Below, in pieces: positions 1 through 64,000 of a stretch of DNA of 64,000 nt. The position numbers were made by a program, and so were the translations under genes. The notes under the pieces are model-generated. The model saw only the letters and a program-made list of their open reading frames with translations, made no database searches and was not told where the DNA came from. Each line of letters starts with the position of its first letter. Within the stretch, counting starts at the first letter, position 1. The DNA is from Tubulanus polymorphus (taxonomy: Eukaryota; Animalia; Nemertea), in assembly GCF_964204645.1 (NCBI RefSeq), contig NC_134025.1, forward strand, positions 28,004,299 through 28,068,298. Direction: 5' to 3'.

Positions 1-3000
1 AAGATTACATGTTCCGAGTTCGAGCAAAGAATGAGCACGGAGTTAGTGATCCGACTCATTCTATTACCGCTCACAGATCGAAGTGTAAGTTAATATTTTC
101 TGTGTTAACGAATAGGAAATTAAGCGCATGTTTCGTTATTTGTAATAAATGCATTCACAGGTCGCCTGGTTTTAAATGAAATCATCATCAGTCAACAAAT
201 AAACTACACATTGGGTAGAATCTCCAAAACGATATCTGAAATTATCTATCAATGATCATCAATTATTTATCAACTCGCCAATCATAAAATCAAAATCAAG
301 TAAAATCTTCTTTTCAAGTGATCTTATATTTGTAATTCATCCATGATTTGCCTCTCTCTCTTTCCGTTTAGCTGCCTTTTTCCCCAATCAAATCCATGAC
401 AAACCACAGCTATCTGTTCTTTCTCGCGATTCGGCGGTTCTTTCCTGGTCCGTACCCTCCCAACCCTCACACCTCAGAGATCTACCATTCATGTACGTGA
501 TCGAGGCTCGGGAACATCCCAGTCGAGATTGGAAAGAAATAGCTCAGGATATTGAAGATCCGACATTTGATCTCAACAAGCTGTCTCGTGATAAAGAATA
601 TTCATTCCGTGTTCTGGTAGAGAATGAATATGGATTAAGTGAACCTTCACCGAGTGTCACATTATCGAGGAAAGAAGGTATGGATGAAGTCAACTCAAAT
701 ATTAGTGGTTTCAGATACTGATCTCTTCGAGTAACCAAAATGATTTTATGAATTCTGTTTATCTTCGTTTTCAAGCCGACTACGTACCGCGAACACCGAC
801 AGATAAACCTCGGCTTTCTGATGTAAAGGCTGAAACGCTCAGACTTAGCTGGGATGAAGTGGAACCGCCGCCGATGGCTACAGATTCTCCTGTGACGTAT
901 ATAATCGAAACACGAGATTCTAAATATAACTGGACGACATACGTAGACGGTAATATTCCTGAGATTTTCGCCCGGGTTCCCAGTGAAGATCTTGCTCACT
1001 CAAGTTTTTATTTTCTAGATATAAAAACTACGTCTCATGAAGTGAAGGCAGCGCCAGATATCGAACATGCCTTCCGTATTAGAGCAAAAAATATATTCGG
1101 GAGAAGTGATCCATCACGACAAGTAACCGTTCCGAAACGACAGGGTACGTGCGTGCCATAACCTTCAATATTAGACCTTCCTTTATGGTTACGATTTTCC
1201 GCTATGAATTTGATATCATTTCTTTTTACAGTATTCCCCGATCCAATTTCCGATAAACCATTTTTGATGGAACTAACGCCGGATACAGTGAAATTGTCGT
1301 GGAGAAGTCCCCGCGCTGCCTTCATGTCCGAGCTACCATCATCTGCATACTCCTACATATTAGAGTATCGCCAACCACCCAGTGATAAATGGAAAAAATT
1401 GATCGGTGGATTAAAGGAAACTTCATTTACGATAAGAGATCTTGAAAAGGATAAAGAGTACATGTTCAGAGTTCGAACACAGAATGATTTCGGCACTAGT
1501 GAACCTTCAGCCCCAGTATTGAGAGCAAAACTTCCGGGTAAAAATCCTAAAATGTTCTTATATTCAGAATTTACCTGATTATATGTAATTATCAAAAAGT
1601 TATCTGTTGTTTTACTTTGCTAAGATCACGCAGCTATTCGAAGAAGCAGAAGTAGAAGTCGTGAACCATCTCCATGGCGCCTCCCATCGGATGTCAGCAC
1701 AGGTAAGATAGAATCACTAGTATTTAAGAAATAGACGTTGATAATGAAAAGGAAAATATTCACTGCGTTTCGTCTTTCAGATGTGGCTCCTGAATTCACA
1801 AATGTTGAGCAAAATGTTGTCTACGGTGTTCAAGGACAACCCGTCAAATTAAATGCCAGTTTGAAGGCCTATCCTGAACCTAAAATCATGTGGTTCCACA
1901 ATGAAGATAAAATAGATTTAGGTATGAGAATACACTAATAACTCTTACTTGATTATTTTTGACAAAAATATGTCTAAGATATAACCATAAATTCTAGGTG
2001 GACGTTGTAATTCGTATAAGTCAGCTAATGGTCAGTACAGTTTAGAGATCGAAAAGATGACGTCATCTGACGTTGGAGCTTATCGGATATATGCAGAGAA
2101 TTCTCAGGGTATTGCAGAACATACATTTAAACTCGAATTAGCTGGTAAGTTTAGTTCGTTCAAATCGAGATGTTGTAGCTGATGTATCATAGAAAATGCC
2201 TAATTCTTGATATTTTTAACAGATCCACCGATTTTCTTGGAGCCTATGAAAAATACCGATCTCCGTGTTTGGACCTACGGTAAACTGGATTGCCGGATTG
2301 ACGGATTGCCGTACCCGGAGGTGAAATTCTTCAAGGACTGGCACCCATTGACTCAAACAGCTAGGGTCAAGGCCAATAGAACGGATTATGATTATTGGTC
2401 GTTAAATTTTGATAATACGATTTTACTGGATGAAGGGATGTATATTTGTGTTGCTGAGAATATAGCCGGTAAAGCGTATTGTGTAGCAAATCTAGTTATC
2501 GAAGGTAAAATACCAGTTACTTTTCATACCGGGGTATCTTAAGCTAAATTGCTTGTCTCGTCACAAGGCTAGTGTATTCTAATTCTATTTCGCAGAGAAA
2601 CCACCACTTATCGATGTAAAGTTCAAACCGACGCATATTTCTGATTTCTACTACGTTTTAGATGAAATTGAAAGGTTCGTAATTCTTTTTATTTATAAGC
2701 ATTTACAAGCTTGCCAATACTAAAAACCTGTAATTTCTTGTTAGATTTCTTTTTATTAACGTCTTTTCGAATCGTTATTCGTATATAGGGGTTCTCACGG
2801 TGTAATTAGGCGTGTTGTTGAGAAGAGCACCGGAGTCGAGTTTGCGGCTAAGTTTTTACGAGCTCGTGACGAGAATCAGAAAAACGAACTGAAACAGGAA
2901 GGAGACGTGATGTCTTTACTGTCACACCGTCACGTGGTCAGACTTACCGACGCGTACGAGATGAAAAAGAACATCGTTTTAGTCATGGAGTTGTATCCTT

Positions 3001-6000
3001 TTCATCGTATCAACCCGCAATAGTTGATAGAAAACATTAATTCCGAAATTTTTTTATATCAATTTTGAAAATGTGCACTGAATAATGACGCGTTATGGCA
3101 TTATGTAGGGCTGTTGGTGATTCATTTACCTTGACCAAATGTGCAGATTGACCGGCGAAGAATTACTAGACTGCATTATTGATAAAGACAGGCTGACCGA
3201 GAGCGAAGTGGCTTACTATATACGCCAGGTTTTAGAGGCGCTACAACATTTACATTCTAAAGGAGTAGTTCATCTAGATGTTAAGGTAAATCGCGATAAT
3301 TGGCCTTTTTAATCGTTCAGTTATTCAGCGTTATTACCCATATTATTATCACCATCGTATTCAATCTTTAGCCTGAGAATCTACGTTTGTCGACACCCGG
3401 AGCTGATGACAACATCAAACTGATTGATTTCGGATTTTCTCGTCGTATTTACAAAAATAAGGAAACGTTTGTCGATCTTGGAACACCGGAATTTGTTTCT
3501 CCGGAGATTCTTCGCCAGGAACCAGTAACGCACGTAGCTGATACCTGGAGTGTAGGTGTACTCACATATATACTGTAAGTTACATTCAAAAATTTATTGC
3601 ATCCGATGACGTGTATGCACTTTGGTTAGATATATCCTAGTTGTTTTTGCCCTCAGGTTAAGTGGTATTTCACCGTTTTTGGCGAGCAGTGACCGTGAAA
3701 CCCTACTCCGAATTAAAGACGGTCAATGGTCATTCGATGAAACTGCTTTCGAAAATATTACAGACGAAGCGAAAGATTTTATCGATAAATTATTAGTCTC
3801 GAAACCGAAGTAAGTGATACACCTTTTCATTTGAACATTCATATAAAGATGATTTTCTTACTTCAATGACAGCTTCTTCGATTCCAACTTTCTAGATCTC
3901 GTATGACAGTAAAGCAGTGTTTTGAACACCCGTGGTTACAAGTATCCAAACAAAGAGGACAAGGAATAAAGATAAATACTGAACGACACAAAGTCTTCAG
4001 CAGTCGTAGGAAGTTCGAGGTAATGTAAAAAAAGGGTTTGAGAATAATATCAATATGAATCTAAATCGGGATGATGACTTTTACTTTTTATTCTTCCATT
4101 ACAGTGCTCACAACATCAAGTGAACACAATCGTTTTCCATCGTAAAATGTCGCTTCTAATGGTGGAACTTCCAAAATTACAAATACCTTCTATCGAGGTT
4201 TTCGATGAACCAGAAGATAGAAGACCGCAATTGATAAACAATGTGAATGCTTCATTCAACGGTCTTATGCCGGGTAGTCCCACTGGTATAATTCTAAGTC
4301 CAGGAACATCCCGGGCAAGTTCAGTTGAGCCTTCTGAATTCGGGGATTCCGAATCCACAGATCCAGGCTTCGATGACGAATGTCTAATGGAAGATTGGAT
4401 ACACCAATATGGTCCAATACCTCATAAACAAAAACATAAGCTTGACGACCTCAAATTTGATGACTTTTTCGGAAAACAGCTCGGGGTTGAAAAACCGATA
4501 AATCCACCCACGTCTCCTGGTAAAAAGAGAATGAGAAAGATTAGTTTCAACAACGAACCACCACCTATCGGCGATACTGGTAAGCGTGCTGAATGGAAGA
4601 AGCATGTTCATGCTGATTACTGCTACAAAATGACTGTCTTTGAAAGAAATCAACTAGCAGCTGAGAATGAAAATGCTTTGTCAATGTTGTTATTTTTGCA
4701 TGAGAATGGTACGAGCCTTCTAGAAGGTCCTCCCACTGCGAAAAAATCCCCGCCAGTTCCAAGGCGTTTTTCAGATTACGATTGTTCATTTGATCTCGAT
4801 CAAAATTCGAACATCTGCCCCAAACGGAAACTACAGCCTACATTAAGTTCTATCACTAAATTACTACTGATGCATAAAACGAAACAAGTTGTTCATTTAA
4901 TGGAGAAATGTCAGTCTCAATCCCCTGAGAAACGTAAAATTTCGATCGATTGTTCCCATTCAGAATCAAAAAGGTCTCCGGATTTAAGCCATTCTTCCTC
5001 ATGGTTGACCGTTGTAAAAGCAGCTATGCTTTTTCGTCGTAAGAGCTTACACTCTGGGGCTTTTGAGCGATTATTCGATACCCCTCGGCATTTACCACCA
5101 CTTTCTAAGCCCGAAAGATACTGCAGGGAAACGTTTGCTCTGCTCGGGGGTCTCATTGTTGGTATAGTACTGGCTTTACTTTACCGTGCAGCCCAGTACA
5201 TTCTCTTTAGCTAATTCCCGTGCCTGGTGCCACTGAGAATATGCATGCGAATTTATATTTTTCTAAGAAAATCTGATGAATATTCAAATAAAGATTGCAT
5301 GTTGCTTGATTTTGTTTTTAGTTATTGCATGTTATCAGGATATCAAACTGTTTTCATTCTAATCTTAACGTAAGTTTTTTCCACGACTTTTTTCGAATTA
5401 CTCTTTGAGCCGAATCCACACGTTATTGAAGTATCTATCGACAGTCATTTTCAAAATTACAGTTGAGGCACCCGTATTCAAAGAAACTATCAAAGACAAA
5501 GCCTACGATGTCGGTGAAAATGTGACGTTGCACTGTCAAGTTATCGGAAAACCAGCCCCGACTGTTTACTGGTATCGTAATGATGAACCATTATGGGACG
5601 GTGAACGCATCCGAATACAACATTCCAAAGATACCGGGCATACATCATTAACAATACTGAACACACTTCCTCATGATTATGGCATCTATAAATGCGTGGC
5701 TAGTTGTGCTGGAACGAGAGCTGTAACAAAAGGCAGACTGTTCCTCGGGGGTAATCAAATATCTTTTTCGGAAAATGAACAAGAAAATTGGTTAATACTC
5801 GTCGGCTTCATCTCCATGAATCAATTTGTTTTTTGTTTTAGATGTTCCTGGTCGCCCCGGTAGACCTGTAGTGCAACAAGTTTCGTCAAGCCAGGCTTTG
5901 ATTATTTGGGAGGAGCCAGATCATGACGGCAACGGTCACATATTGAACTATCGGGTCGATTACCGAATCAATGTTGGTAAGACCATCCGAGTTGTCTTTA

Positions 6001-7796
6001 ACTTTAGAACTAAGCAATTACAAATTCTAAGGCTTTGGGCCTCATTTGGATCGTCTGATTTTTCAGGTCAGGATAAATGGTCGATCGCCACGTACACGAT
6101 TGACGAATGCGCACTCGTCAGTGGTCTACGTCCAAATACAGTTTACAGGTTCAGAGTCTGTGGCCGTAACAGATTCGGTGTCAGTCCATACAGCTGGGCC
6201 TCGATTGAGGTTCGAACTAAATCTAAAGGTAATGTTAATCTTGCAATCTTGTTTATGATTTCACAATAAAAATGAATAGTGATGCTTTTTTATCGTACTC
6301 TTTATTATCACGTACAGGCTCCTCCAAATTGAAGATGGACCGGGAAACGAAACGAATAATTCTACGATCACAGCGAGCGAAACTAGATGATTCGGATGGA
6401 GATGACGAAGATGACGTGACTCCGACGGCGAGTAGAAGAGGGTCGACTGACAGCATTGAAAATAACGTACCGGCTACAGATGTCGCATTACAGGAAACCG
6501 ATCCCAAAAAGCATTACGATATTGAAGGACAAATTGAAGGGTTAGTTGATAATGAGATTGAATCCCCCAATGGGTCCCTTTCTGTGCATTTCCATTAGTT
6601 TTAAATCCTTTATCATTTTAGTGGACATTTCAACGTTGTTGTTAATTGTCGATCAAAAACGAAGAACAAAGAATATATTGCCAAAATTCTTGGTTATAAC
6701 GTCGATACTAAAGATTCGATTCTGAGGGAGTATCACATCCTGAAAGCTCTGAATCATCATCGAGTCGTTCAACTTTTCGAAGCTTATATCACCGATAAAC
6801 AGCTTGTTTTGATCTTCGAGAAACTGCAGGGTGAAGAGGTCACCCGCGCAATCTCGTTTAAGACGAGATATAACGAAGAAACTGTTTGTAGAATAATACG
6901 ACAAGTGGTAGCCGCACTGCAGTACCTCCACAGTTATGGAATAGTTCATTTGAATATTCAACCGGGAAATATAATGCTGTGCAGCAGGAGACGTCTGGAT
7001 CTGAAAATCATCGATTTCACTTGTGCTCGTGCAATAACCGACGAAGAGGGAGAAACATTCGGAAAACTTGGAATGCCAGAATTTATGGGTAATTTCCAAC
7101 AACAAACCTAGAACAATCACCATTAAGTATCTCTACATTTAGATATAAATATATTTGATTTACTTCCAGCCCCAGAAATGATATCTAATAGACTAGTTGG
7201 TTGTGCCGCCGATATTTGGAATGTGGGCATTCTAACGTACATAATGTAAGCTGTCAGAGAGTTCATTACGTTTTCTATTGGAGGAATAAATTTTTAAATC
7301 TTTAAATCTATGTTTATTTGCCAGGTTAAGCGGAGAATCGCCATTGTTAGGAACTGACGATGAGTCTACGTTTGATAATATTACGCGACTGAGATATGAT
7401 GCCGATCAATTGTACGGACATATAACCAAGGCGGCATTGAAATTCATGTATAACATCCTTAAAGTTAATCCAAGGTACGACGAATGATACCTCAATTTTC
7501 ATAATGGAATATAAAGTAGGCTATTCGCTAAAGATTTTGTTGATTTCATATTTTACAGCGAACGGTTATCGCTTGATGACTGTGTAGAATCAAGATGGCT
7601 GAGTCTCTCGGAAAATATGGTGAAAAGACGCCGGGCGAATAAATTCATTACGTCTAAACTCAGGCATTTCCAGGAGGTTTATACCGCTCGTCGCAGAGCG
7701 TTGGGCAAACCTTCGGAAGAGCTGCTTGGTTCATACGCCCATATCAAACGAGCCTCGTCAGTTGATTCGGACACAGAAACTGACTTCACTTTATAG
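1..7796 (+). CDS. Obscurin/UNC-89/SPEG-type giant muscle protein, 3' part (FN3 repeats, Ig domains, two Ser/Thr kinase domains); 5'-truncated, multi-exon
   Basis: Phase-consistent exons inferred at about <1-84, 372-677, 776-949, 1019-1144, 1232-1537, 1625-1702, 1781-1921, 1998-2144, 2223-2504, 2596-2674, 2789-2992, 3147-3285, 3372-3574, 3657-3809, 3896-4019, 4105-4579, 5463-5750, 5842-5976, 6067-6228, 6318-6540, 6622-7088, 7170-7245, 7325-7474, 7559-7796 (TAG). FN3 motifs (YxFRVRAxNxxGxSxPS), Ig I-set motifs (D.G.Y.C.A.N), kinase 1 (FAAK, HLDVKPEN, DFG, GTPEFVSPE), then Ig-FN3-kinase 2. The tandem-kinase tail is characteristic of the obscurin/UNC-89/SPEG family. Confidence 0.88.
2993..3146 (+). 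other. U12-type (minor spliceosome) GT-AG intron in kinase 1
   Basis: 5' splice site GTATCCTTTT, branch point TACCTTGAC at 3127-3135, 11 nt before the end of the intron; removal restores VMELLTGEEL. Confidence 0.88.
4105..5214 (+). CDS. Alternative terminal exon of the obscurin-like gene (read-through of donor at 4579/4580) encoding a C-terminal transmembrane anchor
   Basis: ORF stays open for 211 codons past the G|GTAAGC donor and ends FALLGGLIVGIVLALLYRAAQYILFS* (TM about 5134-5184); AATAAA at 5287-5292. Confidence 0.65.
   Translation, partial: CSQHQVNTIVFHRKMSLLMVELPKLQIPSIEVFDEPEDRRPQLINNVNASFNGLMPGSPTGIILSPGTSRASSVEPSEFGDSESTDPGFDDECLMEDWIHQYGPIPHKQKHKLDDLKFDDFFGKQLGVEKPINPPTSPGKKRMRKISFNNEPPPIGDTGKRAEWKKHVHADYCYKMTVFERNQLAAENENALSMLLFLHENGTSLLEGPPTAKKSPPVPRRFSDYDCSFDLDQNSNICPKRKLQPTLSSITKLLLMHKTKQVVHLMEKCQSQSPEKRKISIDCSHSESKRSPDLSHSSSWLTVVKAAMLFRRKSLHSGAFERLFDTPRHLPPLSKPERYCRETFALLGGLIVGIVLALLYRAAQYILFS
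5242..5331 (+). promoter_or_regulatory. Three TGCATG (Rbfox-type) elements flanking an intronic AATAAA
   Basis: TGCATG at 5242-5247, 5296-5301, 5326-5331; AATAAA at 5287-5292. Confidence 0.6.
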
Positions 7797-8118
7797 AAAG
7801 GATCGACCTCCGGTTTTAAGCGCGCTCGTTGTTTTTATCTCGTTTGTTATGATATGAAATTATTAAGTTCAAACTGAACATGCAAAAATTAAATAAATCA
7901 CCTCTGAAAATTGATTAGGATATGTAGCCAAATTTGAAAAAGAAAAACCAATGAAGTAATGTTGACTTTATTTCCCTGTAGTTATTTGCTGTGTTTATTT
8001 TGCATTTTGAATAAATATGATGTACGTACCTAAAAATTGAAGTTTGTTTATCTAACATATAATCTCCCATGGATCAATTCTTGCGCGTGATAAGGCAAGT
8101 TGAGGACATGTTCGATGT

Positions 8119-8312
8119 CGGGCGAATAAATTCATTACGAATTATTATTTTCAAAACTCAGACATTTCCAGGAAGTTTATACCGCTCGTCGCAGAGCGTT
8201 GGGCAAACCTTCGGAAGAACTGCTTGGATCATACGCCCATATCAAACGAGCCTCGTCAGTTGATTCGGACACAGAAACTGACTTCACTTTATAGAAAGGA
8301 TCGACCTCCGGT
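8119..8312 (+). repeat. Direct duplication of the 3' part of the obscurin-like last exon (copy of 7632-7814)
   Basis: Near-identical to 7632-7814 including the TAG stop (8292-8294); 11-nt insertion at 8140-8150 and five substitutions. Confidence 0.95.
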
Positions 8313-10431
8313 AATATCGCATTTCGTCTGAAATTCGGAACGAACACCCGAGACACGATTATTCTAAATGAGTGAATTTCTCTTGTCAAATCAGATATGA
8401 TTTTCTTAAGTAATAATTGCTGGGGGTCTTATAGGCTAATCAAATATATCTTACGTAATGCCTGGTGCAATGGGACGTTACTTAGAAATTCTACATCTCA
8501 AATACTGTTTTTAGGACACGAGCAAAAGACGGCTTTACGTTAACAAAAACGAATCAGTCGATAATGAATTAGATGATTATCTGATATTTTGCTAGAAATA
8601 ACTGAATCAATCAATCGATAATAACTTGTTTGTTGACCGCTATAGTAATCATCGCACTTTACAATAGTAATACATGAAACCACAAAATTATTTGAAATAC
8701 CATTGCAATACAAGAACATAAAACTGTAAGAGACATTATTCAATGGCAAAAGCTTCAAGCTTTCCTAAAAAATTGTTTTGAGCGGGTTGGCGTTTAAAAG
8801 CGTCGACGGATTCCCGAATACGGTAAAACATTCCATCCAGTGATCGTTATATTCGCCGGCCTCTTCAGGAACCTACCAAATGCGTTCATCATTTGACTCG
8901 AAATTTACGTTCAATCAAGTTGGTTGATATTTTTTTGGTACTTAAGCGATTATTTACATACATCAGTGAATTGATAGCGCTTTTCGAAAAATGGGCCCGG
9001 TTAGACAGCTTAAAGTAACTTCAAGATGATGCGGTAGTATCCAGGATGAAAAAGAGGTCCCCCATAAATGTTGCCATAGTTCTACTTCATGAATACCGTA
9101 ATTCGCCACCTGTGACTGAATAATGATGAAATAAGGGAATATTTTTTATTAACGGTCCCAAACACGTCGGGGATTCCCTTAAGCACTTGCATACCTCTGG
9201 GATCCTACGGAAGCCCCTCCTTTCTAAAGGTTTGATTATTCTAAAGTTAGGTTGGGTATATCGGGCGAAAACCACTTCAATACGTAGCTAAGATGCTGAT
9301 CTAACACCCAAAGCAGGGTTTCCCGCCGATTTTCCGCGGTCATATATGAACTAAACGCTCGAATTTCTTGTTTTTACTATGGGATGTAGAAGATTTTGGA
9401 ACGGTTGTCTGAAGTCGTTTACGTAGATGTTAGATGTATAGTAACGCTATTGCGGTTAAGTATTCTTAACCAGCCGCTGAACGAGAAATAATCTATAGTT
9501 CCTTTGAATATCCCCAGGAAAATGTATCACACTCATTGAGAGCTGTTTGCTATAAAAAAAACATATTTACGCTTATATGTGCTAATACGTATCATAGGAA
9601 TTATGTACGTTTTGGCTCGACAGTAATTAATGCATTTTTATGGAGATAATTAAAAGGAAAACATGCATTCCAGAGTTACTAACATAAAGGTTACCAGTTG
9701 GGTTGGGAAAATTACTGCAGATTCAGACAAAATTAAAAATAAGATGCAAGCACTAAACAATCATGTATAAATAAACTTCGATGTTTACCAAGAAATTCTA
9801 GCTGGTTTGTACATCAATGAATGGATAAGCTTTTTATAGTCTGGTACTAGTATCATATGTAGAAGGTTATATATGTATATGTATATATAATTATTCCGAT
9901 GGTTGAATATGTTGGGTAGAGGGTAGCGGTACGCGTGCGTGTTTTGCAGCATGTGTACCGTCTGTAGTACTCGGTACTGATCATCCGTCTGCGCACAACA
10001 GTAAACCGTCGGTTTCCATATAACGATCGAACGCAAGCCATCGATTTTATCAATTGATTTCTAGGGAGCTATCGAGTAGGAGAATACGACGGAATCAGCG
10101 ACAATTTCGCTTTATAGAACGTTCTGAGGAAACCTTCGTTAGTCTTCGTCTTGATACAGGCGTATGATATATGTTACACGCGAATCTGGATTACTTGGAA
10201 AAACCACCTCACGAAATATTCGTCCTAGAATCTTGTGTCGTGTTCGAATATCACAAACGTGTTATTACTGCATGGCGCTGAATAGTACTCTATCTAATTT
10301 GGGATTCAGTGTTCAGATGATGCGACCAAGCTGGCGCGTCGCCTATTTCGAGATCGTTAGCGCTGTAGTTACCATAGAAACTTGAAGACGATTGTCAGTC
10401 GACTGGTCGAATCAGTTGGATAATTTGCGAA

Positions 10432-12305
10432 ATGCGTGTCGTGCCAACAAGTATCATGAGAATGTTATACTGTCTTTTTACATTATTGTGCATTTCGCGG
10501 TTTTCTATGTGCATTGAGTCGTCGGAAAATGCAACATCTTACAGCGATGGTCGGTTATCCCTGAAGGTGGAGCCACCGGAATTGAACAATCTATCCATGT
10601 GGAACGGTATCGCTGTAATAACTATCAATTATCAATTGAACAGCGAAAATCCCTGGAAGTTGAAGACTATCCCAGAAGATGATGAATTGGTAACCATTGC
10701 TGGTAGCGGACAATTTCTGCTCAATGGAACGAATGACCTCTCTGGGACAAAATTCAGTGGATCCATTAATTTGACTCTAAGCGGGCATTTCATAGGATTT
10801 ACGAATCTCAAGTTCTACATTAGTAACGATTCAAAAGTATTATCTGATAGCAACAGTACTTGGTACAGTTTACCGGTGGAATATTTAGTTACAGTAATTC
10901 GTCCGGATAGAGTCGTCGACATCATATTCAGAGTTACCATATCAATATTGGTGGTTATCAGTATGATACTAATGGGAACCAAAGTCGACCTTGATGTGGT
11001 GAAAGAAGTACTCAAACGACCTTATTCCCCTGCAATTGGATTCTTTTGTCAAGTTCTTATAATGCCTTCCGTACGTATATACACATGTCCATTCTTTTAT
11101 ATTCATCCAATAGACTCTAATGGGGGATTCGGTTTAGGGTCCATGAATCATCAAAATGCAAACGGTTTCAGTTTATTCCTCATTTCCGCCTACTTAAATT
11201 CATTGATCAATGAATTTAAGTATGATCATGATCATTATATATTGAAAAACGTGTTCATTATTTCTCATGTAAATTTTATTATAATTGTGACATATAATAT
11301 TGTAGTTGGCATATGGCATATCAAGGATGTTGCGGCTGAATCCTAGCCAGGCGCTGGGTATATTTGCAACAGGCTGTGCTCCCGGTGGTGGGCTCAGCAA
11401 CACGTATACATACCTGTTGGATGGTGACTTATCGCTCAGTATTACTATGACAGTTATATCAACGATAGCTTCACTAGGCAAGTAATTACCACTGTGAATG
11501 CATTTAGCACTGTGAGAATTAATTACCTGTCATTATTTTTCCTGCTTATCTGATCGTGTGCGTTGGATTTTTTTCAAACGACAGAATCAATCGACGGGTT
11601 GTGTGGAAGCCTTGATCCGAATTTCTTTTTCGTTTTTTTCCAGGTACTATACCCCTTTGGATGTTCACTGTAGGGCGGCTTATTATTGAAGATATTCCTA
11701 ATAAACAAATGAAGATTCCATATAAGAATATATTCATAACTTTAGTTATGATAGTAATACCCGTTGGTATCGGATTATTGTTACAGAAGAAAGCTCCCAA
11801 GTGGACAAAGATGTTGAGTAAATGTATGCGGCCTTTCCTCATAGTCCTCATACTATTCATTGCTTCATTTGGCATCTGGGTCAATGTTCACATGTTTAAG
11901 CTGTTTACCCCAAAGGTCGTAGGTGCGGGTATGTTACTTCCTTGGACGGGTTTCGCGCTGGGGGCCTTAATACCTTTTATATTCCGCCGTCCCATTACAC
12001 GTGTCTTTACCATTGCTATAGAGATCGGCATCCAGAATACTGGCGTGCCCATATTACTATTATTACTATCCCTAGAGGCTCCTCTCGGTGATTTAGCTAT
12101 CATCGGTCCAGTAGCTGTTGCTTCTTTCACTCCGTTCCCGTTACTAATCGCCATAGCTTTCGTTGAAATTCGTAAAAGATGGTGCAATCGTGGCGAGCGC
12201 CAGCTGGCTGTCGATGACGATAAAGGCGAATACATGAACGGAGATGCGACCAGAGAAGATGCAGATTTTGTGAACATTCAACTAACGAATGGAGTAACGG
12301 ATTAG
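10432..12305 (+). CDS. SLC10-family sodium/bile acid cotransporter-like protein with extended N-terminal luminal domain (P3/SLC10A3/A5-like)
   Basis: Exons 10432-11070, 11306-11477, 11644-12305. Signal-peptide-like N-terminus; SBF motifs LMGTKVD..VLKRP..PAIGFFCQVLIMP, GCAPGGGLSNTYTYLLDGDLSLSITMT, TIAIEIGIQN; AATAAA at 12597. Confidence 0.92.
11478..11643 (+). other. GC-AG intron in SLC10 gene
   Basis: Donor TAG|GCAAGT and acceptor TTTTCCAG|; this junction keeps the frame (ASLG-TIPLWMF), the nearby GT 4 nt downstream does not. Confidence 0.85.
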
Positions 12306-15300
12306 AAACTCTTTTTCCCTGATTTTTATCATGAGTTTTTTAAGATTTATTTAGATTTTTCCACTTATCGCGTGAAATCCCAATCTCTCATATTGAACAA
12401 GTTTTGTAATGGTTTTCTTACATAATTTTTGTTGGTGATGGGTGCGTTGTTCACATACCTGATCGAGTCACCATCTACCATTAGTAAACCTATACATATA
12501 TATTTTGTATGTATGATATACAATATCTTCTTATATTGTAATGAGACTTTTACTCACATGACCGTATAAAACTATTCATAATTATACGAAGTTGACAATA
12601 AATGCTTCAGCGCATCATAGTATATGATCTTGCTATATATAAGAAAATACGAGTTGTTTGTCTTATTCTATTTTAGATATCTTAACTCTGGTTGGGATAA
12701 AATAACGGCGTCAAAGCGACATGAAGGAAATAAAGAAACGACTGTGAGACTTGATATTCGGAGGAGATGTATGAGTCTGACTGTAATGTAATGTAATTTA
12801 GATAAGATTTTTGAAAAAAGAATCTCGAGACTATGTTGTGATACTGACTCGCGATTCAAGAAACCTAGCCAAACGGTAATTAGTTAGTTAGAATAAGTAC
12901 ACATCCGTTTCTCTTTACCAGACCGAGCACGATTTGTCCGATTCAAAAAGAGCGCTAGCCATTTAGAACAGGATTTCCTTCAGCATGAAAATGCCATTAA
13001 TGTCCAGATTGGTTTTGCGGCATCAATTTCCGCATGAATGAAAAGTAGTGGAATTCAAATTTGGCCGCCAATTCCAGTCAAGATACCTATATATACAATT
13101 ATACACGTACGTAAAATCTATCAGATAAAATGTGCTAAGACTTAAGTTACATTCGATATTCAAGAAATATGGTGAACACCTCTCTATGAGATATTGAATT
13201 GAACTATCTATGATGTTCAGTTTCTGAAATACCGATCAACTAATTACTGATATCTCATGACAGACCAAACTGAAACCATTCGGTTTTATCCAAAACTAAG
13301 AAAATCATAAATCCAACGATCGATGTACAAAATACATGCAACTGATGCAAAACATATACACGTACTAAAACCTATCAAATCAAAAAAAAACAATCAAATG
13401 AAATTTCTATCCTAGAAACCATTCATGTATATCATGATATTGTGTATATTTTCTACTATCAGATATACAGTATAATGTTTCGTTGATGATTAGAACAGTT
13501 GGTGAAAACCGTAACTTATTTATATCTCAGCTCCGGTCGGTAGTTAGTTTGAAAGGTCAGTAATTCACCACCTAAACACGCTTACGAAATAAACTATTGA
13601 GTGTCTACAGGATCGAGTTCACTATCACCTAGTATCATCCTATTCAAGAGCTGGAAAGCGAAAATCCCTGTGACCTGGTCACCTGTCAGTCATCTGACAT
13701 TTACAGATACGACCGCCTTAATAACTTAACCGGAAATTGTCCGGTTTTTCTTTGACGTCAAATGCTGAGTAGTAACAGCGATCACGTCAAATGTGATTAT
13801 ACGGTTGCGATGAGAAGAAACTCGTAGCGAATACAAACGCCGATTCCACCTAAATCACGAAGTTGATTACACCGCGTGACTGCCTACGAAATTACTGATT
13901 GTAATTGTATAATGATAGTTCAAAACGTGTATTAATACGAACAGACAGAGTTTTATTAGCCCTACTTCTTACAAAGAGAACAGGAAATTGCCGCTACATC
14001 TCCTGAGGTGGCCAAGACTTCATAACAGTTATTCAATAATATTACCATCACGGTATTGCAAACGTTTCCTTTGCCATCAATACTCAGTACTTTTTATTGT
14101 TTACAATCTATCTCTATTTTTAGTTGGCAGTTTCATCCGAACAAAATCAAAGGTTCGCGAATTTTCTGCTGACAAAAAAACCTACATACAGCATAAATAC
14201 CCAGAGAATTTATCGGATGTCTATCTTTAGACATAAGCTTCTATTATTCATTTTCATCTTTCGCCTAGATGTAAGATAATCTCTGTAACCGTAATAAGTA
14301 GCAGTTCATCTTGCGAAATCTAAATCTAAATCTTTTATTTAGTTTAGCCGGAAAGATCATTATCTATACACTTCAAGCATTTTAACAAAATGGTACTTAA
14401 ACGTGAATAATTTAAGTTCTGTAGCGTATTAGCAAAAATAAAAATATACGGTAGTAAAAAATCAGTGGATCCTGAACAATACCAACTTGACCAGAATTCG
14501 ACCCTTACAATTTATGAGATCATTTTTACGACAAATAATCAGCAGCGTCAGATTATTAGCATTGTTAGTTGCTTGTCTATGAAGCCGTTAGATGTTTTGT
14601 TAACGTGATTATTTGGTCAACAGATTTGACATCATCTTCCAACATGACATTCGCCACTAAGGCTTCCTCGCTGCGAGTGTAAATCATACATGTCGGCGGC
14701 AGTTTTCCAGCGGTTTTTTGCTGCATTGATCAGATCACGTTTAATCATGTCGAATGATATAGTGTACTCTATCTACTGTCTCGACAACCGTCGTCTATGA
14801 ATGTTTTGTTTTATCAGGTAGTTTTTCCGTATACATAGCTTGGTGTCTACCGTACATTGTCAATTTTAAAGATGCACATACGCATGCTATCCAAACCAAG
14901 ATAGATGATATTGTTGATATCGTCAACAGCGACTTAAAAAAAGGTGTTTGATAAAAACTCTGCTGTGTTAGCGGTATGTGAACGCCACGCAACATGTAAC
15001 CCGATAGAATTGGCTCTCACAACACGCATCGTTTTAAACCATTCAAATAAAATCCTCAAACAACTACTGACACGGAATTTAATTATTTTCACCGTTGAAT
15101 ATTTTCAGACAGCAGTTATTTAATTTCCTTTGATTTTGTGACTAGAATTCATCACATCCCGAGACTGAGATTCGCTGTTGGGGGAATGATCGCTGAATTA
15201 CTTCGAATACTAAATAAACATCAATATAATTTGCCTCTTTGCTAGTAGATAAAAATACATAAGCTTCAATTTTTACTTAAGCATCGTCGTTACTTTTTCA

Positions 15301-18300
15301 CAGAAATACTTGGGAACTAGTGCAGCTAATGATTTGAGAGCAGTGGAAATAAACTGTCAGGAGCGAACTACGAGAACAATGCGCCTATCTCAAAAATGTT
15401 AATGAAGACAAATATTTCTACCATACACGATTCTAAAGCTACGGCCTAAATCAGTGTTCAGCCGTCGCTAACACAAATCATACATCATTATTAGAGACAG
15501 GAAACTGTTACTGCAATAGATCGTATTTCTGTAAATTTTCGCAAGACGTCCCGACTTTTGTTAAAGAAAGAAGATATCCCGGTTTTAGTTACCATCACTG
15601 TAAACACGTCAAATCCCGTGGCAGAAATTTAAATCTGTTGAGCAAGCTGAAATCCCATTCAATCGTTAAGTTGAATTGGATCCCGATTTTAAAGGAAAAA
15701 TCCTGGAAGCAAAGCATCGCATACATCATATACATAAATACTTTATTCACGTGAAGTACAGCCTCAACATAAGTCACTTCAAAAGTTTCGGCCGCGAAAA
15801 AAAGTCTTGTGTGTATTCATTAAAGGTGTGAATGCAAGATGGCCAGTGGTTGAAGTAGATCATTATACATCTAACACACAACTACCTGAGCTGCGCAAAG
15901 TGGTTGCCGTATAGAGAGTAATCTCCAATTCTTTACCTGTCAATTATTGTTCCTGGACCAATTAATATACGAACAAATGGAGACTTATTTCCGTTAAGTA
16001 CGCGTCGTACAGATTCTGTGAAGTATGGCCAATCCACTAAGGCGACTATGATATATTGATACTATGCCAAAAACAAGCTTAGCCCTCTCGCATAACTTAT
16101 TTCTTCCACCTATTTCGTTTCCAGGGAAATCGTTTTCGGGATATCATTTCCTACTTTCGAAAATTGTAATTAAATCATAACTTTTGAAGTAAATACGCAC
16201 AATAAAAAGAATCGTAAATAAAAAGACTCTTCGAGAATTTCTAAATCATTTTACGCATTCATATGACTTCATACATAGATTTCCTTCCAACTCGAAAACG
16301 TATTAAGTTTAGGATGACTTTCAAAAGAGATTGCTTTCACATTACTACACCAGTACACTGCACAGCAGCGGCATCTAAATTTGATAATTCGAAATCAAAT
16401 ATGACAGGATCAATTTCAGATTATTGCCCGAAATCAAATCACTGTTATTACTTGGTTATATCAATTCGGTTGGAAGACCGAAATTAAATCGGAAATAGGT
16501 GATCATGATTTGATCTTCAGTCAGGAAGCGAAATCAAATCAAGCTATAATCAATTTTGATTCGTACACGGGTACTTAAATATATTTATGTATTTTCTTAG
16601 TAGTCGAAACGAAACACAAATACATTAATGTTTACAATAAATTTACCGAGTATGATAAGTTTTGGCATGTGACGCCGGACTTGCTCAATGTTGTCAAATA
16701 TGAGATGGTAAATGGAGTTTACGATATTGCGGATATCTCTGATCAAACGTCTAATATCGAGAAACGAAAATCTGATCGATGGTATAGTTTATACCAACGA
16801 CATAAAACAAGTGAGTTTATGTTATCATCTTGTCTCCGGATTCGCGTACACTTCTAAAACATACGTTTGTAATAAGCCGTTTATATAAAATATAGCCTCT
16901 ATTACCAATATTCTCGACTACGTGGAACCCGTTAAATGATGTATTCGCCCATATCAGTTGGCTGGCCGATGGGATTACTGGGATGGGACTTTTGCAAATG
17001 CGCTTCGTTCTATTATAGTGTTACTTTAGCTAACTCGTGTTAAAGAACCTAACATCCGAAACTTGAAACTGACCTCGTGGGAATGACTTTTTGCAATGTG
17101 CTGTAAGAAAAATTTTCCAGCGTTTGCATTTTCGGAGTAGAATATCTAGGTCTCTTCGTGTCCTGTTCTCATTACAGGTTATGAAAGAAACATGAACGAT
17201 GAACACGACACGAGGTATACAACCATTGTCTCACTGAATGAATAAATCCTATCGTTGAATATGAATCCCCAAAATATTCGTTAACGTAACTTGTAATTCG
17301 ATTCATCCCTTAGGCCGCAGAATAAATAAATGAATAGTAGGCTCTTGAAGATGGAAAAGTTCGTTTGAATTTAGTTATGGATATAAGAAATAATTCAAAC
17401 CCTGTCAGCGAGCTTATTCTAGCGAGGCGCTTTGCGTGGAATATCTATATTTGATTCCGATTTGTATTTTCTCCTGAGTTTATATTTTCATCTATTCTTC
17501 TAGTGAACGTATGATATCGGTGTTATTTATTTATGAACGAAGGTAAGTTTTCGTCATAGTTTCAGTTTCAACATATGCTATGTTTGCAAAAAAAAGAATG
17601 TGGAACGAAATCATTTCGAAATACAAGAGTTTTTGTAAAGAAATGTTTTCTAAGGAATGATTGTCATTTTACATCCGTCAATGCATACAATCCATCAACG
17701 CATTTCTGCAAATGAATGCACACGATTTTGGACAGAGGCCCGGATTCTGCGAGCACAATCACTTTGTTGTACTTGACATAATCTTCCCAGATCTAGTGTG
17801 GGACAGATCCCGAAAACAGCCGTCTGCAAAAGACTGAAAGAGCGATTATAGAACGCCGACCAAAGCACTCAATCGAAAGCTTAAGCTGGTTTAGAGTTTC
17901 AGTCGTCCCCAAGTCTCCAGTCACTTGCCAATAGTCAGCTATTTCTCACAATAACTGATGTGCAAAGAAAGATTTTTCCATGCGACATTCGGTGTTTGTC
18001 TCTAAAACACAACATCATGCGAAGTATTGACATTCACTCGACGGAAGATTTTTGGATGAATGATAAACTATCTGCGGATGGGCATTCGATTCCTCTACTC
18101 GTCTGGGTGAAGAAGGGCCGCACTACTGCAGCCGCTCTCCTCGGTTGCATAAGTGTTGTTGTTTTTTCTAGTAAGCTGCCTTGTAATCAAAGTTAGGGCT
18201 AAGGAATTATTGAAGTGTCAGTTTAAGATATTTATCGTTGAAATGAATTGCTCGAAGGATTGAAAGATCGTAAGATAGTCAAGCGTGTTTATCACATGAC

Positions 18301-21300
18301 AAATTACCAGTTTTTCTCGATATAGTCGTGTCAGTTAGTCCGTTGGGGATACGCAGTCATCGTTCTCATATTCTCATCCTTGAATACCAGTCCATAAATT
18401 TTGGGAATTCAAATCCGATGCTAAACGCATTGCCTAAAGCGAAATTACGATTATTTTCAATTTGTCTGCTAAGAATTAATTTGAATTTTTCTGTTAGAGT
18501 TATTATGTTGGCAACAAACGCGAATATGAAGGCCTTTAATCGCCAAAGGCTGCTACTTTTCATCGGAGATTTTTCATTGATGATTTCGAATATAAAACTA
18601 CGTCGATGAATGGATAATTAGTTGGATTTGAAACGAAATTTATATTCGTTTCATAGGTTCCATTGGTCACAGTGTTTTTCTCATTGTAAGGATGCTGACT
18701 TAAGTCTCATATGTGCAGTGAATACATATCCCCCTTTTGCTGATAGCTTAACACGCAACTCATTGATATCCTTGAGAAGACAACTAAACTAATGACAAGC
18801 ACGCAATGGTCGAGTGACCCCGTCGTTTTAGCACTACCGAACTAACGTGTGTCATCTTAACTGCATTGCATCCAACACACCGGACATATTCAGGAGCTGG
18901 TTCCACTTCAATTAAATGAATTTTGGCTTTAAATGCAAATTTATCTAGCGACTCGGGAAGAAGATTATTCAATCAGATTGTTCAAATATCGAAGATGTTT
19001 ACAAATTGATTGGAAATCGAATTCCACGTCGCTGTATTTCAAACCGGGCTATTATGACACACAATGCGTGATGTATTCGGACTTTTTTGCGCCGACAATT
19101 CAACGCGAAACAACGTAAAGCAAAGGTTTACCGAACGTTTGATTTGTATTAATCTTAGCAGCAGATACCCGGGCATATTTGTCGACAGAACTTTCAGGTC
19201 TATAAATTTGAGCGTACGGTGACTATAACGTTACGCACGGTGTGCTGCTTCTGCTGTTACGAACCGCACGCAGTTCCAAGCATCGGAGGGAGAACTATTG
19301 CCTCGACGCCGCTCAAATAAATCACAAGTTTGTCTTCGGGATTCTACTCAAATAACGATTTAGATTCAGAACTAAGTTCGTTCGAGTTTTAATAGAAGAT
19401 TAGTTTCAATCAGTATAACAGACAACACTGGGATTCGGATGTCTCAATTTGGGTAGGTCACATGTTTCTCAATCACCGATTATTTTTTCTGATCAAATCT
19501 ATCGAAATATGTTTTATATTTTAATCAATTACTTGTGTTTACTCACCAAGATTGATAATATTTTGCAATAAAAAAGAAATCGTTTTATTCGTACAAGTAC
19601 AAGCAGTTTATCATTCTAAATCAATCCTTCGTTGAAATGATACCCTGCCTACATCGGCACCGACGAAAAAGCAGCTAGTATGAATTTTAATTGACAGAAA
19701 AATTTATGTTACTTTTTCTTGATAACAGCTATTTGTGATAAAAGTACGTCTCCGTGAGGCCAGGTGCCTTTGTTATGTATTTTGCTGAGTTGTGTTGAAA
19801 TGCAGGTGTAAAAGTTTTAAAACTAGAATTGCAGTCTCTTAGTTATCAATACATACACATTTACTCACATCACATCAGGTCATCTTCAATTCACCAATTC
19901 AATTAAGTATTTGATGAAGACACATTTAGTTGTTCGCTGATTATCAAATTTTGGGAGTCCTTCATTTCGCCGCGTCAAAAATTGTCTCGGGCATTGTTAG
20001 AAAGTTTACTAGCCCTGATAACTAGCCGATCAAAAGATTTATTGCAGGCCAGAAATGAGCTCATTTGATTCAGTGAACACCCCGGGAGTGGCTTCCCATC
20101 TCGAATACTAATATCAGTTGTGAACATCGATGAACTTTTGCTATTGACTCACCTTGCAAAAGTCATTTTCTGTGTGTGTTTTTGTTTCTAAATTGTAAAA
20201 TACAATTCTGTTTAGTTCCGTCAGGTAGAATTCTTACGTTTGGAAGCATTTTCGTATCGACTCTATCGAAATCTGTTTTTAAATATTTTTTAAAATATAT
20301 TTACGCATGAAATTGATAAGGTCAGAACGAAGGAAGTCAGATGTACGTGACCGCCGTAGAACGTGATCTTTCATAATGTGTATTAAAAACTATTGTAAAT
20401 TGACGTCAGCGTTCTGACGCGACATGCCCCTGAAAACGTGACTTTTTCCTGATGTAGAATAAAATTATCTGCACGGGTTTCAATAATATTTGAAAAATGT
20501 TATCAGTATTTCTTCATATCAGTAACTTTGTGCCAAGCTTACTAAATTGGTAGATGGGTTTTCGATCTAGATGATATTTGATTTCAACCACGGTCGATGG
20601 AAACTAAGCGCTGAATGTAATTAACGATTAACAGTTGCACATTTAGCTTTAGACATTGAAGGGAGTGAGGGCTGACCAACACGTCATATTTATAACTTAA
20701 CTAATTACTCACAAGTGTTCATAGAATTCATCTATAGATTTATATCATCATCGAATAGAAAATGGTCAAGGGAATTTTACAGAAACGAGATGTTGAATTT
20801 TGATTCCCGATTAAATCATTAAATTCAAACATTGAGACTTCTTCGAAATTGCTAGCTGAATAATCGTTTTTGTCTACTCTGTCTACCTATATGTAAATTT
20901 TTCAATAATGTGTTGATCAAGTTTTTTAAAATGTTCGGGATGTTCACTCCGTCTGAGTGTGAATGGTGCTTAAAGTAACTTTTGTAGAAATAGTTGTATG
21001 AATTAGTCAGTGAATCTGTTTCGGTTCATCTGAAATAATTGGTTACTCGGAATGTTCTTCGTGGTATCATTTACCACTCTTGTGCAGCTTGTGTAATTAT
21101 TAACACAGCAATTACCGCTTTTCAGGGATATCTCCCATTTAACTTCGCGTATATTTGAAAGCGTCCCGACCAATTTTAGAAAATATTTTCACTTAGTTTA
21201 ACTCAATTGTTGATCAGAGTACAACATAACATATCAACTCCCGCGGCGCGGCTACTCCATTTCTGGAGCATTTTCATCAGCAGTTGATGCACATTTTGTA

Positions 21301-24300
21301 GTCGTCACCCCATGGAATGTCGTTCGTCAAACACACATAATGTTTTCTACGTAAGAAATGAGCTTGGTTCCTATTGAGGAACTTGGGGCAGTTTCCTACC
21401 ATGTGCATCGCTAATTGCAAAATCTAATTAATGCATCTCCCGCTAATTGTTTATTTTCACACGTTGAAACGACTCCCCGAACCACTGGAATTGAGCGAGA
21501 TATACAGGCAACTCACGTTCCTAATTTCGGCTATAGGAAAGATACACTCTCAGGAGAAGAATTCTTCGTTTATCATATTAACCCGGCTAGGCTATATTGT
21601 TTGATTTGATCTCAAGTCAGCCGGTGATGACAAGACCTGTCGCATTCACAGGAGCGCAAATGATATATTTTCAACATTTTCATTTCATTTTTTGCTGAAA
21701 TAATTGAAGTTCGAACTCATTTTCTGCTTTTATGTATTCATGAGAGAATTTTGATTATCAAAAACATACTTTTTTTGCTGTTAAATACTTTAGAGGAAAA
21801 GAATAAGATATGATTGAGGTTATCAGCCGCAATGTTATATATCGAGACCCGTAGATTCCTGATCTATCCGTAGGCTAAATTGAAGGTTGAAATATTTATA
21901 AAGCAATTCGTCATCTTACATAGCGTATATGACAGATATCCTCCCTCGATACACGTTTTCTATATTACCATCTTATGTTTTTTATGGTCTGTTAAGCTAA
22001 CCACCAAGGTCTGTCGATTTTGAAGGTAAAAGACGGTCATCGGATATGGTGCAGATATCCACACTTGGATATAACATATTATAGCAGTTGATTATGGTAA
22101 CAAAGTAATAAAACTGTCTCGCGATGGTATATTTAACATCATCTAAAAGAATTATGATATTTAAGCGGAAACCAATAGTATAAAACTTTTTCTCCATTGG
22201 TATGATGACGGCTTCGCGCAAGGAACTTGAAACCCAGCACGGTTTAGAGCTAAAAGCAATAATTTTTAATTAACTACGGCTCCGATTGCTTGTCGCGGCT
22301 GTCGGCTATAAGTGGGTTTTAGTATCGTCGAGGAATCCTCCGTTTAACCATCATTCTATGCATACACAATGAAAGAATACCCTTAATTGGTTATTTTATT
22401 AGCCGGACTCCCGGACTCGGTCGTTTTCCTGACAAACAAGCCGATCTTTCATCGCGCTATTTATCGATTTGAAAGTACAAAAATTGTACCCTATCAGCAT
22501 GTTTATTTTTAAAGCGATGTCATCGAAAAACTACGTATTGTTGTAGTACAGTAATAAAAAAAGAAGAATTAAATGTCACAGAAAACTTTAGATTGATGAA
22601 GTTTTAGTTCTGTAATTTATAAGCTATAAAAACTGTCCCGATCTGCATATTGTTATCTATTTTATCGTGCACTGGAGCTTAGCCAGAATTGGATTCGGAA
22701 TTCTAATTGTAGAGATGCGTGAAGTCTAGATTTTGTACGTCGTCATCTTCCTACATTTAAAGATCATTATCACTTTCTCTCTCACCCATCTCCTTTAAGA
22801 TATCCCCACTTCGGAAAGCATTTCGTTGGCCGGAGCCGCAGCTGGAAATATAACAATATACACATCAGGGCAAACAGTTGACGTGGGTCATTATTAGGGT
22901 GTTTTCTCCGGGCAAATATACTTCGCTTCGAATGAGTAGCCGTGGTTCAACGCTCTAACTCTATCACCGCCGAATCGATCCGTTATAATGTTAGTTTTTC
23001 CTCGATTTCGTCGACGAAAGGGATTTTAAATCAAATTTGAATCGTCGAAGGTCACATATGTAAACTGGTTATGATCCATATTAATCAGAAATGAGATATC
23101 CCCTGGGAACACGTGCTTCATAATCACGCATTTTCACACGTCAACTGTGAATTCCTCTGAATACCATCATTTCGCGCCATGATATTTTATGAGAATTTGG
23201 AAAGTCCTGATATCAGAAAACAGCGATTTTATTAAGATGTAGAACAGATTATGATGATTTATAGTTTATGAAGTTCGGAGTTCGGAAAAAAGTGTCTCTG
23301 ATTGAAAAAGACAAATTCCAAAATCATACGTTGCGTATTAAATTCTTCTTTTGAGATATTCCTCATCAGATCAAACCACAGGGAGACTGCGGGAAAGAGA
23401 TGTCTAGACTGACTTAGGTCGGATTTGTAGAGAATTAATTATAGATTTATTCAGTTTGGAGTCTAATGATCGTGAACGTCAGAAAGAACGATCGAATCAT
23501 GAAACACATTTTACCATTGAAGATTTTGAAGCTCATTATTTATCAGTGATTCTGTTGTCAAAGTCTTAGTCGAGATATTGATGATTCTGATGATTTCTGT
23601 AAAGCTATTATGTTTACCTACATATGTTAACCCCCTACTATACAGTCTATTATTTACTGACATTATTTACTTTTTGTTGTTAATCGTAGATATTTTTTAT
23701 GTATGTTATACGTTGACTTTGTAGACTTCGACTAGTTTTTATTGATTTCGGTTCACCATCGAATATTCAGATAATTTGAATATTTTGTAATAAACTAAAA
23801 AAAGCTAATTTAATCACGCAAACGAACGATGTCGCATGTCAGGACACCTGTGGTTTAAATCTTCATTCTGCTCACGACGTTTTGCCTTTCATCTCAACGC
23901 ATAATTTCTGAATGAATCAATTTAATCAAAGTAATTGCTGTCAGATGCATTTTGAAATTGAAATCATTTTCATCCCACATTTCATGATGTGATCACGTTT
24001 TGGAGATTATCATCTTATGTTATTGTCATTCTCGTGTTACACGAAAAGTACAGAATTCTCTACAAAATTCATGAAACATGTTATATGTTCTATTGTTGAC
24101 AGGTTGATAGCTTGTTTCGTGTATGAAACTAGATTCAGTTTTACAGATGAATTTGAACATTAGCTGCAATTTAATGAAAAAAAAGATGCTCCCCGAAATC
24201 TTGATTCATCGTGAATGGTCCCCAATAAAACCACTCACGCACGCAGAGGCATTTCGTTTCAGGTCTTAAACAGCTCGAACCATAAGTCGAAACTATTCTC

Positions 24301-27300
24301 TTGGTGGGCTTTGAAAAATTTTGCTTTAAATCTAAATTTTAGTCAAATCAAGTAAGTCACTGATAACGGAAATAGTTTATTCACATAATAAGTCGAAACT
24401 AAAATCAAATTTATGAATATGGCATATTTGAAACGCAACCTAATTCGGGGCTACATCTTACTTGACGGTAAATCAAATGATGTTTCAAACTCAATCGTAT
24501 AAATCTTTTTGAATGACTCCTAATGATCAGAGATTTATGTTTACAGACAAACACCGAGTATTCCACAATCTCTTAGTAATCAGGTTCTTCAACTTCTTGA
24601 CTTTTTGATGGATTAGCTACTTTTTCTATTAATTTATCACGAATTCGCATTGAGATTTTCGCTGTCGTCGTGTGGTTATTCTCTTAAAGCCCGTATTAAT
24701 TGTTATGCGCCGTTGATTTCCGTTTCGAGAGAAATGAACTGAAGTCAGGTGAAAACTCAATGCCGCGTCTGTCTCACGCCGTTAACGTCACCAGCTATAG
24801 CATCGTCCAAAGAGACCGAGAACGTGACGAGAAGGGGTAATTTCAATTGAGTTACCCAATACGTGTCGCGTGTTAATAAAACCACAGTTTAATGAAATGA
24901 AACGGAGAAAGAAACGAAACCGCATCGAAACCTGCATACAATTGAAATAGAACGATTCACCCGTTCGTACGTACATCTGTTAGTTTGATTAAGTTGGAAC
25001 ACTGTCACTAGATTCGGTTATGTTTACGGGATGTCGGGCCAAGTCCGTTGCATATATCCAATTAACCCTGTTATTAAGGCTTGTTTTGACAGTTAGTCAC
25101 CGAGCTATGTCAGCAAAGTACCGTGATTATACGCCCAGCGTGCATTTTCTATACTCTGACGTAATAAAGTCGATGTTTGCATTTCTACGGATGATTTCTC
25201 GTTAAGTTCCACTAAGAATTTTTTCCACATTTTCGCTGATAATCAGTTTGCGATCGCAGCTCTATTCATGAGCTGCGGTATTATCACTCGGCTCAACTGT
25301 GTCACAACCAAATCTCCCTGGCGCCGTTTCGTTACACCGTGTTGACACGAGTTCTTGTTTTGTACGGCAAAAACGTCGGCTGTAAACTTCAGTAATTATC
25401 GAGTATTTGTGAGTCAATCTCTGTTGTCCAGGACAAAAAGTATAAAGGTCGCAAAAGGGCATTAATGAATCTGCCAAAATACAAAATCGTTGGAATTCAG
25501 ATAATTGGTTAATTGGATTGATACACTTATTGAACTTTTCAACCCGCCAGTGATTATCTTGACGACTACTCTTTCGCCAGTCCCACATCCTACCCATGAG
25601 ATCAGAAGAACAGATAATTTGTTAAAAGAAACTGGTATCTCTTCAAGAGCACGAAGCCGGGCATTTTTTGCTGACGTATCAAATGAGATTCGTACCTGTT
25701 CAATCGGGTTTTTATTTCATATACTGATCAGTTCTATTATGACAAGCTAAAGTAGACTTCTTCTTCGCGTCATAATTGAATCAATGCGCCAATAATACGC
25801 CAATATACCATTAGCGTCGTGGTGTATGGTGGGTGAGATGCGATTAGATGCGTATAGTCTGCTTTAGTTAGCTCTGAAAGTTTGACGATAGTCCAGTATT
25901 TCACACGTCAAATTTCCGGTACTTCTGCTACAGAGAGTAATTCTCGAGAGTCTACAGGATACAACAGCGCAAAATTGCCAGTATTGTGACAAAAAAATGC
26001 TGTCTATTTGACATTCTCACGGGGCAAATTAAACAACTAAAGTCGATCAAGAAAAAACTCCCCAAACATCCTTCACTTAGAATTTTTACCATCGACCTGT
26101 GTCCTTGGCATTGATGCGAATAAAACTGCCGAATCAAAAGAACTAGAAAATGCTTTTAAAATGAACAAATAACCTCGACTTCTGATCCAACAAAAAAAAC
26201 TTTTTGGGGAGTAAGAGGGAAATATTTTCCGTTTTTTTTTCATATTCTATGGCCATCAATAAAGTTTTTAAGTTGCTTTCCATGTATTCTTACTTTAAAG
26301 AAATAACGAGTGTCTGCCCGGTAGGTGTAATTACCAAATAGACCGTTTATACCGTTGATGAATAGTTAGTATTCTAGACGGTTTTAGATCAATCCCTTTG
26401 AGAGTCTGTCGAGACAGGTTCAACCAGACAACAATATTTCATTCGCTTTCCAAATTTAGAGAACAACGGAGACTAACCATTTCTTCTGATAAGGCGAATC
26501 TATTGAAAAAGCTTTTCGACAATATCTTTTGATACTTTAATTCAATTCACATTTTGTTTCACAAGTTAACCGCTATTCCTTGAGATTTATGAGATGTCGA
26601 AATGTGTATATTCATATCATAAAAGCAATTACTCGATGAAATGGTTAACACCCTTGATTGTATTTCACGTCGAAGTCACGTAATTCACGTAGAAAATCCG
26701 CCAAACCCTTTCGTCAAAGGTCGAATACTTTTGGTAGCGGGCGGGCCCACTGTGAACAAGGTGATCGCTGAATCGTGGGCGTACAGATAGAACAAAATGC
26801 CTTTGATCACTTTTTCGATTTAAGAATAGAACAGTCGAATATTCGGAGAACGAGTAATATCTGTTATCACGCCGCAGATAAATTGGCAACATACGTTGAA
26901 GATTGAATTATAGGAGATCGATTACATCATTCGGAATTGCATCAAATGAATTCGCTCTGAAAATGCACTAAATTTATGTTGATTCTAGACACGCGATTTG
27001 GTAATAATGGGCTATTTTATGATAATTGATGCACTTCGAGTCATTTCCCGTGTATAGTATAGACTGGTTTAATGGATTCACCTTTCACTCTTCATGTTCT
27101 AATTGGTCGCCCGGGTGACTATCTCCTCGTCTTTCTCTTACCCTCGGTTTAACCGATGGATGATTGCTGATTGACAAAAGTTGCAATGCAAACTTCACGC
27201 TTGTCAAAATAATTATGTCGGGAATGATATTGGAAATGTCACTAAGTGACCTGGAATGATATAGACTTATTCGTCGTCGTTATTCCGATCATAATCGATT

Positions 27301-28705
27301 TGCATCAACGTAGAAATAAAAATCCTCTATCCTCTAAAATGTACACCAATTTCAACAAAAAGCGGAAAAAACAAATCATATATGTCAATCATTATTTAGA
27401 ATGAAAACATCTACTTGTTCGCTTTTTGTGTCTTAAAGAAACTCTGATCATAGGTCTACCGTATTTGTCGGAAGTTGTTGCATCATGATCGCAGATCAGA
27501 CTCGTAAACCATGGGTGTGTTTTTAAACGGCGCATCTAGGCTATTCATTTTATATCTTTTGGAAATTGGTTGATGTATGAAAATGCATTTTTGTAATAAT
27601 AGGCATACGTAATTATTATCTTGTCGATTATTCTATTAGTCTTTCGTGTTCTAGTGTCACTTATTCTCATTTCATGTTCGTATATAGTTGACAGCAGTAT
27701 CATATAACGCCCCATTAGTGTACATAGTCATCGTTTTACCAATTCAGCGGAACTTAAACTCGGAATGAATTGACAGAAAAGACAAATTTAATGGGACTTT
27801 TTTATGAAATCGAGTAAAAATCGAGGGATTAGTTCGTGTATCGGTTGATAGATTTGACAGTTTCCGGGCGTATAATCCTCTAACGTTGTTCGAACAACTT
27901 CAAGTTAAAGCAGTGAGTATATCTATATATAAGACTTCGTTTTTTAATTTGGAACGCATAGCACTCATATTACATTTCTAACCGCTTTCCGCAAATCACA
28001 GTAAACCCGACGCCCTGTAATCATTGAAATTACTGTAATTATCTGTGCAATTAACGTTTTTTCATCATTATTATAATAACAATTTCCTATAACGTGCAAA
28101 AACACAGGAATCCATCTGTCATTTCCTGGGAAACGTATTTCTGAAAGAGATATCTTATTTCAAGTGTTGAATTTCAGGAATACTGGTCCCGAATGCTGAT
28201 TGTTTATGCCAGAAAAAAAAACGACCAAACGCATCGTTGAAATTAATCGACAAACGATCCGCATTGCAATTCGATATCTGTTTAAAACATAAATGAAACA
28301 GCTGAAAAAAAGCATATTTTTCAACTATTTAACTATTTCATTCGAAACAAATTTTTGTAACTACCATCACAGTAGAACTAAAATCTAGTGTGATACTGTC
28401 ACTGTCGGTACTTTTAATTCAAATTCGTATAGTAGATTTTTTTCCTTGACTAAGCGACAAGCTGCCACAGTACTGACAATAATTGTGTCCATCAAAAGGT
28501 GATTAAACGTGTTATTTCGCGTGTATAAAGCGACATCAAAGATGTAGTACATTACAATCGTATACACTGCTTTAAAGATCAACATTTCGTGTTGCAGGAT
28601 AATTTCTGGTATTAGCGGCGACCTTGTCTGGGACGCGTAAAAAGTTCGACGTATTGGTTACATCCGTTTCAATTTGATACGGAGTTCTTTAATCAGCGAC
28701 CGACT

Positions 28706-28868
28706 ATGAATTAGCGAGAGGACACGTGCGTCGATGTCATAGCTGTGGGGAATCAAAAACCTATCTCATCAGATAACTCTCCGTTACCTGTGAAGTGTGA
28801 GCGGTCCATGAAATCGACAGCCATCAAATAAATTCTCGATTTTAATGAGGCACAACACGCGAACGTGA
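28706..28868 (+). promoter_or_regulatory. Four short uORFs in the GPCR 5'UTR
   Basis: ATG-AAT-TAG (28706-28714), ATG-TCA-TAG (28734-28742), MKSTAIK* (28808-28831), MRHNTRT* (28845-28868), all downstream of a plausible acceptor TTGCAG at 28598. Confidence 0.5.
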
Positions 28869-28927
28869 AAATAGCGAAACGATTTTCGTGATAAATAAGT
28901 GATAAGATCAGATCAGAAAACGCTACG

Positions 28928-31900
28928 ATGACGACAATAGTTGAGGGTGTAGACACAACGACAATGATACCTACAGGGACAGATTCCAACTTGAATTATG
29001 GGATTACAGAAATATTTAATTCTACTCTATCAGGCAACGACAGTTTGAATGACAGCAATGCAACAAAACGACCCGGAGTAGAATTTTATCAGGTAAAGTA
29101 ATGTTAATTTTAATTCAACAATTTCATTCAAATGAGTTTATATATGTTTATTTAGTTTGAAATTCAGATGTTCGAGCCAGACACGTTTTAGAATTAAGCC
29201 CTACGATTCATCATTTTTCTGATTTTAAAGTTGATAACGTTGGGCATTTATTAGTCTACTTTCGCTATCGCTTTTTCCACGGATCGAATTTCCTGTAAAG
29301 TGAAGCCTCTTTCTATTCTGATCGTTCGTCGTTCTAAAGAACATGTTTATTAGAATCGGCTTGTAGATAGCTGTAACGTGAAAATAAGATTTGTCGACTG
29401 CGAAGTAGCTCGTTTTATCTCGCAAATTTGGTTATTTGCGTGAAAAGTGAGAGCTGGTAAACCGAGTTAGCGCCACGCACGTTTTATCCCATGCCATGCG
29501 ATCCTCTCAATGCAAGTGTCGCCTAGCAGCCGACACGGAAACGTATTAACACCATATTTCATCAACGATAGGACAATTGTTATTCTACCCTCCTAAGACG
29601 ATTTATATTTAATAACGGTTAGAATTTCGCATGCGTAAGACGAAGAACGCTTCCATTTCGCACGCCCGGCCAAACACTTTTTATGCCATGAATATTTATG
29701 TGTTCGGTCGAAAAATCTCTGATCTCATATGTCAAAAAATATGATACTACATTTTGACGGTAGATTCGACGGAAAAAATAGATTAGCCTTGAGTAAAGCG
29801 ATATAAGACGAACTGTAATTATCGATTTACCATTAAAAACCTATTTATCCTGATCATAAATCCAATATCTCATTTATGTATCCATCATGGTCCAACTGAC
29901 CGATCAACTGACCTGCGGGCAATTTCAGATTATACTTATACGTCACACGAACTGTCCATCAGAAAGTGTATACAAAATTACATTCGCCAAACAGAAATCA
30001 TCGATTGAATATGAAATTTGAATAATACTGGGGGTAATCTTTGATTGAAATTTTAAGAAAATCCATTCGCTGATAAGGCACCATTACTGTGCAAACGACG
30101 CGTGCTACGAGCATTCTATCTGAACTCCTTGAAGATACATTACCTACATTAACCAATGACAGATAAAATAAAACATTTTGTCAGATCCATCTTCTTAGCC
30201 GGAAAACAACAGTAGGATTCAGGCCTACGAATAAATCAAAATTGTCACACGGGTTCGCTTTGATGTAGAGAGCGCTACTGAAAACCTACCAAAAGCTTAG
30301 TCGTAATGTGCGCATTCTCCAGCGATTAGTGGTGCATTTTGTGCGTTTTTCATGTTTATCAAACGGCAGTATAGGGTTTCCTCCAGTCTGTACACGCAGG
30401 GTATGTTTTCATAATGAGCTGGCACTGAAGGCCAGAAGAAAAATATATAGAATTTCAGAAAACTTATTTTCTCAAGAACATTCCCTGTAATACAAAATGG
30501 TCTTCGTTTTTATGAGAACGGTGTCGCGTCATAACTCTTATTATATCATTGAATGTCCCGAACTCTTCGTAAAAATGATGTTATAAGCGACGGTTCTGTG
30601 TTTCTCTGCGAGGTTTCTTACCAATAAAACCACACCACGTAATAACGCGTCATGCTATCATTGTTTTCTATTTCAGACAGCTCAGGTGACGTTCCTATTC
30701 ATTCTGTTTATACTGATTGTAATCGGTAATAGCACTGTGTTGATTGCCCTCAGTGCTCAGAAATCAACTCGCAGATCAAGAATGAATATCTTCATCATGA
30801 ACCTTGCTTTGGCCGGTAAGTATATATATATATATATGTATATATATGTTCTTCCCTCTCACAACTGATTCGCCAATTGTTAAGGAGTAGCGGAGAAACC
30901 CAATGGCAATGTTCAGGTTCCAGTCAGCTCTTCCGAGATACAGATTTGTTACTATTGCTTAGTAAAATGGGCCCGATGCTTGACCCTTGGCCAAAAACTC
31001 AACACGATAGAATTGTGCAAATCAGACTTACAATCGGTCCATATCGATGTTTTATCAATTCGCAGACTAGATTTTTCATCGACGCCATGTTTTAGTAAAA
31101 CAGCTCGCATGTATTCCATCGAGTTGGGATAAATACTCTTCCAGACATTCGAGTGCGCCTTAGTCGGATTCACTTATACGGATAAAGCATATGCCATTTT
31201 CCCTGTTTGTAAACCGAACAAGTGGGTGGATTATTTGAACGAATATCTCTCCTTCAATTTATCCGGGGTAACTCCGTCTTCTGGGTCGATAACTTAACTA
31301 TTGTTTCCTCGGACATGACCAGTTGCTTGAATCTAGTAAATACAGATCTTTTGCATATTAAATAATGAAGAATGTCCACGTCCATTTGCCCCGTCTTTCA
31401 TCATACTGATCAAGTTAAACCACGATGTCCAATGACACTCTATGAACTTGTTCCAACACTTTGACAACTTCATCGGCTGTATGTCTGCTTGGATTACTGG
31501 ATTATTTTCCTGGACATTATCGGACAGTTTGGATTTCGGGTTTTTGCTCAAATTACCATACGTGTCAGAATGTCTATCAATTTTCAATGATTATCTACGC
31601 AAACTCTCTAGACTCTAGACAGGCCGTTTCGTTCGTTTCAAACCGATAGCTTCGTCAGTTCTCGCGAGAAGCTTTTACAGGATAAGAGGAGACCGACTAG
31701 AAAAATACGGACGCAGCAGCGACAAGCGAGAATTGGCTTTACAGTTCAGAAAAGTAATGCGTGTCATCACAAATTCGTACAACGTCGGTGTCAGGCAAAC
31801 CATTAGTAATTGCATGAATTGTATTCAATTTTCAAAACCAATTAATCTGTCCTCCATAGAAAATGTATCCAATGTTATTGATAAGAACCGGTTTAAGGAA

Positions 31901-34900
31901 CAGTCAACGTCGCTTTGTATCCGTATGAATTCATTACGTATTTGTACTAGTTTATACGAGTGTTAATCCGTATCTCTTGATAAGGTATCGTGTCGCAAAA
32001 TGGTACAGATATCAATCCCTGGACTAAATGCTAAATTACGCCACCACAAGAGTGAAAACCCAAGCAGGCTCTCGAGGCTAGTCGCCTCTTCGTTATCGCT
32101 GGTCCGGTTGGAGTCTCCATTCTTCGTTATCAAGCACCGTTCACAAAATCGTATATCTATTTCACTGGGCTGAGATCAGATAGATTTTGTTACGTATCAC
32201 CTCTAATTGAATGTAAGCGATATTTATTATGCTTCTAGTATGTACGTCGCCGATTGCAAACTAGAACCGGAATAAACTCGATTCTCAGAAAATCACCTGG
32301 CCTTCTTGCGTGGTTTGTTATATGAATGGTAGATCTGGTGATAATGAACCCACGCATAAACACGTTAATCAAAATAGGAGACCTTTAATAGAAGTTCCTT
32401 TGAAATAATGCGAAATTTAAGAAATTGAATTTTCCTTTTCATCCTATCTTATTGAAGCAAAAGAAAATGCACAGAATACGGTTAAGACAGGATTTCCCTT
32501 CAGATATAATCATTACTATTCGTTTTATCCCTTAAATGAATTTTCAAATTAAAAACGATTTTTTCTTTTCGTTAAATCTAATGAGGTGCAAAAATCATAT
32601 TTGCAGTAAATTCATCATCTTCAATTGAAACTCCCTGCCATAAATTAATGAAGAATGGCATCTTTAATTCATTGAAATCCGTTAATCCGATTCAGATCCA
32701 TAAGCGATTGTGAAGTTGGTCTGATCTTTGTCGCATACTGTAGTTACGTGTTGAATCGAGTCATCTTTGTTATGAATTACCCCCATAATTGATGCGCCAC
32801 AAACGTTCATGTTACGACACTGATCTTCTCGAATGATGGACGCTTGAAAAATTACATTCATAATACAAAAGACGGAATATAACGCTGACATTCATTAGAC
32901 TACTTTGTCAATTGCGAGACAAATCGTAATCATCGGATGCAATGAAATTGAATTAAAACCCCTTAATTTTCCTCATGTTGTCACAGGATTGATTGATGTT
33001 TAGTTTATCTCGAGGTTACTGCGTCTTCTTAATCATTATAAATGACTTTTCTATTCCATCGCTATAGTTGCTTATTTACACAATCAACTTTTTGAAGTGA
33101 ACCGAATTTTAAACTATATTAGACTTATCAAGGGCTAAGTCTTCCTGATAATCCCTTTCTGTCCGTCTCTACAAGCCATGCTCCGTTGGAAGAGTGGCTT
33201 TTTTTGCTTTCGTCTTTGCGCAAACTGCTCGATCATCGTTGTAAGGTTTCCTTATCGTTGTAGTAGCTCGCTGGACATCAACGGTGATGACCACGACAAT
33301 CGACTTAGATTAAGTACACCGCCATTTTTACTTATCATCCTTCTGTATTTTCAGATATGGCTAATGGATTCTTCAACGTATTACCCGATGCAATATGGAG
33401 GATTACGGTTATTTGGTACGCGGGATCGGTTGGATGCAAGATATTCAAATATCTCCAGGTAAATTACATACACTAGACTACACAACGCGTTGCGATATAA
33501 TATTCGGGTTATGTCAACATTTGCCTACTGATCCTCTTTACTATCGAGAGATAGTTTCGTTATGTAATTCTGTAAATGAAGATTCAGAAGCAACATGCAG
33601 CAGGCGAATGTACATATATACAAAAGCTTGGGAGTTTCTTCAGAAAAATATTTCTCGTGAGTTGTTCAAGCAAATGTGAGAACTAGAGTCTTTTCATGTC
33701 GCCGGAAGATTTTTCGCATCACAAATGCAAAAACGCACAAGTAAAGTAATGAGAGAAAAACAAGGAGAATTTGTCGATTCGTAAATAAAAGTGATCAATC
33801 ATTTTTTTGAGAAAGAGCACTTTTTTCACCTGTAGTTTCATCTCTCACATTGCTCTCGTCTCTGTGTTTTTAAGTGTGAATTTTGGGATATTTAATTAAA
33901 AGTATTTTTCTCAGAAAACTGTATAATTCATAGCCTAAAAATGATAGTTTCGTATATAAACTCGTCGAACGAACTCGCTCTCCAGACAATGCTTCGCTTC
34001 AAGCTCGAATCGACCATTGTGATTCATCGCGACTCGGCATAACCAAAAATTGATGTTGGTCACATCTGGACCAAAACTACAAATTGCCAATAACCACAAT
34101 ATAATAAGATTCACCGAAGGTTGCAAGTCATACACAGGTCCTGTTCAATCATATTATCATCGTTTGAATGCTCGGTCATGTACAGCCTTTACTTACTAAT
34201 GATTGAGCCTGCTCGCTATAAAAAGAACAGTAACGACGGGCAAATGTGGTATGTTACCCACCTAATAAAACCAATCAAAGTCGACATTTTCCACACATTC
34301 CATGACATTCATTACCATCGAAAACTTGGGAATCATATATTATTCATCCTATACTGTTATATGTCGAATGTTATTCGTAACAACAAGAAAAGACTCGGGA
34401 ACTTATTTGGAAGCTTGACATGATGTCTGAAAGTCGGTGATGGACGGAATTTCGTAGCGTTCAGAAGAAAAATGGAAGTAAATATTGGATAAAGTAAAAT
34501 GTGATCACTCACCACCCCGTCAACAGTCAGTCAATGTGCACGGATTATAGATGAGATTAATGTGTATTTACACTTGGAATCAGACTCAAGATGCTTCAAC
34601 TTCTTGTACTCGTGTTTCCGCGTAATCATCAGAAGAATGACCGTGCATTATAAAAGTATGTTTAACTTGAAAAGTACTCAAAACTCTTCATATTTTGCGC
34701 ATCCGGTAACAACCCACACGCGAACAAGTGTATGTCGGTGTTTACATCTATCTTGAGGTCACTCTACGCTGTTTTCACGACAAGCCGCTTAGACAAATAA
34801 ACGCCAATTCTTTCAAACACGGTTTTGCCGTCGTCGGATGCTTTTAATACGACGACGAAGGTCCTTGTCTAAAAGGGCCGAGATCAATAATGCCACAGGC

Positions 34901-37900
34901 AGGAGCAGTAATACGAGTAAAGAAAATCTGAAATCATTTCTTAACGAATCATGATGTGAAAAAAGGTTCTTGAATGACATAAAAATCTGAAAGTGATAGA
35001 TCAATGATCATAAATGTGTGTTTAATATGCGTATGCACCCAATAAACTACGATTCTCATTTCTCATCGATAATAGATTAGAATTTAGTCGAGATTACCTA
35101 AAGGAAATTAGCAAATACACACAGCGTTCATTGCAGCTAGTCTCCCTATTGCCATAAACCGTGACGAGTGAGGACAAAAGTGACGGAAGCAGGCCTGTTT
35201 TACGAGCCACTTTGACACCAAGTGGCTCATTCTACAAGTATCTAGAATGCATAAATTTCTCATGAACTATCTCGGGATTCCGGAATTTATCCCCGGGTGG
35301 ACAAGTAAAATACTTCCCCAGCGTCAGACACTATTCCCATAAAATCATCTGCACTATCACACAAGTACTGACTTCTGACATGTTAATGGCATGTGCGTGA
35401 TCGGTAACTTAGCCTAGTATAAATGACCCCTGCCCGGGGGTAACTAATTGTTAGCGCGAGACCAAGGCGATGGTGAATTTTTCTTGCGTGTGTCGCATCG
35501 GAACAATTTCTGACGACTTGATACAGTTCGCTCCTCGCGACAAGACTAATGCGTATCGGAACTCGGCCAAACATGGCGAACTAGTCATGCAACAAGACAT
35601 GGGACATTGATAGTCTGTAATGTCTGTTTACATTACCACTTGATGATTATCACCCTACACAACACGAAGTAATGGTACTTAATTTTAATAAGATAGTTTT
35701 TTGCATGTTGCCACTTCTAGTTTATCTGGATTTTTCGAGTTTTCGGTGAACCTGGAACCACAGAGATATTCGGTGGATGTCTTTTTGTATGACTTCGTCC
35801 CCAGCTAGCTGATTGGCCTGTTCATCAAAAAGCCATTTCTCGACAATCTGGCGGAAACTAGATAATAAAATTGTTAATCTTTCAATGTCATGATTTGCTA
35901 GAATCGATAGTCCATCATATCAACTACGCTTAAAAATCGCCTTTAAAAATAGACGACTTCATTACTTTTCTCGAATTGAAAATATCGATACAGAAACGAT
36001 TCATTAACATCAGGTCATAAAAACACATCACTTAATCAGTGACTCTTTATAAGCATATTATCACATTCATATTTTGACAGGAGAAAGAATATCAATTTAA
36101 CCGTTCAATAAGAGCCGTGAATATTCTTACCGGCGGCAAGATCACAGTTCTAACGAATGACTTTCGTATTCTGGATAGCGTTTGTTTAACGATCGCTTGT
36201 CTTATCTCGTCAGCTCTCCGATACCTTCGTTAACACTAGCCAGCGGCCATTATATTTCGTGCAATCGTCTATCAATGAAGAAAAACTGAGCAAATGAATT
36301 CTTATGAGAAGTTTGTTATCATTTCATCTATCAAAAATGAACATGTATTTTCCGTAAAAGCTGGACATTTTCATGTTATTTTACAAAGAAACTATGAACC
36401 ATTGTATACAGCTTCAGAAAATCGTTTATTGTCTTAGATATCTCAAAGCAACGCGATTAATTCGTCTTCCCTGGTGAAATCTTTTTAATTTTACGGTAAA
36501 TAAATTATATCTTGTATCTGTTTTAGTTCGTAGTGACGTATGCATCTACTTACGCTTTGGTGGCCTTGAGTTTGGATCGGTTAGACGCGATTGCAAGGCC
36601 TCTCAGCTTTTCCGGATATTGTAAGTTTCATCGAATAAAAAATATTTTGTGGATTTTTCACAGTTCATTGAGCTCAACGTAACTTGATTATCTGTTTGAA
36701 TTCCAATCCCTACTAGGCCCATATAAGTGACGAAAAAAAATGATTTTTAGATGAATTACGTTTTACAAATAATGCATTACAGGGCTACGAGCGAAGATAC
36801 TGATTGGATTATGCTGGGGCTGCTCATTCCTCTTCTCAATCCCGGGTCTGATATTTTACAATGACGTGCAATTACCGGATGGTACTCCCAGTTGTTGGAT
36901 GTTGCTGGCTTTACCGGTCCATTGGAAGGTAATTTCTCTCAATTCAAGCCTCAAAACCAGAATCGATGAAACCTGATTATTTTCGACAAGTTTTTAGTCG
37001 ACTGAGCCGGAAATTAATCTAATTAAGATTGTTTCTTTGTAATACCGGGAAATGATTTATAAGAATCAATTAGCAATGATCGGTTTCATACTCAAACTGC
37101 TTCGATCTATGAAATGTGTGTGTACTTGCCGTTGTTAGTTACACATGAGTGAAGGTGTCCGATACTGTCATCGTTTTTATGAAGCTATTTCTCACAGCTA
37201 GCCGACTACAATTAATCCTAGGACAGGATAAGCCAGGCGCGGGTTTATTTCCTGAGGAGGAAAATGAGAACTGTTTTAACCGTTAAGCAACAGGACGCCT
37301 ATGAATAGCTATTGACTTTCTGTGGAGAGTATCGAGGCACTGTCTCGTTAGTTAAAAAAAACTGCATGATTGAATGTATACCTTTCTGGATATTCAGAGA
37401 ATGTCAAACTACCAGCGACCGAAGTGCCATTATATGCTTGCTTTCGGTTTCATCGAGTATCTTTGGTGGCTCGATGTCGTATGCCGGAAACGTCTTTGTT
37501 TATTTCCCCTGATATCGAATTGACCGAACTGTTTTCTTATACAGTTTTTTCAACGCTTTCTATACACACAAGATGAATCGAATAATCTGTAGATCGGACC
37601 TATATCAAACAGGCTAAGATTATAAGATTTAGATTCAGATTTATCGTTCTAGCAAAAATGATGATATTTTGCTCAGCCTCGAAGAAGATAAAATACATTA
37701 CATGATATAGCAAGGTCGCGTTTTACAAAAACTAATACAATATTCTAATAATTGATATCATAGACACTAAACCCTAGAAAAACGATTTTTAAATGCGTTG
37801 CTGATATTTCACAGATTTATATTATGCTGATTGGTGTTGGAATATTCATTATCCCGACGGGCATCATAACGATGTGTTATACTATAATCATCTTCATCGT

Positions 37901-40900
37901 ATGGGGTAAATCGCAAACATTATCGACAGGAACCTGCAGCAAACGACGTAAAACAACCAGATCTAACGGTAAGATAACTTAATCGAGATGATGAAATTTA
38001 AGGATATTAACGATAGTACAACTTATATTATATAACTGTCACCTATGCGAGAGTAATATGATGACTACAGAAACCAGACGCGTTTAAAATCGGCGAATCC
38101 CTCTTTCCGCCTTAAAAGCCTCCATCAACGACCATTAAATAGAAGTGAGAAGAGCAACAGCTTTAATACTGCTGAATGTCGTGACTTCGCCTTCCAGCGT
38201 TCATCAGTCAATACAGTGCTATAAGGCGATAAGACCGTTTGAAGATGATAAGACAAAAACCCACTATCTAAAAATTAAAAGAAATCTAAAATCGAGAATT
38301 TATTTATTGAAGCAATATAAAATATAAGAACACGACGTTTCGATCTCACACTAGAGATCATCGTCAGGTGTTTGTTTCAATAGATAAATTCTCGATTTTA
38401 GATTTCTTTTAATTTTCAAATAGTGGGTTTTTATCTTATCATCTGATTCACCACGTTTGAGTGTGGTTATCGTACCACCGTTTGAAGAAATCGTTAGTGG
38501 AAAATGAAACATGAAAGTGGTTCCATATCCGATCTTATTTGGTTCCATATCCGATATATCCGTAATTTTTCGGTCAACGGGTACTGAACTCAGCAGTTTT
38601 AAAGATAGAATCACAGATTTTATATTATATTTTGAACTTTAGGTTCTTCTGATGTAAGTCCAGTTGATCAGGAAAGTAATCGAGCCAGTTCAAGAGGTAT
38701 CATTCCACAAGCTAAAATCCGCACCATAAAGATGACCCTTATCATAGTGATCGGTAGGTTTTCAACTCAAATTATCAAAAATCTAAATTGAACTATTTTC
38801 TAGGAATGTATTTCTTGGTCGTTTCTATCAAGCCTCCATTGATTTAAAAAGAAATATATGACGGCATTTTTTTGCGTGAAGTGTGAAATCTGCAGAGCTT
38901 TCGGCATCACACATTATCCCATTAACATGCACATTAATTGGTGTAGAGAAGCTTTGCGGTTGTGTTTCGTAGTAGATAACACCACAATATGCCTGAAATT
39001 CTACGTGGAATCATGGAAAACAAACATCAATTACAGAAGTAGATGGAATGAGAAATTGGATATATTTTTCAGCTCGGTTGGTCTCCTGTATCGGCATTCG
39101 CCGGAACTAACAATAACACGCGAGCAATGAACGCATGGACAATTTAATTTTCTAATAGAATCTCCTAGAACTGTCGTAAATTCCCGTTATGGCATGCAAC
39201 ACAGATGCTAGAAATCTGTTGGGTTTTCTCTAAAGTGCAATGAATTATTTCTATATTTCAGTATTCGTTCTATGTTGGAGTCCATATTTTGTGTTTGATT
39301 TCCTCGATGTGTACGGACATATTCCTCAATCACAAGTCAAACTGAAAATCACAATATTCGTACAAAGTTTAGCGCCTTTAAACAGTGCCGTGAACCCCCT
39401 CATTTATGGTATATTCAGTACAAGGATATGTAGAAATCTTAGGTACGTATGAAGAAAACAGCTCCAATCAATAATCTAATCAATCCTGAATCATACAAAG
39501 GTTTAATTAAATTTGTAAATCGGAATTATCACCCATAATTTGGTTGAAAATGTATTTATCCATCATTATATGTGAATGTTTGCTACATGTCATGTCTTGT
39601 ACACTAGCCTCACTGCCTGAAGTTTGACTCTGGCAGGGGAGGATTGTATATTTGATTTCAGCGTCCTGTATGGCTGTAAGGTTGCAATCGTTGTTATATT
39701 TGATACACCCATTTCTTTAGCATGGCACCGCTAATCTAACAAATCTCCGCCGCTTTCAAAGACCATTCTAACACATTCTTCAATTAATTTTCAATCAAAG
39801 ATATTGGGACATAAAATCTTAATCTCACATGTCTTAATATATACTGCTTACAATTAATGGTCATTTTTAGGGGGGAATTTTTAAATGTGTAGATACGTCG
39901 TAAGTTTTTCTTAATTTCTCTCGGATTGTTTCTTTTCTTTCTTAAGTGTTTTTTGTGTAAAATGCCTTGAGTTTTGTTCCGTGTCAGATCCAGTCGTGCA
40001 GTTGGTAATGTTTGACGCATCAATGTGTTTGAATATCATCATACAATTTGTTATCTGTTTATTTCAATATTAGATATATAGATCCATTATAGATACCACG
40101 GCATTTTTCAGACCTTAATGCCGTACCAGGGTCCAAATCAACGGTTGTAAGCCGATACTTACAGTTTTCTTTTGAGAAAAACATGTAGGCAGAGTCAGGT
40201 TTCGAGGAAAATTGCTTCATCTCGCGACGTTTCATGTATCATTTCATACGATACGTCGCTGCCGTGATTATCACCAATTTTTTCTTTCGTTATGCCTCAT
40301 TATACAATCCCTTAGAATTATCGTGGCCTTGCTTGGCATAACGAAAAATGTAAGGCATATTTATACTTTACCTTGGTAAACAGCACTCGTGATAAAACAC
40401 GCGTGAGAGTGTATTCAAAACGTTTTTAGAATAACGAGCACAACAGAATGCGTTATACCGATGTTTAGGTGATGTGAAAGTTATAAGCTGTAGAGAAAGT
40501 CTCCTTGCCGAAGCTTGACGACGAAGTTATTCTTCTGGAATAGATTAGCCAAAATAAAAGTGGAATCGGTCCACAGTATTGAGCTCGTTTACGTTCGTTT
40601 CGTGTTCATGAAAATTCCGCTTTCTGTCTCACGCTTTTTTCTACGTATGCTTATTTCCGTGAAAGAACGTAATTCTCTCCAGCCACACCGTCGCGGCGAC
40701 GGTGATCTAGTTTGCTCAAAGACAGTTGCCAAGTAGGTTGTCAGTCATAATTGGCGAATTCAGTCTCAATCGAGAGTGAAAAATGTTTCCTGTCGTTGCT
40801 CGGATTTTTAGATTTACAGTTCGCTGGCTTATCTAATAGTTCAATATCCCATCACCCTTATTGTACTGAGAGAGAGAGGGAGAGAGGGAGGGAGAGAGAG

Positions 40901-41314
40901 GATTGCGTTCGAATTCTTTGTGCCATATCATTGATGTGTTTGATTATAATATAGATTATTTTATGTCATCCCATTGTCCATTTATAAATGCTACTTTACA
41001 GACGTATCGAACTTTGCGATCGCATTCTGCGGATGATATGTTGCTGCTGTCCGTGCATGAAACAACCTTTACAGCCATACAGACAAGCGACCAATTGCTC
41101 ATCAACTGTTGTAACTGATTTCTCTGTCACAGAGGATGGAGAGGTCAAGTCCAAAATCAAGCACGTCCACGAATCCCAGCGTCGTTTGGTAGCGCCCCCA
41201 TACGGCAGAGATGGGTATCAGGTTCGGCCGGAGCGACGTTCTCTAATCAGGGCAAACATGGCAGTGGAGGACGACCCAATTACAATAGGCAAGCAAATGG
41301 AAACTATAGCCTAG
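28928..41314 (+). CDS. Rhodopsin-class neuropeptide GPCR, CCAP / neuropeptide S receptor type (vasopressin-receptor superfamily)
   Basis: Exons 28928-29092, 30677-30815, 33355-33458, 36527-36620, 36783-36928, 37815-37968, 38643-38753, 39262-39442, 41002-41314. N-terminus with four N-glycosylation sequons; FYQTAQ..GN..SRMNIFIMNLALAD, WYAGSVGCK, STYALVALSLDRL, RASSRGIIPQAKIRTIKMT, CWSPYF, QSLAPLNSAVNPLIY are typical of CCAPR/NPSR. Confidence 0.9.
30821..30848. repeat. (TA)n microsatellite
   Basis: TA run just after the exon 2 donor of the GPCR. Confidence 0.8.
38243..38444. repeat. Inverted repeat (foldback): 73-bp arms 38243-38315 / 38372-38444, 56-bp loop, in GPCR intron 6
   Basis: Arms are reverse complements at 68/73 positions; the ORF track shows the same peptide (KTHYLKIKRNLKSRIYLLKQ) on both strands. 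Confidence 0.95.
40867..40901. repeat. (GA)n-rich microsatellite
   Basis: gagagagagagggagagagggagggagagagag. Confidence 0.8.
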
Positions 41315-43656
41315 TCTCCAAGGTTGTATCGTGAGAAATATTGAGGACTGGTTGTATTGTTTATATTGAGAGATGTGACACGCCCATTACGGGCACATGA
41401 CTTGTGACGTCACAGTTTTCGTACTTAGAAGAGTGCGGATAGATACTATAATCTCACGTGTATATATCAAAATAAAAGAACCATTTATGGCTTTATACTT
41501 CGTATAGAGTTTTAACTTATTCGTATATCAAACAGATTTGTTGAAAATAATTTAATGACGTATGTAGACTATAGTTGAATAATGTCGTTTCAGTTCTTAT
41601 TGTTTTATATCGTCAATTGTATTTCATAAAAAATATACATATTATGAATAATTTATTGACCCTAATTACATGTAGTAAATCAGTAGCGTGGTATGTAAAT
41701 CGTTATCTGGTGTATGTAGGTAGAAGATTCGAAACCGATGCTTGGTTCTGACAATCGTTTGAGGTACCGGTACATTCTGTTGCGTCATTACTGGAAAGAT
41801 GCTTTGTAAGTAAGCGCTGTTAGAATTCGCTGTTTTATCGGCTAAATACATTTTTTCCTGTAGTATCACGTAACTACTACTTCATGTGTTCTGTCACAAT
41901 TATCTGGCAATTTGCGTGTTTTCTGGGTGAATTTCCATTAGAACAGAAAATCATCGAGGAGTAGAACTGATATTCGTAATTTACTGGCAATCGATTTATT
42001 GTATAACTTATCTAATGGTCTCCTACACTTATCCTCACTCACCTCACAGCCATCTGGACACTTCGTACGTTTTACTGATAAATCCATAGAATTATCATCG
42101 CCCATACATTAACCAGAGATTTTATGATATTTAATTTGATGTAATACCTCGAAGAATTAATCCGTTGAAAATGTATTTCACATCATTCGCCTCCGGGTTA
42201 CAATTCTAATGAGGTATTTAATCGCGTATATGTTCATAAACAATAAATCGAGATATTTAAGATGATCGTCTCCAGTTTGGTAATGTTCATTATCTATTGT
42301 ATCATTTGCTGGTAAGATAGTGTGCGTAATATACTAGTGACCATTTTGTGAAAGCAAGGAGTTAACCAATAAGACAATTACTGGTAACACTTGTCCACGA
42401 GGCTGCTACGGATTGTATATATGGTTCTATTATGTAAATTTGTTTCTTATCCTATGTAGGAGTTGTTTATTGTTGTTGAAAATATATTTCGTAATTTACA
42501 CATTACTTCTGATTGTTTATCCACCATGGATGGTGACACGGGCGAATGTTTTCCGTCACAATGGGGTACCGACATGCCAGTTATCCCGTCAATTGGCGCC
42601 AATGAATATCAGATGTATTTCCCCTCCACATATTCATCGTATGTTTTTTTATCATATTTCATCTTACAAACATCTTACATTTTTTTATTACATTTAACTC
42701 AAATTCCGGCCTTGCAATCGAAAAATTAGGCAAATCCTGTATTTAAATAAATTCGGATCAATCCTGAGCTCAGGTGGCACGATTTTCGTATGTCATACAT
42801 AGATGCTGGGAAATAATCGTGTTACATTTTAATTGAGTTAAAGAAGTCCATCGTCCTACTAACTGTGCACTACCGAACCAAGCGGTATTTCGCTTGTGAC
42901 AGTAACCGGTAACGTTGCCGATACCCCATTCAACGACTGCTGGACGTATTTAGGAGAACGGTGTTCCTTAATTCATCTTTCCTTAGTTTGTTAGATACGA
43001 GAAAATAAATATTGCTTACGCACTCGGCAATAATACGCTGCAAACGAATATCCTCAGTGGAAAATGAACGCATGACAAAACCGTTTATCTGCCGACGATA
43101 AAAAAAAGAACAACGGAATATAAATAATATTTTAGGGTCCATTTTTATTGCATCTTGAAAGAGTTAAAGATCTACCTAACATCTGTACAACATTCCTAAT
43201 TAAAATTTTATACACGTCTCAATTATAACATTTTCCGAAATATACATTTGTGTAGATGTAGGTATATAATTTTTGTTGGTCGAAATATCCAGACGTGTTT
43301 TGATTATACAGAGTAAAATAAATGCAGTCAGCATAGCGACTATATTTTAAAGACAGTTAGGATATATTCCAAGAAAAAATTCAAGCAATCTCATAACTAT
43401 CAAAATATGAAAGAATCGTAATACCTTCGTCTAATATACATTGTAAAAGGCACGTGAGTAAACATGATTTCTGATTTAACAACACACACGCACAATTTCT
43501 AAAAACATTTTTAAACCGTCGTAAGATGAGTATTAAACTTGCTATAATTGTACATACTACTTCATCCTATACCGTATAATAAGAAGCACATCAATTTTGA
43601 ACGCAACCTCTCAATAATAGTACCGCATAAATTCCGACAAATTATACACTAAATAT

Positions 43657-46600
43657 TCAGATTTTCATGAGGTACATAGCTATTTCCATAGGATCCAAGT
43701 GTAAAACTTGATCAACGGCTAGAACTCTTTTTTCATACATCAATGAAATGGTCATCTCATTAATTTCGGATATTTTGATGTCGGTGAATAACGTTTTTAA
43801 ATCGACCCGGCCTAAACTGGTTTTACAATTCATGTTACCCAGAGGATAGTTACATTCGTAGCCGATTCTATTCAGGAGAAATACAATGCCGTTAATACCC
43901 GTTCCGTAATTCCTTAACGTTTTCAAGTGAAGAAGGTTAATATCGCAAGGTAATGCTACTTTTAAAGGCGAGAAACTCGCGCGGAATGAACGAGCCGTCA
44001 TCATTTGTATGAAATTCACAATCGGATGTTGAAGCGCGTTTTGAAGACTATGCGCCAACAGCGAAGGATGTGAAATGGTTGGCATTCGATTTTGGGGAGC
44101 TCGCGATTCGTGTCGTTCTAACAGTAAAATGAATTTACTCAGAGTTAACTGATTATCATAGACGCCCTCGCCGAGACCTCGATTGTCGTCGTACATCAAC
44201 TTGCGGTCTAACATCACTTCCATCCAACCTTTCTCAAGGCTAGCGACTCCGTGTGATTGTCCGGCCAGAATACTGAGCCTAGTAGAAACATCTTCGATAT
44301 ACATCATAGATGTCATCGGATAGTAATTACCCCGACTATGTAAATGCTTTAAATACTTTCGCTTCATCATTTGAAAGCCGTTCATATCCGTATAGAATAT
44401 TTGTTCGTTATCGATATTTGTGGTCAATCTCATTATGATTTCTTTGTCGTTTATCGAAACTTTTCGATTTTCGTTACCGATATCGATGAAGTTACGTATT
44501 TCGAGGGCTTCGCTTTGAAGAATGGGCGAATGAATTATTCGAACGACGTGCTTCAAAGCGGGATATACGACGTGTATTTCCGTTCGGACGTTTCCGCTGA
44601 TTACGCGAATTTCAGGCGTTCTATAAAAATCCAAATTCTCGGCAGGTCCCATCGGGTAAAATAGATACGCGCCACTGCCCTGGGAAATATAGGTGAGGAA
44701 TTGTATTTTAACTAGCGTCAAAAGACCGTCGCGTTTAGTTGTAATAGACTGCAATAAACCCGTTTTCGGAGAAAATGATGCGAGGATAAAATTGTTTTCT
44801 AAAACCAATTCATCGTTAGGATTGATTTTATGCAGTGTAAATGCGCCCAAATTCCGATATTTGGCCTTTTTTTTATTCGTAAGTATCGAGGAAATCTTGG
44901 CTAGATTACCGACTGGTGGCTCATTTTCAAAACACCGAATGGTATAACGACTAAAACCTAACGCTTCAATTTCAACTTGAAATATCAATTCATACTCGGT
45001 TTCGGATACGGGTAAAATTTCCGATTCTACCCAAATGGGGCTGATTTGACTTTTCACCGGTTTCGAAAATGAATCAACGACTAAAATATTCAGATTTCTA
45101 CTAACTATTTGCAAACGAACGATTTCCTGACGTTTCTTAGCGACAGAATTGAAAAAGAATACATTCGTTCCGAGAGAAGTGATGAATACTGATTTTTGTC
45201 CAGGAAAAGGATCGTCGACGCCTCTCGCGTCATCGATATCTAAAAACAGTCCGGAGCTTTCGATTTTTCTGGTGCCTTCCTCTTCTTGTTGTTCGCCGTT
45301 CGACAGCAGGAAACTCGCCGAAGTTATCTTCACAGCATTCGATAACCCTTTAGCTTCCCACAGTTTTAACAGGTAATCGTCGATCGTCTCCGGTTTCGAA
45401 GTTCCGGTGATCGCGTCGTGATGCTGAAACAACGCTAAATTCTCCCTACACGAGGTTAATCGTTGCGCGTTGTGAATCTCTGACGTGAAGATCTTTTCGT
45501 GGACGCTCGAATACGCGACGGCTAACGAATTCAATATCTCCGCATCGCGAACATTCGATTCTAATTCGCGCGCTAGCTGTTTATAAAACGGCCGCGTAGT
45601 AAAGTAACCAGTCCAATAATCGGCCTCTCGATCCGTGTACGGAAAAAAATCTCCGCTGAGAATCGGAATTTTAGATTTTTCGAGCAATTGATTCGATTCG
45701 ATTCGTTCGTGTAAAACGTTGAAATAATCGGTTAACGTGCCGAAATGAACCTCAATATTCAGCGATGGTCGAGCGTTGATGTACTGCATTAATTTCATGA
45801 AGTTCGTATATTGTTGAGACCATTCTTCCGGTCGGTCGTAGCGGAAATCGTCGCCTAACGGCATAAATATCACGTTCGCCTTGTAATTTTCGGCTTTACG
45901 GCGGAATTGGTCGACTAAACGATTCGAGTAAAGTTTCACATTTTCCGGCGTTATCGTCGTAGCCATGCTTTCCGTGTATTCGCCGTTGACCTTACGAAAA
46001 TCGAACATCAGACAAATAAACGGAGTCGGACCGCACGAATACTTCACGCTGTATAACATGTAAGGCATCATATGACACAATGTCTGCGAATCGCCTTTAC
46101 TGTCCCAAATTTGACGCCATTGGAATTCTAGATTCTGTCGTTCTCTCAACATATCTTTCACGTCTTCGTGCACGCGTAGAACGACCATGTTACGAACACC
46201 GGCGCGGTTTAATAAATAGGGTACAGTCGCCGAATAACCGAATGGATCGGGCGACCAATTGACTTTCGGTCGAACGCCGAGGTTTTTCATCACCCACTGA
46301 TGTCCTTCGATCATTACGTCGATAAACGAAGTGAACGTGGTCGACGCTTCGTCGGGCGCCACCCAACCACCGTTTACTATTTCCAGACGACCTTCTTTGA
46401 TCAACGATTTAAACCGAGATTTCGTTTTCTCGTCGATGTCGTTCCACCACATCGCCAGAAACACCGTTTCGCCCCAGATAAACGTCATATTCTTATAAAT
46501 ATGCATCTGTTGAACGAGGTTATCGAGAATCGGTTTCGTTTGTTCCTGGTAGTAATCGTCGATCGTACGAATCCAGCCGGGGTCCGTATGAGAATGAGGT

Positions 46601-46953
46601 ATCACGAACACTTTCAATTTCGTCGCATTATTCACGACCGGTTTTTGTTTAGGTCCGACTAATAAAACGCGCGGGTCACGAGGGTGACTGGCAACTTCAT
46701 CATTCACCCGTTCTAATATGTAATGAGTATTTAGTCCGCCGATCGGTTCCGATTTCTGCCCAAATACGCATTCGCTCTTCCGATCCTTAATGATCGGTGC
46801 ATGTCCTTTAATCGGCCCGAAATGTGATTCGACTAGTTTTGATCTGCGCAAATTATTTCTACGCTCAAACACAAATTTGTCATGAAATATATACACTATC
46901 AACAATACAATTAGCAGAAATGCCAAAGAAGCAATTCTGTGAGAGAATTTCAT
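43657..46953 (-). CDS. Golgi alpha-mannosidase II (GH38, MAN2A-like), single coding exon, 1098 aa
   Basis: Type II N-terminal TM; Zn-binding HSHTDPGW; nucleophile region WSPDPFGYS; acid/base GDDF; YWTGYFTTRPFYK; FQHHDAITGT; MLDR..DDNRGLGEG. Likely 5'UTR intron 47096-47633 (GTAAGT donor, TTTGACAG acceptor). Confidence 0.95.
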   Translation of the reverse strand: MKFSHRIASLAFLLIVLLIVYIFHDKFVFERRNNLRRSKLVESHFGPIKGHAPIIKDRKSECVFGQKSEPIGGLNTHYILERVNDEVASHPRDPRVLLVGPKQKPVVNNATKLKVFVIPHSHTDPGWIRTIDDYYQEQTKPILDNLVQQMHIYKNMTFIWGETVFLAMWWNDIDEKTKSRFKSLIKEGRLEIVNGGWVAPDEASTTFTSFIDVMIEGHQWVMKNLGVRPKVNWSPDPFGYSATVPYLLNRAGVRNMVVLRVHEDVKDMLRERQNLEFQWRQIWDSKGDSQTLCHMMPYMLYSVKYSCGPTPFICLMFDFRKVNGEYTESMATTITPENVKLYSNRLVDQFRRKAENYKANVIFMPLGDDFRYDRPEEWSQQYTNFMKLMQYINARPSLNIEVHFGTLTDYFNVLHERIESNQLLEKSKIPILSGDFFPYTDREADYWTGYFTTRPFYKQLARELESNVRDAEILNSLAVAYSSVHEKIFTSEIHNAQRLTSCRENLALFQHHDAITGTSKPETIDDYLLKLWEAKGLSNAVKITSASFLLSNGEQQEEEGTRKIESSGLFLDIDDARGVDDPFPGQKSVFITSLGTNVFFFNSVAKKRQEIVRLQIVSRNLNILVVDSFSKPVKSQISPIWVESEILPVSETEYELIFQVEIEALGFSRYTIRCFENEPPVGNLAKISSILTNKKKAKYRNLGAFTLHKINPNDELVLENNFILASFSPKTGLLQSITTKRDGLLTLVKIQFLTYISQGSGAYLFYPMGPAENLDFYRTPEIRVISGNVRTEIHVVYPALKHVVRIIHSPILQSEALEIRNFIDIGNENRKVSINDKEIIMRLTTNIDNEQIFYTDMNGFQMMKRKYLKHLHSRGNYYPMTSMMYIEDVSTRLSILAGQSHGVASLEKGWMEVMLDRKLMYDDNRGLGEGVYDNQLTLSKFILLLERHESRAPQNRMPTISHPSLLAHSLQNALQHPIVNFIQMMTARSFRASFSPLKVALPCDINLLHLKTLRNYGTGINGIVFLLNRIGYECNYPLGNMNCKTSLGRVDLKTLFTDIKISEINEMTISLMYEKRVLAVDQVLHLDPMEIAMYLMKI

Positions 46954-47647
46954 AGTTTTATCTGAAGCTAGCCAGTATCCAAACTATCCAGTTGATCACA
47001 GTATATAGAACACATTAATTGTTCGGTACTCAGAGCACAGTTCGACTTCATCATTCCATGGATCACAGATCACTCGGTTGGAAGAATGACCAATCCTGTC
47101 AAATGAAAGAAAGATACCATACCGGTATTATCATTAAGTAAACTTTCGCTGTTATCTGTTAAACATGATGAATGTGATTTTACTCTGAACAAATGCCGGA
47201 GGATACAAACCGTTCAGAAAGCAAACATCGGAGCAACTGCATTTAATGGTGGTAGTGTCTCTATAACCCACACAAAAATTTCTGGCACATGTTCTGAACC
47301 TCAATCTATGTGAGACTCGTAGTATCCAAAAACATGTTAGAAAATTGCTAGGTAAAAGCATTGATGTCTAGTCTGAATACCAGATAATCTGGGGGACAAC
47401 GAGACTTGATTGAGGTCGTAAAAAATACTCCCTATAATTGCTTTTTGTTTGTTTTTGTTGCCAGCATCCATGTTAACACTGCTGGCTGGTTGCCAAAAAC
47501 CCAACGTATTAATAGGCAGTCCTTATGACAGTGACATACATTTTGAATGACTAATATTGATGAACCAAACATCCAACATTCATTATTGGTTTCTAAATGA
47601 ATCCAGATTATTTGTGGTGTATTTGGTACTTACAGGGAATAATTTAC

Positions 47648-47678
<31 letters not shown>
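47648..47678. repeat. (AAT)n microsatellite
   Basis: About ten AAT units. Confidence 0.9.
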
Positions 47679-48502
47679 GGTTGCCTGTATGAAAATATAG
47701 GAATATAGGTCCTTCTTCAGTCCTAACCAATTTACAACATACGCGCATACACTATGTCAACAATGGCATCGATCCCATGACCATAAGTTTTACTTCCGGG
47801 TTTTAGTTAGTTAGGTTTTAAAAGCCGATTTCGTCGCTTTTATGCACATATCCTTGTGATACCGAATTCTTTGGAAAGTAACTTATCATAGAAATATATT
47901 CACCTCCAACCTCAGTTCAAATGCCTCACCAGAAAAAGAGAACTTCGGAGCAAATCAACGCAAAGAAATCGTCAAGATTGGAGATTGTCACATATTTACA
48001 TTTCAGGTCATCGTAAAACGCGTACGACGGACTCATTACAGGAACTGAAGAATGTTGATTTGAATTGTGTAGGAAGTTACTCGAACCACTTGGGACAGGG
48101 GCAGCGGACTCATTCCACACCGGACTGATTTTATGCGGCGGGTGTAGCGATGGCGATGTCTTCTTCGGATCTTATTCCTCACCAAAATACCAAAAGAATC
48201 CGAGAACTAAAACCATATACTTTCTATAGAAATATTCTGTATTTGCTTACAGTCTGAAACCAATTATAATCTTCAAATATATTTAACAAATAAGTTTTTT
48301 TCAATGAAAATTAATCACCATAATAGATAATAAAGATAAGACCGACCGACTACTAGTAGTTCTTCTCACCACACCTTGCGGCAGCTAATCTGACAGAGCT
48401 ATATATCACAGTTTTCGACTAGATTCAACCGTTTCAATGCCAACTTCCTTCCAGCCCACATGAATTTGCGCTATATACCAATACATGTTGTATATGATTA
48501 AA

Positions 48503-51500
48503 TCACATATATTTGTTGCGGACATACTGTTGGTATAATGCCATGTTTCTTTTGCTAGGATTCTTTGGTCCATTAATTCCGATCATTAAATAGTCATTAT
48601 AAACATCCTTTGATTGTCTCGATACGGTCGGTGGGGTGACATGATATATGCTATCCATTGGAAATGTACTTTTGTGGATTCTGCAAATATAGAAATGATA
48701 TTTTCTTCAATTAGTTATTGACCTGGGGTTTATATTATTCACCATTATTTGTCTGATATTACTCACAATGTGGTTCCCTTTGAAGCAACTTTTTTCCCGT
48801 TTCTTTCTTCAGGTTCCACGACGGCACTTACACCAATCTGATAATGTCTTTTATAGAGGATGACGTCTTGTTTATGCGGCTCTGCTATTTCCACTCCATA
48901 CGTTTCCTTCATCGTCGGGAACAAATCCTAGAAAAAAAATTTAATTTAATTAAAATATTGATTTTAACAATAAAAGTCGTTGGATATCGTAGAAACTTGT
49001 CCCACCTTTAATGATATGTAACCTGCGGGAGATGCAGTCTTGTCTGGGAGCCAATCATTAGGAATATCTATATCCCCCTCTACATCGGACTCAGCACTGC
49101 TACTTGTGCTTCCATCAGATCCTTGAGATGTAAGACTCTCCTTACCGGATAGATTAGGGTTAACTTCAACAGGTCCACCACTAAAAACAATGAAGATTAA
49201 TATTCATTCAGATCAGAACTGATAAATTCATCAGAAAACTGAAGTGCTTCAAGAATATTTTTTCGAAATTTAAAAGCAAGAAAAGATCAAACAGTTTCAT
49301 TGTGCCTTATTAGAATGAAAAGAAACCAATCACCAAAGGGACCATTCTTAAAGTAACTACACAATTGCAGTCAATTGAAATTCAGATGCACAATTTTGCG
49401 TGTGTACTTTAACAGTCCCTTGTACACAGATTCCGAAACCCAAGTGCACTTCATTCAATAACAAAACAAACGATCATATCAGGATATTACTTTGAAAAAA
49501 GAATTTGCATATTGTAGGTAGAACTATTACCGGATGTATATTCATAATGCAGGATCGGTTTAAAACTTTGAAACAAATATCTATAACCATTTGAAAAAGA
49601 TGCAAATACTGAATACACAAGCGAACTAACATACTACAAAATACGTCATGCTGTAAGCTTATAGTCACTGCATTAGTAAAACCAGTTTCAACAAGATCTG
49701 GTTGTATCTAGATACAGCAAAAATAACAAACCTAAATACACTCGTAGCCAGTAAACTCATGTAAGCATAATATCTGCAGAAACCACAAAATGTACATAAT
49801 ATAATCATAATTAACTAAGGATTAATACCGGGTTGAATATAAGTCAAATAAAAAACATAGGTTACGATTCGAACTGAAGGAGAAAACAAATTTTAATCAC
49901 GTCGAGATCGTAATTGATTTACGCTCTTTATCTGACTAGTGCTAACATCATACATTTATGTGATATAGATTAAACATGAATAAGTGTTTGATATTTTGTT
50001 AAAACAAGTAATCTATGAACATTCATCATATTCGTGCAGTGATATATATATATATATATATTCAAACCCTTACCCTGTCTCCTCCTGTCTCCTACCGGGT
50101 TGAGCTCGCACCGCAAATGGACTTTCATCAAGAGAATACTTGGGCTTAAAATCCCTAAAAAATTTTCATTGCTTATAATTAGTAACAGTATAAAGAGAAT
50201 GTTGGGTGTGTTCTATAAACGAGGTCTAGTACTTGACGAGTGAAACAAACCTAATGGAAGACGTCATATGACAGCAATATAGATCTTTCAATGTTGTCAG
50301 TTCATACGGTTTATAATAATCCCAGAATTGATTCACTCTTTCATCATCTTTATGCGCGTGAATTAAAAGCTGTACATTTTCTGCGCTCTTGTTGGCTAGA
50401 ATCATACATACATACATACATACATACATATAGAAAACTATGATTATTCGATAACAAAAAACTGTTGACCTCTTTACTTAATGAATATGATATCAAAAAG
50501 ATAAGAATGGAAATCCATGACCAACAGTTTATTAAGTGCAGCTACATTATACATACTCTCTTCAGCGGACCAAGGCAATGATTCAATTGATTCTTCATCC
50601 CACCATTGTGAATATCTATAAAAATAATCAATTACTTTCTTCGCGATCATTATAGATAAAACTTCAAGCTGGGTGAACACCTAATGCTGCCGGAACTCAC
50701 AGTTTTCGAGATTTAGGTAATTTTCCCATGGCTGCAGGATTATGTAAGTAATAATCCGTAGATAATTCCCAGATATTCTGCTTCATATGCTTTGGATCGA
50801 ATATGCCGAGGAATAAGTTGATCGCTTGTTGTTTGTCAGAGTCTGAAATTTGAAAAAAAAATTTTAGTTTAGTCTTAAAGTTTATTTCTTTGATATGTTT
50901 TCAATTCATTTTGATGCTAATAAATGTTTCTATCACCTCCGAATGTGTTACTGTAATAACGAGACAGCGTTTGCATGATATCTCTTGAATGAGACGTCCA
51001 CGGAGCTATTTTTCGATATGTCTGTATTCTATGAACGAGTTGTGAACCTCCGTATTGTAAAGCCAACGTGTCACCTTGATCTTCATATAACTCCTCTAAC
51101 ATACGAACGCAATCAGTGTCGAATTCTAGTGATGGACTTTTCAAAATTCCTAGAGCATGCAACTGAAAGAAAACGTTAAAATCCACACAAGATTTATGAT
51201 TTGAAGGTTTTAAAATGATTTTTCATCAATTTATTATTTCATTCAGACAATACGTTCAGCTAACCTGAAATGCCAGAGCACATTTTCCAATCGCAAACTG
51301 CGCTGTATTTGTTCTATCCAAACAATCGACACAATTTGTTCTAATAACACCGTGTTGTCTTCGAATGGTTTCCGAGAATCCTAAACCCGCACATCTGTCA
51401 AAGAGGCATGAAATAATAGTTTATACAAGATTGAAAAACCTCCTTTAATACATACTCTATTCAGTGGATGATACACACTTGAGATTAGGAGAGATTTTCT

Positions 51501-54224
51501 GACAATACAGATCCGGAGATGTGTGAAAGAATCCAACTTTCTTCACACAAATTTCAGCGATATCAGCAAGACGAGACAGAACATTCGCATTTTTACTGAA
51601 ATTGAAATTTTCATTCATAAGAAATTCGTGAAGTCAGATACCAGTACGTCAATAAGCAATGTTTCTAAACAAACCTTTTATTTAGTCTTGCCATATCGAA
51701 TCCTATATACTGTATACAATGTTCAGGAGGAAGAAACTGGTTGAGGTATTGTATCGCATTTCTGTATTGTTCAGTCAATGTACTTTCTTGTTTCTTCTTC
51801 TCTCTTTTCTAAAGTTAGCAAGAATATGATATCATTAATAAGATATTCTTTGAAGAGATCGTTGAAGTATTGTGGCAAATGTGGATAAACCTGTAAAATG
51901 TATCAAAAGCAAGTACCTTGACTAGATTGAGAACAATAATCGGAGCACCATAATTTCTAATGACTTCATTGAAATGTTTGCCAGCGATAACAGCATATGG
52001 ATCACCCAGGTCCACTACACAAAACAATGGTAAACTTAATAACAAATTCAACAATGACATCATCAAGCCAAATTATTGTTTTTTGTTTCATATGTTTTTA
52101 CTCACTGACAATAGTAGGTTTTGGCACCATTTTTGATACATCTTGAGACCAGAATAAAGGCACTGAACCTCTCACTTGAACAAACGACGTGAATTTACAT
52201 TTATCAGATATCAACGTGGACGCATCTTGCAAAATTTGTTCTGTTTCAACTTCATTCGCAGTTTGACCCTTTAAAAACATATTGCTTCAAATGAATATGC
52301 CTATTTTCAGCAATAAGCCATTGGGGAAAAAAACTTAAAAAATTACATTAATATCATGGTATATACATTATATCAATATTATTACCTTGCAGTTAGCCCC
52401 TCTCTTCAAGAATCTAGTGCCAGCAAATAGATTTGATCGACGGGCTATGACAGTTAAATAAAGCGGCTTGTTATACACATTTATATCTGATAACAGTTAA
52501 GTAATCTTAAACAACAGACATGTTTTCATACCGGTACTTCTTTGAAAACAATCTCGTTTAAAGGATACTGGATTGTCCAAAAAATCCATGAATTATGTAG
52601 AGAATCCAATCAGAATGAACTACATTCTCAAAGTTTCTCAACAAGTAATTATTCCAGACAAATTTTCGGTTGGCTTTATTTCTTAAGCCGAATAACATTT
52701 CTGATTCATCTGAAAGAAAAAGAAAAAATTCAAGCTAATAAATTAGGGGATGAAATATGATATCTAAGACGATATTATATACAGTACAAACGAAAAGATT
52801 GAATACCATGCTTAATGGGACTAGTGACGGGTGACTCAGCTGGGATATCAGAATCTTCGCCCGATAGATCAATGATACTGTCAAAACCTGTGAAACTTTT
52901 ACTAGCATCCTCTATACCACCTCCATCATCTGATTTCACTTTATCATGAACAGCTGGAAAACAATAGACCAGATATTGTTGAGTAAATAATGAAGGATTT
53001 AAGTATGAAATAAGAGCCATAAATGTATTTAATATACCCGTACCAATATTTTTTTTACTTGTCTGCCATAACTTTAAGAAATCACTGTCTTTTGTTTTAG
53101 CGGAATATTTTTCCGCGAGTCCAGCAGCTGGGGTCATGTTATATTGTAACGTGTGCGTCACATCATAACTATAACTGAAATCATGACAACAAATTGATAA
53201 TGCAGCCAGAGATTCAGTTTTAATACATTCACTGTCGCTGACCCACAAGAACCTTTGGATCCACGCCTGCTGGCTATCTTCCTATTAGTAAATAGTACAA
53301 ACCTGTAGTAGAAATTGCTTGACAAATCCACATTTTGAAACATTTTCACATATCTGAAAAAAATGTATGAATTTAATTAAATCAGAGCTTTATATCGGAC
53401 TGTATAGTGAGTATGAGAGAACTTACTTTGATTCATCTGGATGATTATATCCAGCTGAATCATTAGGAATGTATACCATACTTGTGTCTTCAATTTTATA
53501 GATCGTATGAGCACCAATCAAAGCGATCTTCCTACGTTTCGTGATCAGAATAATGTAATATCCTTGTAGAAATCGGACGAACCCTGCGAAAATTAAACAA
53601 AATTAGTGATCATCGTAATGAAACTTTGATTGGAATGTGTCATTTGTTACACAAGAAATGTAACTTACCGACGATACCAAAAGCTGACACCGTACGGAAT
53701 AATCCGGCTGTCGTCCTCATTTGTTTCGATCGATTTCCGAAATCAATCATCATCAACATATCACGGATTTGTCTTTGCGTATATTCCACGTCATCGTTGA
53801 CGATATTCAAACGTTTCGGTTCAGTGCGATCGATTTTTAATACTCTGAAAACCGTTTCTGTGTTGTTCGATCCAACGATGAAAAATCTCTATTGAGTAAA
53901 AAAAGAAAGAAATATGTAATTATAACTGTCAGTACGAATGATATCACAAAGATGATGAATTCAGGTGTACTGAATCATAATCGATCTCTATAAAAGTGTT
54001 GAGTGACGCCTGAGTTAGGGAGTATGAAGTGAGATCTGAAGGAAAGAGCAAGAAAGAAGCAGCAACCAAAAGGCAAGAAGGTCCAAGGAAACAACTTGAG
54101 TTGAAAGGTTCTCACGTATAATTCTTTATTCAGGCTTAAAAACAAATTGCCAAATTTTACTTACTGCTTTGGTTTCATACAGCACTATTTTCTGAACGGC
54201 GTTGATATAGGGAACTTGATTCAT
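48503..54224 (-). CDS. FIG4: Polyphosphoinositide phosphatase FIG4 (Sac3), multi-exon
   Basis: Starts [28 protein letters not shown]; SAC motifs [56 protein letters not shown]; catalytic [12 protein letters not shown]; [11 protein letters not shown]; ends [11 protein letters not shown]. Junctions checked were phase-consistent. Confidence 0.96.
49732..49773 (-). CDS. Candidate 42-nt cassette microexon of FIG4
   Basis: Acceptor TTTTGTGGTTTCTGCAG, donor TAG|GTTTGT, length a multiple of 3, stop-free in the required phase-2 frame ([15 protein letters not shown]). Confidence 0.5.
   Translation of the reverse strand: MLCLHEFTGYECI
50403..50430. repeat. (CATA)n microsatellite in FIG4 intron
   Basis: About seven CATA units; explains the MYVCMYVCM artefact ORF. 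Confidence 0.85.
52487..52568 (-). other. U12-type GT-AG intron in FIG4
   Basis: Minus-strand 5' splice site GTATCCTTT, branch TTACTTAAC (52496-52504) close to the AG; joins [25 protein letters not shown]. Confidence 0.9.
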
Positions 54225-54512
54225 TTTCTATCTGAGCCAAATTATTTGCTAGATTATTGGCTTATTGACAAAATAATATTAACTCGATCGACGACCTTGA
54301 GCCCGTATATCTACCACTGGCTCGGTTTTTTGACCGGTCTGTAGTCCGAGTTCTTTTCCGCAAGTGAATTAACTCTGTGTTTGACCACTAGGTGACGCCA
54401 AAATTCAGGAAGTCTACTGCGTCGAACTGTCAAAAAATAATTTTTTTTGAGGCCTCCTCAAAAACGCCACCAAAATGCTATTTTGAAGTAATTCACAATC
54501 GAAAACATTAAA
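54225..54512. promoter_or_regulatory. Bidirectional promoter between FIG4 and Rab39
   Basis: Only 288 bp between the divergent ATGs; CTCF-like TGACCACTAGGTGACGCCA (54382-54400) and ETS-like CAGGAAGT (54406-54413). Confidence 0.7.
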
Positions 54513-55325
54513 ATGGTCGAACCTATCTTTGATTATCAGTTTAGACTGATACTGATCGGTGATAGTACAGTCGGAAAGTCGTCGTTATTGAAGTATTTTA
54601 CTGATGGTAAATTTGCTGAAGTTTGCGACCCAACAGTCGGTGTAGACTTTTTTGCTCGGTTGATAGAACTGAAAAATGGTGTACGAGTGAAGTTACAGTT
54701 GTGGGATACAGCTGGGCAGGAACGATTTAGGTAACCGTCATTCTTCATCAGTGCTGCGCAAGTCAAAATGAGGTTGCAAAGCTTCACCTACCTTTCTTTA
54801 ATTAAATTGTGAATCTTGGAATCAATTGCCTTGTTTCTGCTGAATTAGGCAATGAACTATTATTCTGTAACTTTATTTCTGATCTTCTTTTTCAGATCAA
54901 TTACAAAGTCATATTATCGGAATTCTGTCGGAGCATTGTTAGTTTTTGATATTGCTAAACGTAGCAGTTTTAACCATATCGGGGACTGGTTAACCGAAGC
55001 TAAATTCCATATTGAGCCACACAAAGCTGTTTATTTGATAGTTGGTCATAAAGCTGATATGGAAGATGACCGGAAGGTCACCTACAAGGAGGGTAAAAGT
55101 TTGGCAGAACAGCATGGATTGAGTTACATCGAAACTTCAGCTGTGACGGGCCAAAATGTAGAAGAGTCTTTCTTACGTGTAACTCAAGAGGTTTATGACC
55201 TTATGGAAGCGGGGAAAATTCAAATCGAAGATGGTTGGGATGGGGTAAAGAATGGTTATTCTAGACCTAGAGAGACATTTCATTTACAAGAAGGTGAACC
55301 CGAAAGTGGAGGTTGTTGTGGATAA
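54513..55325 (+). CDS. RAB39: Ras-related small GTPase Rab39
   Basis: Exons 54513-54730 and 54896-55325; [69 protein letters not shown]; C-terminal CC prenylation motif (GGCCG*). Confidence 0.95.
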
Positions 55326-57140
55326 GTTTATAGTTTTAAGATTAGTTCAACTGAAGAATCAGATCTTCACTCTTCTTGTGCTATTATGATATTCCTCGAT
55401 AATAATAGTTGTTGTTAATGTAATTGCCAAAATTAATATAAGGATGTTGTCTATTGAGCTATTCATGACTAAACATTGTTTTCACTTGGTTCAGTTCTCG
55501 TCACATTATCTCAATTATCTCACAAATATGATACCGGTTTGGATTATGCACTTATATTCTGTTAATTTTTCCCATTCAATTTATTATTATTGTCAGCCTT
55601 GAAGATCATTCAAAAAGCTTCCATGCGATGATGCATGTTTCAGCTGCTAAACTTAGCATTATATCAACCGAATTTGCGCTGTGATTTTGATTCCTATCGG
55701 TAGGCAGTGTGTACCCCCTATTTCTTTATATCTTCCACACATTTTAAGTGAATTTTATGGATCTTTTTTTAAGAGATTTCCGGTACCTGGCAATGTTATC
55801 TCAGATCTGATATTTTTTCGTCTTGTGTACATATGTATATATTTGTTTGAATTGCATTTCTAACCTGAACTAAAAACCTGAATTTTAAAAAATACAGAAG
55901 GCTGTATACCTCAGTAGTCCCTCAGTAGTATACCTCAGTAGTTTCAATGTCATAGAATTAAATCAGAGTACCCTTTAGCTCAGTCAAAATTCGATGGTCT
56001 CAATAATTCCAATGTAAGTAGAGTCTACTGTTTTTATGATATCACTCACAAATTCTTTGTTATCACAATAAGCTGCATTTATAATTATTCACGAGCGATA
56101 TCAGAATTTCAAAATAATCTTATAATCTTTCTGATAATAGGAAAATGGAATGTTCAACAGCCTATGAATTATGTTATGGTATTAATTTGTAAATAGAAGT
56201 GTGCTTAACTATTATTTATTTCATGCATTTATTTATTTATAGTCATTGAAGTTGAATTTGAATAAATGCACTATTAGAATATAATGATATTGGCACACTG
56301 TGTAAGATTCATTTGTATATATATATTCATACATATATGTGTATATTATCATAACTTTCAGTACGTTTATTTCAGACTATGCTGATATTTAAAGACTTTT
56401 TGCTAAATTTGATAGATTGCAAGTAATTTTATACTTTAGCTTCTAACGATGTGTTATTTTTTATCATAATCAAAATGTGTTTCTAGTCATAGAAATTATT
56501 TTCCCAATAATGAACAAACAATATTTATAATTTTGGAGTGAAATTTCAGATTAACTTTAGTGACCCATGTTTTATATTATTGGTTATTATTAAAGAAATA
56601 TTTCCTTTCTTATCTGAACACGCCAAATGTTTACCGCTAATTTTGTGAAGCTAAACAATAGTCTAATATGAATCAATGCTTCCAATCATGTTCAGCATAA
56701 TGGCGTGGGTTTTAACCATTTAATGTCATGTATGAATGGTAATGCTTTTTGACATTAACAGCTTCAAACGCTTGTGTATCATCGATGTGAGGACTTAGAT
56801 CAATTGAAGAAAGTGAAGACACTGATCATTTTAGCTTAGTGTATGATTGATGTTGCTTTGCGTTGTCGAATTGCGAAGTGAGAGATAACAAAATAAAAAG
56901 TTGAATGAATAATTTTGGTTTTCAGCTTATTTGTCTGGACATGGAATTATTCATCTCATTGATTCGATTCGTTTGGCCTGTGTGTGTTATATCGTGCGTA
57001 GCCCGACGGAGCCATCCTACCTTTTCTCCAGGCACTTCGTCACCGAAATTCTCAAGGTCGCTGCCCTTGTTTTGTTCATTTGACAGATATATAAATTTTT
57101 TCGAATCGATGGACCTTCTTTTGTGTTAAATCGATAAGAG

Positions 57141-61651
<4,511 letters not shown>

Positions 61652-62185
61652 AAACCTGTATAATTAAAGAAATGCGCAATGTTACTAGTCAGCGTCAGCG
61701 AATGTAAATATCATGGTAGATAAGTTTTGACCATTGGAGTGGTATTCTCCACTCGGTATTTTCCATGAAAAAATTGTTTTGTTGTTTTTCATAAAATATC
61801 ATCATTATATTGTAAATTTTGTTTGGTCATGTGTAAAAAGGTTATTTTATAGACTGTTGAATTAAAAAGTAGAAATATGTATGTGTTGTAGAACTTAATT
61901 CTTCGATTTAGATTTTCCACTAGTAACATCTGTGGCTTGTTAGAAATGAATTTGAATCACTGGAAAAATCATGCAATTAAAGATAATTATCTCAAAAGTA
62001 ATTATTCCTCGGTCAGAGGTTGTTTCGGAACATCGATAATATATTTAATGCTTATATTGTTAAAAATTATATTAAATTATGTTGTTGTACAAACATTTTA
62101 CAGTATTGATTCTGGCCATTAATAAAGGTCTGTTTTATATATCAAATTCATTGTATGAATGTAATGTTTGATGACTTGATCCATA

Positions 62186-62357
62186 CAGTGGAACCTTTTT
62201 ACATTGAACTTCAGGTTACCAGTAAATAGGTTCATTAAAACCAATTCATTGTATCCAGTACAGTGTGAAATAAGGTTTTCCGATTTGGGACGAAACTCTA
62301 GGTTCATTATAACCGATTAATCATTATATCCGAGATCGTTATAATGAGGTTCCACTG
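62186..62357. mobile_element. Tc1/mariner-pogo-type MITE (172 bp)
   Basis: Terminal inverted repeats CAGTGGAACCT...AGGTTCCACTG (imperfect match to about 25 bp), flanked by a TA target duplication (62184-62185, 62358-62359); no ORF. Confidence 0.85.
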
Positions 62358-62666
62358 TAGCCCTATCACCCCAGTGACATTACAATCGACTCTTATTATT
62401 CGATACTACCATATTTACTTTATTAGCATATATACATTATTCATATAAGCTTAACATTTCACATTAGACATAGAGTCATAATAGCAGATTTCTTACATGT
62501 GCAATAGACAAATACAAGTTTACTGGCCTCTGCTGTGTCTAGGATTCGTTATTGAAGTTTTGTTATATACAAGTTAGTTATAATGAAACTCACTGTATGT
62601 AAAGCCATACATACATACATACCGTTGATAAGTTATCTACGCATCTAAGGGAAGTAACAATGTCGT

Positions 62667-63881
62667 TTATGAGAATGAAACATCATACTGTGCATTCATA
62701 AAATTAGCAAAATCTGTTGTGTTACAGGCTTGTAAGCGTAATTGATCCATCTTACTGGACAGTAGCTTATCAAGATCATCAGGAGATGATAGCTCTACTG
62801 AATTATTCACTTTCATCGCGACTTCATCAACTAGCAATTTAGCGATCGTGTGGGTTAATTCAGCACAAATAACAGTTTTATCAATTTGCCAGTGGGTGTT
62901 CCACTTTTGGCCAAATGACAAATACACCAGAGGACTGGGTTTAGGTCCCTGTTGGCTTTGGTATAAACCCAGAGCTCTTTTAAATGATCGAAAGCAAAAT
63001 ACTTTAGTCGGTTCGCGTCGGTTTACTGAAGTTGCCTCATTTGTACAGCCTATACCAGCAAAAAAGACCTTACTGCGGCACAAACGATACACAAAGATGT
63101 CACATGTTTGACTATCAAAACAAACTACTAAACCTCGCCTCAAACCTTCAAGCGCTTTTTTAACATTCTGTAAGCCTGATTCCAACTGTGGGTCTACAAT
63201 TTCAGGAATATTTGGCAATATGATACAAACTGCATCAGATGGGCCATATAATTCAGTAGTGTTCTCGGCAGCAAATTCGTTTTCAACTTGAGAACAGATT
63301 CTCCACATATTACCAAAAAGATCCTCTGTCCTAACAGTTCCCCCTTTATACCTGATTTCTAAGGATAGTAAAGATTGGCAGCTTTGAGAGCAACTTTGGT
63401 CATTAACAATTTGATCATTACTTTGAATTGTAACATTGGTTAATGTTGGATTCCACTCTGCAACAGTTTCAGGGATTGTTACATTATGAGGAGAGTTGCT
63501 GTACCCTGGCTGAGTTTCCATTGGAATATTTTCTTGCTGATTTTGTTTTTCCTCATCAACGAATCGAAAATATTTGTGCAAATCATCTTCATCTGGTACT
63601 GGTAGTTCTTTGATATATTTGGATTTTCTTATGGCATTTCGAAACCGTGCCTTCATTTCTGAGATATTGATGTCGGAAATGTTCTTAGTTGCTGAACCTT
63701 TCAACAAACACCAATCTTTGAAAACCTTAGCATCTTTTGATTCGTTGTAGTCCGGTCTGCCTGCATGTACCCATCTAATACGAAATATTCTCTGATCTTC
63801 ATCAGACCATTCCAAACTGGGGCCATAGTTTCTGTCACACAATTTTTCTTCCAAAAACTGCACGAGATTTTGACGAGACAT
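62667..63881 (-). CDS. Interferon regulatory factor (IRF DNA-binding domain + IAD/SMAD-like domain), single coding exon as far as visible
   Basis: ATG at 63881 just after acceptor TTCTTATTTCAG (63888); LEW...IFRIRWVHAGR...DAKVFKDW...KARFRNAI DNA-binding domain; IAD motifs RGL, RLCRSKVF, KVF, VYLSFGQKW; C-terminal SVELSSPD. Confidence 0.92.
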   Translation of the reverse strand: MSRQNLVQFLEEKLCDRNYGPSLEWSDEDQRIFRIRWVHAGRPDYNESKDAKVFKDWCLLKGSATKNISDINISEMKARFRNAIRKSKYIKELPVPDEDDLHKYFRFVDEEKQNQQENIPMETQPGYSNSPHNVTIPETVAEWNPTLTNVTIQSNDQIVNDQSCSQSCQSLLSLEIRYKGGTVRTEDLFGNMWRICSQVENEFAAENTTELYGPSDAVCIILPNIPEIVDPQLESGLQNVKKALEGLRRGLVVCFDSQTCDIFVYRLCRSKVFFAGIGCTNEATSVNRREPTKVFCFRSFKRALGLYQSQQGPKPSPLVYLSFGQKWNTHWQIDKTVICAELTHTIAKLLVDEVAMKVNNSVELSSPDDLDKLLSSKMDQLRLQACNTTDFANFMNAQYDVSFS

Positions 63882-64000
63882 GATTTTCTGAAATAAGAAC
63901 AATAAATCTATCGATTAAAAATCCCGCAGTTTCTTACTTAAAAACACTACCCTCAACAGAATATATCATTACTAGTCAGCCACTGACTCGTCGGTGGCAA

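Follow-up and report, generated by a model that had tools for sequence, protein, structure and literature searches.

Three-way splice choice after kinase 1 of an obscurin/UNC-89/SPEG-type gene, including a read-through isoform with a predicted tail anchor

A single 5′ splice donor directly after kinase 1 of an obscurin/UNC-89/SPEG-type gene from the nemertean Tubulanus polymorphus is the site of a three-way RNA switch: transcripts are spliced to the Ig exon ahead of kinase 2 (isoform A), spliced to a short stop exon (isoform B) or continue straight through the donor (isoform C). The read-through isoform is real and expressed at the RNA level, and it is a new variant within a known family. This route probably encodes a tail-anchored protein, whose giant Ig/FN3-kinase 1 part would be held at the cytosolic face of the ER/SR.

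The window, i.e., the whole stretch of 64,000 nucleotides that was analysed, contains, at bases 1-7796 of the plus strand, the 3′ end of a gene for a giant Ig/FN3 kinase; the start of the gene lies upstream of the window. By Pfam, the order of domains is three FN3, two I-set, kinase 1, a linker of ~190 residues, Ig, FN3 and kinase 2 (Table 1). A spliced model starting at 2223 is open for 552 residues up to the donor at 4579 and then for a further 579 until the stop at 7796. Serial Ig and FN3 domains 5′ of the first kinase (PK1) at 347-2504 and a C-terminal tandem of PK1, disordered interkinase region, Ig, FN3 and second kinase (PK2) were both found, which are the features that mark members of the Obscurin/UNC-89/SPEG family. 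The C-terminal layout of this family is as published (PMC10129394, in excerpt), and PMC3114093, likewise in excerpt, serves as family background only. Membership of the gene in this family rests on architecture; the SH3-DH-PH RhoGEF module, which obscurin/UNC-89 has and SPEG lacks, would be encoded 5′ of the window. None of the searches of the sequence collections used returned a named obscurin sequence. The best PDB matches of the kinase 2 exon were CDPKs (76 bits), followed by titin (71) and DAPK (68), and the kinase 1 exon gave 15 kinase matches at 50-53% identity, unnamed, one of them with DAPK-like domains.

Table 1 Features of the 3′ end of the gene, in window coordinates.
Feature	Position	Strand	Basis
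Three FN3 segments	347..1578	+	Pfam fn3 on ORFs 347-718 (2.8e-07), 706-1158 (0.009), 1162-1575 (1.1e-10)
Two I-set Ig domains ahead of kinase 1	1735..2504	+	Pfam I-set
Kinase 1 exons	2596-2674, 2789-2992, 3147-3285, 3372-3574, 3657-3809, 3896-4019	+	Joints in X2/X5, Pfam Pkinase
Shared interkinase exon part, 158 codons, predicted disordered	4105..4579	+	Joint 4019>4105
Alternative 5′ splice donor CTG/GTAAGC, phase 1, three fates	4579..4585	+	Joints and read-through contig in X2
Read-through extension, isoform C tail, 211 codons ending TAA	4580..5214	+	Translation; X2 and X5 contigs
Basic segment WLTVVKAAMLFRRK, low-confidence predicted helix	5002..5043	+	AlphaFold helix 300-313, pLDDT <50
Predicted transmembrane helix FALLGGLIVGIVLALLY	5134..5184	+	KD 2.59; AlphaFold helix; inside X2 contig
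AATAAA, candidate proximal polyadenylation signal	5287..5292	+	Sequence; use inferred from contig depths
48-nt exon, in-frame TAA at 5360 and 5366, isoform B end	5322..5369	+	X2 joints
Interkinase Ig exon	5463-5750	+	Pfam I-set 9.9e-20, joints
Interkinase FN3 exons	5842-5976, 6067-6228	+	Pfam fn3 6e-11, joints
Kinase 2 exons to stop TAG	6318..7796	+	Joints, motifs, Pfam

In kinase 1, the motifs FAAK, HLDVKPEN and DFG are all intact, and the first Gly of the glycine loop is replaced by Glu. The RRKF segment following this kinase is, we assume, a DAPK/titin-like regulatory tail. Kinase 2 carries YIAK, HLNIQPGN, in which the catalytic Asp is changed to Asn, and DFT; without the catalytic Asp it is a predicted pseudokinase. 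An earlier note on this DNA had described kinase 1 as intact and kinase 2 as a pseudokinase, which agrees with the catalytic motifs kept in PK1 and the catalytic Asp lost from PK2. In fly and worm, PK1 is a pseudokinase and PK2 is probably active, while in mammals both are active (PMC10129394, in excerpt). The ecdysozoan UNC-89 pattern of a PK1 pseudokinase and a canonical PK2 was not found here: the order of the kinases (2596-4019 canonical, 6622-7474 without the catalytic Asp) is opposite to that given for fly and worm in the same excerpt.

Six sequencing runs were considered, none of which is recorded as RNA. Since GT..AG introns are skipped throughout the gene in X2 and X5, which come from different studies, these two runs were taken as RNA. 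X3 and X4 consist of unspliced pieces, were taken as DNA and were excluded from expression; X1 may be the window's own source, and X6 had no matching records, which counts neither for nor against expression. Fifteen joints are found among those listed for X2, and 14 are common to X5. Ten X2 records lie on 2200-8400 and ten on 4030-5760, and the long contigs skip every other intron shown, so that the contig over the tail is no genomic carry-over.

The upstream X2 contig, which reaches 7,253 nt 5′ of 4579, ends in a branch at this position, from which three paths leave. In isoform A, the joint 4579>5463 (depth 39.2) keeps Ig-FN3-kinase 2 in frame; the phase 1 splice at 4579/4580 to the Ig exon, as placed by the earlier note, is thus used in X2 and opens onto the 579 further residues of the model. 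In isoform B, the joint 4579>5322 (76.9) gives kinase 1 an end of 13 residues, reading IACYQDIKLFSF past the junction residue. Isoform C is represented by the contig 4550-5350, which runs straight through the donor at a depth of 184.4. The joints of A and B were found in one run only (X2). The X2 segment 5321-5369 (139.2) either splices 5369>5463 (87.3) or runs on unspliced over 5340-5491 (42.2). Both the acceptor at 5322 and the donor at 5369/5370, which are absent from the earlier note, are used in spliced contigs, and the latter serves read-through transcripts too. The earlier proposal of a two-way swap, in which the kinase 2 module is exchanged for an anchor, holds in that read-through and the direct splice to 5463 were both seen, but with the 48-nt stop exon the choice is actually three-way. 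Translation of kinase 2 from the 5322-5369 exon or from the 3′ UTR was rejected, as an in-frame TAA stands 1 base ahead of the junction and as many as 18 ATGs come before the first in-frame Met opening kinase 2. Frames terminate normally at TAA/TAG, giving no cause to suppose a reassigned TAA.

X5 retains a single path at the donor, namely read-through. The X5 contig 4151-5128 spans the donor with >400 bases to either side, differs at 7 letters and ends 5 bases before the membrane segment, which is covered in X2 only; X5 has no contig over 5129-5700, and this region was excluded as evidence. RNA coverage of 4580-5214, as anticipated in the earlier note, is therefore provided by both runs, with X5 stopping short of the membrane segment. 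Depths in X5 amount to 10-11 over the kinase 1 exons, 8.8 over the tail and 5-6.5 over the kinase 2 exons, which fits continuity of the tail from kinase 1. The contigs yield no single molecule from kinase 1 to the tail, no poly(A) site and no true levels.

Depth is given as a single figure for each contig and measures expression poorly, and all depth readings are accordingly rough. In X2, depths balance at two nodes (116 vs 120 and 129.5 vs 139). The AATAAA that had been reported soon after the tail stop starts at 5287, 72 bases downstream. Read-through at 5321 is implied to be about 62 as compared to a mean of 184 over the contig; this fits an end ahead of 5321 for many C transcripts, and the depth arithmetic suggests that it lies after this AATAAA. 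By rough depth estimates, read-through accounts for between a third and 60% of the flow past the donor, and kinase 2 is in frame in only about one quarter of the RNA that enters the Ig exon. The idea of a splice/polyadenylation switch can be kept in part: the depths point to an ending near AATAAA, but some RNA passes this signal and, as part of the C/B RNA splices 5369>5463, the switch is not purely one of polyadenylation.

Depth also bears on the alternative that the tail is part of an independent small tail-anchored protein, which would use an internal start and be unfused to kinase 1. In-frame ATGs with A at -3 are present at Met 4147 (355 residues) and Met 4630 (194 residues), the summed X2 depth at the donor (about 304) clearly exceeds the 108 averaged over the upstream 7,253-nt contig, and C. 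elegans unc-89 has three promoters (PMC12812942, in excerpt). However, X2 has neither a branch nor a loose end from 4105 to 4550, its depth step is explained by 3′ bias, and the depth of X5 is flat on entering the exon (10.3, then 8.8). We regard a separate small protein as highly improbable and read the tail as the C-terminus of the kinase 1 protein.

The coding character of the read-through region was also assessed from the sequence. The donor at 4579/4580 scores 6.1, inside the range of the gene's other donors. The ORF 4078-5214 (+) contains no stop and proceeds for 211 residues past 4579 until the TAA at 5212-5214; ORF and translation agree on the 211-codon frame that had been described beyond the skipped donor. 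Between 2223 and 7796 the other 14 introns measure 79-154 nt compared to 883 nt here, so the intron had rightly been called unusually long. In-frame read-through at the other 14 donors extends for 1-37 codons in 13 cases and for 97 in one, where the 90-nt intron is stop-free. Base shuffles were stop-free in 1 of 200,000 for the 883-nt intron and in 1 of 200,000 for the tail itself, in keeping with the earlier view that such a frame is unlikely by chance. The GC content of the tail is 42%, as compared to 31.5% in the other introns and 32% in 5215-5462, and falls from about 0.5 to 0.18-0.28 right past the tail stop (after 5250). Codon usage in the tail prefers the open frame (0.035 vs -0.021 and -0.018 per codon), with a weaker signal than in the upstream part of the same exon (0.035 vs 0.118). 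The open frame is far beyond chance, its GC resembles that of exons and its codon bias is specific to the frame.

The scan for short motifs covered four classes, and phospho-type matches are taken as hints only. RKISF, which resembles a PKA site and an RVxF motif, lies just 5′ of the switch donor at 4534-4548 (reached in 130 of 5,000 shuffles), and the tail contains three R/K-R/K-x-S sites, a number reached in 182 of 5,000 shuffles. Beyond the tail TAA, the frame remains open for 52 more codons (5215-5373), which would be added by stop read-through; this extension ends moderately hydrophobic (19-mer 1.73), and its chance by composition is about 0.02.

Several further observations were made in the gene and in the rest of the window. 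In kinase 1, the donor GTT/GTATCC at 2992/2993 scores -3.2 as compared to 4.9-8.1 for the other 13, and though weak, it is spliced in both X2 and X5. The 90-nt intron 5977-6066 within the interkinase FN3 is in frame and stop-free, yet removed in X2 and X5. X2 transcripts stop at 7886. The end of the last coding exon including the stop (7627-7814) is copied ~490 bases downstream at 8114-8312, with 162 nt at 97%; X1 merges the two copies into a contig of depth 73 vs 38, so the duplication is present in the DNA. On the minus strand, a 415-codon frame at 62667-63914 is stop-free, holds IRF DNA-binding and IRF-3 domains (Pfam) and forms an interferon regulatory factor gene that is apparently intronless amid an intron-rich region, and a single 1,108-codon frame at 43657-46983, apparently intronless as well, resembles a Golgi alpha-mannosidase II. 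Frames at 10378-12305 (+) and 54849-55325 (+) are taken by us to resemble an SLC10 bile-acid transporter and a Rab GTPase, respectively.

Six variant places were found in the tail, three silent and three missense, with no stop and no indel; the silent share of 3/6, where 22% would be expected, falls short of significance (P=0.13). Of the 9 variant places listed over 2200-8400, 6 lie in the tail, a clustering that may reflect loose constraint. No linker/tail homologue was found at 647-2000 or at 202-646 residues, nor any Pfam family, and an Atlas search of the linker/tail gave no usable match, with a recognition of 1496, below the known-family level and uninformative either way. A PDB match of the tail to occludin (E 0.48) was dismissed as chance, and the lone tail match among 1.84 billion representatives, to 24 residues of a repeat protein, was set aside. 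Metagenome scanning with the kinase 2 exon confirmed 0 of 208 stretches; with the kinase 1 exon it gave 80 loci of 37-47% identity, taken as unrelated kinases by identity alone. None of these collections, which are poor in animal sequence, contained a relative of the tail, and as they lack close relatives of the kinase exons too, the tail blanks say little. The tail may be restricted to this lineage. It is unlikely to derive from a transposon or repeat, as one even-depth X1 contig spans 2200-7706, and the contacts of repeat families with the tail amount to no more than chance-level arms.

A stop upstream of splice junctions is the usual mark of decay substrates. In B, and in C molecules continuing to 5463, up to 8 junctions follow the stop, and these RNAs may be partly degraded. 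It could then be argued that B and C are unproductive and lower the dual-kinase form, that the open frame is either a relic or under loose constraint, and that functional anchored protein does not accumulate. The isoform B exon is a textbook-looking stop exon, the stop in part of the C flow is followed by 8 junctions, the tail variants are clustered and half of them missense, and the collections searched returned no tail homologue. Nonetheless, the 211 codons are stop-free in three haplotypes (the window, X2 and, for 183 of 211 codons, X5), a clean anchor, a 9-residue tail and an AATAAA are unexpected in a relic, and X5 keeps read-through as its sole path at the donor. Unproductive B and C RNAs are thus considered quite unlikely, and translation of isoform C is the preferred reading.

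The predicted C-terminus of isoform C looks like a tail anchor. As the earlier note had stated, a hydrophobic stretch of 17 residues (FALLGGLIVGIVLALLY, mean Kyte-Doolittle 2.59) is followed by 9 residues, RAAQYILFS, with one basic residue, and the stop. It is the single hydrophobic segment in the 369 residues tested (19-mer 2.18 vs 1.05 for the next best), so that by prediction a lone hydrophobic helix with a short tail behind it lies at the C-terminus. When the residues of the tail were shuffled 20,000 times, its best 19-residue hydropathy score was matched in 71 cases, in 16 of these near the C-terminus. T occupies codon position 2 in 11 of the 17 codons and position 1 in 3 of 17, and GC is 45%, which argues that the stretch is no by-product of T-rich DNA. 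In an AlphaFold model (single-sequence, mean pLDDT 42), the anchor helix at 335-368 is the only confident helix, with block pLDDT values of 81-94 over 341-369; in the shared interkinase part the values are <50 over 46-150. Hydropathy and modelled helix are hence consistent with the transmembrane tail predicted earlier. With its three glycines the helix is marginal on the Hessa scale (+0.4 to +1.0 over 19-21 residues, -2.5 over 17). A KASH-type tail was rejected, as the 9-residue end lacks PPPX, the KASH motif.

Upstream of the anchor, the basic segment WLTVVKAAMLFRRK had been described as amphipathic and calmodulin-like. The basic segment is present, but its amphipathic character is weak, with a hydrophobic moment of 0.32 ranking 78th among 356 windows. 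Its W, V and L fit the 1-5-10 calmodulin spacing, and its helix is modelled at low confidence. A putative calmodulin-like nature of 5002-5043 is weakly supported.

Taken together, we propose that the one donor sets the C-terminus: A would be a tandem with the predicted pseudokinase, B a soluble kinase 1 and C an anchored kinase 1. Many C transcripts would be polyadenylated after the AATAAA at 5287, and the remainder would carry the kinase 2 exons as 3′ UTR. Translation of C would give kinase 1, about 370 mostly disordered residues and the tail anchor, whose helix would insert post-translationally. High hydrophobicity and the one basic residue behind the helix would favour the ER/SR: in mammalian cells, ER targeting is favoured when the helix is hydrophobic and the tail charge low (PMC5450235, in excerpt), and since the rules stem from such cells, ER/SR is a first guess. 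At the membrane, the intact-looking kinase 1 would act on its own, the predicted pseudokinase 2 being absent. The long Ig/FN3 part might tie the membrane to the myofilaments, making an ankyrin go-between unnecessary. More speculatively, the basic-basic-x-Ser sites of the tail might let cAMP signalling tune the anchored form.

Alternatively, isoform C might be anchored in the mitochondrial outer membrane or the sarcolemma instead of the ER/SR. The helix is short (17 residues), glycine-rich and has basic residues on both sides; DMPK tails go either to the ER or to mitochondria, and those of mouse and human are not alike (PMC2778554, in excerpt), and UNC-89 kinases influence mitochondrial form, according to excerpts of PMC11487192 and PMC13242403. 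With a mean hydropathy of 2.2-2.6 and one basic residue behind it, however, the helix falls into the ER class of PMC5450235 (excerpt), and these other membranes appear rather unlikely. We therefore retain the ER/SR as the proposed site.

A more far-reaching possibility, which we put forward tentatively and with considerable doubt, is that this lineage built the myofilament-SR tether into obscurin itself, that the main product is a giant tail-anchored kinase, and that one donor picks between anchored, soluble and reversed-polarity tandem forms. If true, and if such tails hide in the interkinase intron of other invertebrate obscurins, they would supply the missing ankyrin-free link to the SR. 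Obscurin-family proteins organise the SR around the myofibril. UNC-89 and fly obscurin have no ankyrin-binding domains, and the nematode SR link is given as unknown (PMC12812942, in excerpt); where worm and fly lack this domain, an isoform with its own anchor would be a direct, testable SR route. The place to look elsewhere is the intron before the interkinase Ig, which would be passed over by gene models following the dual-kinase form. Naturally occurring soluble, anchored and tandem forms with a reversed active/pseudo order would also offer a test of the second kinase's purpose.

As to precedents, no membrane-spanning obscurin was found in the literature searched by title and abstract start, in which subscription literature is thinly covered, and the word 'transmembrane' has 0 occurrences in the 2026 obscurin review PMC12812942. 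Within this search, the earlier statement that no TM-bearing obscurin/UNC-89 isoform has been reported is upheld; a tail of this kind could already be present among the automated isoform models for related animals. The gene shares with vertebrate obscurin-B and SPEG and with Drosophila and C. elegans Unc-89 the Ig/FN3 array and the PK1-interkinase-Ig-FN3-PK2 end (PMC10129394, in excerpt), as well as heavy 3′ alternative splicing. Unlike this family, it has FN3 domains in series ahead of kinase 1 and an isoform that ends in its own predicted membrane helix, and in contrast to fly and worm Unc-89, as portrayed in that excerpt, PK1 is canonical-looking and PK2 lacks the catalytic Asp.

Spliced tails that set the membrane are known from other muscle proteins. 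DMPK is a small kinase of another family. A three-form splice logic is already known from it: 3′ splicing of isoforms A-F yields tail-anchored or short cytosolic forms, as in C versus B here (PMC2778554, in excerpt). Unlike the present gene, DMPK has no giant Ig/FN3 arm and trades away no second kinase, and no sequence relationship was seen. The muscle protein SLMAP has spliced tail anchors that set its membrane (PMC2712456, in excerpt), but is neither a kinase nor a sarcomeric Ig protein. Closest in proposed outcome, a myofilament-bound giant protein tied to the SR, is the pair of vertebrate obscurin-A and small ankyrin-1 (sAnk1, ank1.5). Excerpts of PMC2172649 and PMC12812942 agree with the earlier note that this link is indirect, as obscurin-A reaches the SR via small ankyrin-1, which bears the membrane segment. 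Obscurin-A likewise swaps the kinase end for a non-modular C-terminus (PMC12812942, in excerpt). In that pair the helix resides in the ankyrin (PMC2172649, in excerpt) and both kinases are missing from obscurin-A, whereas here the predicted helix lies in the giant protein itself and kinase 1 is kept.
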